From an uncultured Gammaproteobacteria bacterium (GTDB taxonomy: Bacteria; Patescibacteriota; Patescibacteriia; UBA10025; JAHIVO01), in the NCBI GenBank assembly GCA_964628855.1, contig CAZVMV010000003.1, positions 9,665-73,664 of the forward strand: DNA of 64,000 nucleotides, read 5' to 3'. The position numbers were made by a program, and so were the translations under genes. Numbering within the stretch: the stretch's first letter is position 1; every line of letters starts with the position of its first letter. Under the pieces are notes generated by a model, which worked only from the letters and a program-made list of their open reading frames with translations, was not told the origin of the DNA and searched no databases. Below, one piece after another: positions 1 through 64,000 of the stretch.

Positions 1-583
1 TGGCGATCTTGCTGCTCATGGCATGGCTGGAGGTGACGAATTCGCCCCCATCGTAATCAAACATAAAAATTATAAAAGACACCAACCAAATTGAGGTGGT
101 GACATTATTCGGGGTCTGGTGCGTAAAAATACCATTGGCCGCATGCACGCGTGAAATGAGCTCGATATATTCCTTAGTGTTGTAGCGGACTTCGCCCGAA
201 ACTGCCTTGTGGATTTCCCGATTTGTGATACGTTCCTTGAGGACTAAGCTTTTCCCGAGCGTGGCCAGCGTCACCCCAAGCTGATTTATCGGAAAACGAG
301 GGTCGGCATAATGTAGGATGTTTTGCGGCCCGCGTATTCCGCCTGTCGAATGCTGTGCCTCGTTTTTATAGTTGGCCAGCCATTTCTCAACTTCCCATTT
401 TTCCACCAGCTCCTTGGTGACGGTGAGCTTGATTTCGCCTTGCTCATTGATATCAATTATCGGTTCGCCCTTATAATCATTCGGTGTTGCCTTTTCTATG
501 CCTGCGTAATATTCTTTTTTCAGCTCAGCAAGGTATGCTTCGCGTTCATTAAGGGAAGAGAAAGTCTTTTTTTGCATATCCAT
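1..583 (-). CDS. alpha-D-phosphohexomutase (PGM/PMM) family protein, N-terminal part, continues past window start
   Basis: Own translation from ATG 583-581: MDMQKKTFSSLNEREAYL...HSTGGIRG...GEFVTSSHAMSSK. These resemble GTGGLRG and the TASHNP phosphoserine loop. The ORF is open at the window edge, so it is absent from the ORF track; + ORF 323..598 is its shadow. Confidence 0.5.
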   Translation of the reverse strand, partial: MDMQKKTFSSLNEREAYLAELKKEYYAGIEKATPNDYKGEPIIDINEQGEIKLTVTKELVEKWEVEKWLANYKNEAQHSTGGIRGPQNILHYADPRFPINQLGVTLATLGKSLVLKERITNREIHKAVSGEVRYNTKEYIELISRVHAANGIFTHQTPNNVTTSIWLVSFIIFMFDYDGGEFVTSSHAMSSKIA

Positions 584-649
584 AAGTATAAAAAATAATT
601 ATCAGTATGGTTATTGCTGGGTATATGATACTATTTTTTGCTCATATTT

Positions 650-1369
650 TCAAGCCTTATGCGCGATGGTTATCAGATTATAGCCATCTCGCCACGTAGC
701 CGCCAGTCCTTTTTTAGTGTAATATTGCTGTACCCGGGAAAACCCATTGTTCTGTAACAATGTTGCGAGTTCCGATGGCCTGAACCCATGAATATACCGT
801 CGTCCGACCAGTCCGCCGGATTCGTTTTTCCAGAGCTTGATGACATCAGGAAAAGATATGCGCCCTTTTCCAATGATCCTCTGCCAGAATATTTTTGCAT
901 GGATCGGCCACCAATTTGACGCCATCAGGTTCCAGTTCAGCATGATCAGCTGGCCGTCTGGACGTAGGACTTTATAGAATTGTTGGATAGCTTGGGCGCG
1001 GATTTTTTCCGTAGGCAGATGATGCAAAGTGGCGATGCAAAATATGACGTTAAAATTTTCTGGGTCTAATGGCAGGTCGAGGATATTGCCGACGATAAAT
1101 TTTATTTCCGGATACTGTCGCCTGGCGATGGCGATAAGCTCGTCGCTCAGGTCTAGGCCCGTATATTCAACTTTTTTTTCTTTCAATAATTCAAAAAGTC
1201 GCCCGTTGCCGCAGCCGGCGTCTAGCACCTTATCGCTTACGGCTACATATTCCATCAAAGGCTTGAAATCTTCCCAGATGAATTTCCTGGTGGCAGAAAA
1301 CTGCTCGGCGATAGCCTGGTAGGTCGTCGCGTTCATGGCCATTAATTTTTCCGCAAAACGTTCGTCCAT
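650..1369 (-). CDS. class I SAM-dependent methyltransferase, Trm9/ALKBH8-MT-like
   Basis: 239 aa. FSATRKFIW, VLDAGCGNGRL (motif I), FCIATLHHLPT and LRPDGQLIMLNW fit the Trm9-type pattern. Divergent from elp3 with abutting start codons; M10 and M12 are alternative starts. Confidence 0.7.
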   Translation of the reverse strand: MDERFAEKLMAMNATTYQAIAEQFSATRKFIWEDFKPLMEYVAVSDKVLDAGCGNGRLFELLKEKKVEYTGLDLSDELIAIARRQYPEIKFIVGNILDLPLDPENFNVIFCIATLHHLPTEKIRAQAIQQFYKVLRPDGQLIMLNWNLMASNWWPIHAKIFWQRIIGKGRISFPDVIKLWKNESGGLVGRRYIHGFRPSELATLLQNNGFSRVQQYYTKKGLAATWRDGYNLITIAHKA

Positions 1370-2920
1370 ATGGATAAAAAAACTTTACGAAAATATACGC
1401 GTGATTTCATCCGGGCCAAGCCCGAGTCCGTCAATGCTGTCCGCCAGACCAAGCGTTTGCTGGCCACGAAATACCGTACCGCCATTATACCCAATTCCGA
1501 GATACTCGGGCAGTACCGGGTTCAGGGCATAAAAAAGCCGGATCAACGGTTACTGCGTTTGTTGCGCAAGCGGGAAATCAGGACTCTCTCGGGCGTTGCT
1601 CCTGTTACCGTATTGACCAAGCCGTATCCTTGTCCGGGCCGGTGCGTTTATTGCCCGACAGAAGCTAGGATGCCGAAAAGCTACCTGTCATCCGAACCGG
1701 CAGCCCAGCGTGGGTTGAGTCTGAAATTCGACCCGTACAAACAGGTGAAAATGCGGATTGATACGTTGGAGGCCAATGGCCATAGCGCCGACAAGATCGA
1801 GCTGATTGTCTTAGGTGGCACGTGGTCGCATTATCCGCATGATTACCAGGTCTGGTTTATTAAGCGGTGTTTCGATGCGGCCAATGGACGGACTTCACGT
1901 ACGCTCAAACAGGCTCAAATGGTAAATGAAAAAGTTACGCACCGTATCATTGGTTTGAGTTTAGAAACGCGGCCAGACCATGTGACCCCGGCGGAATTGT
2001 GGCGTATGCGTGAGCTGGGGTGCACGCATGTACAGATTGGGGTACAGACATTGCATCAGGATATTCTTGATTTAGTAAAACGGGATGATACGCTGGATAA
2101 TATTTCCCGAGCTACGTCATTGTTGCGTGCGTTCGGATTTAAGTTCACCTACCATTTGATGCCAGGCTTACCCAGGGCTACCCCAAAAAAAGATTTAGAT
2201 ACATTCAAGATGGTTTTCAAGGATTCTCGGTTCCAGCCGGATATGTTGAAAATATACCCATGCCTGGTGGTAAAGAACTCCTTGCTTTACCAATGGTATA
2301 AGTCAGGGAAATATAAACCCTATTCCAATAAACAATTGGTTGATCTGTTGATTAAGATAAAAAACATCGTACCGCCATACGTACGTATCAACCGTCTGAT
2401 CCGTGATATCCCGGGTCCTGACATCGTGGCCGGAAATATGACTACGAACTTACGTCAGTTACTACAGGAGCGCGGGGTGAAATGCAAATGTATCCGTTGC
2501 CGGGAAGCGAGAAAAACAATAGTCAAACAGAGCCAGGTTAAACTGAAAGAACGTATTTATAAGGCTGGTACAGGCAACGAGCACTTCATCAGTTTTGAAA
2601 GCAAAGATGAGAAAAAGCTGTACGCGTTTGTCCGGCTGTGGCTACCCGACAAGGCAAAGCACTTTATTGGTGCGTTTGATGACAAGACTGCAATGATACG
2701 TGAATTACATACGTATGGGGAGTTGATGCCTATTGGTGGGAAGAAGAAGGCGGTCCAGCACATCGGTTTCGGCAAGCGGCTGTTGACTGAAGCTGAACGT
2801 ATTGCCATGAAGAGAGGCTATACAAAAATGGCAATTATTTCGGGAATTGGCGTGCGGGAGTATTATCGGAAACTTGGACACCACCTGGAAAAGACGTATA
2901 TGGTAAAGGTGCTGAAATAA
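1370..2920 (+). CDS. elp3: Elp3-type radical SAM / GNAT enzyme (tRNA U34 carboxymethylation enzyme homologue)
   Basis: 516 aa. Radical-SAM cluster motif CPGRCVYCP and a C-terminal GNAT region (HIGFGKRLLTEAERIA) give the full Elp3 architecture. Confidence 0.85.
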   Translation: MDKKTLRKYTRDFIRAKPESVNAVRQTKRLLATKYRTAIIPNSEILGQYRVQGIKKPDQRLLRLLRKREIRTLSGVAPVTVLTKPYPCPGRCVYCPTEARMPKSYLSSEPAAQRGLSLKFDPYKQVKMRIDTLEANGHSADKIELIVLGGTWSHYPHDYQVWFIKRCFDAANGRTSRTLKQAQMVNEKVTHRIIGLSLETRPDHVTPAELWRMRELGCTHVQIGVQTLHQDILDLVKRDDTLDNISRATSLLRAFGFKFTYHLMPGLPRATPKKDLDTFKMVFKDSRFQPDMLKIYPCLVVKNSLLYQWYKSGKYKPYSNKQLVDLLIKIKNIVPPYVRINRLIRDIPGPDIVAGNMTTNLRQLLQERGVKCKCIRCREARKTIVKQSQVKLKERIYKAGTGNEHFISFESKDEKKLYAFVRLWLPDKAKHFIGAFDDKTAMIRELHTYGELMPIGGKKKAVQHIGFGKRLLTEAERIAMKRGYTKMAIISGIGVREYYRKLGHHLEKTYMVKVLK

Positions 2921-2947
2921 AAAAGCGGCAGCCAAATGGCTACCGCT
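2918..2947 (-). terminator. intrinsic terminator ending the minus-strand operon 4903..2955
   Basis: Stem AGCGGCAGCC / GGCTACCGCT (2924-2947) with loop AAAT. It is followed by a T-run only on the minus strand. Confidence 0.5.
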
Positions 2948-2954
2948 TGGGGTG

Positions 2955-3170
2955 CTAGTGGATGTCACGCGGTCCAGCGTCACTCGACACCAGGGAATGA
3001 TTCGGGAGATTTATTTCACCGAGCTTTCCCTTTTTCAAAACCTCGATTATTTTTGCCTGGGTCGGCTGGTCAATCTGACAACCGTTCATAGTTGTCTGCA
3101 GCCTGAGCAGAGAAATAATAATCAGGTCAGACGTTGGCTTACCGGCGCCAACATCAGATCCGTTGTACAT
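2955..3170 (-). CDS. hypothetical small protein (71 aa)
   Basis: AGGAGG sits 8 nt upstream of the second ATG (3170). Last gene of the GC-rich operon; no recognisable motif. Confidence 0.45.
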   Translation of the reverse strand: MYNGSDVGAGKPTSDLIIISLLRLQTTMNGCQIDQPTQAKIIEVLKKGKLGEINLPNHSLVSSDAGPRDIH

Positions 3171-3206
3171 GGGCATTGCCTCCTGGTTGTAGGTGTGAAA
3201 TGATTT

Positions 3207-3413
3207 TTAATCATCATCTTCGACTTCCCCGGTGCCGTCGCAGTTATAGCACAAGCCATTACCGTCGGGACACCGATTGCAGGTCGGCTCATCGTCTACG
3301 TCGGCAGCGCCAGGCACGGGGACATTCGCGGCGAGATCGCCCAGGACCGAGTGTCCGCTGCCATGACATTCTGGGCATTCGCCACTTCCATCACAAACCG
3401 GACATGTTGCCAT
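3207..3413 (-). CDS. free-standing DnaJ-type zinc-finger mini-protein (four CxxCxGxG repeats) with acidic C-terminal tail
   Basis: 68 aa from ATG 3413, with GGAGG 8 nt upstream. Repeats are CPVCDGSG, CPECHGSG, CNRCPDGNG and CYNCDGTG; the protein ends EVEDDD. Confidence 0.6.
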   Translation of the reverse strand: MATCPVCDGSGECPECHGSGHSVLGDLAANVPVPGAADVDDEPTCNRCPDGNGLCYNCDGTGEVEDDD

Positions 3414-3476
3414 CGTTATCACCTCCTCGGCAATTTTTATGGTTATTGGGTTTTTCTGTGATAGATGTTAAGGACG

Positions 3477-3530
3477 AGCAGTAGGATTGAATGGGTAGAA
3501 GCATGGTGTTTTTACTCAAATCCTACTGCT
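3477..3530 (-). other. intercistronic 12-bp perfect hairpin with 30-nt loop
   Basis: AGCAGTAGGATT (3477-3488) pairs with AATCCTACTGCT (3519-3530). No U-run follows on either strand. Lies between the ATP-grasp-like gene and the zinc-finger gene. Confidence 0.6.
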
Positions 3531-3544
3531 GTCCCATTTTCTTT

Positions 3545-4903
3545 TTAGCAACCACGCATGACAAACGGTCCGGTCAGAACCGTGCCGAGCTGGAGGCAGT
3601 CTTTGGCGCCGTGTACCTTCTTGTCGCGGCGGGCCGTGACGATGATGTCCGCCAGATGGCAACCGGCATAGTGCGCAGTGACGCGCATGAACCAGGTATC
3701 CTGTTTCGTATTGCCGTCCTCATCGAAATAGAGGAATGAGATCGGTCTGTTTTCGATCTCTTCCTGGAGGATGAAGCGATAGTGGGACTGACAGGCGTCA
3801 GCCAGTATGGTGCCGAAGTTCTCTTCGTCAGAGAAAATGGTCCCTTTCATGCCGCTGGAAACTGATTCCTTCAGCACGAAGCGGGTGCCGTTCATCAAGC
3901 CCTGCCAATATTGCAGTTTCTGGCGTTTGCCGATCAGGAAAGTTCGCGGGATGAACGAACGTATCGTCTCCAGGTGATTGCCCGGTATTTGCGAACGGAG
4001 GATGGATTCGAGTTCCTGGTCGCCTTCGTCATTCCGCAGCAGGGCCAGAACGGCCTTGCAGCCAAGGAACGGCTTCGGCGGGATCAGGAAATCTAAATTG
4101 CCGTTCACATAGTTCGATTGCAGCCAGGCATTCAGTTCGCCGTTGTAATAGAGGAACGGGAAGTCTACGAACAGGCGGTCAGACAGCGGCTGATTGCCAA
4201 ATAACAGCTCGTTCCCGGAGACGGACAGGTCATTTTCTGAAGCGACAACCAGGTTGATGCCATGCAGTTTCAATTCGTCCCGCACGATTTCAATCTCCGG
4301 ACGGTAGAACCGTTCACGGTCTGAATAGAGCAGGACGGCAGATTTGGTCCCCGGATTTTTTTTAGCAATTGTGTCGGCCAGAGCGGTTGCGACGCCGGGC
4401 AGGTGGCGGCCATACGGTTTGAGCGCCGTACGGACGCGCGCGGCTAGGATAGAATACCCTAGACCGTGTTTGTTATGGCCGTCGATTTCCGCGATATGGA
4501 ACTGGCCGTCGGTGCCGAGCAACAGGTCAACCTTGCAGATGCCGGGGATACGGTTCGGATTGAGAGGCTGAAGAGGACGGTAGATGTCTGGGACGCCTGT
4601 GTTGAAGATCCGGCGCAAGCCGCGCCAAGTGGCATTGTGGCCGTAGATGTCCGAGTCGGCCAGCGAACAGAGCCGTCCGAGACCGGCATACGTACCGTGC
4701 AAAGCATAGCCGAGCTGGTTCAGGCGCTCGAGCTGGACATTGTCCAGTTCAAGCACTGACGGCGAAAGGATGAACTTGTGTGACTGGGCTCGCGGACCGT
4801 CCCAGAGGCCACTAGACTGGACGATCTGCCGGACGCATTCGCGTTCCGTACATACGCCGTGAGTGCCTTCACCTTCTGATTCGACATAGGGTTTCGGTTG
4901 CAT
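3545..4903 (-). CDS. ATP-grasp superfamily-like protein, possibly circularly permuted (glutathionylspermidine-synthase-like)
   Basis: 452 aa. The C-terminal half carries FVLKESVSSGMKGT, RFILQEEI and FMRVTAHY...RRDKKVHG. The N-terminal KVDLLLGTDGQFHIAEIDGHN looks like the usual C-terminal Mg/ATP strand. FLGCKAVLALL resembles the GSP-synthase motif. Assigned by eye only. Confidence 0.4.
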   Translation of the reverse strand: MQPKPYVESEGEGTHGVCTERECVRQIVQSSGLWDGPRAQSHKFILSPSVLELDNVQLERLNQLGYALHGTYAGLGRLCSLADSDIYGHNATWRGLRRIFNTGVPDIYRPLQPLNPNRIPGICKVDLLLGTDGQFHIAEIDGHNKHGLGYSILAARVRTALKPYGRHLPGVATALADTIAKKNPGTKSAVLLYSDRERFYRPEIEIVRDELKLHGINLVVASENDLSVSGNELLFGNQPLSDRLFVDFPFLYYNGELNAWLQSNYVNGNLDFLIPPKPFLGCKAVLALLRNDEGDQELESILRSQIPGNHLETIRSFIPRTFLIGKRQKLQYWQGLMNGTRFVLKESVSSGMKGTIFSDEENFGTILADACQSHYRFILQEEIENRPISFLYFDEDGNTKQDTWFMRVTAHYAGCHLADIIVTARRDKKVHGAKDCLQLGTVLTGPFVMRGC

Positions 4904-5003
4904 GAGAAAGCTCCTTCTGAAAAAAATGTTGTAAATGTACGATGGTTATTTCTGTTTTTGATCGGTGCGGTGTATCGATCAACCGCACCAACCAAATCAG
5001 AAT

Positions 5004-5432
5004 TCAGGGCAGGAGCTTTAAAATTTCCAAAAGATTATAGATGGTATGAGTAGGTTTTTGCTTGATGTTATTAGGCAGTTCGTTCCTGAACCGGCCTTGG
5101 CGCAGCCAGATGGTAGTCATATTCAATGAATTGCCGATCGCTATCTCTTTTTTTATCCGGTCGCCGACGACTATGCATGATTCTGGCCGGTTTAACGCGA
5201 GCCGTTTGAAAAGTGTCCGTGATTTGTTTGACGTCGTGATAATTTTTTTAAAAAAACTAGTTATCCCCAGGAGTTTTATCATTTTTTTTCTCCCTGGCAC
5301 TGCGCGGGCCACAAGAATAAGTGTATAACCGCGTTTTCTCAGTTTTGTCAGGACGATTTTAGTTTTTGGCATTAGCCGCCCTAGCTCTGGCTGGTACAGA
5401 GTTCTATTGAAGTCGAAAATAATTCTATTCAT
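5004..5432 (-). CDS. HAD-superfamily hydrolase
   Basis: 142 aa. DFNRTL (motif I-like) and VVGDRIKKEIAIGNSLNMTTIWL (motif IV region). Confidence 0.7.
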   Translation of the reverse strand: MNRIIFDFNRTLYQPELGRLMPKTKIVLTKLRKRGYTLILVARAVPGRKKMIKLLGITSFFKKIITTSNKSRTLFKRLALNRPESCIVVGDRIKKEIAIGNSLNMTTIWLRQGRFRNELPNNIKQKPTHTIYNLLEILKLLP

Positions 5433-5617
5433 ATGATTTTTACATAGGCAAAAAAGCCTCTTGCTAATCCGGCGAAGAGGTTTTCGTTAACTACTTATTG
5501 ATTGTTTACTATGACACTAATTGTCCGTAAGTAAAGAAACCTCTTCGGCAAGAGTAAAATAATGGCGGTAGCAATGCCAACAGAAGTTTTTTACTTGTGG
5601 AAAAATAGTTTTCATAC
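5433..5617 (-). ncRNA. orphan promoter-to-terminator unit (attenuator-like leader or small RNA), includes a leaderless 32-codon ORF (5615..5517)
   Basis: The promoter at 5652-5624 predicts a TSS near 5617. ATG at 5615 opens MKTIFPQVKNFCWHCYRHYFTLAEEVSLLTDN. CGAAGAGGTT (5473-82) is the reverse complement of AACCTCTTCG (5538-47). The terminator lies at 5450-5481. Confidence 0.4.
5450..5481 (-). terminator. intrinsic terminator about 20 nt upstream of the HAD gene start
   Basis: Minus strand reads CCTCTT-CGCCGGATTAGC-AAGAGG followed by C and six U (A-run 5450-5455 on the + strand). Confidence 0.45.
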
Positions 5618-5623
5618 GGAGGT

Positions 5624-5652
5624 AGTTTACACCTCATTGAGCGTGGTGTCAA
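5624..5652 (-). promoter_or_regulatory. sigma70-like promoter TTGACA-17-TAAACT
   Basis: -35 at 5652-5647 and -10 at 5629-5624 on the minus strand. Back to back with the pfp promoter. Confidence 0.5.
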
Positions 5653-5658
5653 ATTTTC

Positions 5659-5687
5659 TTGACTGGAGGACGGTAAAACCGTACCAT
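5659..5687 (+). promoter_or_regulatory. sigma70-like promoter TTGACT-17-TACCAT for pfp
   Basis: -35 at 5659-5664 and -10 at 5682-5687, about 60 nt upstream of the pfp ATG. Confidence 0.5.
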
Positions 5688-5749
5688 TACTGTACCTATA
5701 CGCATTGTAATAATGGTTGATTTGGTGCAAGAATAACTAATATTTGCGT

Positions 5750-6955
5750 ATGAAAACCATCGGCATTATCACCAGCGGCGGGGATTGTGGCGGGTTAAAT
5801 GCTGTCGTAAAAGGGGTGGCCCAGATGGCAAACCGCAAGGGCATTAAAGCGTACGCCATTCCGAATGGCTATGCTGGTTTGTACAATCTCATTGACATGG
5901 ACGCTTTAGTCGAACTGACGCCGTCGAGGCTCGACACATTTAGCATCGGCCTGGCGGGGTCAGAGGCCGGACACTCGCGGGTAAAAATATCCAAAATCGA
6001 AGACGGTAAAAAATATGAACGGGTAAAAGACGGGCTGAAGAAGTTCGACATCGAAGGATTGATCATCAGTGGCGGCGATGATACCGGCAGTGTCGTCATT
6101 GACCTGGAAAAGCACGGCATCAAATGTATTCATGTGCCGAAGACGATGGATTTGGACTTGGTGCCGTATTCTCTTGGCGGCGATTCCACTATCAACCGCA
6201 TTGCCGAGACAGTCCGTGATCTGAAAACGACCGGCCGCACTCACAATCGGATAATGGTTATCGAAGTTTTTGGGCGGTACACTGGACATTCCGCTTTCCG
6301 CGGCGGCGTGGCGGGAGAAGCAGATGCGATCTTGATCCCGGAGATTCCCGTAGAGTTCGGTGAACTGTATCGCCATCTGAAGAAGGTTTATATGAAACGA
6401 ATTATGGAAAGTGACGTGAAAGCCGGGACATACACGATTGTTGTCGCTGAGGGCATCAAGGACGCTTCTGGGAAAGAGCTGTACGACGAATCTGCCGGGA
6501 CTGATTCATTCGGACATAAAAAATTATCAGGTGCCGGCAAGTACGTCGTGCAGGAAATCAAGAAATTAATGAAGGAGGATCCGGATATGGCGCAATTTAT
6601 GAAAGACCAGGGCATGTACGTAGCGGGCCAGTATGATTTGCCGGAAGTGCGTGCAATCGTGCCCAGCCACATTGTCCGCTCTGGGTTTACTTCAGCCTTT
6701 GACGCTAATTTCGGTATGGAAACCGGAGGTGCCGCATTATATCTAATGTTGAATGGCGTCGTGGGAGTGACTGTAACCGGATATGAGAACGGCACCGTCC
6801 ATTACATGGACATAGCCGAGGCGATAAAACAACGGACTGTCGAACTGGAAGAGGTAGCTTTATATGAACAGCTTGGGTTTTGTTTTGGCCGGCCCCGTCA
6901 GGAGTTTTCCGCAAAAATGAAAAAAGTGAGCGGCCTGATAGATAGGGCGTACTAA
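5750..6955 (+). CDS. pfp: 6-phosphofructokinase, PPi-dependent type by signature residues
   Basis: IGIITSGGDCGGLNAV. GGDD in IISGGDDTGS and Lys in PKTMDLDL replace the GGDG and PGTID of ATP-dependent enzymes. ATG at 5750 is preferred over TTG at 5744. Confidence 0.85.
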   Translation: MKTIGIITSGGDCGGLNAVVKGVAQMANRKGIKAYAIPNGYAGLYNLIDMDALVELTPSRLDTFSIGLAGSEAGHSRVKISKIEDGKKYERVKDGLKKFDIEGLIISGGDDTGSVVIDLEKHGIKCIHVPKTMDLDLVPYSLGGDSTINRIAETVRDLKTTGRTHNRIMVIEVFGRYTGHSAFRGGVAGEADAILIPEIPVEFGELYRHLKKVYMKRIMESDVKAGTYTIVVAEGIKDASGKELYDESAGTDSFGHKKLSGAGKYVVQEIKKLMKEDPDMAQFMKDQGMYVAGQYDLPEVRAIVPSHIVRSGFTSAFDANFGMETGGAALYLMLNGVVGVTVTGYENGTVHYMDIAEAIKQRTVELEEVALYEQLGFCFGRPRQEFSAKMKKVSGLIDRAY

Positions 6956-6970
6956 TAATTATTAATTAAA

Positions 6971-7990
6971 ATGAATATGACAGACAAAACTTTGTCCGAA
7001 ATCGCCCAGCAAATGGTGGCAAACAATAAAGGATTGCTGGCTGCCGACGAAAGCACGAAAACTGCCGGAAAGCGATTGGCCACTATCAATTTGGAGTCTA
7101 CCCCAGAAACACGCCGCCAGTACAGGGATCTGTTTCTGTCAGCTGAAGGGATCGAACAGGGTATCAGCGGCGTCATTCTGCATCATGAGACCATGGAACA
7201 AAGTGCGTCTGACGGCACGCCATTTGCAAAGTTATTGGAACAGAAGGGAATTATCCCTGGCATAAAGGTTGACGAAGGTACAATTGACCTGCCGAATTTT
7301 CCGGGAGAAAAAGTCACCGAAGGATTAGATAAACTCGGCGAACGTCTGAAAAAATATTATGAAATGGGCGCGCGGTTTGCCAAATGGCGCGCGGTCATCA
7401 CGATTGGCGACGGGATCCCTTCGGACTTTTGCATTTTTTCAAATGCCCATGCCTTGGCCAGGTATGCCGCCTTATGCCAGGAGAATCACATCGTACCGGT
7501 TGTTGAGCCGGAAGTGCTGATTGACGGTACTCATGACATACATCGCAGTTATGATGTCACTACAAAAACGCTGGAAATACTTTTTGACCAGTTAAAAGAG
7601 CATAAAGTTGATTTGAGTGGCGCGATTCTTAAATCCAGCATGGTCATTTCCGGCAAGGAATGCCCGGAGCAGGCCGCGCCTGAGGAAATCGGGAAATTGA
7701 CCATCAAGTGTTTCAAGAAATCAGTACCGCGCGAATTGCCGGGCATCGTATTCCTATCTGGCGGTCAGACCGCAGTCCAGGCCACTGAAAACCTAAATGC
7801 AGTAAATATGGTTAATCCCGGCCCCTGGATTATCAGTTTTTCCTATGCCCGCGCCCTGCAGGGTCCGTCCCTGGATATCTGGAAAGGCAGGCCAGAAAAC
7901 GTCCCAGCTGCACAAAAGGAATTCATAAAACGATTGAAAGCGAATGTGGCGGCCAATAAGGGCGAATACAGCTCGGATATGGAAAAATAG
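6971..7990 (+). CDS. fba: fructose-bisphosphate aldolase, class I
   Basis: 339 aa. GLLAADESTKTAGKRL, ISGVILHHET and ILKSSMVISG (Schiff-base Lys region). Confidence 0.85.
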   Translation: MNMTDKTLSEIAQQMVANNKGLLAADESTKTAGKRLATINLESTPETRRQYRDLFLSAEGIEQGISGVILHHETMEQSASDGTPFAKLLEQKGIIPGIKVDEGTIDLPNFPGEKVTEGLDKLGERLKKYYEMGARFAKWRAVITIGDGIPSDFCIFSNAHALARYAALCQENHIVPVVEPEVLIDGTHDIHRSYDVTTKTLEILFDQLKEHKVDLSGAILKSSMVISGKECPEQAAPEEIGKLTIKCFKKSVPRELPGIVFLSGGQTAVQATENLNAVNMVNPGPWIISFSYARALQGPSLDIWKGRPENVPAAQKEFIKRLKANVAANKGEYSSDMEK

Positions 7991-8011
7991 CCAGTCTACA
8001 ATCGTATAAAA

Positions 8012-8419
8012 ATGTTTTACGATCTCATAATAATTCCAATAGTATTAGTATTGCTTCGGCTGAATATTCGAAAACTATTCCCGATTGAGAATAGGAGGGA
8101 TAAAGCATTTGTAGTTTTGTTAATAAGCGCGATAATTATCCAGTTGTTCACCCTGGTGATGGACGCACTGATCATAATGGATGCTGGCAAGCTTGGTCGC
8201 GGATTGTTTTTGACGATATATTTGATTGGTATTTTAGTCCTTTCGCCGGTGGCGATTTTTTTATTTTTTTATAGTTTATCGCAGATTAGAAAGCTGGGTG
8301 AAAAAATAGGGGTGCTTGAAAGGCTGCGCACATTACTTGTTTCAATGAAGATTTTATATATTGTGCAATTAGTTTTATATCCCATAAATGTTTTTATGAT
8401 GATGTGGGGCCTGTCTTGA
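8012..8419 (+). CDS. hypothetical integral membrane protein
   Basis: 135 aa with about four hydrophobic segments; AT-rich. Confidence 0.5.
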   Translation: MFYDLIIIPIVLVLLRLNIRKLFPIENRRDKAFVVLLISAIIIQLFTLVMDALIIMDAGKLGRGLFLTIYLIGILVLSPVAIFLFFYSLSQIRKLGEKIGVLERLRTLLVSMKILYIVQLVLYPINVFMMMWGLS

Positions 8420-8454
8420 GCATAAAATAATTTATTAGTTAGGAAGTAAATTAA

Positions 8455-8979
8455 ATGAATTATGTCATAAAATCCAAGCGGTTTATTTTGAGGCCATATC
8501 GTAAGTCTGACGCACCGGCCGTGGCCCGCAATATAAACGACCAAAAAATTTATAGGTACACTCTCCACATCCCGTATCCGTACCATCTGTCAGACGCCAC
8601 CAAGTGGTTCAAGAAAATAATTCCGGAATACCGTAAAGCCCATCCGTCCTGTATCCATTTCGCCCTTGAGATGGAAGGGGAAATTGTCGGCTGTGTGGGC
8701 CTGTCGAATATCGAACTTAAACATAAGGCGGAAATCGGCTATTGGTTGGCACGGAGATATTGGGGGCAGGGCATCGTGCCTGAGGCAGTAAAGCTAGTAA
8801 CTGTTTTTGCGTTCAATAAATTGAAATTGCGTCGGATATACGCATACACTTTCCCCGCCAATAAACAGTCTGCCAGAGTGATGCAGAAGAATGGCTTTAA
8901 GCGTGAAGGTTTGCTGTACGAAGCGACAAAGAAGGATGGGAAGTTCAGGGATGAATACATCTGGGCAAAATTGAAATAA
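8455..8979 (+). CDS. GNAT family N-acetyltransferase (RimJ/RimL-like)
   Basis: 174 aa. IGYWLARRYWGQGI and ANKQSARVMQKNGFKREG. Confidence 0.8.
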   Translation: MNYVIKSKRFILRPYRKSDAPAVARNINDQKIYRYTLHIPYPYHLSDATKWFKKIIPEYRKAHPSCIHFALEMEGEIVGCVGLSNIELKHKAEIGYWLARRYWGQGIVPEAVKLVTVFAFNKLKLRRIYAYTFPANKQSARVMQKNGFKREGLLYEATKKDGKFRDEYIWAKLK

Positions 8980-9025
8980 AAAATGGCCATGCTGGAGCAT
9001 GGCCTAACCTAGAAAATAATTTCCG

Positions 9026-9418
9026 TCATAGGGCGACGGAGGCGTTTTGGATTCTGGTGAATATCCTACGATCTGAGGTGCGGACGCGTCTGTCCGCACT
9101 GAATGCCTCCGGGTCAGGCGGCAGTTCCAGCGCAATTTGGCAGTCGCCGACCCTAGCCGTGAATAGTACCCTGACGTAGACACAGATTTGCGTGCCGTCT
9201 GGCAGCGAGGCGATGCAAATGCCCGAATCCCTATTAAAATGCAGCGAGGAGAGGTGATTCCCGGCGATCAGGCGGGCTATCAGGTAGGTCGCTTCATTAA
9301 AGGTGAAGTCAGTGTTTGATGCGCGGATCGTATACCCGTGCGGCAAGTTGGGTTGGGCATGTGGATATTCATAGACATACCAATTACACCAGGAGCGGAA
9401 AGTTGGGCGTGAAAGCAT
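9026..9418 (-). CDS. hypothetical protein
   Basis: 130-aa ORF that is GC-richer than its flanks. No motif recognised. Confidence 0.4.
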   Translation of the reverse strand: MLSRPTFRSWCNWYVYEYPHAQPNLPHGYTIRASNTDFTFNEATYLIARLIAGNHLSSLHFNRDSGICIASLPDGTQICVYVRVLFTARVGDCQIALELPPDPEAFSADRRVRTSDRRIFTRIQNASVAL

Positions 9419-9495
9419 TGTCCCTCCGTGCGATGTTTGTTGTTGATTTTGTATTAAATTATTGTAGCATCAATTGTTGAAGAAGGCTATTTTTT

Positions 9496-9524
9496 TTGCC
9501 TTCTGACTGCTTTTCCGCTACAAT
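9496..9524 (+). promoter_or_regulatory. promoter TTGCCT-17-TACAAT, predicts a leaderless glyA mRNA
   Basis: The -10 ends at 9524 and the glyA ATG is at 9531, leaving a 6-nt gap and no SD. Confidence 0.45.
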
Positions 9525-9530
9525 GCAGTC

Positions 9531-10811
9531 ATGGCAATACTGCAAAAAGAAGATCAGGAAATTTTCTCTGCCCTTAGCGACGAAATGAAACGTCAGCAGG
9601 GCGGCTTGGAAATGATACCATCGGAAAATTACGTTTCCCGGGCAGTCTTGGAGGCGCTAGGCGGCATTGGGACTAATAAGTATTCTGAGGGTTATCCTGG
9701 CAAGAGGTATTATGGAGGGAATGAATTTATAGATGTTATTGAAAATATCGCCCGCGAACGTGCAAAACAACTATTCGGCGTTGAGCATGTAAATGTTCAG
9801 CCGTATTCAGGGTCGCCAGCTAACCAGGCGGTTTATTACGCCTTACTCGAGCCAGGCGAAAAGGTAATGGGCATGAGTCTGCCGCACGGCGGACACTTGA
9901 CGCACGGTTGGAAAGTAAATTTTTCAGGCCGGTATTACCATTCAGTGCCGTACGGGGTAGATAGAGAAAGTCACCTGATTAATTACGACGAGGTTTTGGA
10001 GCTGGCTAAAAAGGAAAAACCAAAACTCATAATAGCGGGCGCAACTGCTTATCCACGGGAATTTGATTTCGAGGCATTCGGAAGGATAGCCCGGGAAGTT
10101 GGCGCATATTTACTTACTGATATTTCCCATGTGGCCGGTCTGGTTATCGCCGGTGCGCACCAATCGCCGGTAGATCACGCTGACGTGATTATGACCACTA
10201 CCCACAAGACATTACGCGGACCACGGGGAGCGATGATCCTGTGCCCGAAAATTGAGGACAGGCTGAAGGAAAAATACCATGCGGATTCCAAGTGGAACCT
10301 GGCCGAATTGATCGATCGTGCTGTTTTCCCTGGACTGCAGGGTGGGCCGCATAACCACCAGACCGCCGCCATTGCGGTAGCCCTAAAGGAAGCCTCAACA
10401 AAGTCGTTCCAATTTTATGGCCAGCAGATTGTTAAAAACGCCAAGGCGTTAGCTGCACAGCTTATGGGGCATGGATTTGACCTGGTAACCGGAGGAACGG
10501 ACAATCATTTGGTTCTGATTGACCTGACAAATAAGAACATGTCCGGACAGGAAGCGGAGACACTTCTTGATGAAGTGGGGATTACAGTTAATAAAAATAC
10601 TGTGCCTTTTGACCCGCGCAAGCCGATGGACCCGTCAGGTATCCGGTTAGGCACACCGGCGCTGACCACCCGTGGTTTTTCCGAACTGGATATGAAGGTG
10701 GTGGCAGACGTCATAGCCGAAACAATCCATAATCCGCAGAAGGAGTTGGTCAAAGATGAGGTTCGGAAAAAAGTGAAGGATCTTACTGATAGGCACCCGA
10801 TCTATAAATAA
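9531..10811 (+). CDS. glyA: serine hydroxymethyltransferase
   Basis: 426 aa. LEMIPSENYVS, GYPGKRYYGG and TTTHKTLRGPRG (PLP Lys). Confidence 0.95.
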   Translation: MAILQKEDQEIFSALSDEMKRQQGGLEMIPSENYVSRAVLEALGGIGTNKYSEGYPGKRYYGGNEFIDVIENIARERAKQLFGVEHVNVQPYSGSPANQAVYYALLEPGEKVMGMSLPHGGHLTHGWKVNFSGRYYHSVPYGVDRESHLINYDEVLELAKKEKPKLIIAGATAYPREFDFEAFGRIAREVGAYLLTDISHVAGLVIAGAHQSPVDHADVIMTTTHKTLRGPRGAMILCPKIEDRLKEKYHADSKWNLAELIDRAVFPGLQGGPHNHQTAAIAVALKEASTKSFQFYGQQIVKNAKALAAQLMGHGFDLVTGGTDNHLVLIDLTNKNMSGQEAETLLDEVGITVNKNTVPFDPRKPMDPSGIRLGTPALTTRGFSELDMKVVADVIAETIHNPQKELVKDEVRKKVKDLTDRHPIYK

Positions 10812-10887
10812 CTGACTAAAGTTTGCTGGCAGATAATAAAAACCACCCCGTGGGAGAGGTGGCTCGCTTTGGCTTTTTTTTGGGGAC

Positions 10888-11178
10888 TTAATTGATGTTG
10901 AAGGGGCGCTTGATGGCATTAAGATGCTTAAAGATATACCCATTTTTTGCAGCCGCGCATTCAGCTGCGATGATAAGCCGATCGAAGCGACCATTGAGGT
11001 GCTGTCGGATTTGTTCACGGGTATCCAGGCCATTGATCATCTGGTCGATGAGCGTGACCAAGCCATCATTGATAAGGTGCGGAGTGCATCTTTCGCTGAT
11101 CAGCAGTTCGGCGCAGATCGTACCGAAAGAGCAGCCGCACTCCTTGAGGTCGATCATCGAAACGTACGGAAGCGTCAT
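10888..11178 (-). CDS. hypothetical protein (96 aa)
   Basis: GGAGGG lies 6 nt upstream of ATG 11178. The longer 122-aa form would overlap folD. Confidence 0.5.
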   Translation of the reverse strand: MTLPYVSMIDLKECGCSFGTICAELLISERCTPHLINDGLVTLIDQMINGLDTREQIRQHLNGRFDRLIIAAECAAAKNGYIFKHLNAIKRPFNIN

Positions 11179-11238
11179 CCAAAACCCTCCATGATATCGG
11201 GATGCATTTATTGAATGAATTATGTTATCATTAGTGAT

Positions 11239-12084
11239 ATGGTTAGTCAAGCACACATCATCGACGGCAAGAAAATTGCAGACTCAATTTTGACGGGAGT
11301 CAAGAAACGCGTGGCCGGACTGTCAGACAAGCCGGGTTTGGCGATTATTTTGGTCGGTACGGACCCGGCCTCATATATCTATGTGGGCCTGAAAGAACAG
11401 GCAGCTCAGCAAGTGGGCGTGGCACTGGACAAATATGTCATGCCAGAACAGGTCGGTGAACAAAAAGTGTTTGACAAAATTTCAGTATTGAACAGCCGGA
11501 AAGATATAAATGGAATCCTGGTACAATTGCCTTTACCAAAAGGCTATGACACCGATAAGATTATCAGTTCCATTCTGCCGATCAAGGATGTGGATGGGTT
11601 CCATCCGGAAAATATCCAGTCACAGCAAGAAGGCCGGCTAGGACTGGTGCCAGGGCTGGCGGAGGGAATCATCGAATTAGTGCGGAGCACGGGGGAAAGT
11701 TTGGCAGGGAAGAAGATTGTAATTATTTCTAACAGTAAAATATTTTACCAGCCATTAGCGCAATTGTTTGAAAAACTCGGCTGCTCGGTGGGTCATGTGT
11801 CAGCCGACGATACCACTTTATCGGAACTGACGAGCTCGGCAGACATAATTATTGTCGCGATCGGCCGGCCGAGGTTTGTGAAAAAAGACATGGTCAAGCC
11901 AGGCGCTATTGTTATTGACGTCGGGTATAACCGCGTAAATGGCAAGGCAGTTGGTGACGTGGATTTCGGGCCTGTTTCAGAGATAGCAGGGTGGGTCACG
12001 CCGGTGCCGGGCGGAGTCGGGCCAATGACCGTGGCCATGCTTTTAAAAAATGTATTACGTGCGTATGATCTACAGCGCCAATAG
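11239..12084 (+). CDS. folD: bifunctional methylenetetrahydrofolate dehydrogenase / methenyl-THF cyclohydrolase
   Basis: IIDGKKIA, LAIILVG.DPAS.IYV, DVDGFHP and PGGVGPMTVAML. Confidence 0.9.
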   Translation: MVSQAHIIDGKKIADSILTGVKKRVAGLSDKPGLAIILVGTDPASYIYVGLKEQAAQQVGVALDKYVMPEQVGEQKVFDKISVLNSRKDINGILVQLPLPKGYDTDKIISSILPIKDVDGFHPENIQSQQEGRLGLVPGLAEGIIELVRSTGESLAGKKIVIISNSKIFYQPLAQLFEKLGCSVGHVSADDTTLSELTSSADIIIVAIGRPRFVKKDMVKPGAIVIDVGYNRVNGKAVGDVDFGPVSEIAGWVTPVPGGVGPMTVAMLLKNVLRAYDLQRQ

Positions 12085-12586
12085 CTTTTTTAAATTTTGT
12101 CCGCGTTGTGGACAACGTTATCATGTCCGCCAAAGCCCGGGTTTGTTGGTTTGCATGAGTTGCCATTTCCAGTTTTATCAAAATTCCAAACCGACTGTCT
12201 CCGCATTTATTGAAGACGAAAAAGGACGTATATTATTGGTGGTCAGGGGTATCAATCCGCAGAAAGGCGGTTTGGACGCACCAGGCGGGTTTCTCAAAGA
12301 AGGTGAGGATCCAGTGCACGGAATGTATCGTGAAGTCATGGAAGAGCTAGGCGTCAAAGTTGCTCGCCCGCGATTGCTGGGGATGTATTTGGACAGCTAT
12401 TACTATTACTACCACCTGCGGGTACTTAACATTGTCTACCTAGTCGAAATTAGTTCAGGCAAGTTAAGGGCAATGGATGACGTGAGAGATTATCTGTGGT
12501 TTTCTCCAAAACAGATACCGTGGAGGAAGCTGGCATTCAGATGGATGAAGCCGGCACTGAAGGACTGGATAAAATACCGAAAATAA
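12065..12586 (+). CDS. NUDIX hydrolase with N-terminal zinc ribbon
   Basis: CPRCG...CMSCHF followed by a Nudix box GGFLKEGEDPVHGMYREVMEELG. The start overlaps the folD end. Confidence 0.75.
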   Translation: MIYSANSFFKFCPRCGQRYHVRQSPGLLVCMSCHFQFYQNSKPTVSAFIEDEKGRILLVVRGINPQKGGLDAPGGFLKEGEDPVHGMYREVMEELGVKVARPRLLGMYLDSYYYYYHLRVLNIVYLVEISSGKLRAMDDVRDYLWFSPKQIPWRKLAFRWMKPALKDWIKYRK

Positions 12587-12634
12587 AAAAAGCCCGCCGA
12601 TCAGGCGGACTTTTATTTTATTGTAAAAATTTTT

Positions 12635-13411
12635 TTATGGATTTAGCCTAGCGCCACCGCTCACTAGTGGGTTGAAACCATTTTTGACCTCGGCGCCATC
12701 GAGATAGCCGTCTCCGTCAGTGTCAGGATTCATCCGGTCAGTACCATAGATTTCCTCCTGTTCATCCGTCAGGCCGTCATTGTCCGAATCCAGGACATTG
12801 TTAGTATTGCCATTGGCGTTCCCGTTCAGATTGGAGTTTGTATTGCCGTTACGGTTGGAGTTTGTATTTAGATTGACAGTGGAGTTTGTATTGCCGTTCA
12901 GGTTGCCGGCTATGTTTACGTTTGTAACTGAATTCGTATTCGTCACAGTGTTGGTGTTTGTGGTATTAGTGTTGAAAAGACTATTCAGGTTATTATTCAC
13001 ATTGAGGTTTGTGTTGAGATTCGCATTAAGGTTAGAGGCAGTGTTGGTATTTACATTTGCCTCATTAGCATTATTCGTGTTGGAATTGCTGTATTTGCTG
13101 AATAGGAAAATTGCGGCTGCGATCAGGACGATCAGGATGGCGAATATCATCAATCCGATCATAATTATTTTACTCCGGCTGTGGCGTGGCGGCTCTGGCG
13201 TACCGTCGCCTGGAACATTTAGATTCCTGGGCAAATTAACCAATGGGTTCTGCGGTGGCGGGACTATTGGCCCGGTTCCCATCGGTGGCGGTGGCATTGG
13301 CCCGGCTGGCCTTTTGGCTGTCTGTTCAACAGGTTTCCATGGGCCCCAATTTTTCGGTTGTTCTGGAGCCTGGGGCGCTTGGCCTTGTGGTCGGGTAACA
13401 TTCTCAAACAT
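12635..13411 (-). CDS. membrane-anchored Asn/Thr-rich low-complexity protein with C-terminal thrombospondin type 3-like Ca-binding repeats
   Basis: Pro-rich N-terminus, one TM segment (IIMIGLMIFAILIVLIAAAIFLF), about 100 aa of N/T repeats, then DSDNDGLTDEQE...NPDTDGDGYLDGAEV. Confidence 0.6.
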   Translation of the reverse strand: MFENVTRPQGQAPQAPEQPKNWGPWKPVEQTAKRPAGPMPPPPMGTGPIVPPPQNPLVNLPRNLNVPGDGTPEPPRHSRSKIIMIGLMIFAILIVLIAAAIFLFSKYSNSNTNNANEANVNTNTASNLNANLNTNLNVNNNLNSLFNTNTTNTNTVTNTNSVTNVNIAGNLNGNTNSTVNLNTNSNRNGNTNSNLNGNANGNTNNVLDSDNDGLTDEQEEIYGTDRMNPDTDGDGYLDGAEVKNGFNPLVSGGARLNP

Positions 13412-13460
13412 ATTGTTCGATGTTAATAAAAAATATGTTTATATTATACCATATCGTCGG

Positions 13461-14177
13461 CTATGGCAGAAGAATGAGGGTAGCGGCGGCGATAGATGCT
13501 GTTTCTGCACGTAAAATACGCTTTCCCAGACTTACGGTGGTCAGTCCGTTCTGTTCGGCAAATTCTATTTCAGCAGGGGAATATCCGCCTTCCGGCCCGA
13601 TGAAAAGATGGTAAACAGTAGCGGCGGAGTCTATAATTTCCGGTAAGGAGTTTTTTATCTGGCCCTCCCAGGCGATCAGTTTCTGACCGGGTTGGTTTGC
13701 GACCTGTTTAATGGCATCTTCGAATTTCATAAGGGGATCTAGTGGGGCGATATGTACGCCGCCGCACTGTTCGGTAGATTCGGTGATGATTTTATGATAC
13801 CGAGCCAGTTTATTGTCAGAAATTTCGCGTGTAATACTATTGTCGCTGACCACGGGTACGAAAGCATGAATGCCCAGTTCTACGCCTTTTTGGAGGATCC
13901 ATTCGAACTTATCTTTTTTCAGCAGTGATTGGTATAGGATAAGTTTCTTTTTCGGTTCGCGTTCTGCCTGGCGCTGCTCAATGACGACAGCTTCAACAAC
14001 TAAATTGGCGATGTTTTTAATGGCCAGTTCATATTCTGCCTGCGGGGTGAAAATGAAAAAAACGTCATCCTTTTTCAACCTGAGGATGTTGGTGATTTGC
14101 CGGATAATATCCTTGTCAGAAATGATCAGTGTATCATTCTCTACTTTCACGGCTGGCATGTAGAAGCGTGGTTGCAT
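13461..14177 (-). CDS. rsmE: 16S rRNA (uracil1498-N3)-methyltransferase
   Basis: 238 aa. RFY at the N-terminus, HILRVLRLKKGD-like segment, and IGPEGGYSPAEIEF...VSLGKRILRAETA. Confidence 0.85.
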   Translation of the reverse strand: MQPRFYMPAVKVENDTLIISDKDIIRQITNILRLKKDDVFFIFTPQAEYELAIKNIANLVVEAVVIEQRQAEREPKKKLILYQSLLKKDKFEWILQKGVELGIHAFVPVVSDNSITREISDNKLARYHKIITESTEQCGGVHIAPLDPLMKFEDAIKQVANQPGQKLIAWEGQIKNSLPEIIDSAATVYHLFIGPEGGYSPAEIEFAEQNGLTTVSLGKRILRAETASIAAATLILLP

Positions 14178-14196
14178 GTAATAAGTATATCATAAT

Positions 14197-14223
14197 AAAA
14201 AAAGGGCCGTGAGGCGACAGCCC
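14197..14223 (-). terminator. intrinsic terminator 20 nt upstream of rsmE start
   Basis: Minus strand GGGCTGT-CGCCTC-ACGGCCC followed by U7 (A-run 14197-14203 on the + strand). Confidence 0.6.
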
Positions 14224-14398
14224 TTATGCCCATGCTACGACCATGCGTCTCTCACGTTGGTAACGGGCCAGCGTTTATTCCGCCATTTCGTAGTCGCCTA
14301 TTGCCCATGACAACTCAGCGCAGCAGGCGTGCCTCACGGCAGCCGAGTCCCAATGCTCAAAGGCATATAGGATCGTTGTGGCTATTCACGATCCGGAC
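14197..14398 (-). ncRNA. orphan ~200-nt structured transcript (riboswitch/attenuator-like leader of rsmE or independent sRNA)
   Basis: Own promoter at 14432-14405. The 10-nt segment 14331-40 is the exact reverse complement of 14206-15, which covers the terminator loop and 3' strand. Direct repeats CATGGGCA-TA-GG occur at 14293-309 and 14213-34. No ORF on this strand. Confidence 0.45.
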
Positions 14399-14404
14399 GG
14401 CCAT

Positions 14405-14432
14405 ATCTTATCACCGCGCTGCAATTAGTCAA
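14405..14432 (-). promoter_or_regulatory. sigma70-like promoter TTGACT-16-TAAGAT
   Basis: -35 at 14432-14427 and -10 at 14410-14405 on the minus strand. Confidence 0.5.
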
Positions 14433-14462
14433 ATTTATAATTTGCTGATACAATGCTTCCAT

Positions 14463-15509
14463 ATGAGCTTTTCTATCGGCATAGTCGGACTGCCCAATGT
14501 CGGCAAGTCGACGTTATTCAAAGCGCTGACCAAAAAACAGGTTGACGCCTCAAACTATCCTTTTTGCACGATCGACCCGAACGTCGGCACGGTCGCCGTG
14601 CCTGACGAGCGGCTGGAAAAACTGGCCAAGCTTTATGACTCAAAGAAAGTCGTCCCGACAGTAGTCGAGTTTGTGGATATTGCCGGACTAGTCGCTGGCG
14701 CTCACAAAGGTGAGGGACTCGGGAACAAATTCCTGTCGCATATCCGGACCGTCGACGCCATCTGCCAGGTGGTACGCAAATTCTCTGACCCGAATGTCAT
14801 CCATGTCGCCAACAAAGTCGATCCCCAGTCTGACGAGGAAACGATCAGGCTGGAATTGATTTATGCCGACCTGGCGACCGTCGAAAAACGGATCGCCGAC
14901 ACCGCCCCAAAGACGAAAAGCGGGGATAAGGAAGCAGCCAAATTCCTGGCGATCTACCAAAAAATAAAGCAGTTTCTGGACGATGGTAAATTATTGTCTG
15001 AAGTTGATTTGTCGGAAGAGGATAAACTTTCCATCCGTGATCTGAATTTATTGACGGTCAAACCGATGTTACGAGTATTAAACGTAGACGAATCCGAGGC
15101 GGCCAAAGACATCCCCGGCTATATCGTGATCAGCGCTAAGGTCGAGTCAGAGCTGGCGGAGATGTCTGATGCTGATGCCAAAGAGTTTTTGCAGAGCTTG
15201 GGATTGCAAAAAACCGGCCTGGACCGTTTGATTACCGCTGCATACAAAGCTCTCGATTTAATAACATTTTTAACGGCCGGACCTGACGAGACCCGTGCTT
15301 GGACCGTAAAAAGGGGCTCGTCTGCACCCCAGGCAGGAGCGGCAATTCACACTGACTTCGAGCACAAATTCATACGCGCAGAAGTGACTCCATGGCAGGA
15401 CCTGTTGGCATGCATGGGTGAAGTTGGGGCGCGTGAAGCGGGGAAAACCCGGACGGAGGGCAGAGAGTATATAGTCCAGGATGGCGACGTGATTTATTTC
15501 CGGATTTAA
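14463..15509 (+). CDS. ychF: redox-regulated ribosome-associated ATPase YchF
   Basis: Starts MSFSIGIVGLPNVGKSTLF at ATG 14463. Has the C-terminal TGS region AGAAIHTDFEHKFIRAEV. The listed start at 14226 only adds unrelated upstream sequence. Confidence 0.9.
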   Translation: MSFSIGIVGLPNVGKSTLFKALTKKQVDASNYPFCTIDPNVGTVAVPDERLEKLAKLYDSKKVVPTVVEFVDIAGLVAGAHKGEGLGNKFLSHIRTVDAICQVVRKFSDPNVIHVANKVDPQSDEETIRLELIYADLATVEKRIADTAPKTKSGDKEAAKFLAIYQKIKQFLDDGKLLSEVDLSEEDKLSIRDLNLLTVKPMLRVLNVDESEAAKDIPGYIVISAKVESELAEMSDADAKEFLQSLGLQKTGLDRLITAAYKALDLITFLTAGPDETRAWTVKRGSSAPQAGAAIHTDFEHKFIRAEVTPWQDLLACMGEVGAREAGKTRTEGREYIVQDGDVIYFRI

Positions 15510-15612
15510 TTTTTGCCTCAGTTAGCGAAATTTTCAGATTTTTATCTTACGCAACGTGCCCATTACCCTTGACACGGCTATTTTTTATTTACATTAGTAC
15601 TATAATAAAGAC

Positions 15613-15996
15613 AGATTGACAAAAAGAGATTTCCTCGAACCTTCACAAACAAGGAGGTAACTATCTGTAATAAAACCGGTGATATGCGCAATAACCATCT
15701 GTTATTGCGATTAAGAATGTTCGTCCTGACGAAAGTCAGGGCAGTAGTATGGTATAGCCAGACGCCTCAAGCCTGGCAGAAAGGAGGTACTGGGTACTAT
15801 GGTTTGCAGAATCGTTATCGTTAGCAACAGTACCGCGCATTTCTTGCTGGAAAGGAGGTGATCCGTGCAGCGAAAGCTGCATGCCGTGGAAGGGCGCCAG
15901 TCCCTTCCTAATCTGGCAAAAGATTGGAGGTGGTACCTTCGCAGGAAAATAATCTCTTTTCGAATAAGACGCTGGGATTTGTCCCAGCGTTTTTTA
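15613..15996 (+). ncRNA. candidate large structured RNA with four Shine-Dalgarno-like boxes (unknown class)
   Basis: AAGGAGGT at 15651, 15781 and 15852, and TTGGAGGT at 15924. A 9-bp closing helix joins 15622-30 to 15952-60. GAAA-loop hairpins at 15725-40 and 15866-81; further hairpins at 15687-709 and 15888-908. TATAAT at 15601-06 and a strong terminator at the 3' end. Confidence 0.45.
15969..15996 (+). terminator. intrinsic terminator (strong on +, weaker on -)
   Basis: 9-bp stem ACGCTGGGA / TCCCAGCGT with loop TTTG, then a run of T. Confidence 0.75.
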
Positions 15997-16014
15997 CCGT
16001 AAAAATTTAAATAA

Positions 16015-17262
16015 TTACGGCTGAGCAAGCTGGAAAATAAAAATTTCCCGTTGGACCATCTGGTCCGGACGGCTGTAGACCAGCGAGCCTCTGGCGGTCG
16101 GCCCGATTTTTGCGAACAAAGAAATATTGTCTGGGATCGGATTTACGCGGTTGAAGCCGATGGATGACAATTGCTCTAGTATCCGCAGGCAAAAGAAGCC
16201 ATGTGTTGTGGTGATCAAAGGGAAGACGATTACGATCTTGCCATTCGGCCTGAGTATTTTGGAAAAAGTCCGGAAGGCGTCCATATACAATGATTCCAGT
16301 TCCTGGATTATCGCCAGGATGTTGATGATGGGCGTCGACTGGTTCAGTGGCGGGCCGAGGAAAGGTTCGGTAATGATGGCGTCTACAGAACCGGACGAAA
16401 TCGTCTCATCTAGTTTGCGCACGTCAGCCTGGTCCAGGATGATGTCCGTCTGGGGCAGCTGTCGCTGGGTTGCCAGCCAGGCCAAGTTTTGTTTCGTGTC
16501 GATGACAGCTTTGGAGCTGATGTCGCTTCCGGCGATGCGGTGGTACCCCATAGCTAATGCCTCCTGTAAAATAGTCCCTGACCCGCAAAAAGGATCGAGG
16601 AGGTACTTGTCCGAAGTGACTCCGGCCAAGTTGATCATGATTTTTGCCAGCTTGGGGGGCAGCATTCCAGACCGAGCATCGCGTCTCGGGCGACCGTAAT
16701 CTCGCGCTGAGTAATCCTCATAGTCCTGGATGGTCAAAGTCTTTCCGAAATATATCTGGCTCAGCCCGCTGATGACCAGGCAGTCCGCGCCTCGTTCTAA
16801 AACATTATTTTTATCGATAATAACGCTGGAAAGCGCCGCCTCGGTGCTGGTGAGCAGCCTGGCATTTTTTCCGTTTTGTTTCAGGTCTTTTTTTATGCTC
16901 AGGCCGATGGCGCCGACTTTTTTCCTTTCGCGTGTGACGGCGTCACCATATAGGCTGAAACCGAATATCACTTTTTTTTCCTGGGGCGGGAAAACATCTG
17001 ACACCAGCATGTCCGGGGTCAACACTGAGAAAAGGTCGTTTAGGGTTTTTACATTCCGGAAGATAACCCCGATCTTGATGCATCCGCCGAGGGCAGCTTG
17101 CCATGCTGACGCGTCAATTTGAGAAGTCGTTTCCACAATCAAAGCCTGGCTGATCAGCTCGTAAATCTTCATTTCTGTCCGGAATCTCTTGGCCAGGCTG
17201 AATATCTCGGCTACTGACAGAATCGGGTTGTGTCCAAGGATAAATGCGTATGTATATGTCAT
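16015..17262 (-). CDS. Trm11/TrmG10-like RNA (guanine-N2) methyltransferase with N-terminal THUMP-like region
   Basis: 415 aa. RPRRDARSGMLPPKLAKIMINLA, LLDPFCGSGTILQEA and IITEPFLGPP. Confidence 0.65.
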   Translation of the reverse strand: MTYTYAFILGHNPILSVAEIFSLAKRFRTEMKIYELISQALIVETTSQIDASAWQAALGGCIKIGVIFRNVKTLNDLFSVLTPDMLVSDVFPPQEKKVIFGFSLYGDAVTRERKKVGAIGLSIKKDLKQNGKNARLLTSTEAALSSVIIDKNNVLERGADCLVISGLSQIYFGKTLTIQDYEDYSARDYGRPRRDARSGMLPPKLAKIMINLAGVTSDKYLLDPFCGSGTILQEALAMGYHRIAGSDISSKAVIDTKQNLAWLATQRQLPQTDIILDQADVRKLDETISSGSVDAIITEPFLGPPLNQSTPIINILAIIQELESLYMDAFRTFSKILRPNGKIVIVFPLITTTHGFFCLRILEQLSSIGFNRVNPIPDNISLFAKIGPTARGSLVYSRPDQMVQREIFIFQLAQP

Positions 17263-17310
17263 GCCTTTATTATACCAGACCGCCTGAAAGCCGCACCCAG
17301 GCTTATGCCC

Positions 17311-17339
17311 TTGCCAGCCAGGAGGGCGTGTGATACACT
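17311..17339 (+). promoter_or_regulatory. promoter TTGCCA-17-TACACT for rpsF-ssb-rpsR
   Basis: -35 at 17311-16 and -10 at 17334-39. Leaves a 5' UTR of about 100 nt. Confidence 0.45.
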
Positions 17340-17443
17340 CTAATGGACAAATTAATTAAGCTTTGTTTTGGCTGTTTTTTTATCCACGTGGTACCAAGCC
17401 CCCGGTCACCACAGCAGCCCGGCAAAGTAACGGAGAAAATAAT

Positions 17444-17938
17444 ATGCAGCACTATGAGCTATTGGTCATCCTGAGCTCGAAGCTCGACCAAGCCGGCGAG
17501 GAGGCAGCCGTAAAAAAATCCCTCGACCTGATTGCTAAGCACCAGGGCCAGGTCACCAAACAGGAATCACTGGGCAAGCACAAACTGGCTTACGAGATCA
17601 AACACGAAACGTACGGAACTTACGTAAGCGTTGAGTTTGACATGGAGCAGTCACAGTTGAAGGAAGTCGACCGCCAGTTCCGCCTGATGGCCGAGGTAGT
17701 CAGACACCTGATCATTAAGAAGCCTATCAAGACAGCCGCGCAGATCGCCGAAGAGCGGATGGTCCAGGAGAAAGTCGAGCAGCGGATGGCACGCGAGCGA
17801 GCCGAAGAAAAGATCGCCTCTGCTCCACCGCCACCAGCCGAGGAGCCAGCAAAACCGAAAGCAAAAGACCAGGAGAAAAAAATCAGCCTGGAGGATTTGG
17901 ACAAAAAGCTTGACGATATTTTAAAAGAAGAAATTTAA
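17444..17938 (+). CDS. rpsF: 30S ribosomal protein S6 with long charged C-terminal extension
   Basis: MQHYELLVILSSKL...KLAYEIKH. Extension PPPPAEEPAKPKAKDQEKK. ATG at 17444. Confidence 0.9.
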   Translation: MQHYELLVILSSKLDQAGEEAAVKKSLDLIAKHQGQVTKQESLGKHKLAYEIKHETYGTYVSVEFDMEQSQLKEVDRQFRLMAEVVRHLIIKKPIKTAAQIAEERMVQEKVEQRMARERAEEKIASAPPPPAEEPAKPKAKDQEKKISLEDLDKKLDDILKEEI

Positions 17939-17950
17939 AATTATACGAAT

Positions 17951-18379
17951 ATGAACCTCAATAAAGTCATGCTTATCGGCAATGTGACCCGCGACCCAGA
18001 AGTGCGGACAACGCCGAATGGCCAAAATGTAGCATCAGTCGGAGTGGCCACCAACCGCCGCTGGACGGACCAGTCTGGCCAAAAGAAAGAAGAAGTGGAA
18101 TTTCATAATGTGGTGGTCTGGCGAAAATTAGCCGATATCGTAGGTCAGTACGTAAAAAAAGGCAGCAAAATATATGTCGAGGGGCGATTACGGACGAGGT
18201 CCTGGGATGACCAGTCAGGACAGAAGCGCTACCGAACCGAAATTGTTGCCGAAAACATTATCATGCTTGACCGGGCCGGTCAGCCGAGCGGATCCGCTTC
18301 ACCGGCGTCTGATGAAGCGACTCAGCCTGAACAGCCGACGGGTGAGCCTGAAATCAATGTTGAGGATATACCATTTTAA
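17951..18379 (+). CDS. ssb: single-stranded DNA-binding protein
   Basis: MNLNKVMLIGNVTRDPEVR, FHNVVVWRKLA, and a C-terminal acidic tip ending DIPF. Confidence 0.9.
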   Translation: MNLNKVMLIGNVTRDPEVRTTPNGQNVASVGVATNRRWTDQSGQKKEEVEFHNVVVWRKLADIVGQYVKKGSKIYVEGRLRTRSWDDQSGQKRYRTEIVAENIIMLDRAGQPSGSASPASDEATQPEQPTGEPEINVEDIPF

Positions 18380-18390
18380 TCAGAAAACTT

Positions 18391-18639
18391 ATGCCAATGA
18401 TGAGACAAAACAAGAATAACGCACCCCGCCCAGTAGTGAATAAGGCATGTCATTTTTGCACTAACGGCATCGATGACCTGGAATACCGGGAAGTAAGGGT
18501 GATGCAGAAATATCTTTCTTCCTACGCAAAAATCCTGCCCCGTAAGAAAACAGGCATCTGTTCCAAACACCAGCGCATGCTGGCCCAGGCGGTGAAACGA
18601 GCCAGGTTTATGGCCTTAATCCCTTATACAACCCGTTAA
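18391..18639 (+). CDS. rpsR: 30S ribosomal protein S18
   Basis: CHFC...IDDLEYREVRVMQKYLSSYAKILPRKKTGICSKHQR. Confidence 0.9.
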   Translation: MPMMRQNKNNAPRPVVNKACHFCTNGIDDLEYREVRVMQKYLSSYAKILPRKKTGICSKHQRMLAQAVKRARFMALIPYTTR

Positions 18640-18642
18640 TAT

Positions 18643-19203
18643 ATGTTGTCTATCAATGAATTGCGCGCGGGCGCCTATTTGGTTTACCAGGGAGATCCCT
18701 ACGTTGTACTCAAACATAGTTTCATAAAAATGGCCCAGTCCAAGGGCATAATGCGGACATCGATAAAGAACTTGAAGACGGGGAAAGTGCTTGAGGAAAC
18801 TTTTAAAGGCCAAGAAAAGTTGGAAGAGGCTGACATTCGGAAATCAAAGGCCAATTACCTCTACCGGGAAGGTGACCAGTTTTTTTTCATGGACGCCACC
18901 ACATATGACCAGTTTTTCGTGACAGAGGCCCAACTCGGGGAGAAGAAGGATTACCTCAAGGAAAATACCGAAGTGGAAGTTTTGAATTTCAATGATTCGC
19001 CAATAGCCATTGAGCTGCCGAAAAAAATTACCCTGAAAGTTACCATGACTGCACCTGGCGTACGAGGCGATACTGCCCAGGGTGCGGTGATGAAGCCTGC
19101 CACGCTAGAAACCGGCGTCGAGATCAACGTCCCGCTATTCATCAAGCAGGACGAGATGGTGGTAGTGAATACGGAAACGGGCGAGTACGTCGGGAAGGCG
19201 TAA
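18643..19203 (+). CDS. efp: elongation factor P
   Basis: 186 aa. INELRAGAYLVYQGDPYVV...KGIMRTSIKNLKTGK. Confidence 0.9.
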   Translation: MLSINELRAGAYLVYQGDPYVVLKHSFIKMAQSKGIMRTSIKNLKTGKVLEETFKGQEKLEEADIRKSKANYLYREGDQFFFMDATTYDQFFVTEAQLGEKKDYLKENTEVEVLNFNDSPIAIELPKKITLKVTMTAPGVRGDTAQGAVMKPATLETGVEINVPLFIKQDEMVVVNTETGEYVGKA

Positions 19204-19214
19204 AAAATTAAAAA

Positions 19215-19245
19215 AGCCTACTCAAATATAAGTAGGCTGTTTTTG
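19215..19245. terminator. bidirectional intrinsic terminator between efp and the GalT-like gene
   Basis: AGCCTACT / AGTAGGCT stem flanked by an A-run upstream and a T-run downstream. Confidence 0.7.
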
Positions 19246-19269
19246 GTTTTTGTTGCTGCTCACTGGGAG

Positions 19270-20382
19270 CTAAATGCTTGCGCTCAGCCAATCCCTGATT
19301 TCATCAGGAGTTTGGCGGAGAATTATCGCGGCATGTTCCGGAAAGAGTTTAATAATACTCATTCCAGTGGCATCTTCTTCGCTCGATTGTTCGATGAAAC
19401 GAGGGGCAATCCTGACTCGCCAATGATACAACAGGGGTATGTCCTCACGTTTGCAGGTGTTGAATTTCTGCGGAGCGTTATACAGCATGGCAGTATAGGC
19501 GAATCTCGGCCCGAGGAGCGCCTCCAGGTTTTTCATCACCCGCTGGATGAGGCTGGCCAATTCCGGGATGACCTGCCCATAGTTAGCGGTGCCTGCCAAA
19601 CATTCAAAATTGGCATGGTGGCTTTTGGGGATGATCCACGTTTCGAACGTGTAGCGGCTGGCGAATGGAGCCATGACCAGGAAATGTTCAGTTTCCCAGA
19701 TAGTCCGTTCGCTGGTCTCAAGCTCCTGGCGGATCATGTCACAGAAGAGGCACCGTTCTTTGTCCAGTCTCAGGTAGTAATGAGTACAGCAGTCCATTTC
19801 CTCTTTAGGACGCTGGTAGACGATGTCACTGGCATGGATATGCCAGAGTGGGTGAGTCATGCCGGCTTCACGGTCGTCATTGTTCCAGCCAGTGCGCACG
19901 ATCATACTGATCAGATTCGGATCCCTGGCGAGATCGATCATCCGCTCGCTGCAAACATACAAACTCTCAGTCAGAATGTCGAGAGGCAGTTCGGCGATCG
20001 ACATGGAATGTTTTTCACCGATCACTACCATTTCATCCGCACCATACTCGTTGGCGTGGTCGTGCATTCCGTGCCCGACGTTTTTCTGGGGAGTTTTGAT
20101 GGAACATTTCTGGTTTTTTGAGGTGGTGACCCGGATGATCGTATCAGACACATGACGCTGACAGATAACCTGGTTAGTGAGGTGTTCGTTGCCAGGACAG
20201 GCGGGACAGTTAGCGTGGTATGAGTCAGGCGCCGGCTCCTTCAATAGTTTTGCCCGGTGATTGGCCAGGAGCGGCGGGATTTCCGTCGGTACGATTTTAC
20301 ACCAACGGTGAGTGGCGATGTCTCTCCTCCGGTCAATTGAGCCAAGGTCCAGTCCGTCTAAAGAAATCGGTAATGTAAACAC
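19270..20382 (-). CDS. galactose-1-phosphate uridylyltransferase (GalT / HIT superfamily) family protein
   Basis: 370 aa with a GTG start and AAGGAGG 4 nt upstream. CPACPGNEH zinc motif. ETEHFLVMAPFASRYTFETWIIPKSH parallels E. coli GalT [26 protein letters not shown]. Confidence 0.7.
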   Translation of the reverse strand: MFTLPISLDGLDLGSIDRRRDIATHRWCKIVPTEIPPLLANHRAKLLKEPAPDSYHANCPACPGNEHLTNQVICQRHVSDTIIRVTTSKNQKCSIKTPQKNVGHGMHDHANEYGADEMVVIGEKHSMSIAELPLDILTESLYVCSERMIDLARDPNLISMIVRTGWNNDDREAGMTHPLWHIHASDIVYQRPKEEMDCCTHYYLRLDKERCLFCDMIRQELETSERTIWETEHFLVMAPFASRYTFETWIIPKSHHANFECLAGTANYGQVIPELASLIQRVMKNLEALLGPRFAYTAMLYNAPQKFNTCKREDIPLLYHWRVRIAPRFIEQSSEEDATGMSIIKLFPEHAAIILRQTPDEIRDWLSASI

Positions 20383-20489
20383 GTATCCTCCTTGAAAGTT
20401 AAATTTTGATGTTCAATTTTTGTTTGTTTGAGTAGCTTACGACAAAACAGCCCTTTGGTCAAGGGATCTGACGAACGATTTTTATTTTT

Positions 20490-21623
20490 TTATGTCAGCC
20501 CGACTTTGTGCCGGATGTCAGAGATGTTCTGTTTGGCAATGGCATGGGCGCGCTCACTGCCATGGCGCAGGGTATCCCAGACTTTTTCCGGGTGCGCGAC
20601 CAGTTCAGCCCGTTTTTTACGGTAGCTGACAAAGTCAGGGTATGTGGCAATTTTATCGGCCAGTAACTGTTTATATTCGGAGAATTTTACAGTCCCATCC
20701 TCCAGTGCATCCAGAAATTTCTTACGGTCAGCAGTCTCGCCAAAGATGTATAGGAGCATATAGAAGTTGTATAGCGCCATGAATTGCCTGAATTTGGCAT
20801 CGCCCCATTTCTTATCCAGCTTGGCCAGGTCGTCCTCGGTGCGCAATTCGCGGTCAGCGAGGTACTTTTTGCCCAGGTCCTTGAATTCCTGGTGGATCTC
20901 TTTGGTCAGTTTCAAAAAAGCGCTGATGACATCCTTCTCGTTGCCAGATATGGTCACCATGGACTTGATCTTGGCAGCAGTCACTTCCGGAGAATCGTTC
21001 ATGGCCAGGTAGGATTTCTCGCCGAAGCTTTTGCTCATTTTTTTTGTCGGGTCGGTGAGGCTCATGATTTTCGGTGTCAGGGTGATGCGCTCCTTCGGCT
21101 CGGGGAAGGTCTGGCCGTATTTGGCATTGAAGGTGCGGGCTATTTCACGGGCCAACTCCAGATGGGCAAACTGGTCCTGGCCGACCGGAACAATCGTGGC
21201 TTTGTAGAGCAGTATGTCAGCGGCCATCAGGACAGGGTAATCCAGCAAGCCCATGTTGATATTATGTTTGTACTGCAGTGATTTGTCCTTGAAAGTCGGG
21301 ACTCGTTGCAGCCAGGAAACTGGGGTGACGCAGTTCAGGATCCAGGCCAGGTCGGTATGTTCGGTAACGAATGATTGTATCAGAATTGTGCTTTTATGAG
21401 GATCAAGTCCAGCAGCCAGGAAATCTGCAGACACGTCAAAAATCCGCTGGCGAAGGTCGGCCGGCTTCGGCCCCTCGGTCAGGGCGTGGTAATCCACTAC
21501 GGCAAAAACACAGTCATTATTCGGATCGGCTTGCAGCTCCAGCCAGCCCTTCAGGGCACCGAAATAATTGCCTATATGAAGTTGGCCTGACGGCTGTATG
21601 CCTGAAAATACAACATGTTTCAT
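20490..21623 (-). CDS. trpS: tryptophan--tRNA ligase
   Basis: MKHVVFSGIQPSGQLHIGNYFGA and KMSKS. The start at 21623 is preferred to 21674. Confidence 0.9.
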   Translation of the reverse strand: MKHVVFSGIQPSGQLHIGNYFGALKGWLELQADPNNDCVFAVVDYHALTEGPKPADLRQRIFDVSADFLAAGLDPHKSTILIQSFVTEHTDLAWILNCVTPVSWLQRVPTFKDKSLQYKHNINMGLLDYPVLMAADILLYKATIVPVGQDQFAHLELAREIARTFNAKYGQTFPEPKERITLTPKIMSLTDPTKKMSKSFGEKSYLAMNDSPEVTAAKIKSMVTISGNEKDVISAFLKLTKEIHQEFKDLGKKYLADRELRTEDDLAKLDKKWGDAKFRQFMALYNFYMLLYIFGETADRKKFLDALEDGTVKFSEYKQLLADKIATYPDFVSYRKKRAELVAHPEKVWDTLRHGSERAHAIAKQNISDIRHKVGLT

Positions 21624-21652
21624 ATGTGTTATTTTACCATCATTTGGGTAAT

Positions 21653-21684
21653 AAAAAAACCCCGAACGCTTCATGCGTCCAGGG
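21653..21684 (-). terminator. intrinsic terminator of the 74-aa gene, abutting the trpS promoter region
   Basis: 10-bp stem (CCCTGGACGC / GCGTTCGGGG, including G-U pairs) followed by U7. Confidence 0.7.
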
Positions 21685-21714
21685 CCGGTGTTCAGAAGTT
21701 CTAGACTCTTCTGA

Positions 21715-21939
21715 TTACCATTCCGGGGGAGGACTCAGTTGAACGAAATCCATCCCTCTCGGATCGGGCTTCTGGGGCGGGATTGCGTCCCACCCAGTAA
21801 TTTCGTAGTACCCATCGACGCTTTCGGGTGGTTGAATGGGAAGGCCATTCTCCCCAAAGCCAGCGGCTATGAGCCTACGAGTTGCTTCCGCTTCCAGTGC
21901 AGCGGAATTGTTAAAAGGTGCCTCAGGCGGTTGCTTCAC
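21715..21939 (-). CDS. hypothetical small protein (74 aa)
   Basis: GTG start with GGAGG 4 nt upstream and its own terminator. No motif recognised. Confidence 0.5.
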   Translation of the reverse strand: MKQPPEAPFNNSAALEAEATRRLIAAGFGENGLPIQPPESVDGYYEITGWDAIPPQKPDPRGMDFVQLSPPPEW

Positions 21940-22069
21940 AAATCCTCCATGAGATGTGTTGAGGTTTTAAGGTGTCCCAACTAATTGGGTTGCTTCTATA
22001 ATATCAAAAAGAAGCCTTCAATGGTAGCACGGTTATTGGCCAATGTCAAGGGTGGCCGTGATGTTAGTC

Positions 22070-22098
22070 TTGACACTGAAGGGCAGATGTGGTACCAT
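22070..22098 (+). promoter_or_regulatory. promoter TTGACA-17-TACCAT
   Basis: -35 at 22070-75 and -10 at 22093-98. Upstream of the 100-aa gene. Confidence 0.45.
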
Positions 22099-22225
22099 TT
22101 CTGGTTATTGTACTTTGATTTCAATTCCGCATTGTATGGTGCGGTCCTGCGTTAACAAACACAGAAGGGTGTTATGCGGCGGTGCACCAACTCACCACCC
22201 ATTTTTTCTTAAAGGAGGTTTCTGT

Positions 22226-22528
22226 ATGGAAACCGGAAAACCGTACGAGATCCACTGCGGCCCGAACAAATTCAACTTGAGCGTCGCACTTCTCCGAGGA
22301 CAGAAGAACGTTGACGATGTGGATTTCGTCATCAACCTGACCAGGGGTAATGCTGGAGATGTCCGGCTCACCTGCAGCGTCACTTCCATAACATTGGAAG
22401 GAAGCGATCGGGAGTCTTGGCTGATCATGGGATATGCCAAAGGGAACAAATCGAATGGAATGCGTCAGAAATACGAGGCGCATTTCAATACGATGACCCG
22501 AAAAGGCGAATTGAAGTTGGTCGACTAG
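22226..22528 (+). CDS. hypothetical protein (100 aa)
   Basis: AAAGGAGG lies 7 nt upstream of ATG 22226. The ORF-track start at 22043 adds an implausible extension. Confidence 0.6.
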   Translation: METGKPYEIHCGPNKFNLSVALLRGQKNVDDVDFVINLTRGNAGDVRLTCSVTSITLEGSDRESWLIMGYAKGNKSNGMRQKYEAHFNTMTRKGELKLVD

Positions 22529-22548
22529 TCGACCAATACAAAAAACAC

Positions 22549-22578
22549 GGCGGGCGAACTCTTCAGGAGAACGCCCGC
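22549..22578. terminator. bidirectional intrinsic terminator
   Basis: GCGGGCG / CGCCCGC stem with a 15-nt loop and U-rich tracts on both strands. It ends both the 100-aa gene and the HeR operon. Confidence 0.6.
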
Positions 22579-22582
22579 TATT

Positions 22583-22915
22583 TTATTTATGCGGACAGCC
22601 GCAGGGCTTGGCCCTAAGTAATTTTAATTGTTTTTTCGGATGATCTATAAATTCACGTTGGTACCGTTTGCCGGTGGCCAGTTTTTTGTTCAAGGGAGAA
22701 TTGTGGTGATAGCCACGCCTGTTGAATTCCCGTATTAACCTGTCATGGCGGTAATATAATGCGGCCAGCTTGCCATGCCACCGGAGAGTTTCGGGGTGGC
22801 GGCTGTAGCCTTTCTTTTTTTTAGTGATGACGGTCCAGACAGCATGAAGCTCCCGGTGTTCGGCCACCAGGTGCTTCTGGCACAGGATTTTAGGGTCAAC
22901 GTCCCAAATGCGCAT
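22583..22915 (-). CDS. pyrimidine dimer DNA glycosylase / endonuclease V-like (Pyr_excise family)
   Basis: 110 aa. MRIWDVDPKILCQKHLVAEHRELHAVW...KGYSRHPETLRWHGK. The ATG is 3 nt after the heliorhodopsin stop. Confidence 0.7.
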   Translation of the reverse strand: MRIWDVDPKILCQKHLVAEHRELHAVWTVITKKKKGYSRHPETLRWHGKLAALYYRHDRLIREFNRRGYHHNSPLNKKLATGKRYQREFIDHPKKQLKLLRAKPCGCPHK

Positions 22916-22918
22916 GGA

Positions 22919-23716
22919 CTAAACAGGTCGCAGCGTACCGCCGAATACCTGCCAGGCCAATAAAGATTTGGCCACCAGGCTCAGGATGATGTAAGCCCGT
23001 TCGCCATAGAGATAATCTTGCCATTTGCCGACTTTCTTGTACTGCAGTACCTGGTTTACGGCGAAACAGTTGAAGAATAGGAAGATGGAGAAATATATCC
23101 AGTAGACGAATGTCGGTGCCTTGGCATCGCCTTCACCGGCATTGAAGAGGTACAGGCCGACTGCCACCCATGGGATGATGCCGGCAATACAGCCGAAGAT
23201 GAAAGACGTCCAGTTAGTTTTCTGTGTGGATTGGTTGTGCAGCTCCATCATCCAGCCGAAGAGGATCATCATGGCATTGAGGAAGAATATAAGCATGAGG
23301 GCAATGCCGTCATACACGCCGACCAGCATCGCGATGACTATCATCATCAAAGACGAGCTGAAGGCGTATTCTATCCAACGAGCATAGTTGGCTCCTTTGA
23401 GAAGGTTGCGGTTGTACCAGGCATTGACGCGTGGGATTAGAGAGATGCAGGCGTGCGCAAGCGCCGACAGGAACAGGAAAGCGGCAACGAGCGGCCCGAT
23501 ACGCAAATCAAAGAGCGTGTTTAACACAGGCTCCAGTTTTCCTGACGCAAAGTTCATCTTTACAAAAGCAGAAGTGACTGGTAGGGAGAAATCTGAACTG
23601 ATGACCAACATAACCGCGCCCTGGATGGCGTGGAGAATGGCCATAATTATGTTGAATCGCCGCAGCTTCTTTATTTTGAGTTCATCCGGCTGGATGCCGT
23701 TGGTTTGGTTTTCCAT
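22919..23716 (-). CDS. heliorhodopsin
   Basis: 265 aa, 7 TM. RWIEYAFSSS, ILFGW, FGCIAGIIPW, LFFNCFAVNQVLQYKKVGKW and GERAYIILSLVAKSLLAWQVFGGTL (Schiff-base Lys). Closely parallels HeR 48C12 as I recall its sequence. Confidence 0.9.
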   Translation of the reverse strand: MENQTNGIQPDELKIKKLRRFNIIMAILHAIQGAVMLVISSDFSLPVTSAFVKMNFASGKLEPVLNTLFDLRIGPLVAAFLFLSALAHACISLIPRVNAWYNRNLLKGANYARWIEYAFSSSLMMIVIAMLVGVYDGIALMLIFFLNAMMILFGWMMELHNQSTQKTNWTSFIFGCIAGIIPWVAVGLYLFNAGEGDAKAPTFVYWIYFSIFLFFNCFAVNQVLQYKKVGKWQDYLYGERAYIILSLVAKSLLAWQVFGGTLRPV

Positions 23717-23745
23717 ATTAGATTTAATGAATTATTAGCCAATAA

Positions 23746-23774
23746 ATTATAATATTTATCCCAGTTAATGTAAA
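23746..23774 (-). promoter_or_regulatory. promoter TTTACA-17-TATAAT for the heliorhodopsin operon
   Basis: -35 at 23774-69 and -10 at 23751-46 on the minus strand. Confidence 0.45.
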
Positions 23775-23840
23775 ACGTGCATTTACCGCAAACCCCTGTC
23801 AGACAGGGGTTTGGTTTATTGGAATATTTTTTTAATCAAG

Positions 23841-24608
23841 CTACTCCAGAAGCGCGCTCCAACCTTTTGTGCTGGGGGCTACATTTTTTGGATAAGTGCC
23901 CTTGAAGTAGGAATATCCGTCATGGTATTCCAGGGTTTGGATGGAATAACCAGGAGTACCGGCAATACGTTCGTTAACTTTGTCCTGGATCCATTTCTGG
24001 GCCTGGGACAGATATTTGTCCGGCACCGAGAATAATCCCAATTTGGCTTTCTGGATGTCCAGCGCCACGCTTGTCGGTGATGTTTGTGTAACCATTACTT
24101 TCACATAAACTGGCGCTTTGACATATTCGGATATCATCCCGGATATTTCCATGCCGCCCTCGATGAATTTCACCTGCACATCCTTGACCGGCGGATTGGT
24201 GCCGGAAAATCTGTTGATCCAGGAAGTAATTTCTTCGGAAGAGCGGTTCGTGTCGACCGGTATCTGGCCGGTAAATATTTTTTCCGGGCTGCCTGAGTAG
24301 TCGGCCGCCGGACCGGAGATGGTCATGGGGATTTTCCCTTTCAGGCTGGCCAATGCTTCCGGACTGGATTTTATGCCCAGATCTTTCGGTTTGTTCATGC
24401 CGACAATATTTGAAATTCCCGGTACGGCATAGAGGCCTGTCACGGAAGCTGCGACGGCTACCAAGATAATTATTACCACCAGGGTGATGAGCAGGTTACG
24501 GCCGAAGTGGTGCTTTTTCTTGGGCGCCTCAGGTGCCTTTTGTTCTGACGGCAGGGTGGCGGATGATGTCGGTGCTTGGTTTTGCGGCTGGAGTTGTTCG
24601 AGCGGCAT
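23841..24608 (-). CDS. hypothetical single-pass membrane protein
   Basis: 255 aa with one TM segment (LLITLVVIIILVAVAASVTGLYAV). Confidence 0.6.
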   Translation of the reverse strand: MPLEQLQPQNQAPTSSATLPSEQKAPEAPKKKHHFGRNLLITLVVIIILVAVAASVTGLYAVPGISNIVGMNKPKDLGIKSSPEALASLKGKIPMTISGPAADYSGSPEKIFTGQIPVDTNRSSEEITSWINRFSGTNPPVKDVQVKFIEGGMEISGMISEYVKAPVYVKVMVTQTSPTSVALDIQKAKLGLFSVPDKYLSQAQKWIQDKVNERIAGTPGYSIQTLEYHDGYSYFKGTYPKNVAPSTKGWSALLE

Positions 24609-24636
24609 AGGTTTCTTTTCGCATTAATAATTTATA

Positions 24637-25182
24637 TTATTCGCTATCCGGTACGGTATTAGTATCAGTCTCCTTGGTTGCGGTCGAGAGGTTAACGGTA
24701 GTTTTGCCGTCGATTTCCGAAATACCTACGCTCATTGTCCGATTGTTTTTTTCTGCCATCAGGGTGACCATCCCGCTGTAGGTCATGTTGGTCGTGATCG
24801 TCCAGCCGCCGTCTGCCATTTCACGTTCATATTCCGTCTTAGCATCTGTTACTGATTTAGTTGTTTCCAGCGAAACCGTATATGCTTCATTGGCCTTGGT
24901 GGTAATAGCCGCCCTAAGTGTCCCATCGATGACATACACGTCAGACGGGAAACCTGATGGAATGGTTACATTTCCGCCGGCTTGGTAAGATCCGCCGTTC
25001 GTATTAATCGTGACGCTGTTGTTGTCCAGGTCTACGTCGGCCGCGCCGTTAGTTGCACGTTCGATGGCTTTTTCCGTTACTTTTTCCGCGACCTTCTCAG
25101 AGGTGCTCTTGCATCCAGATACGACAAAGGCTATGGCCACGATCGCAATGACGGGCAGGATCCATTTGGTTTTTTTGTCCAT
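24637..25182 (-). CDS. putative lipoprotein
   Basis: Starts MDKKTKWILPVIAIVAIAFVVSGC (lipobox-like VSGC). Confidence 0.55.
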   Translation of the reverse strand: MDKKTKWILPVIAIVAIAFVVSGCKSTSEKVAEKVTEKAIERATNGAADVDLDNNSVTINTNGGSYQAGGNVTIPSGFPSDVYVIDGTLRAAITTKANEAYTVSLETTKSVTDAKTEYEREMADGGWTITTNMTYSGMVTLMAEKNNRTMSVGISEIDGKTTVNLSTATKETDTNTVPDSE

Positions 25183-25297
25183 AGTGGTTAAGATAATTAT
25201 TAACTGGCTGATGGATATATTTTCCCTCAATTTGGACAAAAAAGCAAACCGACACAGGTACAGTATGGGTTTATTTAATATTAATTATAAAAATTTT

Positions 25298-25519
25298 TTA
25301 CTCAGCGCCTTCGATTTCAATCTCCACCGCTTCAGCCTCCAGCTGTTTGATGCGCTGCTCTGAAAGCGCTATCTCACGGTCAAGGAAGTCCAGAAGCCGT
25401 TTTTTTAAAGATGGAGTATAGCCCAGTTTGGCCACTTCGCTTTTCAGATGCTCTTTATCGTCGTACATCAGGGTCAGCTGGTCGATGACGGCGTAGCATG
25501 TTTTTTGGATTTCGGTCAT
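25298..25519 (-). CDS. hypothetical small coiled-coil protein
   Basis: 73-aa ORF, charged and helical in character. Confidence 0.5.
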   Translation of the reverse strand: MTEIQKTCYAVIDQLTLMYDDKEHLKSEVAKLGYTPSLKKRLLDFLDREIALSEQRIKQLEAEAVEIEIEGAE

Positions 25520-25529
25520 ATGTGTGCGG

Positions 25530-25679
25530 TTATTCGGTGGTTGGCGCTGTTTCCAAAACCTCGCGATAGGCGCGCAGTTTAGCCAGGCGATTTTTTTCCG
25601 ACTCCAGCTTTTCGAGGTTTGACTCGGTTGTTTCGGGTGCCTGGAAATGATGTTCTGGATTAAATCCTCTTGTTTCCAT
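25530..25679 (-). CDS. hypothetical small protein (49 aa)
   Basis: Starts at METRGFNPEHH. The upstream part of the 79-aa ORF looks non-coding. Confidence 0.35.
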   Translation of the reverse strand: METRGFNPEHHFQAPETTESNLEKLESEKNRLAKLRAYREVLETAPTTE

Positions 25680-25752
25680 ATGGTTTGGTATTTTTTTTAG
25701 GCAAGATAATATTAGTTTATCGTGGACTGATTGTAAAGCCCGGATAAGCACA

Positions 25753-25820
25753 AATAAAAAAGCCCACATAGTTGGTAGCTATGGGGCTTCCCGCGCAACG
25801 AGCGTTGCGGGGCATTGGGT
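25753..25820 (-). repeat. 68-nt terminator block, copy A (tandem hairpins plus U6), downstream of the aminopeptidase gene
   Basis: Near-identical to 27064-27131. Contains CGCAAC-GAGC-GTTGCG and GCCCACATAG..CTATGGGGC hairpins, with an A-run at 25756-61. Confidence 0.8.
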
Positions 25821-25828
25821 GGTCGGTA

Positions 25829-26956
25829 CTATTTGGCCAGCAGCCGATCGGGATTGAGGCCCTGAAGCGCCTTCGGGACAAACAGCCCGTCCTTCCGGAT
25901 GACTTTGCCATCGAACAAGATGGTGCCGCCGCCGTATTCGGGGCGCTGGATACATACCAGATCCCAGTGGATATTGCTTGAGTTGCCGTTGGGAGCGACT
26001 TTGTAGCATTTCCCGGGCGTTAGGTGGAAACTGCCGCGCACTTTCTCGTCGAACAGGGTCTCGCCGACAGCCGTGTCGATAAACGGATGGAAGCCGAAGG
26101 CGAACTCGCCGAAATAACGAGCGCCCTCATCGGTGTTCAGGATGGCGTCCAGCTTCTTCTGGTCGCCACTGTCACAGGTGGCCTTGACGATCTGCCCATG
26201 AGCGACTTCGAAGCGGACTCCTTCGAACAAACTCCCTTCACGCGATACCGATTTGGTATTGTAGTGAATGACGCCGTTCACTGAGTCGCGCACCGGCGCG
26301 GTGAAAACCTCGCCGTCCGGAATGTTCAGTTCGCCGACACACAATTTAGCCGGTATGCCCTTGATACTGAAGCCCAGGTCGGTATCGCCCGGCCCGATGA
26401 TGCGGACGTGATCGGTCCTTTCCATCAGCGCTTTGAGCGGCATGGCGGCACGGGCCATACGCCGGTAGTCGAACAGGACGGCACGGAAGAACAGGTCTTC
26501 CAGCTGCTCCGTCGACATGTTCATCAGCTGGGCCATGGCCGGAGTGGGCCAACGGCTGAGGATCCAGCGACGCGGTGAACGGACCTTGATGACCGGCCCG
26601 GTATAGTATTTCGCCCAGCGTTGGGTATTGGCAGAGGGCACGTCAGTGCTGTGGAAGATGTTCCCGAAGTCGCGGAAGATGATGCCGCCGTCGCATTTCT
26701 TGATCATCATGATGTCGTGGGCGGCCACGAACCGGAGCTGCCGCAGGCCGCTGCCAATGTTCATGCGGCGCAGCAAGCGCTCGTCGCGCCTGACGGGGTA
26801 GGCGAAGCCGCCAGCCCGTCTGACCTCGTCCATAACGGCGAGAACCATCTCGATCGGGGTGTTGGACATTGAGTCGACATAGATCAATTCGCCTTTCTTG
26901 ACTTTGATCGACCGTCTGACTAACGCCTCGGCAAATTCCTGAAATCTCTGATCCAT
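25829..26956 (-). CDS. aminopeptidase, M29 (AmpS/PepS-like) family
   Basis: 375 aa. The N-terminus FAEALVRRSIKVKKGELIYVDS and overall length fit M29. Family assigned by eye. Confidence 0.7.
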   Translation of the reverse strand: MDQRFQEFAEALVRRSIKVKKGELIYVDSMSNTPIEMVLAVMDEVRRAGGFAYPVRRDERLLRRMNIGSGLRQLRFVAAHDIMMIKKCDGGIIFRDFGNIFHSTDVPSANTQRWAKYYTGPVIKVRSPRRWILSRWPTPAMAQLMNMSTEQLEDLFFRAVLFDYRRMARAAMPLKALMERTDHVRIIGPGDTDLGFSIKGIPAKLCVGELNIPDGEVFTAPVRDSVNGVIHYNTKSVSREGSLFEGVRFEVAHGQIVKATCDSGDQKKLDAILNTDEGARYFGEFAFGFHPFIDTAVGETLFDEKVRGSFHLTPGKCYKVAPNGNSSNIHWDLVCIQRPEYGGGTILFDGKVIRKDGLFVPKALQGLNPDRLLAK

Positions 26957-27032
26957 GCATTACCTCCTCTGGTTTTTTGGATCGTGGAGTGTTAGAAATT
27001 AAAAAAACGGTATCTGTTTTGTTTATTGCCTC

Positions 27033-27061
27033 ACCTTAGCGGAAAGCGCTTGTTACGTCAA
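27033..27061 (-). promoter_or_regulatory. promoter TTGACG-17-TAAGGT (block shared with the ridA promoter)
   Basis: -35 at 27061-56 and -10 at 27038-33. About 45 nt resemble 27607-27645. Confidence 0.55.
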
Positions 27062-27063
27062 GT

Positions 27064-27131
27064 AATAAAAAAGCCCACATAGTTGGTAGCTATGGGGCCT
27101 TCCGCGCAACGAGCGTTGCGAGGTGTTGGGT
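27064..27131 (-). repeat. 68-nt terminator block, copy B, downstream of ridA
   Basis: Only a handful of mismatches against 25753-25820. Confidence 0.8.
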
Positions 27132-27156
27132 TTAACGCATTCAAGCCGCACTCATG

Positions 27157-27543
27157 CTAGCAGACTGTCGGGGCATCAGCCAGCACGATGATTTCGATCT
27201 TGGCACCGAGGGGGAGTTTGGCCGGCTGATAGGCGGCGCGGACCGGTCGACAGTCGCCGAGCCAGTTGCCGTAGGCTTCGTTGACGGCCTTGAAGTCCGC
27301 CATGTCCGCCATCAGGATTTCGACTTTCACGATGTGGCTCTTGTCGGTGCCGGCCTCAGCGAGGATGGCGTCGATATTGGAGAAGATGACTTCCGCTTGC
27401 TCGACGGTGGTCCCCTCGATGAGTGCCGTTTCGCCCGGCCTGATGGCGATCTGTCCGGACAGGAAGATGAAATCATTAGCGATGATTGCCTGCGAATACG
27501 GCCCGATCGGTGCGGGCGCCTTGACGGTGCTGATCGTCTGCAT
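27157..27543 (-). CDS. ridA: RidA/YjgF family reactive-intermediate deaminase
   Basis: APAPIGPYSQAI...FLSGQI...PARAAYQ-like end. GGAGG lies 8 nt upstream of ATG 27543. Confidence 0.85.
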   Translation of the reverse strand: MQTISTVKAPAPIGPYSQAIIANDFIFLSGQIAIRPGETALIEGTTVEQAEVIFSNIDAILAEAGTDKSHIVKVEILMADMADFKAVNEAYGNWLGDCRPVRAAYQPAKLPLGAKIEIIVLADAPTVC

Positions 27544-27613
27544 TGCTGAATCCTCCATGGGATTTAAGGTACGAATATGATACGTGTTACAGTTTGGCTT
27601 TTACAATTTGCTT

Positions 27614-27642
27614 ATCTTAGCGAAAGCCTGTTTGCACGTCAA
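27614..27642 (-). promoter_or_regulatory. promoter TTGACG-17-TAAGAT for ridA
   Basis: -35 at 27642-37 and -10 at 27619-14. Confidence 0.55.
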
Positions 27643-27648
27643 GTAATT

Positions 27649-27672
27649 ATAAAAGGCGGGGAAGAACCCGCC
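27649..27672 (-). terminator. intrinsic terminator after bcp
   Basis: GGCGGG / CCCGCC stem followed by UUUUAU on the minus strand. Confidence 0.5.
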
Positions 27673-27696
27673 TCTTTGGAATTATTTAGTTTGTTG

Positions 27697-28137
27697 TTAT
27701 TGGAGTCTTTTCAAATCAGTAATGATTTCCGCCGCATGCTGTTCCGGCTTCACCTTTTCGTAAATTTTCCTGATTGTCCCGTCCGGCCCGACCAGGAATG
27801 ACGTGCGTTTATTGAAAATAAAGCCGTCAGTTCTGAATACTTGGGTCATTTTTTTGTCCTCATCCGCAAGTAACATGAAAGGGAGTTGGTATTTATCGGC
27901 AAATTTTTTATGGCTGCCTACGCTATCAGTACTGACGCCGACAATAGTGACGAGTTTCTGCAGTTCACCAAAATTGTCACGGAGTGAGCAGGCCTCTGTC
28001 GTACAGCCTGGAGTGAAATCCTTTGGGTAGAAATACAGCAGGAGCCATTTTCCTTTAAAGTCTTTGAGCGAATGGAACTGCCCATCCTGATCCTGGGCGG
28101 AGAAATCCGGAGCCGGAGAACCTTCGATTATTTTCAT
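27697..28137 (-). CDS. bcp: thioredoxin-dependent peroxiredoxin (Bcp type)
   Basis: LLYFYPKDFTPGCTTEA. The start MKIIEGSPAPDF at 28137 is preferred. Confidence 0.85.
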   Translation of the reverse strand: MKIIEGSPAPDFSAQDQDGQFHSLKDFKGKWLLLYFYPKDFTPGCTTEACSLRDNFGELQKLVTIVGVSTDSVGSHKKFADKYQLPFMLLADEDKKMTQVFRTDGFIFNKRTSFLVGPDGTIRKIYEKVKPEQHAAEIITDLKRLQ

Positions 28138-28222
28138 AAGAATTTGATTATTTATTAGTATGTTAATAGTACAGCCAGTATGCTTACTACGCAATTCGTG
28201 CATTTCCTGATTGGCCAGTAGA

Positions 28223-28251
28223 TTGACAAAGTCGTATACTAGGCGTATGAT
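28223..28251 (+). promoter_or_regulatory. promoter TTGACA-17-TATGAT
   Basis: Upstream of the STAS gene. Confidence 0.5.
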
Positions 28252-28291
28252 ACCTTGATTATCATTGGTGCATTATTAGGAGGTGAGTACC

Positions 28292-28654
28292 GTGGCACCT
28301 TGCACAATTGAGATGAGGGAAGATGATGACGTTCTGGTGGTCACGTTAAAAGGCACTCTAGTGTACGAAGACGTGCTGTCGGTCAGCGCGGAAGTAAACA
28401 GCCGTATGGCCAATGGCAGCCGTCGCATCGTGATCGACATGTCAGGAATTGTGCTGGTAAATTCCAAAGGACTCGGTTCGCTGATTTCCATCCAAAGTCT
28501 GGCATCGGAAATCGGCGGGCAGGTAGTCCTGTTGAATCCCGGCCCAAAGGCGACAGAGGTCCTGAAGCTGACTAAGCTTATCGATATTTTCACCGTCTGC
28601 CATGGCAATGTCGAGGATGCAAAGAAGCATTTCCGTGTTGTCACGAAGAAATGA
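28292..28654 (+). CDS. STAS-domain anti-sigma-factor antagonist (SpoIIAA-like)
   Basis: VIDMSGIVLVNSKGLGSLIS and VLLNPGPKATEVLKLTKL. The GTG at 28292 is 8 nt after AGGAGG. Confidence 0.75.
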   Translation: MAPCTIEMREDDDVLVVTLKGTLVYEDVLSVSAEVNSRMANGSRRIVIDMSGIVLVNSKGLGSLISIQSLASEIGGQVVLLNPGPKATEVLKLTKLIDIFTVCHGNVEDAKKHFRVVTKK

Positions 28655-28674
28655 ACCATCTCTCCCAATATAAT

Positions 28675-28705
28675 CAGCCCGCTGAGCACACGGGCTGGTT
28701 TTTTT
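28675..28705 (+). terminator. intrinsic terminator
   Basis: CAGCCCG / CGGGCTG stem followed by a T-run. Confidence 0.7.
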
Positions 28706-28766
28706 ATTTGACATTGTTGACCAATAAGACCAAAATGGAGATGACAACTGATTGAGGAGGTGCAGT

Positions 28767-28940
28767 ATGCATACGTTGCTCGGCCGGCCGATTGCCGGCT
28801 GGATCACCGGTGGGACCACGCTCCTCATTAGTCTGTTCGTTTGGATGCTTGTAGATTGGGGGACGGCACTTGCCTTCTTCTGTCTCGGCATCGGTATCGC
28901 GGTGCTTCTGTCGCGAAAGCGCGCGTGTCATCATGAGTGA
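28767..28940 (+). CDS. hypothetical small two-TM membrane protein (57 aa)
   Basis: GAGGAGG lies 6 nt upstream of ATG 28767. Two hydrophobic segments. Confidence 0.5.
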   Translation: MHTLLGRPIAGWITGGTTLLISLFVWMLVDWGTALAFFCLGIGIAVLLSRKRACHHE

Positions 28941-29016
28941 TGAAGGGTTGGGACCATGAGCTGGTCCCACGTCAACGAGTCTCGCTCAGCCATCAGGCAG
29001 GCGGGACTTTTTATCC

Positions 29017-29045
29017 TTGACAAATGTCTTATAAATGGCTAGGAT
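29017..29045 (+). promoter_or_regulatory. promoter TTGACA-17-TAGGAT
   Basis: Upstream of the PLP enzyme gene. Confidence 0.5.
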
Positions 29046-29098
29046 GACGAAATTATGAATGCACATTAGCAATCTAGTTTATGTAGGAGGTTTTTGCA

Positions 29099-30298
29099 AT
29101 GAGTTATGACCAATTCGGCGCCGTAGTAACGCCGATCTATGAAACGACGACATTTGCGGCGAGTGATCCTGAGGAACTTGAACTTCGGTTCGAAGTCCTG
29201 ACTGGGAAAAAGCCGAAGCCTGATGGCCCGTTTAACCCTTATGTTTACGCCCGGTTTGGCACGCCCACCTCGGATAGTGCCTGCCGTAAGTTGGTCGAGA
29301 TCGAGCAGGGCGCACGATTCGCGTCACTCTTTCCGTCTGGTATGGGCGCTATCTATTCGACCGTGATGGCCCTAGTGAAACCGGGAGATGTGGTGCTGTA
29401 CACCACTCCGATCTATGGATGTACGGATGATTTTTTCCGCAACATCCTGAAAACAATCGGCGTGACATGCATCGCCGTCGATACGACCGACCTGGCCCAG
29501 GTCGAAGAGGCAATCCTGGCCAACCAGATGAACCTGCGGGCGATATTGCTGGAGACACCCTGCAACCCGAAACTTGGACATTCGCCGATTCGGGCCATCT
29601 CTGACCTGGCCGCCAAGTATCCGGGGACCAATAGCATGGCACTGACCATCGTGGACAACACGTTTTTGGGGCCGGTATTCCAGTCACCGTTTCTCCACAA
29701 TGCGGACATCGTCGTGTATTCGGCCACCAAGTTTTTGGGCGGACATACCAATCTATTGGCCGGAGCCGTACTGGCCCAGGATCCGCACATCATGAAGCAG
29801 ATCCTGTCGTACCAGTACACCAGCGGATCGGTGCTGTCCGCGTTTTCATGCGCCAAATTGGAACAAAGCCTGGAAACGGTCGATTTGCGCATGGAGCGAG
29901 AAGCTGGTTCGGCGATACATCTGGCAAAAATATTGTCCGGACACAGTCGAGTGCGGCAGGTATTTCACCCGTCGCTGCTCCAGGCCGACACGAGCCAGTA
30001 TGACATCTTCCATAGCCAGTGCAGTGGCACAGGCTCCGTCATTTCATTCGAAGTTGATGGCGGCAAGCAGGAGGCGTACCGTTTTATACGCGGAGCCAAG
30101 CAAGGCTTCACCGACGCTGTCAGTCTGGGCGGCACGCATTCCCTGGGTATTGTCCCTTATTACACCACGCATCTGGTGGTGCCTGACGAGGTCAAACTGG
30201 CGGCAGGTGTCACGCCTGGCCTGATCCGGTTGTCGGTCGGTACCGAACCTCTGGAACGGCTGTCGGAGGCGGTGGTACATGGGCTCAAGGCAATGTAA
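29099..30298 (+). CDS. PLP-dependent Cys/Met-metabolism enzyme (cystathionine lyase/synthase or methionine gamma-lyase family)
   Basis: 399 aa. VVYSATKFLGGHTNLLAG (PLP Lys) and SLGGTHSL. Exact specificity cannot be determined by eye. Confidence 0.8.
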   Translation: MSYDQFGAVVTPIYETTTFAASDPEELELRFEVLTGKKPKPDGPFNPYVYARFGTPTSDSACRKLVEIEQGARFASLFPSGMGAIYSTVMALVKPGDVVLYTTPIYGCTDDFFRNILKTIGVTCIAVDTTDLAQVEEAILANQMNLRAILLETPCNPKLGHSPIRAISDLAAKYPGTNSMALTIVDNTFLGPVFQSPFLHNADIVVYSATKFLGGHTNLLAGAVLAQDPHIMKQILSYQYTSGSVLSAFSCAKLEQSLETVDLRMEREAGSAIHLAKILSGHSRVRQVFHPSLLQADTSQYDIFHSQCSGTGSVISFEVDGGKQEAYRFIRGAKQGFTDAVSLGGTHSLGIVPYYTTHLVVPDEVKLAAGVTPGLIRLSVGTEPLERLSEAVVHGLKAM

Positions 30299-30375
30299 TT
30301 ACGTCGAGTCAACATCAGGACAAACATGGCGATCGCAATATGCGGTCGCCTTTTTATTTGTGAAAATTATTTACT

Positions 30376-30681
30376 TTATTGTGTAGGATGTCCGATTTTT
30401 TTCGCCCAGATGCGGTCGATGTAGACCAGGCGCCACCAGAGACGGCCGATGGAAAATCCACCTAGAGCGCCAAGGATAATCAAGCCGATTTGGATGGCTG
30501 GGTGCAAAGCACAGCCGCCATACCATATAATACTGCGTTCGGCATCAGTGGCCCATTTGAGGTATAGAGTTTCGGCAATTGCATGTACAATGAGACTTAA
30601 AAATATCCCCAATAGCGTGGAGGCGACTAGGTAAATGACGTGTTTGGCAGGAGTCGGATTTGGCGCAGCGTTGAAAAACAT
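30376..30681 (-). CDS. hypothetical membrane protein (101 aa)
   Basis: Three hydrophobic segments. Last gene of the ABC/Fn3 operon. Confidence 0.5.
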   Translation of the reverse strand: MFFNAAPNPTPAKHVIYLVASTLLGIFLSLIVHAIAETLYLKWATDAERSIIWYGGCALHPAIQIGLIILGALGGFSIGRLWWRLVYIDRIWAKKIGHPTQ

Positions 30682-30683
30682 AT

Positions 30684-32879
30684 TTATCGTTTGAACATCT
30701 TCAGCCAGCCGAAAGTCTGTTCCGCTGCGTTGATGATGACGTCGAGTACGGTCTGTTCTTTCTGGGGGGTGAGTACTGTCAGAGGCTTGGAAAGTGAAGT
30801 GGTGCCGGCCGAATCGATGCTTTCTACCTTGAATTGGTATACGGCTCCCGGATCGAATGCCGTAACCACCACGATATGGCGACGTGAGTAGGTGTCGTCC
30901 AACGGCGTCTTTTCCGGTAATTCGTCCGTTGCAGAGCCGACGCCTTTGCGGTAGTAAACTCGACTGGTAGACGGCTCATTGGTGGTCCAGGAAATGATAG
31001 TTTGGACTTTTGCGTCCTTGCCTGGTGATAGCGCAGACGTGGTCTGGATCTGTGAAATTAATGGCGGGGCGTTTTCCGTATCAGTCGTGAAGGCATCTAT
31101 TAATTTAGTGGCGACGCTGCCGTCTGCACTGACGCTTTTTAGCTCCACGTCATAGAAAGTTCCGGCTTCAAGCCCCGGTACGCTGACCTGATGGATGATA
31201 GTGGGAACGGTATCCGAGACTGTTTTCACTTCATCTACCTGTTTGATGTTATTGCGGTAGGGAATATATTGTACCGAAGAGTCGGCATTAATATTGGTAG
31301 TCCAGCGAAAGATGACTTCGTCACCAGAAGTTTTATCTATGATGTAGCTGGAAATTTCGAAGGCTTTTTCCTGAGTGCTGAAAGTAAAGTCTATTGATTT
31401 CGTTTCTTGGCTGACCTTAGTTTTTGATCTGATTTGGTAATGGTAGACTGTGGCCGGCTGGAGATTGGTGAGGATAACTGTATGCTTTGTCGTATAGGTA
31501 TTTGGGTCACCAATCAGCTGTGGGTATGGACTTTTTGGGTTTACCTGGTATTCGGCAGCAGTGGCTAGCGCGACTAGGGAGTTCGCTTCTTTATCTGAAG
31601 TCCAAGAAATTGTGGCACTGCTGGCTGTAGCCTCTACTTTCGGTTCACCGGCCATGGTCGGTGTGGGCAGTGATTGTGCAAGGTCCTGGATAAAGGCGTA
31701 CTGGTCTTCCAATGCCGTTTCTAGGGTATTGGTGTCAGCTTTTTTTGAAAGAGTTGACAGCAGGTCATCCTTTTCTTTGATGATGTCCTGGAGTGACTGA
31801 TTTGATAATTGCGCCGATGGCACAGTTTGGATGGTGGCGTCAGCGGAGACCGAGCGGTTTTTCCCAGGGTCAACGGAACTTACGCGGTAATGGTATATGG
31901 TATTGGCGTCCAGCGATTCCATATTCAGCGTATGCTTGGTCGTGTAATCCCAGTTGCCAGTGACTGTACCATAGGTTGTTGTCGTGCCGTATTCAATGAA
32001 GCTGTTAGTCTCCTCGTTGGTGGTCCAGGTGACAGTTACGGTGCCGTCGGTATTCGCTTTTGCCACTACCGTGGAAATGACCGGTGCGGTAACGTCGATT
32101 TGCGAAGTGCGAGCCTGTTGTTCCCGCAATTGCACTGCCGATTCAGTGGAAAGCGTTTCGGAGGTGGTGAAATTTCCCTCTTCGCTGGTAACGGTGTTGC
32201 CGGATGTGTCCGTCGAGGTGATGACGTAATAGTATTTTGTGCTGCTGGTCAGGCCGGTCAGGACGACATAGTGCGACAGGTTGTAGGAAGAGTCGACGTC
32301 ATTGGTTACTGTATATGTGCCGCTGGTGGTTCCGTATTTGACAGTTCCAGAACATTTTTCACTGGTTATCCAGTGGACTACTGCCTGAGTATCGGTAATC
32401 GGGCTGACTGACGTGGATGAGATAGTGGGTGCCGTCTGGTCATTGGTAGTAATGAAATAGTAATAGGCGCCGCCGTTGTTATCGATGGTTTGGCCAGACC
32501 GGACATAATAGTAATATTTTGTCCCGGCAGTTAGGTTGTTTATGGTCATGCTGTGGCTGGTCACTGCCGGGGAGCTGATATGCAGTTCCGTTGAGCCGGA
32601 AAGGTCAGCATTCAGTGAGTAAACGACGTATGAATCCGATTCGGCATCAGTATTCCAGGTAATGGTCGTCTGGGTGTTGGAGGTTTCCTGGATGGCTACC
32701 GTGCTGATGATGGGGTTGTTCGGGTCGCCGGCGGCGCGGAGGATGGTCGTGTTTCTGAAAAAAATTATCGCGCTTGCGATCAGGATGGCGAAACAAAAAG
32801 AGATGTACGCAGCGTGATATAGTGTTGCCCCATGCGAACGTTTTTTTGGAGTTTTTTTATTTTTTGATGGTCTGGCCAT
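30684..32879 (-). CDS. membrane-anchored protein with six or more fibronectin type III / PAP-N-like repeats
   Basis: 731 aa with an N-terminal TM segment. Recurring motifs: TITWNTDAESDSYVVY, VHWITSEKCSGTVKYG, VTWTTNEETNSFIEYG and ISWTTNEPSTSRVYY. Confidence 0.7.
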   Translation of the reverse strand: MARPSKNKKTPKKRSHGATLYHAAYISFCFAILIASAIIFFRNTTILRAAGDPNNPIISTVAIQETSNTQTTITWNTDAESDSYVVYSLNADLSGSTELHISSPAVTSHSMTINNLTAGTKYYYYVRSGQTIDNNGGAYYYFITTNDQTAPTISSTSVSPITDTQAVVHWITSEKCSGTVKYGTTSGTYTVTNDVDSSYNLSHYVVLTGLTSSTKYYYVITSTDTSGNTVTSEEGNFTTSETLSTESAVQLREQQARTSQIDVTAPVISTVVAKANTDGTVTVTWTTNEETNSFIEYGTTTTYGTVTGNWDYTTKHTLNMESLDANTIYHYRVSSVDPGKNRSVSADATIQTVPSAQLSNQSLQDIIKEKDDLLSTLSKKADTNTLETALEDQYAFIQDLAQSLPTPTMAGEPKVEATASSATISWTSDKEANSLVALATAAEYQVNPKSPYPQLIGDPNTYTTKHTVILTNLQPATVYHYQIRSKTKVSQETKSIDFTFSTQEKAFEISSYIIDKTSGDEVIFRWTTNINADSSVQYIPYRNNIKQVDEVKTVSDTVPTIIHQVSVPGLEAGTFYDVELKSVSADGSVATKLIDAFTTDTENAPPLISQIQTTSALSPGKDAKVQTIISWTTNEPSTSRVYYRKGVGSATDELPEKTPLDDTYSRRHIVVVTAFDPGAVYQFKVESIDSAGTTSLSKPLTVLTPQKEQTVLDVIINAAEQTFGWLKMFKR

Positions 32880-32882
32880 AAA

Positions 32883-34094
32883 TTATTTGTATCTGAGGGC
32901 TTCCAGCGGATCAATATTGGCAGCGCGGCGTGACGGAAAAAGCCCGGTCAGGAAGCCGACGATTGTAGAAAAACCGATGATGACCGCAATGAACCATGGC
33001 GGATTGTAAAAAAGATTTAATGATTGGCCGCCGAAACTTTTTGCCAGCAGGTTTATGCCGATATTGGCCAGGATACCTCCCAGGATGCCGATCAGGACGC
33101 CACCCACTCCGCCCAAGAAGCCCATAGACATTGATTCGATGATGAACATTTTCCTGATATCCCCACGGGTGACGCCGATTGAACGCATGATGCCGATCTC
33201 GTTGATGCGTTCCAATAGGGCGATGGTCATGGTGTTGAACATGCCGATGGCAGAAACGATCAGGGCGATCAGGCCAAAAAGTCCCAGGATGATCTGCAAG
33301 ATGCGGAAGATTTGGTTAGCCTGGTTGATGACGTCAGAAAGTGAAGTGACGATGAAGCCTTGGCCGATGATTTGTTCCCTGATGGCAGGTGCTTGTTCCT
33401 GGCTGACTACTTTAACTTTTATTGCGTCAAAATTGGTGATAGGCGAGAGGCTCTGGACCATACTGAGCGGCACATATGTGGTGCTGGCAGTCGCATCGTC
33501 AATTACGCCGGTGATGGTAAAAGGCTGGGGAAAAGTTATGGTTGTGGTAGTAGGCGCGCCAGTCTCATCTTCATCAGTGTCCGATGGGATATTTATGGTG
33601 AGGGATATTTTTTGGTTTATCATGTCTTGCGGATCAACATTAAATAGTTTTGCCGTGGCAGTGGTGATGACGATATTCGCCTCTTTCGGGGCACTAAATA
33701 GTTCGCCTTTTAGAGCTGAAGTGCCGTTCAGCCGGAAAAATTCCGGATCTATGACCCTGAAGATTGTATCGCTGGTCAGCTCCTGGTATCCGAGCTGGCC
33801 GGACATGCTTTTTACTCGTGCGATTTCGGTCACGCCGGCGATTTTCTGCATCTTGTCCAGGTTCTGCTGTGTCAGTCCGATCAAGCCAGACGATCCAGGG
33901 CTGACATCCAGGGAGAGCAGGGCGTCAGCGGTGGTGATCTGGCTCAGGATGACCCGTTGCATGCCGTAGCCGAGGGAAACCAAAAATAAGACAGCACCGA
34001 TGCCGATACTGACGCCAAGGATGGTCAGGAATGTCCGCATCGGGCGGGTGGTGAACATGCGTGTTGATAATGTCAGGAGATCGCTAATTTTCAT
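32883..34094 (-). CDS. ABC transporter permease, FtsX/MacB-type
   Basis: 403 aa. N-terminal TM segment, large extracytoplasmic loop and a C-terminal FtsX domain (RINEIGIMRSIGVTRGDI). Confidence 0.85.
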   Translation of the reverse strand: MKISDLLTLSTRMFTTRPMRTFLTILGVSIGIGAVLFLVSLGYGMQRVILSQITTADALLSLDVSPGSSGLIGLTQQNLDKMQKIAGVTEIARVKSMSGQLGYQELTSDTIFRVIDPEFFRLNGTSALKGELFSAPKEANIVITTATAKLFNVDPQDMINQKISLTINIPSDTDEDETGAPTTTTITFPQPFTITGVIDDATASTTYVPLSMVQSLSPITNFDAIKVKVVSQEQAPAIREQIIGQGFIVTSLSDVINQANQIFRILQIILGLFGLIALIVSAIGMFNTMTIALLERINEIGIMRSIGVTRGDIRKMFIIESMSMGFLGGVGGVLIGILGGILANIGINLLAKSFGGQSLNLFYNPPWFIAVIIGFSTIVGFLTGLFPSRRAANIDPLEALRYK

Positions 34095-34097
34095 AAA

Positions 34098-35477
34098 TTA
34101 TCCCGAAAATTTTCCGAGCATTAATAATTCGAAATGTTTGGCAATTTTTCTGGCTATGCGTCGGTCGAGATCAGGACCGGCCGGCAAGGGCTGGTGGAGA
34201 AGTTCTGACAGCTGGTTTTTGTCAATTTTATTTGTCAGTCGTTGGGCGATCGCTTTGTCCATAGCTTGGACCTGTTTCTGGTCATGCAGGTCTACATTGA
34301 ATGTTTCCAGCAGGTAACTGCGGGCCTCTGACGCCTGCTTGTCGACGCCGCGGATTTTTCCTTCCTTCTGCTCCTTTTCTTCTTTCTGCAGGACGCGGAT
34401 TTCTTCTAGTACGCGTTCGATTTTTTCGCCGAGCCGCAATGCTGTCCGCTTGTCCAGTTCAACGCCGCCCTCGCTTTCGGGCCGGTCGAGGAATGATATC
34501 AGTCTCTCCCGATCCTCCAGACTAGAAAGCATCATTTGCTGTACCTGTTTCTCAATTTTATTAAGTTCTTCGGCCGACATGCCTGTCATGACTTCCGCTA
34601 CAACTTGTTTGGCTTTAAAAGGTATGAGCAGGCCGCCCAGCTGGCCCGGGGCAATACCGGAATAGGTGCGGATAAGCAATTCCAGTTCTTTGGAAACGGT
34701 TGGCGCTTCCTTGAGCGACCAGCCGTCTATTACAGCTTCGTTGATGGCATTGTTCACTTTTACGTCAATCACTTTGCCGTCTTTCATGTAAAAAACTCGG
34801 TGGGCAAGATTCAAATGGGAGGGGTCGTGTGTCACCAGGATGATGGTTTTTTTCTGATCCGAATTCAGTTCGCCGATCAATTCCATCACGTCCCGAGATG
34901 ATTTGGAATCCAGGTTGCCGACCGGTTCGTCAGCTAAAACGATTTGCGGATCATTCATCAGGGCGCGGCAGATGGCGACGCGCTGTTGCTGTCCGCCTGA
35001 CAGCTCCGACGGCAGCTTGTCAGCCTGCGTGCTGACCCCGAAATGTTCCAGAAGTTTTTTCGCTTTGGTTAAACGCGATATTCGCTCGGCATTAATGGCG
35101 ATTTGCGGCAGGACGACATTTTTCACGATGGACAGAGAATTGATCAGGTAAAAAGCCTGGAAGATCATACCGATTTTTTTCTGGCGAAACTCCGCGATTT
35201 CATTTTTTTTCATTTTCGCCACATTCTTTCCGTCCACCAAAATGTCGCCGTGAGTATGGGTTTCCAGCCCGGCGATCGAGTAAAGCAGCGTGGATTTCCC
35301 GCAGCCAGACGGCCCGAAGAAAATGATAAATTCGCCAGGATAAATTTTCAGGCTTACATCCTGTAGCGCCTTAACCTCGTTTGAACGGCCCATAAAATAG
35401 GTGACACTCAGGTTGTTCACCTCTATTATTGGCCTTGCTTCTTCTGGGTTTGGTGTTGTTTTTTCTGTTTCTGGCAT
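34098..35477 (-). CDS. ABC transporter ATP-binding protein (MacB/LolD-like) with ~215-aa C-terminal helical extension
   Basis: Walker [10 protein letters not shown], signature [14 protein letters not shown], Walker B IVLADEP. ATG at 35477 (MPETEK). An uncharacterised charged tail follows about residue 245. Confidence 0.85.
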
Positions 35478-35541
35478 GACGCTATTATAATGAAATTCAC
35501 CATTTTTTTCAACTACTTGAAAAAAATAAAAAAGAGCGTGC

Positions 35542-35973
35542 TCATGCACGCTCCAATACTGGTTCTGGGTTAGCCCACACTTGAAGCAGATGTTGATACG
35601 CTTCAATGCCCGTCGGGCAATGACGGTATTCTTCGCCGGCGAACCAGCGATTTTCAGGGGACTGGGCTTTTCCCCACGCAAAGCGGAACTTTTCACCCAT
35701 GGTAGAGTCGAAGAATTCATATGCTTCGCGGTATGTCGGATTGTGCCCGAGTTCAGTACCAGCCAAAAGTCGTATTAGTGGGCTTTGGGCTGATATCCAT
35801 TCTGCCCGGAACCGTTCGGCATACACTTCAGTGTAATATATGAAAACTTCTTGCGGGGTCGGATCATGTCCGAGCACCGCGCCAGCCATGAGGCAGTAGT
35901 GTTGGCGTTTAGCCAACTCCCATTGTATCAACAGCTTTGCGGCAATTTCTACACTGCTTGAAGCTCCGTCCAT
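35542..35973 (-). CDS. hypothetical protein with three ~37-aa internal repeats
   Basis: AAAGGAGGTG SD. Repeat pattern AG..LGH.PT..E......(E/G)(R/K)FR..W..AQSP occurs three times. Confidence 0.55.
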   Translation of the reverse strand: MDGASSSVEIAAKLLIQWELAKRQHYCLMAGAVLGHDPTPQEVFIYYTEVYAERFRAEWISAQSPLIRLLAGTELGHNPTYREAYEFFDSTMGEKFRFAWGKAQSPENRWFAGEEYRHCPTGIEAYQHLLQVWANPEPVLERA

Positions 35974-36013
35974 TGTCCACCTCCTTTGATGTCGTGAAAA
36001 TGAACTTTGAGAC

Positions 36014-36042
36014 AGTGTATACCATGCTTGTTAGTTTGGCAA
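36014..36042 (-). promoter_or_regulatory. promoter TTGCCA-17-TACACT for the repeat-protein gene
   Basis: -35 at 36042-37 and -10 at 36019-14. Confidence 0.45.
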
Positions 36043-36059
36043 GATGGCCGAAATTCAGA

Positions 36060-36088
36060 TTGACAAGTATGAGTAGGTCTGGCAAGAT
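36060..36088 (+). promoter_or_regulatory. promoter TTGACA-17-CAAGAT for purD
   Basis: -35 at 36060-65 and -10 at 36083-88. The -10 is weaker than at other loci. Confidence 0.4.
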
Positions 36089-36144
36089 TGCTTAATTGAA
36101 CATTGATTTATTAATTACAAGACATACTGATAAAGGAGTATCTC

Positions 36145-37437
36145 ATGAAAAAAATGAAAGTATTGGTGATCGGTAGTGGTGGTCGGGAGCATGCCCTAGT
36201 CCAGAGCATCAGCGAGTCCAGGCTGGTGGGCGAGATTTTTTGCGCCCCTGGTAATGCCGGTACGCTTGAGCGGGCTACTAATATACCCATCAAGGCGGAT
36301 GATATCCCGGCTCTACTAGAATTTGCGCTCAGCAACGAAATCGACCTGACCGTCGTGGGTCCGGAAAAACCCCTGATGGATGGCATCGTTGACAGGTTCC
36401 GCGAGGCCGGCCTAAGGATATTCGGCCCCACTCAGGCTGCGGCCGCTCTCGAAGGATCGAAAGATTTTGCCAAGCGGATGATGGTGGCCACCGGCGTCCC
36501 GACCGCAAGATACCAGTCGTTCACCGAATACGATCCGGCCTGGTTGTACGCGCAACAGATCGGCGCTCCGCTGGTAATCAAAGCTGACGGATTAGCGGCA
36601 GGAAAAGGCGCGGTCGTGTGCCACTGCTTAGCAGATGCCAGTGAGACGCTGACTCAGATGTTGGTGGATCACGCTTTTGGTGCGGCAGGCGATACGGTGA
36701 TCATTGAAGAGTTCCTGACCGGACAGGAAATTTCCGTCCTGGCCATCTGTGACGGGGAGTCGCATTGCCTGTTACTGCCGTCCCAGGACCACAAGACTCT
36801 TGAGGATGGCGATGCCGGTCCGAACACTGGAGGCATGGGAGCCATTGCACCGGTACCCTGGGTCGACAGTGAGATGTTGCAGACCATTGACCGCACTATC
36901 ATCACGCCGATACTTAATGGTATGGTCACAGAAGGCAATCCGTTTACCGGATGTCTTTATGCCGGCCTGATGATTACGGACAACGGTCCGTTTGTCCTCG
37001 AGTTTAATGTCCGGTTCGGTGATCCGGAAACTCAGGCTATCCTGCCTCTCTTGGCTTCCGATTTTCTGGAACTGCTTATTGCCAGTGCCGACGGCACGCT
37101 AGAGGCCTACGAGATCAGCTGGTTTGAGGAGTATGCAGCCTGCGTGGTCATGGTGTCGGGCGGGTACCCCGGCAAATACAGAACCAATTATGCGATAACT
37201 GGTCTGGACAAGGCAGCTAGGCATCGGCACGTCACCGTCAATCATGCCGGAACGGCGAGGGGGTCAGAGAGCGGCCAGGTTTTGACCAACGGCGGCCGGG
37301 TAGTGAATGTAGTCGGAGTCAGCCTGACTCTGGCTGAGTCGATCAAAATCGCATACGGTGCAGTATCAGACATCAAGTTCACCGGTGAATACCACCGGCA
37401 TGACATCGGTGCCAAAGCGCTGACAAAGATCAGTTAG
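36145..37437 (+). CDS. purD: phosphoribosylamine--glycine ligase
   Basis: MKVLVIGSGGREHAL, FCAPGNAGT, VIKADGLAAGKGV and GDPETQ. Confidence 0.95.
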   Translation: MKKMKVLVIGSGGREHALVQSISESRLVGEIFCAPGNAGTLERATNIPIKADDIPALLEFALSNEIDLTVVGPEKPLMDGIVDRFREAGLRIFGPTQAAAALEGSKDFAKRMMVATGVPTARYQSFTEYDPAWLYAQQIGAPLVIKADGLAAGKGAVVCHCLADASETLTQMLVDHAFGAAGDTVIIEEFLTGQEISVLAICDGESHCLLLPSQDHKTLEDGDAGPNTGGMGAIAPVPWVDSEMLQTIDRTIITPILNGMVTEGNPFTGCLYAGLMITDNGPFVLEFNVRFGDPETQAILPLLASDFLELLIASADGTLEAYEISWFEEYAACVVMVSGGYPGKYRTNYAITGLDKAARHRHVTVNHAGTARGSESGQVLTNGGRVVNVVGVSLTLAESIKIAYGAVSDIKFTGEYHRHDIGAKALTKIS

Positions 37438-37462
37438 GAGGAATCTGAATTTTATAAAAACA

Positions 37463-37489
37463 AACGGTTGCCCCATGGCGGCCGTTTTT
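37463..37489 (+). terminator. intrinsic terminator after purD
   Basis: ACGGTTGCC / GGCGGCCGT stem followed by a T-run. Confidence 0.7.
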
Positions 37490-37636
37490 TAATATATGAT
37501 AGGATTGTTGTTTGGGGAATCCCTCGGCTTCGTTTTTGCTCAGCCTCGGGATTGTTACCTCTACAGAAATTTTCCTCACCTCTTTTTTCATACAGAGAAA
37601 TTTTATCGGCTCGAAAATTTCGAGAGGTAACAAAAT

Positions 37637-37669
37637 AAAAACCGCCTGAGAGTGTTACCACTCAGGCGG
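37637..37669 (-). terminator. intrinsic terminator after the 402-aa gene
   Basis: CCGCCTGAG / CTCAGGCGG 9-bp stem followed by U5 on the minus strand. Confidence 0.7.
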
Positions 37670-37723
37670 CGCGGTCATTTGTATACCACTTCCACTACGG
37701 ATTATGTAGCGGCGATAAGGTGC

Positions 37724-38932
37724 TTATTTGGCAGGACTATCGTCTGCCGGGGAAGCCGACTCCTTCTTCTTGAGCTCATCCGGGTGCCGGCCAGTTACCT
37801 GGTACAGCAGGTTGTAGACCTCATCGATTGTGACTTCGCAGTCGCCTTCGAGGGTGAGGCCCTTGTCCTGTGAGGCCATCAGTTTAGTGACCCGAAGCTT
37901 CTTAGGCTGAGTCGGATCACTGGTAGCCGAAGGTTCAGCCTGCTTGGGAGATTCCGGAAGTGCATCCGCAGTGAGATCGTTCTCGCCGCCGGCGATGCTT
38001 TCGGTGACTGCAACCATCCCATCTTGCGAGATGGTCGGGATTGTCTCCGCCACGTCGCTGTTCATGACACGGAAAGTGCCACGAAACACTGCGCTGGCAC
38101 TGCTCCAACAAGGGTTGAAGCACGCCCAGCGGCAGACGACCAGGCGTTCCTGACCGTCCGGGAACTTGATCCGTGCCCGGAAACCAGGCTCGTTGTCAAA
38201 ATGTTCGGTTTTGCATTCACCATCAATGTAGAAGATGTCCTGCTCCCCGGTAATGAATCCGCGTTCGGGGGTGCCGATGACGGTGATGCCGCGGCCAAGT
38301 GCCCGCTGGAGCGAGGACTGGGCAAGTGACGTGACTCCTGGATCACTTGTCTGGTAGAAGTCGGGCGGGTCATCGACGAAGTTGGTGCTCGGCACCTCTT
38401 CCGGAGGCTTTGCCTGCTTCTTCCGGTTAGCCAGCCAGACTATACTGGCGACCAACAGCATGATGAGCAGGAGCAGCCAGTTCCGCTCCCACCAGTTCAT
38501 GTAGGTGGGGACGATGACGGGGACTTCTACCTTCACCGAATCCGGTTTCTGTGGCGACTCAGCCATATTGGCCGGTACAGTGCCGTTCAGATACGGTTCG
38601 ACATACGTGGCAACGTAGTATTCCGCTGCGCGCCACATATGATCCTTGCCGCCGGCCTTGGCCATGTATGGTCCAAAACCAATCGGCAGGAGGATCTCGT
38701 CGCCAGGCATGACCACATCAGGGTTGGGGTGCAGGTAGCTGTTCCTTCCCTTGATGTCCAGCCACGCTTTGGAGATCCTTTCCGTCCCGGACATGGAGCG
38801 ATACTGCTCCAGATACGATACGTCCGAAGTGGACAGTGTCGGCCGGTCCCACGGCGGTTGAGCGAACAGGACTGTACCAACGACGAGGGTCGCCAGTACG
38901 ATGATGGTGATGAGAGCGGATTTGCTTTTCAA
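37724..38932 (-). CDS. hypothetical membrane protein (N-terminal signal/anchor plus central TM)
   Basis: 402 aa with a TTG start and AAAGGAGG 6 nt upstream. GC-rich; no motif recognised. Confidence 0.6.
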   Translation of the reverse strand: MKSKSALITIIVLATLVVGTVLFAQPPWDRPTLSTSDVSYLEQYRSMSGTERISKAWLDIKGRNSYLHPNPDVVMPGDEILLPIGFGPYMAKAGGKDHMWRAAEYYVATYVEPYLNGTVPANMAESPQKPDSVKVEVPVIVPTYMNWWERNWLLLLIMLLVASIVWLANRKKQAKPPEEVPSTNFVDDPPDFYQTSDPGVTSLAQSSLQRALGRGITVIGTPERGFITGEQDIFYIDGECKTEHFDNEPGFRARIKFPDGQERLVVCRWACFNPCWSSASAVFRGTFRVMNSDVAETIPTISQDGMVAVTESIAGGENDLTADALPESPKQAEPSATSDPTQPKKLRVTKLMASQDKGLTLEGDCEVTIDEVYNLLYQVTGRHPDELKKKESASPADDSPAK

Positions 38933-39104
38933 GGCAAACCTCCTTTAAAAAAATTGTTTTACTGTTGCTGTTGTAGACTGCCAGATCGGCTGTTTCAGTC
39001 CCAGCATACAGTTTTTTCAATGTGTTTTTGTGCCAATCTGGCCGCTACATACATATAGGAATATTTGCAGTGGCCAGCCAGACACTATGCGCACAGAACT
39101 AGAC

Positions 39105-39133
39105 AGTCTACGCTATTTTTAGCTTTTTGTCAA
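39105..39133 (-). promoter_or_regulatory. promoter TTGACA-17-TAGACT
   Basis: Gives the 402-aa gene a 5' UTR of about 175 nt. Confidence 0.45.
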
Positions 39134-39187
39134 GAGTTGATGTGCACATCCTGTGGGATAAGTACTAGGATAGTGCAGGAACTAACC

Positions 39188-39215
39188 TTGACATTTGTAC
39201 CATTTCCTATATAAT
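39188..39215 (+). promoter_or_regulatory. promoter TTGACA-16-TATAAT
   Basis: Upstream of the gene at 39300. Confidence 0.5.
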
Positions 39216-39299
39216 GCTAGGTTACTATTTGCGCTCTTTGATAGCATCGTAAATTATTACTGGTAAGATAAATAAACACATTTTCAGGAGGTTTGTAAG

Positions 39300-39752
39300 A
39301 TGTTGAACAAATTGATGTGGATCGGGATTGTTATCGGAGGACTGCTTGTACTCGCATTTTTCTTCGTGTACCTTCCCTTCATGAACCACACAAGCGTCAA
39401 CCAGATCGGTGTCTGCTACGATTCCGGCACCGGGAAAATCTGGAATCAGGATGTACCAGGGTGGTACTGGACGAATCCACTGGTGAGGGTGGCGTATATC
39501 CCTACCTTACCGCTACGGGTTACTGTCACTTCCGAGGCTCGAGTCATTGTGTCCAAGATGGTGCGGTTTAAGCCCGCGGGTTTGGATGAGTTCATCCGTC
39601 TCCAGGGATTCTCGTATTACACCAATATTGAGAATATTTTTCTGGGGTATGCCTATTCCGGCAAGGAGTATTCTTTCTTGGAGGTAATCCAGGAGCCGAA
39701 CGCTGAGAATACCGAAGGCTTGCTACCGGTCAACCGTGACGAGAAAAAGTGA
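39300..39752 (+). CDS. hypothetical membrane-anchored protein
   Basis: 150 aa. AGGAGG SD and an N-terminal TM segment. Confidence 0.55.
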   Translation: MLNKLMWIGIVIGGLLVLAFFFVYLPFMNHTSVNQIGVCYDSGTGKIWNQDVPGWYWTNPLVRVAYIPTLPLRVTVTSEARVIVSKMVRFKPAGLDEFIRLQGFSYYTNIENIFLGYAYSGKEYSFLEVIQEPNAENTEGLLPVNRDEKK

Positions 39753-39759
39753 GGTTTCG

Positions 39760-40017
39760 ATGAAAAGATCGTGGCGAATGAAAGCCGTGGTCTGTCTACT
39801 CATCGCTTCCGTGTTCTGCATTGTCCTATTGAGTTTCAGCAGTGTCAGGAACATTTTCTGGCTGATGACTGCGGCCATCAATACGGCGAGGCATTGGACC
39901 AGCCTGTTTGCGTACCGTGCTGTCTTCAGCCTGCAGATCCTACTTATCTTCGTATCGGTATTTAGCATCTGCTGGAATCTCTGTTCCTTGCCTTGGCACA
40001 ATTCCAAAGACGGGTGA
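39760..40017 (+). CDS. hypothetical membrane protein (85 aa)
   Basis: ATG lies 8 nt after the preceding stop codon. Hydrophobic. Confidence 0.4.
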   Translation: MKRSWRMKAVVCLLIASVFCIVLLSFSSVRNIFWLMTAAINTARHWTSLFAYRAVFSLQILLIFVSVFSICWNLCSLPWHNSKDG

Positions 40018-40078
40018 GTACACACCAGACTAACTTGAATAAAGCGCACGCTCCATTTCGGTGGAAAACGGCGCTTTT

Positions 40079-40468
40079 TTATTTATGTAATTTTCTTTTA
40101 TTTTCCCACGCCCTTACCGTCCGCTCATCCATACCTAGATAGTGTGCGATTTCGTGGAAAACTACTTCGTGTGTTTTTGACCTAATTGCTTCCGGATTTG
40201 GCCCGGCTACCTGTTCGATGGCATTTTTAAAAATTGTAATTTTATCAGGCAGGACTCCGGAATAGTATCCGCTGCGCTTCGGTAAAGGCACTCCTTCATA
40301 CAGTCCGAGCAGGAGTCCTCTAGATTGGGATTGACGTTTTTTTGCAGTATGAGCCGATGGTACATCTTCCGCGACAAAAGCCACGTTTTCTATTCGTTCG
40401 CGTACAGCCTGCGGTACCATGGATACAGCTTCATTGATGTATTCTTCGAATTGTTCGTGGGTCACCAT
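40079..40468 (-). CDS. zinc metallopeptidase-like protein (DUF1025-type)
   Basis: HEVVFHEIAHYLGMDE (HExxH). The start at M16 (MVTHEQFEEY) fits the usual family length; 40513 is an alternative start. Confidence 0.6.
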   Translation of the reverse strand: MVTHEQFEEYINEAVSMVPQAVRERIENVAFVAEDVPSAHTAKKRQSQSRGLLLGLYEGVPLPKRSGYYSGVLPDKITIFKNAIEQVAGPNPEAIRSKTHEVVFHEIAHYLGMDERTVRAWENKRKLHK

Positions 40469-40524
40469 ATACAGTAGTATATCAGCAAAACGGTTTTTAC
40501 GGTTGGCACGCATGGACCAGACGC

Positions 40525-40553
40525 TTGACAGAATCGTTTTTATACGCTATTTT
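40525..40553 (+). promoter_or_regulatory. promoter TTGACA-17-TATTTT
   Basis: Upstream of the Arg-rich protein gene. Confidence 0.45.
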
Positions 40554-40596
40554 AATCCATTAAAACATGGCACATTTTCCAACAGAGGGAGATTGA

Positions 40597-40971
40597 TTGG
40601 GAACACAAGCGATATTTTTCGAGACGGTTCAGCGACCGCAAGTATCCAGACGCGAACGCGACCAGGAGAGGCAACGCAAGTGGCGTAGGGATAATTGGTG
40701 CCGATACCGGGCCACCACCAAAGTCTGGCGCGCCAGGAATAAAGAGAGGCGCCGTATCCAGCGACTGGAGTACCACCGGCGCAATCGTTCGGAATTGCAC
40801 AACGTCCGAAATTGCCGAAAGCCATGGACTCCGGCAAATGTCAGGTCCATCTTGGCTGAAGGACGCCCGAACGATCGTGCTTTGAGCCGCATCCTCGGCC
40901 GGAGCATGAAGGCAATCCAAATGAAGCGGCGCAAGGCCCGCAAGTGTACGTGCCGCAAGGCAACAAAATGA
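40597..40971 (+). CDS. highly basic Arg-rich protein with possible Myb/SANT-like C-terminal helix-turn-helix
   Basis: TTG start 5 nt after AGGGAG. It has its own promoter and terminator. WTPANVRSILAEGRPNDRALSRILGRSMKAIQ. Confidence 0.5.
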   Translation: MGTQAIFFETVQRPQVSRRERDQERQRKWRRDNWCRYRATTKVWRARNKERRRIQRLEYHRRNRSELHNVRNCRKPWTPANVRSILAEGRPNDRALSRILGRSMKAIQMKRRKARKCTCRKATK

Positions 40972-40997
40972 ACTTAAAATTTTATGAAAGGAATCAG

Positions 40998-41027
40998 GAA
41001 CCTGACTTGGTCGGGTTCTTTTTTTGT
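40998..41027 (+). terminator. intrinsic terminator
   Basis: GAACC / GGTTC stem followed by T8. Confidence 0.55.
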
Positions 41028-41138
41028 ATTGATATAATGGCAGTTGACCCTATTAAAGTTGTGTGATAAGGTGTTGTGAATGCTGTTTGACAATTAAATA
41101 TTAGAAATAAACCCACACCCTTTACATGGAGGTATATC

Positions 41139-43193
41139 ATGTATTCCCGTTTTTCCAACCATTGGCTAACGGCGCTGCTGATGGTAGCGCTGTTTTTTGT
41201 CGGCTGCAGTAAGGACAAAAATCCGACTGGTCCGACAGTCACCACTGGCACTCTCATCATTGAATCGTATCCGACAGGTGCGCGGTACACAATCCCGTCG
41301 CTTGATACGGCCGGAATCACTCCCGACACGCTCAAGAATGTCGAAGCCGGCCGGTATGGCATCACCCTCGAGTTGGATGGTTACCATACCATTTCTGATA
41401 CGGCAGTCGTCAAAGCCGGCGAACCAGTGACCTTCTATAGGTATCTGTCACGCGGATATGGAGCGGTAAATTTCGAATCCGTTCCATCCGGCGCGACCGT
41501 GTATTTCAATCAGTCTCTTCAGTCTGGTACGACGCCATTACTTAAGACCGACCTGCCAGCTGGCCGCTATCCGGTAACGTTCAAGAAAGCCGGCTACGCG
41601 GACAAGAGCGACAGCGTAACGGTACTGATGGATGATACGGTTACCGTAGCTCTGAAACTCGACTCTCTGCTCGGCTGGGTTCATGCGACATCAGTACCGG
41701 CCGGCGCAGACATCTATTTCGGCAACCACCCGGTTCCGAAAAAAGCGCCCGCAATCGATTCGCTGCCGCCGGGCAACCACCCTGTTCGCGCGGAACTGGC
41801 CGGCTACCGTTCGGCCACCCAGACTGTGGCCGTGACCGCTTTCCAGACCACGGAAGTTAATTTCAACCTGATTCTGATCACCGGGACGGTCAACGTTACC
41901 AGCACGCCAGTTGGTGCGCAGGTTTATGTGAATGGATTGTCATCCGGATCTGTGACGCCGGCCAAGCTGTCTTTGGTGCCCGGCACTTACGCACTTAGTG
42001 TGCGAAAAGCCGGTTACTACGACTGGGATTCGACCATAACGGTTGTGGCTGACCAGGCTAGCAATATTGCCATTACGTTTGAAGCGAAGCCGACAGCCAT
42101 CACTGTAACCAGCTCGCCATCCAACGTGTCCATCTGGATGAACGGCGCTGAGACGGGGTTCCGGACGCCATACACTTTTGCGGACATCGCGCCGGGGCAG
42201 TATGTGATACGTCTCACTTTGCCGGGACATTTTCCGGCGGATACGACCTTCACGACCACGCTCGGCGAGGACAATCTGCTGCATTTCACACTGGCGACAT
42301 GCCCCGACATCCCGTTTGCCTACACTCAGGGCACCAACATTTATCTGGCAAATATGGACGGAATAATTGTCGATACCTTAGCTACCGATTACCTCAATTA
42401 CATCGACAGCTATATCGACTATTACGGTGAGATGCACTGGTCTCCGGATGGCACCAAGCTCGCTTACACAGGCCTTGCCAAGCAGGTGAGTATCATCAGC
42501 GAGGACGGCACGTGGATCAACGGGTTTGGCGGAAACCGTTCGATGGATTTCTGCTGGTCACCGAACAGCGACGAACTGGTCTGGGGTGTGTACTGTGGCG
42601 GGATGTACAAAAATATCCTGTCCACCAATTGGTACGGCCAGATCACCGGAGGCTGTTATGACAATTCGCCGGCATTTTCCCCGGACGGTACACGGATCAT
42701 GTTCATGTACCACAATTGGGGAACAAAGTGCCGCATTGACTTGGCGAATACTAACGGGAGCGGCCGGGGAAATATCTACGGCTGGTTCGGTGCGGGTTTC
42801 GACGAGTTCAATCAGGTAGCCTGGACTACCGACAGTACAGCGATTTTCAAAATCGGCGGCGCCGGAATTTATGAGGTAGCCATTCCCGATTCTGGCAGTA
42901 TCGTACTGACGAAGGTGATAACAGATGGCGTGACACAGGTTCGGATCTCGCCAGACCGGAAATGGTGCGGTTACAACACTTCTTCCGGTTTTTACCTCAT
43001 GGAGGTGGGGGTCTGGGCATCGCGCCGCATCACCAGTCTGGGATCGTACAATTTTTCGATCATGGCCGGTGGGGAGTATATTGCCCTACGGACTTCGGAT
43101 GGAGTATATGTCGTGACTCCTGACGGAAAGAGCTATCATGTCATTGTGGACCCCAGTGCCGGGTTGGGAGCTATCGACATCAAGCCCAACTGA
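41139..43193 (+). CDS. lipoprotein with tandem PEGA domains and a C-terminal TolB-like beta-propeller
   Basis: 684 aa. Lipobox LFFVGC, about six PEGA-like units (for example GATVYFNQ...PAGRYPVTFKKAGY), then WSPDG and FSPDG repeats. Confidence 0.75.
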   Translation: MYSRFSNHWLTALLMVALFFVGCSKDKNPTGPTVTTGTLIIESYPTGARYTIPSLDTAGITPDTLKNVEAGRYGITLELDGYHTISDTAVVKAGEPVTFYRYLSRGYGAVNFESVPSGATVYFNQSLQSGTTPLLKTDLPAGRYPVTFKKAGYADKSDSVTVLMDDTVTVALKLDSLLGWVHATSVPAGADIYFGNHPVPKKAPAIDSLPPGNHPVRAELAGYRSATQTVAVTAFQTTEVNFNLILITGTVNVTSTPVGAQVYVNGLSSGSVTPAKLSLVPGTYALSVRKAGYYDWDSTITVVADQASNIAITFEAKPTAITVTSSPSNVSIWMNGAETGFRTPYTFADIAPGQYVIRLTLPGHFPADTTFTTTLGEDNLLHFTLATCPDIPFAYTQGTNIYLANMDGIIVDTLATDYLNYIDSYIDYYGEMHWSPDGTKLAYTGLAKQVSIISEDGTWINGFGGNRSMDFCWSPNSDELVWGVYCGGMYKNILSTNWYGQITGGCYDNSPAFSPDGTRIMFMYHNWGTKCRIDLANTNGSGRGNIYGWFGAGFDEFNQVAWTTDSTAIFKIGGAGIYEVAIPDSGSIVLTKVITDGVTQVRISPDRKWCGYNTSSGFYLMEVGVWASRRITSLGSYNFSIMAGGEYIALRTSDGVYVVTPDGKSYHVIVDPSAGLGAIDIKPN

Positions 43194-43220
43194 TCGGTTA
43201 TTCACGAACACTCTCTGCTT

Positions 43221-43250
43221 GTCCCGACTCATCTGAGTCGGGACTTTTTA
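43221..43250 (+). terminator. intrinsic terminator (GTCCCGACTC family)
   Basis: 10-bp stem GTCCCGACTC / GAGTCGGGAC with loop ATCT, followed by a T-run. Confidence 0.8.
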
Positions 43251-43251
43251 T

Positions 43252-43280
43252 TTGACATCGGGGTGCAATTACGGTAAGTT
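43252..43280 (+). promoter_or_regulatory. promoter TTGACA-17-TAAGTT
   Basis: Immediately follows the preceding terminator. Confidence 0.5.
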
Positions 43281-43336
43281 ATGGTGAAATCACGATAAAA
43301 ATAATAAAGGACATTTCCAATCATAAGGAGGTTTTT

Positions 43337-44410
43337 ATGAAAACCCGCGTGTTTGTTATGCTCGTATCTCTGATGTGGCTGCCAATGTTTGCTAGCTGCT
43401 CTGGCCATGACAAAGGCACTGACCCCAAGCCACAGCCGGGGATTGTTGGCGATCTGACCAAGCCGGCCACCATCTCAATCGTCGGTCTGAAAGCCGGAGA
43501 TGAGTATGTCAGCGGTTCTGCCAATAACCTGGACACGAGCAAATTGAAAGTGGTGCTGTGGGCCAAGACTGACCGCTGGTATGTCCAGCCCTGGATCGCC
43601 AGTCCCTATACTTATGTCGGCAGTAACGGCAAGTGGTCCAGCTGGACGCATTCCTGGAACCGGATGGTGGCAGTACTTGTTGACGGTTCGTATGACCCGG
43701 GATCGACACGGGACTATCATCCGTCCGAGGATCCCGGCGTGATTACTTGGGATGAATTCCCGGGCAAATCTGCTGATGTATTCCTGGATTGGAGCGGATA
43801 TCGTTGGCGTGTAAAGAATGCGGATCTGGCCGGTCCGGGTCCAAACTATTTTTCAAACGATACGGCAAATGTCAGCCTAGACTCGCAAGGCCGATTGCAC
43901 TTACGGTTCGACTACCGCGATAACCGGTGGTATTGCAGCGAAGTTATGCTGGGCCATTCGCTCGGGTACGGGACTTATACTTTCCAGCTGGATACGCGCG
44001 TTGATTCATTGAATTATAACGCCGTATTCGCCGGATTCGTATATGAATCCCAGAGCCGGGAAATTGATATGGAATTTTCCCAATTGCTCGCCAATCCGCA
44101 TAACGGGCAGTATGTGGTGCAGCCGTGGAATATCCCCGGAAATATTTCATACTACGAGATGCCGGCGATTGCCCAAACTTCGCACCGGTTCATATGGAGC
44201 GCGGACACCGTATCATTTGTCAGCTGGCGCGGGCATGCCGCTGATCCTCAGCCCTCGGACGTGATATTCCAGTGGAAGTATGCCGGAGCTAACATTCCGC
44301 CGCCCGGAGGGGAACTGATGCGTTTCAACCTATGGCTGTTTGACGGTCAGGTGCCGACATCCGGCTATGAAGATGAAGTGATCGTAAAGAAGTTCACCTA
44401 CACTAAATGA
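43337..44410 (+). CDS. lipoprotein with GH16-like (concanavalin-like glucanase) C-terminal domain
   Basis: Lipobox MFASC. REIDMEF matches the E-x-D-x-x-E catalytic motif of GH16. Confidence 0.55.
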   Translation: MKTRVFVMLVSLMWLPMFASCSGHDKGTDPKPQPGIVGDLTKPATISIVGLKAGDEYVSGSANNLDTSKLKVVLWAKTDRWYVQPWIASPYTYVGSNGKWSSWTHSWNRMVAVLVDGSYDPGSTRDYHPSEDPGVITWDEFPGKSADVFLDWSGYRWRVKNADLAGPGPNYFSNDTANVSLDSQGRLHLRFDYRDNRWYCSEVMLGHSLGYGTYTFQLDTRVDSLNYNAVFAGFVYESQSREIDMEFSQLLANPHNGQYVVQPWNIPGNISYYEMPAIAQTSHRFIWSADTVSFVSWRGHAADPQPSDVIFQWKYAGANIPPPGGELMRFNLWLFDGQVPTSGYEDEVIVKKFTYTK

Positions 44411-44445
44411 TGCAACTGGCAGATTGCACATGAATATTCGAATGT

Positions 44446-44477
44446 GTCCCGACTCTCCGGAGCCGGGACTTTTTTTA
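44446..44477 (+). terminator. intrinsic terminator (same family as 43221)
   Basis: GTCCCGACTC / GAGCCGGGAC stem with one mismatch, followed by T7. Confidence 0.75.
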
Positions 44478-44894
44478 TTTCACATGCAGGGCATATGCCC
44501 GTTTCAGCCAGTTGAGAAGCTCGGCATCTATTTCTTTTGCAGAACTTATCCGGAGGCAGTTTTTGTATGCCGTTTTTGAAACCGGAACGCTAATGAAAAT
44601 GCGTTTATTTTTCAGAGCCCGGTCCAGTGAAAAACGGAGCTCGAGGACGCCGTCTTTTTTCGGGAGGATGGCCATGAAATCGTACTGTCCGAAAAGGTGG
44701 ATGCAGCACGGGATGGAAATGACTTTCACGCGGCCGATGTGACTGTTGATTTTTTTCACCAGCGCCTGGAAAAGTTTGTACGCTTCCGGTTTGTTGGTGA
44801 AATGGTCCCGGAGCGGCTTGGTGGCGCAGGAATGCGTCTGGTCTTTTTTAGAAAATTGGCGACGACATTTCGGACAGACCCATTGTGTAGGCAT
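44475..44894 (-). CDS. hypothetical protein with N-terminal zinc-ribbon-like CxxC...HSC
   Basis: 139-aa ORF starting MPTQWVCPKCRRQF. Confidence 0.5.
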   Translation of the reverse strand: MPTQWVCPKCRRQFSKKDQTHSCATKPLRDHFTNKPEAYKLFQALVKKINSHIGRVKVISIPCCIHLFGQYDFMAILPKKDGVLELRFSLDRALKNKRIFISVPVSKTAYKNCLRISSAKEIDAELLNWLKRAYALHVK

Positions 44895-44904
44895 ATGTAT
44901 ATAG

Positions 44905-45489
44905 TTATTTCGTTGTTTCGATGTGCTTCAGGAGTTTTTCTGCCCTCTTACGGACGGACGGACGGGAATTCTTTATCTGACGCCTGATAAAGGCCATAAT
45001 CAGAGCGGATGCTTTGAGCGTTTTTTTGTCAAAACCTGCCAACACGTCTAACGAATGCCCGATCACGATATTACGGCATTCGGGTGATGGCTGGCCTTTA
45101 TTATAGTAAATCACTTTTTCCACGCCGAGCAGTGCTTTGAATATTTTACTGCGTATTTTATGATCATGTTGAGCGATTTTCCCGAGCGCTTGTACCGCAT
45201 TACTGGCTGTAATCAGTGACGGATCTTTGGTGAATTTGATTAACTGTGGTAACAGCCTGGTAATCCGGCCTTTTGTATCAGCGGCCGACAGGTTGCCAAT
45301 CACAATCAGGGCAGTCCATTTGAGAACGTTGTTTTCCCCTTCAAGGAGTCTTATGAAAGTATCAAGCCGGGGATACAGTGCTTTTGGATTTTTTTCTGAC
45401 AGGGCGATGGCCTGCTTGGCGCAGCGGTATTTAATTTGTGGTTTTTCGGATTGGAGGTCTTTGAGATTAATGTTGGGTATAGTATTCAT
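44905..45489 (-). CDS. hypothetical helical-repeat (HEAT-like) protein
   Basis: 194-aa ORF. The repeat-helix character is judged by eye only. Confidence 0.45.
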   Translation of the reverse strand: MNTIPNINLKDLQSEKPQIKYRCAKQAIALSEKNPKALYPRLDTFIRLLEGENNVLKWTALIVIGNLSAADTKGRITRLLPQLIKFTKDPSLITASNAVQALGKIAQHDHKIRSKIFKALLGVEKVIYYNKGQPSPECRNIVIGHSLDVLAGFDKKTLKASALIMAFIRRQIKNSRPSVRKRAEKLLKHIETTK

Positions 45490-45853
45490 GATGATGGACG
45501 CAATATATTTTATTGCCTTTTACCCAGCGCTTCTGTTCGTACGCCAGGAATTTTTTTATTCCATGCTCACGGATGTATTCCAAATTATCAATCATGCTCA
45601 TCTCGTATTTGGTCCTGTAGCGCTTGTCCAGCTGTTTAATCCTGGCACAGGGGAAGGTGTCGCATTCAAAGCAGTACTGCCACTTATTTTTTTTCAGTTT
45701 GGCACAGTTTTTAATATGGCAGTGTCGGCAGCTTTTTTGTTTGTCGATGTCATCACATCGGCACCCGGGGCAGTGTTTTTGTGCTCGAATAAAAGCCATG
45801 CACAACGCGCAATCCATGCCACAGGGGGCGATGAGTTTTTTGCTGATGGGCAT
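45467..45853 (-). CDS. DUF3795-type cysteine-rich protein
   Basis: CGMDCALC...CPGCR...CRHCHIKNC...CFECDTFPC. Confidence 0.65.
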   Translation of the reverse strand: MPISKKLIAPCGMDCALCMAFIRAQKHCPGCRCDDIDKQKSCRHCHIKNCAKLKKNKWQYCFECDTFPCARIKQLDKRYRTKYEMSMIDNLEYIREHGIKKFLAYEQKRWVKGNKIYCVHHHEYYTQH

Positions 45854-45854
45854 G

Positions 45855-46049
45855 TTATTGGCGGATAATCTGAACGCGCCAGATCTCGCCAGACTCTAAT
45901 CGGACTGTTATGCCATGCGGATGGGTGGGGGAATTGGTCAGAATATCTTGAACAATATCCTCGGTCAGTTTGCCCGTCGGCTGGTCTTTTTTCAGGACGA
46001 TGGCCACATGCAGGCCGGGGTAAATGTTTTCCCTGTTTTGTCCGTTCAT
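45855..46049 (-). CDS. YwbE (DUF2196) family protein, copy 1
   Basis: VLKKDQPTGKLTEDIVQDILTNSPTHPHGITVRL. Confidence 0.7.
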   Translation of the reverse strand: MNGQNRENIYPGLHVAIVLKKDQPTGKLTEDIVQDILTNSPTHPHGITVRLESGEIWRVQIIRQ

Positions 46050-46127
46050 ACTATTTTCATTTTATGCCAATTTTTGCCCGAGAACAAGGCACGATATATA
46101 TGATGTTTGCGCCTCTTCTTCGGGCGA

Positions 46128-46156
46128 TTGACAGTCCGATGGGACGTTTATATAAT
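46128..46156 (+). promoter_or_regulatory. promoter TTGACA-17-TATAAT
   Basis: Consensus hexamers upstream of the gene at 46195. Confidence 0.55.
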
Positions 46157-46194
46157 GACCCAATTAAACACAAATTGCACCGAGGAGGTAATTG

Positions 46195-46554
46195 ATGGAT
46201 ATTGGAAACTTGCGACTTGAATCCGGGCACACTGTTATCGTCACCGCAAAGACGCTCGATGAGTCAGGCTGTCCTTTTTGCCACAATGTCGGCAATAGCG
46301 ACTCAACCCTGGCTTTTTTACGGGGTGAGCTGCCCGAAGATCTGCAGTCATGCGGCAATGTGTACGTTTTCGTCTGCCACGGCTGCCATAAGCGGGCCAT
46401 CGGCGTGCAGAACATGCCCTCAGCCGACCAGTCTGAGGCATTGAGGATCTTGGTCGCCCAGAAGTATGGCGGCGTGTCTGATGACCGGCTCATAGTCGTT
46501 TCCATGGCCAGGAATATTCACTCCGATTCCGGCAAAATAGCAGCCACCACCTAA
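46195..46554 (+). CDS. hypothetical protein with CPFCH / CHGCH motifs
   Basis: GAGGAGG lies 6 nt upstream of ATG 46195. 119 aa. Confidence 0.55.
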   Translation: MDIGNLRLESGHTVIVTAKTLDESGCPFCHNVGNSDSTLAFLRGELPEDLQSCGNVYVFVCHGCHKRAIGVQNMPSADQSEALRILVAQKYGGVSDDRLIVVSMARNIHSDSGKIAATT

Positions 46555-46628
46555 GCCAAAGACGGCCGAGTATTTTTCTCAGCCGAAGGGCGCTCACAGC
46601 AGCGCTCTTTTATTTTCCTTTAAAAATT

Positions 46629-46811
46629 CTAGCTCCCGAAAAACTTCAGCGCGTCATAGACGAAGAACACCGGCCAGACGATCGCCTTCAGGAACCCGAG
46701 CACCCCGACCCAGAAATCCGTAGCTACGGAAATGTAATAGATAGTCGCGCCGATGAATCCCAGGCCGTAGACCGCTTCCCCGCCATGCTTGTGAACGTTG
46801 ACGTCCATCAT
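46629..46811 (-). CDS. hypothetical small membrane protein (60 aa)
   Basis: Two hydrophobic segments. Starts 16 nt after the stop of ywbE copy 2. Confidence 0.45.
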   Translation of the reverse strand: MMDVNVHKHGGEAVYGLGFIGATIYYISVATDFWVGVLGFLKAIVWPVFFVYDALKFFGS

Positions 46812-46827
46812 AGAATTATATGGTAAA

Positions 46828-47019
46828 TTAATAAATTATTTGAACACGCCCGACCTCCCCAGACTCCAATCGGACTTTTATGCCGTGTGGATGGTTGGGG
46901 GAGCTGGTCAGAATATCCTGAACAATGCCTTCGGTCAGCTTGCCAGTCGGCTGGTCTTTTTTCAGGACGACGGCTACATGTAGACCGGGGTATATGTTTT
47001 CTCGAATTTGCCCATTCAT
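46828..47019 (-). CDS. YwbE (DUF2196) family protein, copy 2
   Basis: Differs from copy 1 at only a few residues. The DNA is also clearly alignable to 45855-46049. Confidence 0.7.
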   Translation of the reverse strand: MNGQIRENIYPGLHVAVVLKKDQPTGKLTEGIVQDILTSSPNHPHGIKVRLESGEVGRVQIIY

Positions 47020-47111
47020 CATAGGGTAATTTTATGCTAATTATTGAATAATAACAAATTAAAAAAGACCGCACACGGGTGGTGCGGCTTAGGTAATTGA
47101 TCCGATGGGCA

Positions 47112-47318
47112 TCAGGCAGAGAGCTCGTCTGTTCTCACAGCCCAGATTGGTAGATGATTATGGCTGCCTATCCTGGCAGTCCGGCCGACAGACTGGAGTT
47201 TTCGGAAAAGGAGCTCTTTTAGTGGGATGCCCTCCATGTCCGCCTCCAGCTGGAGTAATTCACCCTCAATAATACGTTTACGGTGTTTTGCTTCCGGTGA
47301 ATTCGGTGGTGGTTTCAT
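47112..47318 (-). CDS. hypothetical small protein (68 aa)
   Basis: AAGGAG lies upstream of the internal ATG at 47318. Confidence 0.4.
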   Translation of the reverse strand: MKPPPNSPEAKHRKRIIEGELLQLEADMEGIPLKELLFRKLQSVGRTARIGSHNHLPIWAVRTDELSA

Positions 47319-47392
47319 GCAAGTCTCCTTGTTATGACTTTTGGTACGTTTTTTATTTCGTTTTGGTACTTTAACGCTGGGTAATTTATTTG

Positions 47393-47812
47393 TCAATTAG
47401 GTTCTGACATTGTTTTTGGTATTTTCAAAACGGGCCCTACTGCCACGCCGATGAAAATCAGGTAGGTACTCCAATGCCCGAAGATAGTGCCGGCAGTTCC
47501 ATTGGGAATGGCGATGATCAGGAGGATGGCGGCGATGATGACCGCCCAGACGATGCCGTAGCTAGCCGCTATTTTTTTAGTGGCCGGCTTGAGACGGAGC
47601 GAAAAAAGCAAGGACACGCCACCCAGAAGTATGGCCATCACGATGCTTGTCCAGAGGAATTTGGCGGGAGGGTATTCTGACGACTCAGAGCCGGTGACCA
47701 TGGACATGATTAAAAGCAATAGCATGGTGACGATGAAAAGCTGGAGGCCGTAGCCAAGTAGTTTGAGCCACGGAAGTTGTTTTTTTTGCTGAGACGAAAG
47801 GTTGGTTTCCAT
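47393..47812 (-). CDS. hypothetical four-TM membrane protein
   Basis: 139-aa hydrophobic ORF. Confidence 0.55.
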   Translation of the reverse strand: METNLSSQQKKQLPWLKLLGYGLQLFIVTMLLLLIMSMVTGSESSEYPPAKFLWTSIVMAILLGGVSLLFSLRLKPATKKIAASYGIVWAVIIAAILLIIAIPNGTAGTIFGHWSTYLIFIGVAVGPVLKIPKTMSEPN

Positions 47813-47939
47813 AAAAAATTTTTATCTATTGATAAAGTTATAATTATTGTCCCTCTTTTTGGCCAAGTTAGCAAGTTATTCTATCAAAACCAAACCGGCC
47901 AGCACATGCTGGCCGGATATTGCGAGATTGATGTACGTA

Positions 47940-49004
47940 TTAATTTTCAGGTTCGTTTTGCCGTTGCTGGTTTTCGTTCTTGTTCTCCTCGGCTTTATTT
48001 TCGTTCCTGTTTGATTCATCACTGTTCATATTAGTATTGACCGCGCTGTTCGTGTTCCGGCTATCATCTATCCTGGTGTTGGTATTGCGGTTTTGGTTCG
48101 AGCTATCCCCGTTTTCCTTCTGGCGGTTTGTGTTTATTGCGGCGTTTGTATTGGCGTTGGTCGATTGGTGTGAATCGTCAGACGACTCATCCTCGGTTTC
48201 AATTTTGAGCAGGGCCCTGATGTCGTCTGCGCTCAGGTTGGTCCGCTGCTGGACGGAGGCGATGATGGCATTGATGTCCGCGGTATCGAGCGCATATTTG
48301 ATTTCCTGACCGTTGTAGTGCAGCTTGACCGTCGCTTGTCCGTTTTTGATGGTGGCTTCGATTTCCACTTCGCCCAGAGCGTTCTTGACCCTGTCTTTCA
48401 CCTCTTCGCGATGGCGTTCTGTATAACGGTTTTGTATTTCATTGAGTTTTTCCTCTACTTTGCTGAGGGTTTCGGCTGAACGGGATTTGTCGTCTTCCCC
48501 GTGTTCGGCCTGGACGCGGTCGATGACTTCCGTGGCGTTTTGTAATGCCTGTTCGGTTTCATGCGACGCCTGTTCGGCATCCTGCGTACGATTCGTTTGG
48601 GCGAGCGCTGCCTGCTCCTCTTCACGTTCATCGGCGAATTTTACCAGCATGTCCGCCTTTGCCGTGTCGCTGAGGCTGAAATTATACGCCACTTGTTCGA
48701 GCGCGCGGTCAACGGGGTAGAGGCTGTCGCCCGGTTTGGCGTGGTCGGCAGCGATGGCCGTGCCGGCCCCGGCAAGAATAATGATGACCGCCAGCATGAC
48801 CGCCAGGGTGGGCTGCATGAATAATTTTTTATAAAATGGCATTGTGGCACCATAAATACTCTCTTCTCCCAATGGGTGCGGTCGCGGCTTCGTCGCCATA
48901 ATGCGTTCTTTCATGATAATTTTGGCGGACGATTCAAGACTGTCCCCAAGTGCCTGAGGCAAAAGTTCTGATAAATTCGTTTTTTTTGGTTGGTTGGGTC
49001 GCAT
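47940..49004 (-). CDS. membrane-anchored DUF5667-like protein (putative anti-sigma partner) with N-rich tail
   Basis: Lies directly downstream of the sigma factor gene. TM segment, then GDSLYPVDRALEQV...FADEREEE. Confidence 0.55.
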   Translation of the reverse strand: MRPNQPKKTNLSELLPQALGDSLESSAKIIMKERIMATKPRPHPLGEESIYGATMPFYKKLFMQPTLAVMLAVIIILAGAGTAIAADHAKPGDSLYPVDRALEQVAYNFSLSDTAKADMLVKFADEREEEQAALAQTNRTQDAEQASHETEQALQNATEVIDRVQAEHGEDDKSRSAETLSKVEEKLNEIQNRYTERHREEVKDRVKNALGEVEIEATIKNGQATVKLHYNGQEIKYALDTADINAIIASVQQRTNLSADDIRALLKIETEDESSDDSHQSTNANTNAAINTNRQKENGDSSNQNRNTNTRIDDSRNTNSAVNTNMNSDESNRNENKAEENKNENQQRQNEPEN

Positions 49005-49010
49005 AAAATG

Positions 49011-49562
49011 TTAATCAAGGTTGATGAGAATTTTTAATTTTCGGATGGCTCTAAATTTTAGCACCCGTGCACTGAGGGTGGAAATTTCCAGAACGCGGGC
49101 GGCATCTTCTAGGCTTGCGTTTTCAATGAATAATAGCTGAATGATTGTTTGATACCGTTCTGGCAACCGTCGCATGGCCTGGCGGACGAGTGACAGTCTG
49201 GTGTCCAGATCAGGTTCCATTGCATTAGTTTGCAGGTTTGGATGGTCAGATGGAGTTAGGTCGTCAAGCGGAAGCGTTGTTTTTTGCCGTCGGTAGTAAT
49301 CTATCAGTCGATGCCGTGCGATCCGGAAAAGCCAGGAAGAGAAGCCGGCATCTGGCCGGGATTTGTAATGGGGGAGTGATTTGACCATTTCCATAAACAC
49401 GGTCTGCGTAAGGTCTTCCGCGTCTTCTTTTGATCCGACTCGGTAGGCCAGGAACCGATAGATGGCCTGATTGTAACGTTCAAAAAGTTCGCCGATACTG
49501 GACTCCTCGCCAGTTTGCGCACGTGAAATTAGGTAATTCAGATTGTGTTGGCTTGGATCCAT
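49011..49562 (-). CDS. RNA polymerase sigma-70 family (ECF-type) sigma factor
   Basis: Region 2 DAEDLTQTVFMEM..FSSWLFRIARHRLIDYYR and a region 4 helix-turn-helix. Confidence 0.85.
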   Translation of the reverse strand: MDPSQHNLNYLISRAQTGEESSIGELFERYNQAIYRFLAYRVGSKEDAEDLTQTVFMEMVKSLPHYKSRPDAGFSSWLFRIARHRLIDYYRRQKTTLPLDDLTPSDHPNLQTNAMEPDLDTRLSLVRQAMRRLPERYQTIIQLLFIENASLEDAARVLEISTLSARVLKFRAIRKLKILINLD

Positions 49563-49666
49563 GCGTTTATATAATCGTGATGAGTGATTAAAACGTTACA
49601 CTCCGTGGGAGCAAGAAAGAATAAGCTAAATAATTGTCCCTCTTATTGTCGAATTTGGCAACAACG

Positions 49667-49694
49667 TTGACAATCCGCGCCTGACTGTTAAGAT
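49667..49694 (+). promoter_or_regulatory. promoter TTGACA-16-TAAGAT
   Basis: Upstream of the gene at 49735. Confidence 0.45.
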
Positions 49695-49734
49695 TGCGGA
49701 ATATAAAACAGGACTTTGTTAAATCGGAGGACGC

Positions 49735-50214
49735 ATGCAAATACCCATTTTCGTTGCCAACCCCTGCGGGTTTTCGGAAGCGATGAGGCATTTCTATTAT
49801 GAGCGTCTGGTGCCGATGCTCAATGGGCTTGGCGCCAAACTCGGACCCGGATATGAGGTGCTCGTACTGGATCCCTGGGGAGCTGGGGGAGGAAAACCGG
49901 AAACGCTGGATCAAGCCATGGCTATCGGCCGGTCAAACGACGACCAGCATCGACGCGGTAAGGTTGTTGTGGCGGTTTTGGACGGAGAGGATACGGGAAC
50001 CGCTGGGGAGATCGGATTGGCTTACGGACGTGGCCAGTTGGCTGTGGGATATTACAGTGATTTTCGGCCAGCTGGCGACGCCCCCTGCCTGATCGTGAAT
50101 CTGCAGGTGGAGTACTACATCCGTGAAAGCGGCGGCGATATCGCCTGTACCCTGGAGGAACTGGAGAGAATGTTGCTCCGGCTCATACCGAAGAAATACC
50201 CTTTGACTCATTAG
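49735..50214 (+). CDS. nucleoside 2-deoxyribosyltransferase-like protein
   Basis: 159 aa. IFVANPCGFSE at the N-terminus and DTGTAGEIGLAYG. Family assigned by eye. Confidence 0.45.
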   Translation: MQIPIFVANPCGFSEAMRHFYYERLVPMLNGLGAKLGPGYEVLVLDPWGAGGGKPETLDQAMAIGRSNDDQHRRGKVVVAVLDGEDTGTAGEIGLAYGRGQLAVGYYSDFRPAGDAPCLIVNLQVEYYIRESGGDIACTLEELERMLLRLIPKKYPLTH

Positions 50215-50271
50215 TTGAGCAGGTTGGTACCACAATTATTCCGTCAGGACTTTAATACCTGGCGGATTTTT

Positions 50272-51543
50272 TTATTTTTTGCCTGCGGCTTGTTTTTCTT
50301 TATGCCGCATCCGGTCGAAGAAGCCGCCGACATTTGATGTGTACTTCCGGGCATCACTGTAGATGTCGTCATGCCTGGTGTGGAATTTGTCGGTTATGAG
50401 CGTCAGTGCGTTCTTGAGTGAGGCGATAACTTTTTCCATCTGTTTTGCAGGGAACAGCCCATCCTTGTTGCCGTAGATGACGTACGTGTTGGCCTTCACC
50501 TCGGGCAGCTTGTCCAAAATGCCGCCCTTGGCGATCGTAAATGCCTCCCATATCCGCCACTTGAGCCTTTCGAAACTGCCGAGAGCGTTTGCCCGTGAAT
50601 CGGTACCGATATCACGCCCGACATTTTTGTGGAATTGCTTGTCCTGGAGTTCGGCGTCGCGGAAATCATATGTGCCCTGGCCGCCGGCCTCTTCGTATGC
50701 CTGTTGCATCGATTTCCCGAAAGTCGCTTCATACGACCGCATGTATTCGTCAATTTTTTCCTGATCAATATCAAGCCCCGCCTGGCCGCCGCCTTTCCCG
50801 AAGAGGTTTTTCAGGGCCTGGATCGGACCGCCCTTGCCGGCGGAAGTTTCCGGGAAATAACGGCTGGCTAAAGCCAATACACCCTCTTCGTTCACACCCC
50901 CAGGGTGCATCAGTACCAGGTCTTTCACTTGGTCGGGATGCTTGACGGCAAAATCAATGGCGATCATCGAGCCCATGGATGATGACGAGACGCTGAGTTC
51001 CGGTGTGGTCATGGGTTGGCCGGCGACTTCCTCCTGTTTCCGGATGGCTTCGATGGTCCGATTGATTACCTCGGCGAACGGTTCGAACGTGCGTTCGGCC
51101 CGTGACCATTTGCGCCATTCCTGTGGTGCCATATCCGAACCTCCGGTAGAAGGCTGGGATATGAGTATGACGCGTTTTTTTTCCCTCACGGCCATGAGTT
51201 TTTCATACTGCTCGTTTGCGCGGTAGGAAGACCCGTAGCCAGGAATGTGGATTACAGTTCGCTCGTTCATCTCCTTTGCATTCGCCAAGTCATCAGGATT
51301 CCGAGCATCCAGGATCACATATTCGACTTTCATTTTTTTACCCTCCAAGCCCGGCGTTTCAATCTCTACAAATTGAGGATTATTAAACTGCCCCTCGACA
51401 ATTTCCATCTTGCGCTTTTCCTCCTCGGTCAGTTCGCCGTACTCCATGGCCGGAGCAGCCGGTTTTTTTTCCGGTACCGTTTCCTCCACCGGAGGCATGG
51501 GCATTTCTGGGTTTCGTGGCATGGTTTTATCAATTATTGGCAA
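50272..51543 (-). CDS. alpha/beta hydrolase
   Basis: 423 aa. Nucleophile elbow SSSMGS and IHIPGYGSS. Confidence 0.65.
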   Translation of the reverse strand: MPIIDKTMPRNPEMPMPPVEETVPEKKPAAPAMEYGELTEEEKRKMEIVEGQFNNPQFVEIETPGLEGKKMKVEYVILDARNPDDLANAKEMNERTVIHIPGYGSSYRANEQYEKLMAVREKKRVILISQPSTGGSDMAPQEWRKWSRAERTFEPFAEVINRTIEAIRKQEEVAGQPMTTPELSVSSSSMGSMIAIDFAVKHPDQVKDLVLMHPGGVNEEGVLALASRYFPETSAGKGGPIQALKNLFGKGGGQAGLDIDQEKIDEYMRSYEATFGKSMQQAYEEAGGQGTYDFRDAELQDKQFHKNVGRDIGTDSRANALGSFERLKWRIWEAFTIAKGGILDKLPEVKANTYVIYGNKDGLFPAKQMEKVIASLKNALTLITDKFHTRHDDIYSDARKYTSNVGGFFDRMRHKEKQAAGKK

Positions 51544-51621
51544 AGATATTATTGATTTGATATTAATTTAACATACACCTTAAATTCCGTTCAGGCAAAT
51601 AAAAAACCGCCCTTACTTTGT

Positions 51622-52170
51622 TCAATTCGGGGCGGTTGTTTTTTCCTTAAGAAAAGGTTCATAGTCGTACACTTTGAAGTGTACAGTAATGGTACCTTCC
51701 AACTCTTTGGGCAGCCAGACGACCTTCAGGTTCAGCCAAGGCTGCATAGTGATGGTGCGCAGGAATTCCCCGAGGAATCTCCTCTCCCTCTGGGTGATGT
51801 AGGCGGTCCGGTCGGGGTCTGTCAGGCGCGGCCGTTTACGTCGGGAATGTGGGTCCAGCCAGAATTGGCAGGGTATAGATAACGCGCTTTTGTGCCGCTG
51901 GCCGTCAGGATGGAGATCCGCCATCCAGCCGTTCTCCTGACTGCTGGTGAAGAGCCAGACGTCTGTCTGGATTACCAATCGCTGGTCTGCGATATGCTTT
52001 CTTACCGCCGGCCAGTCGAAAAGTCCGAAATCCACAGGATTTATTTTGATTATTGGCAATGTGCTAACCTCCTGTTCTGTATCCAATACGGCAGTGTACA
52101 GCGCTGCGGTCGGGTAGTCAACCTCGATTGACAAGCAGATTATCGGATGGTATCCTAGTGTGAAATTCAA
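51622..52170 (-). CDS. hypothetical protein
   Basis: 182-aa ORF with no motif recognised. Confidence 0.5.
   Translation of the reverse strand: MNFTLGYHPIICLSIEVDYPTAALYTAVLDTEQEVSTLPIIKINPVDFGLFDWPAVRKHIADQRLVIQTDVWLFTSSQENGWMADLHPDGQRHKSALSIPCQFWLDPHSRRKRPRLTDPDRTAYITQRERRFLGEFLRTITMQPWLNLKVVWLPKELEGTITVHFKVYDYEPFLKEKTTAPN
52128..52156 (+). promoter_or_regulatory. promoter TTGACA-17-TATCCT
   Basis: Upstream of the gene at 52199. Confidence 0.5.
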
Positions 52171-52198
52171 AAGAGGACTTTTTCAAGGAGGATTTTCC

Positions 52199-52459
52199 AT
52201 GAGTGATGACACGGTTCAATGTCACATGTTACCAGGCAGGGGGTGCAGTATCTGTGATGGCGTGTTCCCGGAGGGCAGGATTGTATGTACGGGCGGGCAC
52301 ATGGTCCACCAGTGGTACTCACGATCGGGAGCGTCGGAGGAGATGCATTGCGTCCCGGTTGATGAGGTTTGCAGCATCTGCAAAAAACCGTTCGGGATCG
52401 GCGAAATTTGTGCCGATGGGCATATCATCGGGAAGACATACCCGAAGCCGGCGCGATGA
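52199..52459 (+). CDS. small Cys/His-rich protein with duplicated CSIC...C..GH module (86 aa)
   Basis: AAGGAGG lies 7 nt upstream of ATG 52199. The two module copies are GCSICDGVFPEGRIVCTGGH and VCSICKKPFGIGEICADGH. Confidence 0.55.
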   Translation: MSDDTVQCHMLPGRGCSICDGVFPEGRIVCTGGHMVHQWYSRSGASEEMHCVPVDEVCSICKKPFGIGEICADGHIIGKTYPKPAR

Positions 52460-52480
52460 TACTATCGTCAGCGCGAACAA

Positions 52481-52507
52481 CAGGTTCCAGCCGGGAGCCT
52501 GTTTTTT
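52481..52507 (+). terminator. intrinsic terminator
   Basis: 8-bp stem CAGGTTCC / GGGAGCCTG followed by T6. Confidence 0.7.
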
Positions 52508-52515
52508 GTGAAAAT

Positions 52516-52714
52516 AAAAAAAGCCGGGAGAATTGAGACTAGGGTCTCGGGTGCCGGCTTGGTGTACAAGGCTCGCTCACTAGTGGAGCGGGCAGAAACG
52601 TTTTCGTCCTCGCGGACATACGTATGCTGCACGAGCCCCGGCGCTATTCTCCCGGACAGTAAACCGGTCACGTTCCGGTACGGCAGCAGGTTTAACCGCC
52701 AGACAGCCTGCTGC
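52516..52714 (-). ncRNA. stand-alone ~200-nt GC-rich structured small RNA (unknown class)
   Basis: Has its own promoter and a stem plus U7 terminator. Hairpins at 52683-714, a GCGA-loop rod around 52606-17, and a perfect 10-bp long-range pairing between 52646-55 and 52524-33. The only ORF has no SD and crosses two terminators. Confidence 0.5.
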
Positions 52715-52720
52715 TCATGC

Positions 52721-52750
52721 ATGGTATACCTTAATTTATGTGAGTGTCAA
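52721..52750 (-). promoter_or_regulatory. promoter TTGACA-18-TACCAT
   Basis: -35 at 52750-45 and -10 at 52726-21 on the minus strand. Confidence 0.5.
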
Positions 52751-52753
52751 GTC

Positions 52754-52780
52754 AAAAAAACTCCCCGGAGGGAGTTTTTT
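52754..52780. terminator. bidirectional intrinsic terminator after rnj
   Basis: ACTCCC / GGGAGT stem with loop CGGA, flanked by A7 and T6. Confidence 0.65.
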
Positions 52781-52803
52781 AATTGTCGAAGTTGTTGAGT
52801 TTT

Positions 52804-54573
52804 TTAGACTTCAATCACTACTGGTAACACCATCGGCCGCCGCTCCGTCTTTGTAAACAGGAACTGGCCGATCTGGTCTCGGATCTTGTTCTTGATGAAG
52901 GATTCGTCAGCGGACGTACGAGGGTCGCGATCCTTTAGCAGTTTTTTCACCTTGTCGCGCACCTGGTCGATAAGTTTCTGGTTTTCCTTCATATAGATGA
53001 AGCCGCGTGAGATGATGTCTGGGGAGTTTATCAGGTCACCCGTGCGTGAGCTGATTTTGACGATAATGACGAACATGCCGTCCGCGGCAAGTGCCTGACG
53101 GTCACGCAATACGACGTGGGAAATGTCCCCGATCCCTAGCCCGTCCACAAAGACATAGTCAGTCGGTACTTTTTTGTTCATAATTTTAGGCTGGCCCTTG
53201 CCGAATTCAAGAATGGAGCCATTATCCAGTACGAAAGTATTTTCCGGGCGGAAACCGTCGCGGGTGGCCAGTTTGGCCGCTTCTTTCAGGAAGGCATGGT
53301 TGCCATAGACTGGCAGGAAATAGGTAGGGTTGATCTGGTGCAGGACAGTGAGGATGTCCTGGGCCGTGGAGTGTCCGGACGAATGGACATCCATAATATC
53401 AGAATGGACAACGTTGTCCGATAAACGGTAAAGGTTGTCCTTGAGCCGCTGGATGGTCCGTTCATTCCCTGGAATAACTGAAGAAGAAAAGACGATCGTG
53501 TCTGATTTCTGGATTTTTACGAAACGGTGCGTTCCGTTGACGATTCGTGAAAGCACTGCCTGGGCTTCGCCTTGGGCGCCGGTGCAGAGGACGATCACCC
53601 GTTGGTCAGGGAATTTACGGATGGCCTCGATCGGGATGAGCGTTTCCTTGTGCACTTTGATATAGCCGAGTTTTTTGGATATTTCGACGTTATTTTTCAT
53701 GCTATAGCCGTCGAGCGCCACCTTTTTGCCGATCGATTCGGCGTATTCGAGGACGCGCTTGATCCGTTCGATCTGCGAGGAGAACGTGCCGATGATGATC
53801 CGGCCGGGCGCCTGGCGGATGAGGCGGAAGATGTTGTCGTACATGACGTGTTCCGGGACCCGGGGATTGGTATGAGTGGCGCCGAGGGATTCGAGCATCA
53901 GGATGGTCGGTTTCGGCAGTCTGGCCAGCTGGGAATATTCGACGCTGGCACGGCCGATCGGATTCGGTTCATAAGTCCAGTCACCAGGATGGATTACGGT
54001 GCCGGACGGGGTGTTCAGGATGACGCCGACCGCGTCCATGATCGAGTGGTCGACGGGGAAAAATCCTACGTTGAATTGGCCAAGGCGGATGCGTTGGCTG
54101 ACGTTATTGATCGTAATCGTCTTCAGTCGGCTGGCCGCGCCTTTCTTGTAATCTTCGACGCGGTGTTTGACCATCGCCAAAGTGAGCGGGCGACCGACAA
54201 TGGCCGGATAGCCCAGTTTCTCCAGTAAAATGCCGCTGGCGCCGATATGGTCCAGGTGGCCGTGCGAGAAAATGACGGCGCGGATATTTTTTTCTTTCCC
54301 GCGAAGGTAGGAGGTGTTGGGGATGATGTAGTCTATCCCTGGCATGTCCTCCTCGGGAAACTGTACGCCCATATCGAGGACGACAATATCATGGCCGTAT
54401 TCAAAAACGGTCATGTTACGGCCGACTTCTTCCTGTCCGCCGAGGGGGATAATTTTCAGAGTTTTTGTGCCGCTGATGGGCTGGGGTTTTTGAGTTTGCG
54501 GTCGCTGGTCCGGTGGCAGAGGCGTTTGATGACCCCGGCTGCGGAAGCGACGTTTTTTGTTTTTATGTGACAT
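52804..54573 (-). CDS. rnj: ribonuclease J
   Basis: Metallo-beta-lactamase HGHLDHIG plus beta-CASP and C-terminal domains. MSHKNKKRRF start at 54573. Confidence 0.9.
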   Translation of the reverse strand: MSHKNKKRRFRSRGHQTPLPPDQRPQTQKPQPISGTKTLKIIPLGGQEEVGRNMTVFEYGHDIVVLDMGVQFPEEDMPGIDYIIPNTSYLRGKEKNIRAVIFSHGHLDHIGASGILLEKLGYPAIVGRPLTLAMVKHRVEDYKKGAASRLKTITINNVSQRIRLGQFNVGFFPVDHSIMDAVGVILNTPSGTVIHPGDWTYEPNPIGRASVEYSQLARLPKPTILMLESLGATHTNPRVPEHVMYDNIFRLIRQAPGRIIIGTFSSQIERIKRVLEYAESIGKKVALDGYSMKNNVEISKKLGYIKVHKETLIPIEAIRKFPDQRVIVLCTGAQGEAQAVLSRIVNGTHRFVKIQKSDTIVFSSSVIPGNERTIQRLKDNLYRLSDNVVHSDIMDVHSSGHSTAQDILTVLHQINPTYFLPVYGNHAFLKEAAKLATRDGFRPENTFVLDNGSILEFGKGQPKIMNKKVPTDYVFVDGLGIGDISHVVLRDRQALAADGMFVIIVKISSRTGDLINSPDIISRGFIYMKENQKLIDQVRDKVKKLLKDRDPRTSADESFIKNKIRDQIGQFLFTKTERRPMVLPVVIEV

Positions 54574-54721
54574 AAATATGTTTAGTGTTAGAGACAGGTG
54601 CCAGTGTTCAATAATGATGAGCAAATGACAGAGTCTGCGAATTAGAAATTAATTAAAAGGGTGTAAATATTTTTTGATTGTTTGGTGTCTGGATTATGGA
54701 AATTATTAAAGGCTAAGAGGA

Positions 54722-54808
54722 TGGTGCCCAGGGGGAGAGTTGAACTCCCATAGCCTTACGGCTACACGGCCCTGAACCGTGCGTGTCTGCCAATTCCACC
54801 ACCTGGGC
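54722..54808 (-). tRNA. tRNA-Leu (anticodon CAG), CCA encoded
   Basis: Hand-folded cloverleaf. Acceptor GCCCAGG / CCTGGGC, anticodon loop TTCAGGG, long variable arm, T-arm GGGAG-TTCAACT-CTCCC, discriminator A plus CCA. Confidence 0.92.
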
Positions 54809-54816
54809 TTGGATTT

Positions 54817-56655
54817 TTATTTCCAATGCAGTTTTGTTTTTACATACCACTGGCTGATAGCATTCAGGCGTCCGGTCGGGGTTGTGATGAGTTCAGTACT
54901 GATGCCCTTGATTTTCTTGTTGATTGGATAGTCATAGGCCGGGCTGAACAGGAAGATTGCCGGCTCATCTTCAAGTAGTATATTTTGGAAATCGACATAT
55001 TGCTTTGCCCGTTCATTGGGGTCGGACAATTGGCGCGCCGACTCCAGTAGTTTGTCAGCTTCCTTATTGTAGTAAGCGGACAAATTCAGTCCACTGCCGG
55101 CAGCCTGGCTGGAATGCCAGAATGGGTAGGGGTCGGGATCTGCCCCCAGTATTTCGCCATACAGCAGGGCTTCATAGTCTTTTGGTTTGATGATTTCCTG
55201 GTTGACGCGGTTTGGGTTCAGGATTTTCAATTCGACGCCCACGCCGATTGCTTCCCAATTTTCCTGGATGATGTTGGCAGCATGCAGGTATTCTGGCTGG
55301 TCTACGGTGGTGAGGGAAAAACGGAGCTCGGCACCATTCTTCTGGCGCAAACCGCCGTTCTCCGGTATTTTCCATCCTGCCGCATCAAGCATGCCCGCAG
55401 CCTTGGCTGAGTCGTATGAATATTGCTTTGCGCTGGCATTGAATCCAAGGAACCCTTCCAAAATCGGTCCGTTTGCCAGGAAAGCTTCACCGCCCACCGC
55501 TTCGTTAATAATGCGCTGGCGATCAACTGCATAGGCTAATGCCTGGCGTATTTCTTTGGTTTTGAGAAGTGAATTTTTTTGGTTGAAGAATACCGCAGTG
55601 TACTGGGGCAGGCGTAGGCTATGGATGACAACATCCTTGTTTTTACTCAGCGTGTCGCGGTCCGAGATCGGCAGATAACTCAGCCCGGTGACGCTGTTAT
55701 TTTTTAGTGCGTTAATAGCCGATTCGAAATCAGGGTACAGTTTGAAAGCGATGGAGTCTAGGTAGGGTTGCTGGTTGTTGTAAGCGAGGTTACGCTCGAT
55801 TACATATGATTTCACGCTGCCGCTCTTGTCTTTTGTCAGTTCCTTGAACATGAAAGGCCCAGAACCGATGGGTTTCAAATTATATTCAGCCAGCCGGAAA
55901 TTTGTAGGCGAGACATCTGACCAGAGATGGGCTGGCAATATACCGATGGTTAAATTTGAGAGAAATGGCGCGAAAGGTTCCTTCAAGGCGAAACTGATTG
56001 TCTGGTCGTCTATTCGCTGAACAGTCACGCCTTTGAAATTCGTGGCAAGTGGGCTGGCAAATGAGGAGTCGGACAAGGTTTCAAAGGTATAAACAACGTC
56101 GTCTGCCATGATGGCGTTGCCATTTTGCCATTTTAGCCCTGGACGGAGACGGACTGTGTAAGTTTTTTTGTCTTCTGATATTTCGTACGATTCGGCCAGA
56201 TCAGGCACGACTTGGAGATTTTCATCATACTTGAAAAGCCCAGAATAAATCAGATGGGTGAGATCCCGGTCCACGTCCGACTGGGCAAGCAAGGGATTGA
56301 TGTAGGCCGGTTGGCCGACCAATGCTTCCGAGTACTGTCCTCCGGGCCGGGCTACGTATTCGACGTGTCGCTGATAGAATCGAAAAACCAAAAAACCCAA
56401 GGCGACAACAGCCAGCGCTACCAAGCTGCGGATGATCACTTTTTCACGTTTGGACAGGTACTGGGGTAGGTATTGGAGTTGCTGCCAATCCGGCCAGCGC
56501 CTGGTGGCGAGTGACATGACCAGCTTTTTATCCAAGTCCTGCTGGAGAGCCAGCGGCACGCTCTCGGCGGGCATAGGCTTCACCTCAAGAGGCGCCTTTT
56601 TAAAGAGGCGCCAGGTAGTAATTTTTTGCCAAATGTTTTTGAAATCGAAAGCCAC
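54817..56655 (-). CDS. ABC transporter substrate-binding protein, family 5 (peptide/nickel type), membrane anchored
   Basis: 612 aa. N-terminal TM anchor, followed by sequence typical of SBP_bac_5. Confidence 0.8.
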   Translation of the reverse strand: MAFDFKNIWQKITTWRLFKKAPLEVKPMPAESVPLALQQDLDKKLVMSLATRRWPDWQQLQYLPQYLSKREKVIIRSLVALAVVALGFLVFRFYQRHVEYVARPGGQYSEALVGQPAYINPLLAQSDVDRDLTHLIYSGLFKYDENLQVVPDLAESYEISEDKKTYTVRLRPGLKWQNGNAIMADDVVYTFETLSDSSFASPLATNFKGVTVQRIDDQTISFALKEPFAPFLSNLTIGILPAHLWSDVSPTNFRLAEYNLKPIGSGPFMFKELTKDKSGSVKSYVIERNLAYNNQQPYLDSIAFKLYPDFESAINALKNNSVTGLSYLPISDRDTLSKNKDVVIHSLRLPQYTAVFFNQKNSLLKTKEIRQALAYAVDRQRIINEAVGGEAFLANGPILEGFLGFNASAKQYSYDSAKAAGMLDAAGWKIPENGGLRQKNGAELRFSLTTVDQPEYLHAANIIQENWEAIGVGVELKILNPNRVNQEIIKPKDYEALLYGEILGADPDPYPFWHSSQAAGSGLNLSAYYNKEADKLLESARQLSDPNERAKQYVDFQNILLEDEPAIFLFSPAYDYPINKKIKGISTELITTPTGRLNAISQWYVKTKLHWK

Positions 56656-56667
56656 GGAATGCGGGAA

Positions 56668-56892
56668 TTATTTATTCACGAACAGGATATTGGCGATGGC
56701 TGCGCCAAAAAAGAGGACTGAGACAACAATAGTAGTGATGAAGAGTACTTTTTCAAAACCACGCTTGGTCCGGTAGACATTGCCTTCACCGCCGAAAACT
56801 GTCGACAGACCTGCCCCACGCACCTGTAAAAGGATGGCCGTGATCAGGATAGCGGATAGGACGATTTCAACGATATTAAAAATTTGTTTCAT
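56668..56892 (-). CDS. secG: preprotein translocase subunit SecG
   Basis: 74 aa, two TM segments. AILLQVRGAGLSTVFGG. Confidence 0.8.
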   Translation of the reverse strand: MKQIFNIVEIVLSAILITAILLQVRGAGLSTVFGGEGNVYRTKRGFEKVLFITTIVVSVLFFGAAIANILFVNK

Positions 56893-56938
56893 AGCGATAA
56901 ATCAGTACCGTAGATAATACCAGATTGGCGGTAATGTG

Positions 56939-57091
56939 TCAATGGTTAGTTTTTGCCCGACTAATTATGATCCGCTGCAGCTTTTTTACGCCGGCACCGG
57001 ATATTTTCATCTTCAGGCGGCGCTTGCGGTCACGGGCCGTAAGTTTTTTCTCGAGTGCGGCTTCGGTTTGTTGGTCAATATGGATTGTCAT
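56939..57091 (-). CDS. possible 50-aa basic micro-protein overlapping the uvrC stop (ATGA)
   Basis: Own translation: MTIHIDQQTEAALEKKLTARDRKRRLKMKISGAGVKKLQRIIISRAKTNH. The ATG (57091-89) overlaps the uvrC TGA (57090-88). Confidence 0.3.
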   Translation of the reverse strand: MTIHIDQQTEAALEKKLTARDRKRRLKMKISGAGVKKLQRIIISRAKTNH

Positions 57092-58854
57092 ATATTTTCC
57101 TTAATTGCTTTTGCGAGCTTCGGCCCGACGACCGCCGCGAGCTCCTGCTCGCCGGCGTCACGGACGCCGAGCGCCGACCCAAAGGATTTAATCAGCTTTT
57201 TCCTGTTTGACGCGCCCAATCCCGGGATGTCGTCCAGTAGGGATTTTTTCACGCCACGGCCATGCGTCTTCCGGAAAAAGGTGATGGCGAAACGGTGCGC
57301 CTCGTCGCGCATGCGCTGAATGAGGAATAATGCTTCGGAATTCTGTGGGAAACGGACTGGCACCGGCTTGCCCGGCCTAAATATCTCCTCTTCACGTTTG
57401 GCCAATGCGACGAAAGGGATGTCGGTATGGACTTTATGTCTAACGACGGAGAGTTGACCTTTGCCGCCATCCAGGATGACCAGGTCGGGTTTCGGCCAGC
57501 CGGTCTTTCCTTTTTCTTGTCCAACATGGGCAAATCGGCGGGAGACCATTTCTGCCATCATGGCCGGGTCATTGGAACCTTTAACAGTTTTGATCTTGAA
57601 TTTTCGGTACCACTTTTTATCAGGCAGGCCGTCGGTGAACACCACCATCGAGCCGACCGCGTCAGTGCCCTGGATGTTTGAGATGTCGAATGTCTCGATG
57701 CGTTTAGGGATTGATGGGAGTCCGAGCAAATTTTTAAAATCAGAAAGCGCCTGCCTGGCTTTGGCCTCGTCTTTTTCCCAGGAGGCTTTTTGCTGGGCTA
57801 AAAATTGTTCGGCATTTTCTTTGCCGAGGGAAACGTATTGCCGACGGAATCCGCGCTCCGGTATGGTAATTCTGCATTTGAATGTTGCCTCAAATAATTT
57901 TTGGCCGGAGATTTTTTCCGGAATGACGATTTCTTTTGGCACATCCATAGACTGGGGATAGAATTGTTCCATGAATGCCTGGATCGCTTCAGCATTGGAC
58001 TGGTCAACGACATTTTTAATAGTGAATACCTGTTTACGCAGCAACAAACCGTTCCGCACCGTGAACAGGTTGATGGCGCCGAGCTGCTTATACCGCGCCA
58101 GGCTGACGATGTCCATGTTTTCCAGTTTTGGGGAGATGACCTTTTGTTTTTCGGTGAGGTAGGCGATGGAGTTGAGCGTGTCGCGCACCCGGGCTGCTTT
58201 TTCGAAAAAACGCTTTTTCGACAGCTCGGCCATTTTTTTCTTCAGTTCCACGGTGACGGCGGTGAAGTCGCCTTTTAGGAATCTTATGATGCGGTCGATG
58301 GTCTGCCGGTATTCCTGTTTGTCGGTCGGGCCCATCAATTCGGGGTAACGCTTGATGAGGTACTTCGTTCTGTAATTGGTAATCGGTTTGTCGAAATTCC
58401 GGTGCGGGAACAGTTGGCGCAGTATGTGCAAGGTTTGCCTGACAGACATGGACGATACGTATGGGCCGAAGTATTTTGAGCCGTCCTTCTGCACGCGACG
58501 GACGGTAAAGACCCGCGGAAAGTCCTCGGTCAGGGTTATTTTTATATAGAGGAAGCTTTTATCGTCCTTCAGGTCGATGTTGAACGGCGGTTGGTGCTGT
58601 TTGATGAGCGTTGATTCCAGCATCAGCGCTTCTGATTCTGTTGATGTAATTATGTACTCCACTTTTTTTATCTGCGGGATCATCAGTTGCTTGTGTGGCG
58701 TCAGCTGGCTCGATGTGTGCCAATAGGACGAGACGCGGCTTTTCAGGTCGACGGCTTTACCGATGTATAAAATTGCACCGTCCGTTTTTTTGAAAATGTA
58801 ACAGCCGGGCTTGTGGGGAAGCGTTTGGACCTGGTGCGGAATCTTGGTGTCCAT
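57088..58854 (-). CDS. uvrC: excinuclease ABC subunit C
   Basis: 588 aa. GIY-YIG N-terminus (GCYIFKK...ILYIGKA), UvrBC domain and a C-terminal HhH. Confidence 0.95.
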   Translation of the reverse strand: MDTKIPHQVQTLPHKPGCYIFKKTDGAILYIGKAVDLKSRVSSYWHTSSQLTPHKQLMIPQIKKVEYIITSTESEALMLESTLIKQHQPPFNIDLKDDKSFLYIKITLTEDFPRVFTVRRVQKDGSKYFGPYVSSMSVRQTLHILRQLFPHRNFDKPITNYRTKYLIKRYPELMGPTDKQEYRQTIDRIIRFLKGDFTAVTVELKKKMAELSKKRFFEKAARVRDTLNSIAYLTEKQKVISPKLENMDIVSLARYKQLGAINLFTVRNGLLLRKQVFTIKNVVDQSNAEAIQAFMEQFYPQSMDVPKEIVIPEKISGQKLFEATFKCRITIPERGFRRQYVSLGKENAEQFLAQQKASWEKDEAKARQALSDFKNLLGLPSIPKRIETFDISNIQGTDAVGSMVVFTDGLPDKKWYRKFKIKTVKGSNDPAMMAEMVSRRFAHVGQEKGKTGWPKPDLVILDGGKGQLSVVRHKVHTDIPFVALAKREEEIFRPGKPVPVRFPQNSEALFLIQRMRDEAHRFAITFFRKTHGRGVKKSLLDDIPGLGASNRKKLIKSFGSALGVRDAGEQELAAVVGPKLAKAIKENI

Positions 58855-58891
58855 AGGGATAGTATATCACGCTTACGTTGATGCATGATCA

Positions 58892-58921
58892 TTGACAATA
58901 CTACTTAATGTGGAGTAGAGT
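58892..58921 (+). promoter_or_regulatory. promoter TTGACA-18-TAGAGT
   Basis: Upstream of pgpA. Confidence 0.45.
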
Positions 58922-58954
58922 AGCGTAATTATTATGCTCTTTACATAGATAGGA

Positions 58955-59494
58955 GTGCACGTGAAAAGGCAACTGTCGATACTGGTGGCAACCTGGTTTG
59001 GTTCCGGCTTGATCCCGCCCGTTTTATTAAAAGGAATGGCTGGGACCTATGGTAGCATTGCTAGTCTGCCACTTTGTTGGTTGGCCGTGCATCTTGGTCA
59101 AACATACGGCGCTTGGGTATACGGCACTTTCACCGGAGTCGTCTTTTTGGCCGGATTATTGTCAGTACCGCTGGCCGAAGCGTATCTCGGTCCACGGCAG
59201 GATTGGCATGGCCGCACAAAGGCACGTGACCAGAATCAAATAGTGATTGACGAAACGTTCGGAATGCTCGTGGCCTGTTCTCCAGCATTATGGGTGCATG
59301 GCAATTTGGCGATATTAATCGGAGGATGCGTTTTATTTCGGATATTTGATATCGTCAAATGCCCACCAGCTCGTTCCTTTGACAGGATGCACAGCGCCTT
59401 CGGCGTGATGATGGATGACGGCATCGCCGGAGTCTATGCTGCGCTTGTACTTTCATTAGCTTCCGGAATCTTCTCGATCTTATCCGCCCCGTGA
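58955..59494 (+). CDS. pgpA: phosphatidylglycerophosphatase A
   Basis: GTG start. VATWFGSGLIPP, GTYGSIASLP and FRIFDIVKCPPA. Confidence 0.8.
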   Translation: MHVKRQLSILVATWFGSGLIPPVLLKGMAGTYGSIASLPLCWLAVHLGQTYGAWVYGTFTGVVFLAGLLSVPLAEAYLGPRQDWHGRTKARDQNQIVIDETFGMLVACSPALWVHGNLAILIGGCVLFRIFDIVKCPPARSFDRMHSAFGVMMDDGIAGVYAALVLSLASGIFSILSAP

Positions 59495-59565
59495 CATAGG
59501 CGGATTTTTTTCACCTTTTATTCTAGAAAATATTTTTTAATGGGGTCAGAATAGCATAATGGCAC

Positions 59566-59593
59566 TTGACTTTTTCCTCCGATGTGGTACGCT
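59566..59593 (+). promoter_or_regulatory. promoter TTGACT-16-TACGCT
   Basis: Upstream of the cupin gene. Confidence 0.4.
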
Positions 59594-59632
59594 TTCCCGA
59601 AATCTGTATTCGACTATTTTCATGGAGGTTGC

Positions 59633-60064
59633 ATGTCAGGATTGAATTGCCGCACCTTGAAACTGCCCGTGTTCGTGTCCGATGAAAAGCCCGGCTCACT
59701 GTATCGGGTGGCGATCAACGCTGATCCAGAGACCGCTGTTTTTTTCCCGCAGGGGTGCCGGGAATCGTATTTCATCATCAATGATACCGATAGCGATGCG
59801 GTGCGCGGCGGACACGTTCATGGGATCGGCACCAAGGCCGAGATTTTCGTTGCTGTCCAGGGTCGGGCTCACGTCGTGTATCACAGCCCGGACGGTTGCG
59901 GTGATATATCTCTCGAATCGCCAGAACACGGATTGTGCATCCCGCCCGGCGTCTGGCATTCCGTGCGTCTTACACCGGGCAGCATTCTGGTGGTCTATGC
60001 CTCAGTCACTATTGAGGAGGACAACACGACAACTGATGCGAAGCCCTGTTCGTGCCCGTCGTAA
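59633..60064 (+). CDS. WxcM/FdtA-like cupin (sugar 3,4-ketoisomerase fold)
   Basis: 143 aa from ATG 59633. VRGGHVHG...IFVAVQGRAHVV...GLCIPPGVWH. Confidence 0.5.
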   Translation: MSGLNCRTLKLPVFVSDEKPGSLYRVAINADPETAVFFPQGCRESYFIINDTDSDAVRGGHVHGIGTKAEIFVAVQGRAHVVYHSPDGCGDISLESPEHGLCIPPGVWHSVRLTPGSILVVYASVTIEEDNTTTDAKPCSCPS

Positions 60065-60129
60065 TGATTGTGAGCTTATGCTCAGCTACCGGCATGGTAA
60101 TACATGCCGGTTTTTTTATTCATCAAGTC

Positions 60130-60158
60130 TTGACAAAATGGTAGAAATTTGATAGGTT
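60130..60158 (+). promoter_or_regulatory. promoter TTGACA-17-TAGGTT
   Basis: Upstream of aguA. Confidence 0.5.
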
Positions 60159-60228
60159 CCACTATAAAACTTTTTATGGAAATTGAACCTTGAGAATTTG
60201 CAGAAATTGCAGAAAGTGAGAGTGTTTC

Positions 60229-61332
60229 GTGTCACGTTATTGCGAAGCCGTCCCGCGTGCGGACGGGTTTAGGATGCCGGCGGAGTTCGGTCGGCATGAT
60301 CGCTGCTGGATCCAGTGGCCTGTGCGTCCGGATAACTGGAGATTGGGCGCCAAACCTGCCCAGCGTGCGTTTGCAGCGCTGGCCAGCCTCATCGCCCGAT
60401 TCGAGTCTGTTACTATGGCCGTTCCTGCCGGGCAGTTCCGGCATGCGCGCCGCGTCCTCGATCCGCGGGTAAGGGTGGTGGAGATGTCATATGACGATTC
60501 GTGGGTCCGCGATAGCGGGCCGACATTCGTCATCGACAACCTCGGCAATCGTCGTGCCGTCAAATGGCAGTTCAATGCCTGGGGTGGACTGGAAGGCGGC
60601 CTGTATTTCCCGTGGGACCTGGATGACCAGGTCGGACTGAAGATCGCAGAGATCGAAGACTGCGATATTTTCGAAGCGCCGTTCGTACTCGAGGGGGGCT
60701 CCATCGAGGTTGATGGCGAGGGAATGCTTATGGTCACTGAGGAGTGCCTCCTCAATCCCAACCGGAATCCCGCGCTTTCACGCGAGCAGATCGAGGAACT
60801 GCTCCGTAATTACTTGGGCGTGCGGAAGATCGTCTGGTTGCCGCGGGGAGTCTACAACGACGAAACCAATGGACACGTCGACAACTTCTGTCGGTTTGTC
60901 CGGCCGGGAGTCGTGGCGCTCACGTGGACAGACGATACGTCCGATCCGCAGTATGAAATTTCCGCGGAAGCGTTCGACATCTTGTCGCGAGTGACCGATC
61001 TCAGCGGGCGCAGGTTGGAGGTCTTCAAAATCCACCAGCCGGATCCTGTCTTGATCACTGCCGATGAAAGTGAGCAGGTTGACCACGTGGCCGGAACCCT
61101 TCCGCGACAGCCGGGAGACAGGCTGCCGGCCTCCTATCTGAACTTCTACTTGCCGAATGGCGCAGTCGTGTATCCCACCTTCCATGACCCGCACGACCAG
61201 GCTGCCGGCGAAATGCTGGCCATACTTTTCCCGGGTCGTCAGATCATCGGATTCCCGTCGCATGAGATCCTGCTCGGTGGTGGCAACATCCATTGTGTCA
61301 CCCAGCAGGTACCTGCCGTATCGGCAGCGTAA
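60229..61332 (+). CDS. aguA: agmatine deiminase
   Basis: FRMPAEFGRHDRCWIQWP, DSWVRDSGP and GGGNIHCVTQQVP (catalytic Cys). Confidence 0.9.
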   Translation: MSRYCEAVPRADGFRMPAEFGRHDRCWIQWPVRPDNWRLGAKPAQRAFAALASLIARFESVTMAVPAGQFRHARRVLDPRVRVVEMSYDDSWVRDSGPTFVIDNLGNRRAVKWQFNAWGGLEGGLYFPWDLDDQVGLKIAEIEDCDIFEAPFVLEGGSIEVDGEGMLMVTEECLLNPNRNPALSREQIEELLRNYLGVRKIVWLPRGVYNDETNGHVDNFCRFVRPGVVALTWTDDTSDPQYEISAEAFDILSRVTDLSGRRLEVFKIHQPDPVLITADESEQVDHVAGTLPRQPGDRLPASYLNFYLPNGAVVYPTFHDPHDQAAGEMLAILFPGRQIIGFPSHEILLGGGNIHCVTQQVPAVSAA

Positions 61333-61491
61333 TCATTCCGTTCATCAATTTGTATGCAGCGCCGCGTCCATCAAGGACCGGCGCTTTTTTATTGTGCATA
61401 ACCTTATTGACCACTTTCTCGCGGCAGGTATATACTTGAAGCGCTGTTTTTCGTTTACAATTCGCTGAATTTATAGCACCAGGAGGTCAGT

Positions 61492-61689
61492 ATGCCAGTG
61501 CAGAGATCAACGCATGAGAAGCATTACTTGTGTGGCATCTCATGTACAGATGCGATCAGGGTCTTGCAGAGCACTCCGCAGGGTCGTGATGAACAAGCCG
61601 CCATGCATGCGTTTGAGCACATTTCGCGGTGTCGGGAGCCCAACTGTATCAAATTTGCCGAAACGCTCTCGCCAGCGGAACTCCGCTGA
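61492..61689 (+). CDS. hypothetical small Cys/His-containing protein (65 aa)
   Basis: AGGAGG lies 7 nt upstream of the ATG. No motif recognised. Confidence 0.4.
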   Translation: MPVQRSTHEKHYLCGISCTDAIRVLQSTPQGRDEQAAMHAFEHISRCREPNCIKFAETLSPAELR

Positions 61690-61788
61690 GCAACACTTCT
61701 CAAAAAATTTTGAAAGTCCGCCCTTGGCCAACGGGGGCGGTCTTATGATAGGGAGAATCCGTGGTTTTTTGAAGTTCTGTCAGGGGGG

Positions 61789-61817
61789 TTGACCACTCTT
61801 GACGGATCGTGTATACT
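61789..61817 (+). promoter_or_regulatory. promoter TTGACC-17-TATACT for uvrA
   Basis: -35 at 61789-94 and -10 at 61812-17. Confidence 0.5.
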
Positions 61818-61893
61818 GGCATTCGTATCTTTTTGCTATGGGATAGTGTTTAGCCAAAGTGAAGGCTGATTTTTATATCTAAAAACCTCCCAG

Positions 61894-64000
61894 ATGCCTG
61901 AACGCCTAAAGCCGGCGAAATCCGGAGACAAAAAAATAACCATCCGCGGCGCCCGCGTCCATAACCTGAAGAATATCGACGTGGATATCCCGCGTGACAA
62001 GCTGGTGGTCATCACTGGACTGTCCGGTTCGGGCAAGTCTTCTTTGGCGTTCGACACCATTTATGCCGAGGGCCAGCGCCGCTACGTGGAATCTCTGTCT
62101 GCTTATGCCCGGCAGTTTTTGGGTTTGATGGACAAGCCGGACGTGGACCAAATCGATGGTTTGTCGCCAGCCATTTCCATTGACCAGAAATCGACCTCAC
62201 ATAACCCCCGTTCGACTGTGGGGACGGTGACGGAAATTTATGATTATTTACGGTTATTATATGCCCGGGTCGGCAAGCCTCACTGCCCGCAGTGCGGCCG
62301 GCCCGTGACCAGGCAGACTACAGACCAGATCGCCAACCAGGTTCAGTCATTGCCCGTCGGAACTCAGTTCATGATCATGGCCCCGGTGATCCGCGACCAA
62401 AAGGGCGAACACAAGCATGTTATTGCCGAAGTGCGGAAAGCTGGCTACGTTCGCGTTCGTTTTGACGGGGTCGTTTATTCAGTCGATGAGGCAGAGGATC
62501 TACGTGTTGATAAGCAGAAGAAACACAAGGTAGAAGTAGTTGTCGACCGACTGACCACTGGCCCGGAATTGGAAAAAAAGCGGCTGCATGATTCATTAGA
62601 AGCGGCTCTTAATCTTGGTGATGGCCTGGTCATAATCTTGCGCCAGGACAAGAACGAGGATATGCTTTTCTCCCAGCATTTTTCCTGCCCGCACTGCAAT
62701 ATAAATTTGCCGCCGATAGAGCCGCGCAATTTCTCATTTAACACGCCGCACGGTGCTTGCCCAGACTGTACCGGCCTAGGCACTAAACAGGAAATCGACG
62801 CGGATTTGGTCATACCAAATAAAAAGTTATCCATTTCAGAGGGGGCCATCCGGCCGTGGTCACGCACGTCATCGAACCAGGCTTGGTACATGCGCTTCTT
62901 GGACAAGGTGGCCGAGGAACACAAATTTTCCGTCAATGTCCCGATTTCCCAGCTCACCCCAAAACAGATTGATGTAGTGTTGTATGGTTCCGGGACAAAA
63001 GAATATACCATGGAATACGCAAGCGAGCGGTTCGAAGGGGAGCTGACCAGGAATTTCGAGGGCGTCATCCCAAATCTGATGCGCCGTTATAAGGAAACCG
63101 ATTCGGATTATATCCGGCAGGAAATTGAGAAATACATGCGCGTCCTGGTATGTCCGACCTGCAAAGGCAAACGCCTGAAACCGGAAGCCCTGTCCGTTAC
63201 TGTCGCGGACCGTTCCATCTCTGACGTGACGAATATGACAGTCGAAGATTCGACCAAATTTTTTGCTCAACTCTCATTCACTTCCGCCCAAGACCGGATG
63301 ATTTCCAAACAGATTCTGAAGGAAATTTCCGCCCGGCTGATATTTTTACAGAACGTCGGATTGGATTATTTGACGCTTGACCGGACTGCTTCCACGTTGG
63401 CCGGGGGTGAAGCCCAGCGCATCCGACTGGCCACTCAGATTGGTTCATCGCTGGTTGGAGTCGTTTACATATTGGATGAGCCGTCGATCGGTCTGCACCA
63501 GCGTGACAATACGAAACTGATCGAAACTTTGAAAAAACTGAAGGAGCTTGGGAATACTGTAATTGTCGTCGAGCATGACGAGGGGACGATATTGGCCGCT
63601 GATTATGTCATCGATATCGGCCCTGGGGCCGGTGAGCATGGCGGCAAAGTCGTTGCGGCCGGTACGCCGAATGAGATCATCAAAAACAAGCATTCACTGA
63701 CCGGAAAGTATCTGGCCGGCACTCTTTCCATTCCGGTTCCGAAAACATTCCGAAAGGGCAATGGTAAATTTTTAATAATCAAAGGGGCCTCCGAATTTAA
63801 CCTCAAGAATATTGATGTGAAGATCCCATTAGGCAAGTTTGTTTGTATCACTGGTGTATCGGGTTCCGGCAAGTCCACTTTGATGACGGAAATTCTGGCA
63901 AAGGCCTTATCAAAGCACTTTTATGGGGCAAAAGACGAACCCGGCCAGCATAAAAAGATTGAAGGCATAGAGCATTTGGACAAGGTGATTAATATCGACC
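61894..64000 (+). CDS. uvrA: excinuclease ABC subunit A, N-terminal ~700 aa, continues past window end
   Basis: Own translation: [75 protein letters not shown]. Open to position 64000, so not in the ORF track. Confidence 0.95.

Follow-up and report, generated by a model that had tools for sequence, protein, structure and literature searches.

The gap downstream of ychF holds a conserved transcription unit of about 385 nt, running on the plus strand from roughly 15613 to 15996, which we read as being primarily a small-ORF messenger and to which we give a probability of about 0.55. In brief, the unit carries four Shine-Dalgarno (SD) boxes and its first ORF, ORF-A, is best read from the sequence as an unannotated gene for a small basic protein, predicted to form a single helix and to be translated from a near-cognate start. 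The features described below lie on the plus strand unless stated otherwise, and the window refers to the whole 64 kb stretch of DNA that was analysed.

Genomic setting and distribution

Direct reading of the sequence and the ORF list place the ychF stop at 15509 and a convergent Trm11-like ORF at 16015-17262 on the minus strand. Alignments show the four-box unit between ychF and the Trm11-like gene in the window and in seven further Patescibacteria lineages, at the same syntenic site and directly downstream of ychF in all eight. The unit is missing in three close relatives, of which L096 and L097 have gaps of 20-35 nt and L091 has a different gap. The homologues stem from 12 exact-protein look-ups that gave only eight distinct sequences, all read from DNA alone, and no polymorphism was found among duplicate contigs.

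A ychF-based scan of 185,579 species genomes returned relatives that are at best only 60% identical, none of them with the element as judged by blastn, nhmmer and box clustering. No further copy of the unit turned up in the window or among the 98 retrieved loci, and a blastN search against phages and plasmids gave no match to it. A two-box pattern scan of viral contigs gave two hits, both unrelated.

Directly after the ychF stop lies a block of about 30 nt, TTAATTTTTGCCTCAGTTAGCGAAATTTTC (15510-15540), that is kept in the alignment of the window, L081 and L084, and partly in L088. A terminator scan found no plus-strand terminator hairpin in this block, and ychF transcripts may therefore read through into the unit. 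Such read-through probably feeds the unit in addition to its own -10 box.

Promoter and terminator

A promoter-like region at 15569-15606, found by direct reading, consists of TTGACA (15569-74), a 26-nt spacer and TATAAT (15601-06). The alignment shows that TTGACA-N26-TATAAT is kept within the window group, and in each of the eight lineages a TATAAT or TATACT precedes box 1 by 41-69 nt. The 26-nt spacer is too long to fit a sigma-70 promoter, and a consensus promoter scan of the region reported nothing.

At the other end the minimum free energy (MFE) fold contains an intrinsic terminator, a stem-loop followed by a run of six T (15969-15996); the convergent Trm11-like gene has its stop 19 nt away. 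T-run hairpins likewise close the unit in six relatives, those for which the 3' end was retrieved. The terminator scan did not call the stem-loop at 15969-96, probably because an extension of the stem consumes two of the six T. Both the TATAAT and the terminator had been listed in the first-pass annotation of this DNA; both are read in the sequence, and the retention of a -10 box and an intrinsic terminator in the relatives upholds the assignment of the unit to the plus strand. A mimic of the 16S tail on the minus strand, also suggested there, was rejected, as it is the plus strand that has the -10 box, the T-run and ORF-A and, for the most part, the stronger folding.

The four Shine-Dalgarno boxes

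Direct reading of the sequence gives AAGGAGGT at 15651-58, 15781-88 and 15852-59, and TTGGAGGT at 15924-31; the coordinates of the first-pass annotation, those of the four boxes included, are all correct. The motif AAGGAGGT occurs seven times in the 64 kb, against 1.4 expected from shuffles, and none of 100 shuffles reached seven. Three of the seven copies are found within a 208-nt stretch inside the gap, and the other four are true ribosome-binding sites in front of long ORFs of 100-402 codons. The gap is also the sole place in the whole window with a cluster of at least three RGGAGG motifs. Genuine genes in this genome have GGAGG followed by ATG 4-8 nt later. Across the eight lineages no part of the locus is better conserved than the boxes, and with the four-box unit present at the same site in seven lineages besides the window, the SD-like boxes that had first drawn attention to the gap are indeed conserved.

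Box 1, AAGGAGGT (15651-15658), is the predicted SD of ORF-A and is followed by a start or near-cognate codon 5-6 nt on in all eight lineages. Box 2, GAAAGGAGGT (15779-15788), is located within ORF-A and is the predicted SD of a second ORF, ORF-B. The consensus of box 2 at a threshold of at least 75% of the eight lineages is GAAAGGAGGTA. It lies inside ORF-A in seven of the eight, where it is read as Lys/Gln-Gly-Gly, and an ATG or GTG follows 5-11 nt after it in every lineage.

Box 3, GAAAGGAGGTGATCC (15850-15864), is perfectly complementary over 15 nt to the canonical 16S 3' tail GGAUCACCUCCUUUC, in agreement with the earlier description of this box as an exact complement; positions 15851-64 read AAAGGAGGTGATCC. 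The complementarity was scored against the canonical tail, the host's own 16S being outside the window. With a 14-nt consensus, GAAAGGAGGTGATC, at the same threshold of at least 75% of the eight lineages, box 3 is the most conserved element of the unit. Box 4, TTGGAGGTGG, and the ACCTTC downstream of it, which could pair with the box locally, span 15924-15941, and GGAGG.G is kept in seven of the eight lineages. No cognate or near-cognate codon is found 3-10 nt after box 4 in the window or in L084, and there is no conserved start or ORF downstream of boxes 3 and 4 in the eight lineages.

ORF-A encodes a predicted small basic protein

ORF-A (15663-15824) runs from an ATC start over 53 codons to a TAG stop. 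The first-pass annotation had seen no credible long ORF in the gap, which is wrong because this conserved non-AUG ORF was overlooked. The predicted product, (M)CNKTGDMRNNHLLLRLRMFVLTKVRAVVWYSQTPQAWQKGGTGYYGLQNRYR, is basic with a net charge of about +8; Arg and Lys make up about 9 of its 53 residues and are distributed over the length of the predicted helix, and box 2 is read in it as Lys-Gly-Gly.

The starts of ORF-A over the eight lineages are ATC, ATC, TTG, ACG, ATT, ATT, TTG and TTG. These are never ATG or GTG, and the start is for that reason not canonical, but GGAGG precedes it at a regular SD spacing of 5-6 nt in all eight. From the same offset the frame is open for 43-57 codons in every lineage, whereas the other two offsets are shut after 1-27 codons, and the shuffle probability of this openness is 9e-5 as a product over six lineages. 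Frame-blind translation scores for the diverged lineages are best in the ORF-A frame (65 vs 32, 54 vs 29, 52 vs 35 and 56 vs 39). In a nucleotide-only alignment the third codon positions vary most, with 5.85 vs 4.3-4.5 differences per column (p = 0.009). The motif G-D-x-R-N-N-H-L-L-x-R is retained via synonymous codons (GGT/GGA/GGC/GGG, AAC/AAT, CAT/CAC and CTG/TTG/CTT), and the window differs from L084 by an in-frame 3-nt indel in ORF-A. The pN/pS of ORF-A is only 0.5-0.6, and the closest pair, the window and L084, has no third-position bias in it (8 substitutions at codon position 1, 11 at position 2 and 9 at position 3).

AlphaFold, given the single sequence, predicts a helix at residues 5-32 and a disordered tail, with a mean pLDDT of 68. 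We found no match to a protein family in Pfam, NCBIfam or PDB sequences, and searches of 5.8 and 1.84 billion predicted proteins returned only the locus itself and that of L095. The versions on record are a truncated 46-residue form and one homologue started at TTG, and no others; if ORF-A is indeed a gene, gene callers miss it because its start is never AUG or GUG. In model bacteria, initiation at AUC, AUU or ACG is very inefficient, which is a point against reading the unit as an mRNA for ORF-A. The weak pN/pS, the pattern in the closest pair, the lack of family relatives and the sample of only eight sequences are further points against it.

ORF-B and the region downstream

ORF-B (15799-15861; MVCRIVIVSNSTAHFLLERR) is a 20-codon ORF that begins in the +1 frame before ORF-A has ended, and its TGA stop is located inside box 3. 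All eight lineages have an ORF-B with a canonical ATG or GTG start and 12-22 codons, and its stop is located within box 3 or 2-3 nt before it. The sequence of the peptide is not conserved, with 2 synonymous vs 8 non-synonymous changes between the window and L084. Judged from these comparisons, it looks as if the act of translation is conserved and not the peptide. A programmed frameshift between ORF-A and ORF-B was rejected because their relative frame differs among lineages, ORF-B being +1 in five, -1 in two and in-frame in one.

Two ORFs had been described earlier, one from ATG 15799 (20 codons) and one from GTG 15865 (45 codons), and both are present in the sequence. We rejected the latter, ORF-C, as L084 has AAG-TAG at this position and no frame wins across lineages. 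Other relatives have non-AUG codons at the offset of GTG 15865 (AAG, ACG, CTG, ATT and ATA), the window has a 1-nt indel before box 4 relative to L084 and L085, and no frame is favoured across lineages in the 3' half after box 3. Three third-position differences separate the ORF-C sequences of the window and L085, too few to count. Read-through of the UGA between ORF-B and ORF-C was also rejected, since in L084 that frame is interrupted by three different stop codons. The earlier proposal of coupled micro-ORFs is closer to our reading than the decoy RNA proposed beside it. The 20-codon ORF is kept in position; its sequence is not conserved, nor is the 45-codon ORF, and the ORFs that we propose differ from those in the proposal.

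RNA structure

The gap folds better than its shuffles, with z = -6.4 for the plus strand and z = -5.3 for the minus strand, and the RNA of each of the eight lineages likewise folds more stably than its shuffles, with z between -1.8 and -5.5. Inside ORF-A the MFE fold has two hairpins, CGCAAUAAC/GUUAUUGCG at 15687-15709 and CCUGAC-GAAA-GUCAGG at 15725-40. These hairpins (15687-15740) correspond to helices 3-4 of a four-sequence consensus and show one-sided and a few two-sided changes; L093 has an equivalent hairpin with another stem sequence.

Directly after box 3 is the hairpin H1, UGCAGC-GAAA-GCUGCA (15866-15881). As helix 9 of the consensus it is 100% paired in the three sequences that align, with different loops (GAAA, UUAC and AUUU). 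In L084, H1 carries a C-G to U-A change, which is compensatory, and one further change that is compatible, and L081 has GGACG-UUU-CGUCC at this site. The GAAA-loop hairpins at 15725-40 and 15866-81 had already been pointed out and are present in the sequence. The hairpin domain H2, GGAAGGG-CGCCAGU-CCCUUCC with its flanks (15884-15919, helices 10-12), is about 95% identical between the window and L085 and diverged in L084.

The sequence AAAAGAGAT (15622-30) is the exact complement of ATCTCTTTT (15952-60), and the closing helix that the first-pass annotation had drawn between them thus exists in the window, but in L084, which is the nearest relative, and likewise in L089 and L095 it is weak or missing. 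The z for the 5'-3' fold-back is -2.6 in the window and +0.9, +0.9 and +0.2 in L084, L089 and L095, respectively. The local pairing of ACCTTC with GGAGGT, proposed along with the closing helix, did not hold up: it shows no excess over shuffles, z being mostly between -2 and +1, and we rejected sequestration of the SDs by a local anti-SD as a demonstrated feature. RNAalifold pairs AGGUGGU of box 4 with ACCAUCU at 15694-15700 in ORF-A (helix 2).

In the four-sequence consensus 87.8% of the cells are paired, vs 79.4% in shuffles, and there are 14 compensatory pairs vs 5.1, a test that is circular because the structure was derived from the same four sequences. The RNAalifold covariation term of +1.12 amounts to no net support, and some compensatory change is seen, in local hairpins only. 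A role at the RNA level is possible, since the eight RNAs fold better than shuffles and several local helices keep their pairing. A comparison with Rfam, proposed in the first-pass annotation, matched no family at the gathering threshold in the whole window or the seven homologous loci, and in E-value mode the gap gave only a chance snoRNA match (17 bits, E = 1). The same scan also missed a tRNA that ARAGORN places at 54722-54808.

Proposed role of the unit

We suggest that box 1 would act as the SD that drives ORF-A from its near-cognate start, the perfect SD compensating for the weak start. With a perfect SD and a weak start, the output of ORF-A would be sensitive to initiation fidelity, and hence to IF3. 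Box 2 would serve as the SD of ORF-B, which ends in or just before box 3, and the H1 hairpin against box 3 would block accommodation of a start codon. We infer that 30S subunits, or ribosomes fresh from termination, are probably retained on the RNA at boxes 3 and 4 and do not go on to initiate productively. A 30S subunit held there would act like the stabilizing SD (STAB-SD) elements described below, blocking the 5'-3' exonuclease RNase J, and could also keep ribosomes ready for re-initiation. An RNase J is encoded at 52804-54624 on the minus strand (RNase_J_b_CASP 2.7e-43, RNase_J_C 1.1e-31).

Should this reading be right, a small basic protein has escaped annotation in a clade of Patescibacteria, organisms whose genomes are very small and translation-heavy. 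The locus would also be a compact natural case of a maximal SD paired with a weak start codon, of an internal SD that doubles as Lys-Gly-Gly codons, and of orphan SDs that match the whole free 16S tail in an organism with RNase J. It would then be useful for testing, outside model bacteria, the effects of SD strength and start-codon fidelity and the protection of RNA by ribosomes.

Alternative explanations

The unit could be a noncoding, or mainly noncoding, structured RNA whose complements of the 16S tail bind 30S subunits as a decoy or sponge, as first proposed for this gap. The boxes are real and better conserved than any other element, box 3 has 14 conserved nt where an SD needs far fewer, no conserved ORF follows boxes 3 and 4, and the folding of the eight homologues and the paired and compensatory counts of the consensus point the same way. 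We nevertheless consider this unlikely, as the 5' half serves ORF-A, with its coding signals, and ORF-B, with a canonical start in all lineages, and at the RNA level the covariation term, the circular compensatory test, the unconserved closing helix, the SD:anti-SD pairing that is no better than shuffles and the lack of an Rfam match for the window and the seven homologous loci all argue against it. A decoy or ribosome tether is conceivable for boxes 3 and 4 only. We regard as quite unlikely a small toxin mRNA of a hok-like type I toxin-antitoxin system, in which translation of a cationic helical peptide would be kept low by the weak start, an overlapping coupling ORF and folding. The patchy element, cleanly missing in close relatives (L096, L097 and L091), the length of about 385 nt with an ORF of about 50 codons and an overlapping short one, the paired 5' and 3' ends in the window (z = -2.6) and a peptide predicted as one long helix would suit such a toxin. 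However, the peptide is highly charged and neither hydrophobic nor membrane-spanning, the end pairing is not kept in L084, L089 and L095, no antisense RNA gene is evident, and the unit keeps to one fixed syntenic site with no second copy in the window or the 98 loci and no phage or plasmid match.

A bolder and improbable extension of our reading is a bifunctional, ribosome-sensing RNA, in which the near-cognate ORF-A would be read only under relaxed fidelity and the orphan 16S-tail complements would capture free 30S subunits, so that the unit, functionally tied to the adjacent ychF, would sense or buffer free 30S and IF3 activity. The E. coli YchF protein is reported to contact IF3 and the 30S subunit (PMC8138138). 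If true, natural RNAs that act through the anti-SD tail itself would have their first known example. Very unlikely is a remnant or variant of an erm/cat-type leader-peptide attenuator, with translation of ORF-B controlling access to box 3: a short ORF with a canonical start does end at a strong SD with a hairpin immediately after it, but nothing to be regulated lies downstream, as box 3 is followed by no conserved ORF, then by a terminator and a convergent gene. Hardly credible, finally, is the sponge for a CsrA-type protein that the first-pass annotation had also considered, where GGA boxes at intervals of 60-130 nt would titrate a translational repressor. There are four to five A(N)GGA-containing boxes in an RNA of 320-400 nt, but the conserved motif is a full SD, GAAAGGAGGU(GAUC), complementary to 16S and not a loop-presented ANGGA, ORFs follow boxes 1 and 2, and the boxes are largely within stems in the MFE fold. 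A tblastn search found no CsrA in the window or the retrieved loci, which is weak evidence given approximate queries and about 64 kb of genome; a search for Hfq in the same DNA gave no match either.

Comparison with known systems

Dual-function small RNAs such as SR1/SR1P, RNAIII/hld and SgrS/SgrT are structured and 200-500 nt long; each codes for a peptide of 20-50 residues and may have a function as RNA as well. The unit resembles these, and operons of coupled small ORFs, in being a short, stand-alone, structured transcript in which the SD of the next cistron is located inside the end of the previous one. It differs in the near-cognate starts of ORF-A and in that its repeated element is G-rich and SD-like, whereas small RNAs typically have a C- or U-rich anti-SD seed. 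The AUU-type near-cognate start of infC is discriminated by IF3, and its output thus depends on IF3 activity. ORF-A is similar in starting at AUU or AUC behind a good SD; the dependence on IF3 and the link to YchF are hypothetical here, and the adjacency to ychF may reflect simple descent.

Several GGA repeats in one RNA of about 350-400 nt recall CsrB/RsmZ, but the repeats here are complete SDs and not ANGGA in hairpin loops, two of the boxes serve ORFs, and no CsrA was found in the DNA searched. With hok/sok the unit shares an mRNA of about 400 nt with an ORF of about 50 codons, an overlapping coupling ORF, the 5'-3' fold-back of the window sequence and a patchy distribution. It differs from hok/sok in its non-hydrophobic peptide, the fold-back that L084, L089 and L095 do not keep, the antisense gene that was not seen and the fixed chromosomal site.

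The STAB-SD of Bacillus thuringiensis cry3A is an SD-like sequence that pairs with the 16S 3' end and directs no initiation (PMC4113751; Agaisse & Lereclus 1996; Mathy et al. 2007), and the 30S subunit bound to it blocks the 5'-3' exonuclease RNase J1 (PMC4113751). Boxes 3 and 4 are likewise orphan SDs, and an RNase J is encoded in the genome. The STAB-SD is single and located near the 5' end of a long mRNA, whereas here two orphan boxes lie in the 3' half, 240-310 nt into a transcript of about 385 nt, and of the four boxes box 1 alone is 5'-proximal; box 3 reaches a length of 14-15 nt, and stabilization is putative. On present evidence the unit does not constitute a new class of RNA, and in our reading it is a new mRNA for small ORFs whose orphan boxes resemble a STAB-SD.

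Genomic context and the boxes

The gap lies between ychF (plus strand, stop at 15509) and the convergent gene for a Trm11-like methyltransferase (16015-17262, minus strand). Direct reading of the sequence found all features listed in the first-pass annotation in place. On the plus strand, these are the perfect Shine-Dalgarno (SD) boxes, AAGGAGGT at 15651, 15781 and 15852 (boxes 1-3) and TTGGAGGT at 15924 (box 4), AAAGGAGGTGATCC at 15851-64, GAAA-loop hairpins at 15725-40 and 15866-81, complementary 9-nt segments at 15622-30 and 15952-60 (the closing helix), TATAAT at 15601-06, and a stem-loop with a T-run at 15969-96, which is seen in the MFE fold and was not flagged by a simple terminator scan. 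In the 64 kb, 1.4 copies of the AAGGAGGT 8-mer would be expected and seven are present; the four that lie outside the gap serve ORFs of 100-402 codons as ribosome-binding sites. Nowhere else in the window do three or more RGGAGG motifs cluster as they do in the gap, and this clustering is beyond chance. The plus strand of the gap folds with z = -6.4.

Between ychF and the unit (15510-15606) there is no terminator. A block of about 30 nt directly behind the ychF stop is conserved among the closest relatives of the window, as is a TTGACA placed 26 nt rather than 17 ahead of TATAAT; they may mark a site where a regulator binds, or a promoter of unusual architecture. Listed from the ATG at 14226, the ychF ORF carries a 79-codon N-terminal extension (14226-14462) with no similarity to YchF. 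The ychF genes of relatives have 346-352 codons, so that translation truly starts at, or close to, 14463 (MSFSIGIVGLPNVGKS). A 258-codon ORF on the minus strand (12635-13411) specifies a protein in which a long low-complexity region rich in Asn and Thr is joined by an Asp-rich repeat at the C terminus (DSDNDGLTD...DTDGDGYLDG); in relatives, an ORF of comparable size occupies this position and is unannotated.

Distribution among relatives

The window belongs to a Patescibacteria (CPR) genome. Scanning species-representative genomes with ychF reached 60% identity at best and gave no copies of the element. Closer relatives were reached via the Trm11-like protein (71-73% and about 55% identity), and their contigs share the order rpsF-ssb-rpsR, Trm11, gap, convergent ychF, rsmE. 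A homologous unit occupies the gap in seven more lineages, L084 (the nearest relative), L085, L081, L088, L093, L089 and L095, in every case on the ychF strand. In L096 (4249-4283; 35 nt) and L097 (4240-4259), 20-35 nt separate the convergent stop codons and there is no unit, and in L091 the gap is unrelated and also lacks it. In Trm11, L096 shares 75% identity with L093, where the unit is present (5240-5671). As a whole, the unit shows presence/absence polymorphism between close relatives. Given the three relatives without it at this locus, it is either conserved but dispensable, or sited elsewhere in those genomes. No second copy was found across the window and the fetched loci, and phage and plasmid collections gave no match.

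The Rfam search proposed in the first-pass annotation matched no family in the window or the seven homologous loci, and on present evidence the unit belongs to no curated RNA family. This is a weak negative here, since the Rfam tRNA model also did not call the 87-nt tRNA-Leu(CAG) that ARAGORN reports at 54722-54808 (minus strand), the only tRNA in the 64 kb. The call is under the Rfam tRNA threshold, with just a 25-bit tRNA-Sec match in a relaxed scan; the sequence is an atypical CPR tRNA, or else the call is false.

A TATAAT or TATACT box opens the unit in all eight lineages, and a hairpin with a T-run closes it in the window and in the six relatives for which the 3' end was retrieved. The sequence between these ends is mostly too diverged for easy alignment; the boxes persist. 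Their consensus, held in at least 75% of lineages, is A.AGGAGG for box 1, GAAAGGAGGTA for box 2 (112-152 nt from box 1), GAAAGGAGGTGATC for box 3 (53-84 nt from box 2) and GGAGG.G for box 4 (67-116 nt from box 3). The complementarity of box 3 covers the entire single-stranded 3' tail of 16S rRNA in its canonical form; the 16S of the organism itself lies outside the window.

L095 carries an extra segment of about 150 nt between ychF and the unit promoter (about 4700-4850, minus strand of the locus), flanked by the inverted repeats GTCATTGCGAG ... CTCGCAATGAC; it looks like a miniature inverted-repeat element. L085 has an additional 240 nt or so at the same spot. The phage contig L099 (IMG/VR) holds, at about 8000-8130, a miniature unit of like design that is not homologous in sequence to the window. 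It comprises a -10 box, GAAAGGAGGT, a 17-codon ORF whose TGA directly precedes GAAAGGAGGTGATC, and a terminator. It has no obvious second ORF.

ORF-A

When ORFs behind each box were listed with near-cognate starts allowed, a codon one base off AUG was found 5-6 nt past box 1 in all eight lineages, and the frame behind it stays open for 43-57 codons; the other two frame offsets close after 1-27 codons. The start is ATC in the window and L084, TTG in L085, L089 and L095, ACG in L081 and ATT in L093 and L088. In the window this frame, ORF-A, spans 15663-15824 (plus strand), and it was overlooked when the gap was first described as having no credible long ORF. The chance of such an opening is 9e-5 (dinucleotide shuffles, product over six lineages). 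In a blind comparison of whole transcripts translated in every frame, that of ORF-A scored best between diverged lineages (window-L093, 65 vs 32; L085-L093, 54 vs 29; window-L081, 52 vs 35; L089-L095, 56 vs 39). Third codon positions are the most variable, with 5.85 differences per column vs 4.33 and 4.49 (p = 0.009; nucleotide-only alignment, five lineages).

The N-terminal motif G-D-x-R-N-N-H-L-L-x-R is retained through synonymous codon changes, with Gly in all four codons. The blind frame comparison, the third-position variation and this motif are three coding tests that agree in pointing to ORF-A as a putative protein-coding frame. Residues conserved in the motif precede the first ATG of the window (15684), where L084 has AGG, so that initiation has to take place at the near-cognate codon. 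Box 2 is read as Lys/Gln-Gly-Gly within ORF-A in seven of the eight lineages. The pN/pS is just 0.5-0.6, the closest pair shows no third-position bias (8, 11 and 9 substitutions at positions 1, 2 and 3), and the peptides of L089/L095 and L088 are scarcely alignable to the others. The product is basic, with one predicted helix (residues 5-32) and a tail predicted as disordered, at a mean pLDDT of 68. Pfam, NCBIfam and PDB hold no relatives of it, and two very large protein libraries gave only a truncated call at the window locus and the L095 homologue.

ORF-B and the 3' half

An ATG or GTG lies 5-11 nt past box 2 in all eight lineages and opens ORF-B of 12-22 codons, which ends within box 3 or 2-3 nt ahead of it. 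In the window this is the 20-codon ORF of the first-pass annotation (15799-15861, plus strand), ending in ERR and a stop, and its tail GAA AGG AGG TGA is box 3 itself. The start is kept throughout but the peptide is not conserved, and the frame relative to ORF-A differs (+1, -1 or 0). Any role of ORF-B would lie in its being translated, not in its peptide. Stop codons adjoining the next SD usually mark translational coupling; here, however, no conserved ORF follows box 3. The 45-codon ORF proposed from GTG 15865 does not hold up: L084 has AAG-TAG instead, a 1-nt indel ahead of box 4 separates the window from L084 and L085, and no frame stands out in the 3' half across lineages. Behind box 4 there is no start codon in the window or L084.

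RNA structure

The plus-strand RNA folds better than shuffles in all eight units (z from -1.8 to -5.5), and its global architecture is not conserved. The 9-bp closing helix is strong in the window alone (z = -2.6; L084, +0.9), and local pairing of boxes with nearby pyrimidine tracts is no greater than in shuffles. RNAalifold on the four closest sequences gave no net covariation bonus (+1.12). Consensus pairing was 87.8% vs 79.4% in shuffles, with 14 vs 5.1 compensatory pairs, counts that are suggestive only, as these four sequences had also supplied the structure. The hairpin directly behind box 3 is the most convincing element: GCAGC-GAAA-GCUGC in the window, GCAGC-UUAC-GCUGC in L085, GUAGU-AUUU-GCUAC in L084 (one compensatory and one compatible change) and GGACG-UUU-CGUCC in L081.

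Function and comparison with known systems

Since boxes 1 and 2 stand at functional SD positions before conserved ORFs, the comparison among lineages argues that the transcript is a small-ORF mRNA. The perfect SD at box 1 would compensate for the weak start codon of ORF-A. IF3 rejects near-cognate start codons, and ORF-A output would thus depend on initiation fidelity. The first-pass annotation had favoured a multi-SD decoy of the 30S subunit or a CsrA-type sponge, with coupled micro-ORFs as the alternative. The micro-ORF proposal comes closer than the decoy, although it named the wrong ORFs. Boxes 3 and 4 may be a true 30S decoy, and their apparent orphan state fits this, but boxes 1 and 2 serve conserved ORFs, so that the decoy is partly supported at best. 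As an alternative to a STAB-SD-like role (see below), boxes 3 and 4 may retain terminating ribosomes for re-initiation. On present evidence the unit is neither a CsrA-type sponge nor a typical type I toxin; its patchy distribution keeps a toxin-like reading alive. We suggest that the unit is, on present evidence, an undescribed small-protein locus of ordinary kind with unusual translation signals. In E. coli, YchF contacts IF3 and the 30S subunit (PMC8138138); a functional link of the unit to ychF, from adjacency alone, is speculative.

As for boxes 3 and 4 as orphan SDs within such an mRNA, box 3, with a hairpin immediately past it, could bind the 16S tail and not place a start codon. This genome encodes a clear RNase J (606-codon ORF, 52804-54624, minus strand, with beta-CASP and C-terminal domains), which gives the CPR organism 5'-3' RNA decay in the Firmicute style. 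The closest precedent for the orphan boxes 3 and 4 would be STAB-SD, in which RNase J1 is stopped by a 30S subunit bound to the RNA (PMC4113751).

Follow-up and report, generated by a model that had tools for sequence, protein, structure and literature searches.

A candidate stand-alone structured RNA gene downstream of rnj in an uncultured Patescibacteria genome

Downstream of rnj, in the genome of an uncultured member of the Patescibacteria (CPR), lies a minus-strand unit (52750-52516) that consists of a promoter, a folded stretch of about 200 nt and a closing U7 tract. Judging from the sequences compared here, this unit is probably an independently transcribed gene for a structured non-coding RNA of ~198 nt (52714 to ~52517), which would represent an undescribed, lineage-restricted family and act in trans. 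Positions are those of the window, by which we mean the whole stretch of DNA that was analysed, 64,000 nt in length. An earlier, sequence-only reading had already proposed a stand-alone, non-coding structured RNA gene at this place, and the proposal is supported by comparison with a homologous locus, L001.

Patescibacteria have small genomes, and few non-coding RNAs have been described in them beyond rRNA, tRNA, RNase P, SRP RNA and tmRNA. The unit makes a credible new, narrowly distributed family of orphan sRNAs in this group. If real, it would be a stand-alone 200-nt RNA on which purifying selection is stronger than on the adjacent RNase J gene, and a lineage-specific functional RNA worth adding to the RNA family databases, although its value is limited for now by its presence in two species-level lineages and its absence from close relatives.

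Genomic setting and boundaries of the unit

The 589-aa neighbour of the unit is RNase J, whose closest relatives come from uncultured Patescibacteria near Kerfeldbacteria. Read on the strand of the unit, SecG comes first, followed by SBP_bac_5, tRNA-Leu, rnj and the unit itself; beyond it lie a zinc-ribbon gene transcribed the other way, the gene of a 182-aa protein and that of an alpha/beta hydrolase. After its stop codon (52804-52806), rnj has a hairpin-plus-T terminator that was read in the sequence (52754-52780, minus strand). On the other side, the terminator scan calls one for the 86-aa zinc-ribbon gene, which is convergent (52479-52503 or 52479-52512, plus strand). The unit sits between these two terminators, both of which are flanks outside the RNA. 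The rnj terminator draws only terminator-like, sub-threshold matches from Rfam. No co-directional ORF lies 3' of the unit, either in the window or in L001, and since the next gene is convergent in both genomes the unit is taken not to be a leader or a riboswitch. Considered over both genomes, the neighbours are RNase J, the zinc-ribbon protein, proteins without assigned function, an alpha/beta hydrolase, a GNAT and RrnaAD; apart from rnj, none of the neighbours in either genome carries an RNA-related annotation. The set of neighbours is not the same in the two genomes, and the analysis turned up no partner, target or linked gene for the RNA.

The unit had been described as GC-rich, which holds in so far as its GC content exceeds that of the window (57.6% vs 49.8%, in the top 7% of 205-nt windows), although the excess is modest. 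It occurs as a single copy in the 64-kb window, in which neither a second copy nor a DGR template/variable-region pair nor a MITE was found.

The promoter proposed earlier was confirmed by a coordinate check and by a promoter scan, which scores it at 10 of 12 matches: a -35 hexamer TTGACA (52745-52750, minus strand) is separated by an 18-nt spacer from a -10 hexamer TACCAT (52721-52726, minus strand). L001 keeps the 18-nt spacing and both hexamers, with an identical -35 element at 5811-5816 and TATCAT in place of TACCAT, while the sequence of the spacer has diverged. The promoter is kept despite the different upstream neighbour, which is the rnj terminator in the window and the divergent gene of a 280-aa protein in L001. 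Transcription from this sigma-70-type promoter would start at G52714, the seventh base after the -10 hexamer and the first base of the first helix, P1. At the other end, a C is followed by seven U residues (52516-52523, minus strand, with the U7 at 52522-52516), an intrinsic termination tract at which transcription would end and which is present as U6 at the same place in L001.

Homolog, selection and distribution

The search for homologs found one, at positions 5844-6062 of L001 (nhmmer E = 6e-32), which is a Patescibacteria MAG with an RNase J 94% identical to that of the window. A second metagenome contig of the same lineage, L087, has a copy identical to it except for one base after the U tract. 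In L001 the unit lies ~1 kb from rnj, between the divergent gene of the 280-aa protein, which is of secreted type, and a convergent GNAT gene. In both carriers rnj, the RNA and the zinc-ribbon gene follow in the same order, which fits vertical descent.

Only 49.5% of the four-fold degenerate sites of rnj are identical between the window and L001, as are 57% of its third codon positions, and neutral divergence between the two genomes is near saturation. The RNA, on the other hand, is 75% identical in aligned columns and contains a run of 41 identical nt; over the 1770 nt of rnj, no identical run exceeds 32 nt. Conservation of the RNA is thus far above the neutral level, pointing to strong selection that acts on nucleotides and is non-coding in kind.

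Among 80 rnj loci from GTDB species representatives, L001 alone matched, both with nhmmer and with a covariance model (R1). When filters were switched off, the 15 closest loci and L091-L093 gave chance-level partial matches only. A partial match in L003 (1620-1702) runs antisense inside uvrC and an nhmmer match in L068 falls inside an N-terminal coding extension of rnj, and both were put down to chance. A degenerate 31-nt pattern returned only L001's own contig from the metagenome contigs, in a scan that required exact loop sequences and missed L087. In viral contigs two patterns had no matches and a third had two chance matches to coding sequences, which were rejected by R1; phage and plasmid collections yielded no copy.

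In a relative, L003/L083/L084 (RNase J 89% identical), the terminators of rnj and of the zinc-ribbon gene are a few bases apart and the ~240-bp unit is precisely missing. After rnj, L002 (RNase J 93%) and L085 (86%) carry other genes, and the unit is missing from the DNA available for them; the available DNA of L083, L084, L085 and L091-L093 likewise contains no copy. An RNase J search of a set of 5.8 billion proteins indicates that only about five genomes represent the clade. In P0004, from JGI 3300075153, a 68-aa ORF has been called 114 nt past rnj. The distribution is narrow and patchy, "rare" here meaning not found with limited searches. Downstream of rnj lies a hot spot of rearrangement. 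A ~7.3-kb block, from GNAT to Vut_1, occupies one position in L086 and another in L083, and the window lacks it here. Nor do the neighbours point to a functional link: the 280-aa neighbour in L001 has no homolog in the window, and GNAT is present without the RNA in L083 and L085.

Secondary structure and the 3' end

The minimum free energy of the RNA from the window is -80.1 kcal/mol, compared with -68.5 +/- 4.7 for dinucleotide shuffles, and the z-scores are moderate (-2.5 for the window and -1.8 for L001). As far as the sequences go, the homolog is a stronger argument than folding energy for something more than chance. When the two sequences are folded independently by MFE, both arrive at the same architecture; RNAalifold concurs, and the structure conservation index of the pair is 0.87. 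This architecture, all on the minus strand, comprises P1, P2, a 7-nt linker and a helix P3 that closes a domain with two branches, P4 and P7; P4 is two-tiered and leads to a three-way junction with a rod, P5, and a hairpin, P6. The four local elements that had been folded by hand (an 8-bp 5' hairpin, an ACCGG/CCGGT hairpin, the rod and a CGCTC/GAGCG hairpin) are all present where they had been placed.

P1 is an 8-bp 5'-terminal hairpin (52683-52714) in which GCAGCAGG (52714-52707) pairs with CCTGCTGC (52690-52683), the RNA strands being GCAGCAGG and CCUGCUGC. Its 16-nt loop holds a conserved GGCGG, and the hairpin carries one compensatory change from G-C to A-U relative to L001. P2, the hairpin ACCGG-AACGUGA-CCGGU (52663-52679, with ACCGG at 52679-52675 and CCGGT at 52667-52663), is invariant and falls within the 41-nt identical run. 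The single-stranded linker J2/3 (UUACUGU, 52656-52662) is also invariant in the window and L001. It is followed by the long-range closing helix P3, seen in the folds of both homologs, with CCGGGAGAAU (52646-52655) as its 5' strand and AUUCUCCCGG (52524-52533) as its 3' strand. The P4-P5-P6 domain (52553-52642), delimited by folding and by alignment with L001, contains P4a (GCCGG/CCGGC) and P4b (GGCU/AGCC), split on the 3' side by a conserved 12-nt bulge, UUGUACACCAAG, at 52569-52558. P5 and P6 were read in the sequence. P5 is an irregular rod, GCAG-ACGT-GTCC[GCGA]GGAC-ACGT-CTGC (52630-52592), with an apex that varies and is 15 nt longer in L001 and a base that shows a compensatory change from G-C to A-U. 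P6 is the hairpin (C)GCUC/GAGC(G) (52589-52575). Finally, P7 is the hairpin GAGAC-CCUA-GUCUC (52535-52548), the stem of which is invariant while the loop varies (CUUU in L001).

All 44 modelled pairs are standard in both sequences, two of them through compensatory changes and one through a wobble (U-A in P3 to U-G in L001). Of the ~50 substitutions, only five affect paired positions, none of them breaking a pair, while sliding the 3' partners by 1-3 columns cuts pairing to 28-44%. The other pairs, 41 of the 44, are invariant and thus uninformative on structure either way. In a shuffle control 129 of 500 reached the observed covariation score, so that the covariation, coming from two independent sequences, is not statistically significant and is best called suggestive. 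Junctions have diverged more than helices: J3/4 reads AGC in the window and AAUU in L001, and J4/7 reads ACCC and GCGU, respectively. The palindrome CCGG occurs six times in 205 nt, where 1.47 occurrences are expected and only 0.5% of such windows have at least six, and all six copies are conserved and lie in helix strands; ACGT occurs three times, against 0.57 expected.

At the 3' end, a local two-tier stem plus U7 had been proposed, with a 10-bp pairing of 52646-52655 with 52524-52533 competing against it. The U7 tract is there, but the two-tier stem was not called by the terminator scan, and in partition-function folding the pair probability of its outer stem is ~0 in both homologs. The 10-bp pairing, which is P3, is indeed perfect; it is, however, not a minor competitor but the dominant structure, with pair probabilities of 0.88-1.0 in both homologs, and forcing the local hairpin costs ~6 kcal/mol in either of them. 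P3 ends one base before the U tract. Because it is thermodynamically dominant and adjoins this tract, P3 may itself be the terminator stem, in which case the local hairpin would be at most a kinetic intermediate. A 10-bp helix enclosing ~128 nt is an unusual intrinsic terminator.

We therefore envisage, on the folding model, a transcript that begins with P1 and in which P3 would serve both to close the P4-P5-P6 domain plus P7 and to terminate transcription, with the local two-tier hairpin appearing at most transiently as a co-transcriptional alternative. Held in a hairpin at the 5' end and in a helix at the 3' end, the product would be a stable RNA acting in trans, probably as a ligand or scaffold for protein or else as a base-pairing RNA. 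The likely contacts are the invariant exposed segments, namely the P2 loop AACGUGA, the linker UUACUGU and the bulge UUGUACAC. A look within the window for mRNA targets complementary to the conserved loops gave only chance-level 8- to 9-mers.

Known RNA families and alternative explanations

Rfam 15 (4227 models) has no match anywhere in the window at gathering scores, and at E <= 10 none over the RNA body in either homolog. At the latter threshold the region and its homologs drew only terminator look-alikes, located on the rnj terminator, and one 13-nt snoRNA fragment, so the unit is assigned to no known family. Units analogous to it, in the sense of a long-range helix plus a T-run, were sought near rnj in all loci, and nothing comparable was seen. 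An apparent mimicry of 16S rRNA, in which GCCUUGUACAC equals E. coli 16S positions 1386-1397 (an identity of 11-12 nt), was rejected as not significant (11% and 2.5% of shuffles).

The raiA motif RNA, of ~200 nt, is an orphan structured non-coding RNA that came out of surveys of GC-rich intergenic regions (PMC10861870, PMC11109978). Like orphan RNAs of this type, the unit stands alone, with a promoter and terminator of its own and a GC content above that of its surroundings, and it has several helices with highly conserved nucleotides and no adjacent regulated ORF. It differs from raiA in having no sequence or covariance-model similarity to it, or to any other family in Rfam 15, and whereas RNAs of the raiA type span whole phyla, the unit is known from two species-level lineages only.

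The first alternative to consider is an orphan switch, similar to a riboswitch or attenuator, in which the CCGG strands would re-pair so that P3 plus P4a alternates with a local GCCGG/CCGGC terminator. We regard this reading, in which a ligand or protein would pick the fold and the terminated product would be a sensor sRNA, as unlikely. Trans-acting sRNAs derived from riboswitches do exist, among them SreA and SreB of Listeria and the B12-controlled EutX/Rli55, and with these the unit shares a closed multi-helix domain whose closing helix abuts the U tract, mutually exclusive 3' pairings and no need for a downstream ORF. The excess of conserved CCGG in helix strands would suit a switch, as would helices that are invariant in sequence, which is what one would expect if strands have more than one partner, and two 3' structures that exclude each other. 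In both of these structures, however, the U tract is immediately preceded by a helix, so that either fold would terminate and no on/off read-out results, and the local one has an equilibrium probability of ~0 at its cost of 6 kcal/mol. Unlike riboswitch-derived sRNAs, the unit contains no known aptamer (no aptamer family matches in Rfam 15 at E <= 10), has junctions J3/4 and J4/7 that vary in a way a ligand-binding core would not, and is followed by no downstream co-directional gene in any representative.

A bolder version of the RNA gene would make it the founding member of a new class of regulatory RNA in Patescibacteria, which switches folds by means of six interchangeable CCGG palindromes and is functionally tied to rnj, which it follows in both genomes, for example as an RNase J-resistant decoy or as a regulator of RNA turnover; we consider this quite unlikely.

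It is decidedly improbable that selection acts on the DNA rather than on an RNA, that is, that the unit is a set of palindromic sites (CCGG, ACGT) for protein binding or modification, or a recombination site at the rearrangement hot spot. The over-representation of both palindromes, the sequence invariance of the helices and the position at synteny breakpoints downstream of rnj would all be in keeping with such an element, but a conserved, fixed-spacing promoter and a conserved U tract bracket the unit. Two double substitutions that are compensatory and keep helices argue against it as well, as do the rod, which changes in length and sequence yet folds as a hairpin in both homologs, and the single copy in the 64-kb window.

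Similarly improbable is the RNA of a mobile or defence element (a guide, bridge, retron or omega RNA) whose partner was lost or is encoded elsewhere. Its patchy presence and absence among close relatives and the different context in L001 might be read in this way, and the size and multi-helix shape are compatible with it. Nevertheless, no gene for a reverse transcriptase, transposase, recombinase or Cas protein adjoins the unit in either genome, the window has no repeats or extra copies of it, the viral, phage and plasmid collections have no match, and the common order with respect to rnj and the zinc-ribbon gene speaks for vertical inheritance.

That the unit is a highly divergent housekeeping RNA (6S, RNase P, SRP or tmRNA) missed by covariance models is very improbable, even though its size, its own promoter and terminator and its GC excess are typical of such RNAs. 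The sequence-only reading could fit none of the four, and this agrees with the empty Rfam 15 search over the RNA body and with ARAGORN, which reports tRNA-Leu in the window and no tmRNA. Like 6S RNA, the unit is ~200 nt long and has its own sigma-70-type promoter, and 6S RNA, stable and structured, works in trans on a protein, as may be the case here. Unlike 6S RNA, it is patchy rather than universal, and its 5' 54 nt form two local hairpins in both homologs, one of them with a compensatory change, instead of contributing to an end-to-end rod with a central bubble. For RNase P, GUCCGGG and CCCGGCUU resemble what we take to be the two strands of helix P4, with a possible bulged U. The universal flanks GAGGAAAG and ACAGAA are absent, though, the helix continues as a plain 10-bp stem, and the RNA, at ~200 nt, runs from the P4-like strand straight into the U tract, with no 3' strands of P1 and P2; the bacterial, archaeal and type-T RNase P models of Rfam 15 give no match at E <= 10. 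SRP RNA was rejected, since the only GNRA-capped rod apex (GUCC-GCGA-GGAC), in the place that domain IV would take, is not conserved in L001. One would not readily expect an essential RNA to be missing from this site in a close relative, although that genome may have a copy elsewhere. We infer that the RNA, if there is one, is accessory and not housekeeping.

The weakest alternative, extremely improbable, is a gene for a small protein, either the 84-aa ORF (52468-52722) or a 96-aa antisense ORF: the ATG and the first 26 codons of the former are in frame in both genomes, with a purine run (AAGG or GGGG) 6 nt upstream of the ATG, but a +1 indel after codon 26, and further indels (+15, -1 and -1), break the frame relative to L001. 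Substitutions in those 26 codons are distributed 5:5:1 over codon positions 1:2:3 and are mostly non-synonymous, and a 39-nt block has no synonymous changes at all, at a divergence that leaves the four-fold sites of rnj only half identical. The 84-aa ORF is therefore ruled out by its frame-breaking indels and the non-coding pattern of substitution, and no protein-like conservation of it was seen in the homolog. The antisense ORFs have unrelated starts and ends in the window and L001, and no protein resembling a sense or antisense ORF was found among 5.8 billion called proteins with concatenated translations as queries; on these comparisons the unit is not protein-coding. As noted before, the 84-aa ORF crosses two terminators, running through the U tract and the neighbouring terminator. 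Its start had been placed 2 nt after the -10 box, and this needs correction, since the ATG (52722-52720) overlaps the -10 hexamer by 2 nt.

Gene order downstream of rnj

In this clade the region 3' of rnj, the gene for RNase J, is a hot spot of rearrangement. The regions compared were 50272-52803 of the window, 4805-13335 of L086, a relative that carries the RNA, and 11771-21400 of L083, a relative (RNase J 89% identical) that lacks the RNA at rnj. A block of about 7.3 kb, comprising genes for GNAT, an RrnaAD-type methyltransferase, GT2, PIG-L, a carbamoyltransferase, QueC and Vut_1, separates the RNA from the zinc-ribbon gene in L086. In L083 the block sits between the 146-aa gene and the hydrolase gene, and in the window it is missing from the corresponding place 3' of rnj.

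Two further contigs touch this region. A Logan contig from SRR14932662 is 100% identical to 51975-52819 of the window, and its positions 846-901 diverge completely from the window from 52820 onward, starting within the last rnj codons; the cause is a breakpoint at strain level or else a unitig that is chimeric. On the contig of a relative (JGI 3300075153; RNase J 79% identical), with genes at 4471-6183 and 6297-6503, a 68-aa ORF that had no Pfam match was called on the rnj strand 114 nt 3' of rnj.

The RNA region and the convergent gene

Short palindromes are frequent in 52512-52716 (minus strand, 205 nt), which holds CCGG six times (1.47 expected), ACGT three times and GTAC twice. Every one of the six CCGG sites is kept in L001, the only one of 80 rnj loci from species-representative genomes in which a homolog was found, and in the predicted structure all six fall within helix strands. 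The convergent gene (52199-52459, plus strand), preceded by a strong Shine-Dalgarno sequence, encodes an 86-aa protein that had no match in Pfam; with its two similar CxxC...GH half-repeats it resembles a zinc ribbon. In L083 and L086 the equivalent position is occupied by divergent homologs, 99-103 aa long.

The RNase J extension and tRNA-Leu

RNase J itself begins with an extension of about 35 aa, MSHKNKKRRFRSRGHQTPLPPDQRPQTQKPQPISG (54468-54573, minus strand), which is basic, rich in proline and glutamine, precedes the metallo-beta-lactamase domain and varies in length among relatives. An nhmmer match to the RNA at another rnj locus, L068, arises from the N-terminal extension of the RNase J encoded there and was rejected as spurious. 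Between the SBP_bac_5 gene and rnj lies tRNA-Leu(CAG) (54722-54808, minus strand), the only RNA recognised by Rfam or ARAGORN within the 64-kb window. This tRNA gene is also present at the equivalent position in L001 and in L002, a relative in which the structured RNA was not found.

A second long-range pairing

A generic helix-plus-T-run search detected another perfect, GC-rich 10-bp long-range pairing, GCCGTGAGGC / GCCTCACGGC (14206-14340, minus strand), whose strands are 135 nt apart; a T7 run follows the pairing immediately. It partially overlaps the start of a plus-strand ORF (14226-15509).
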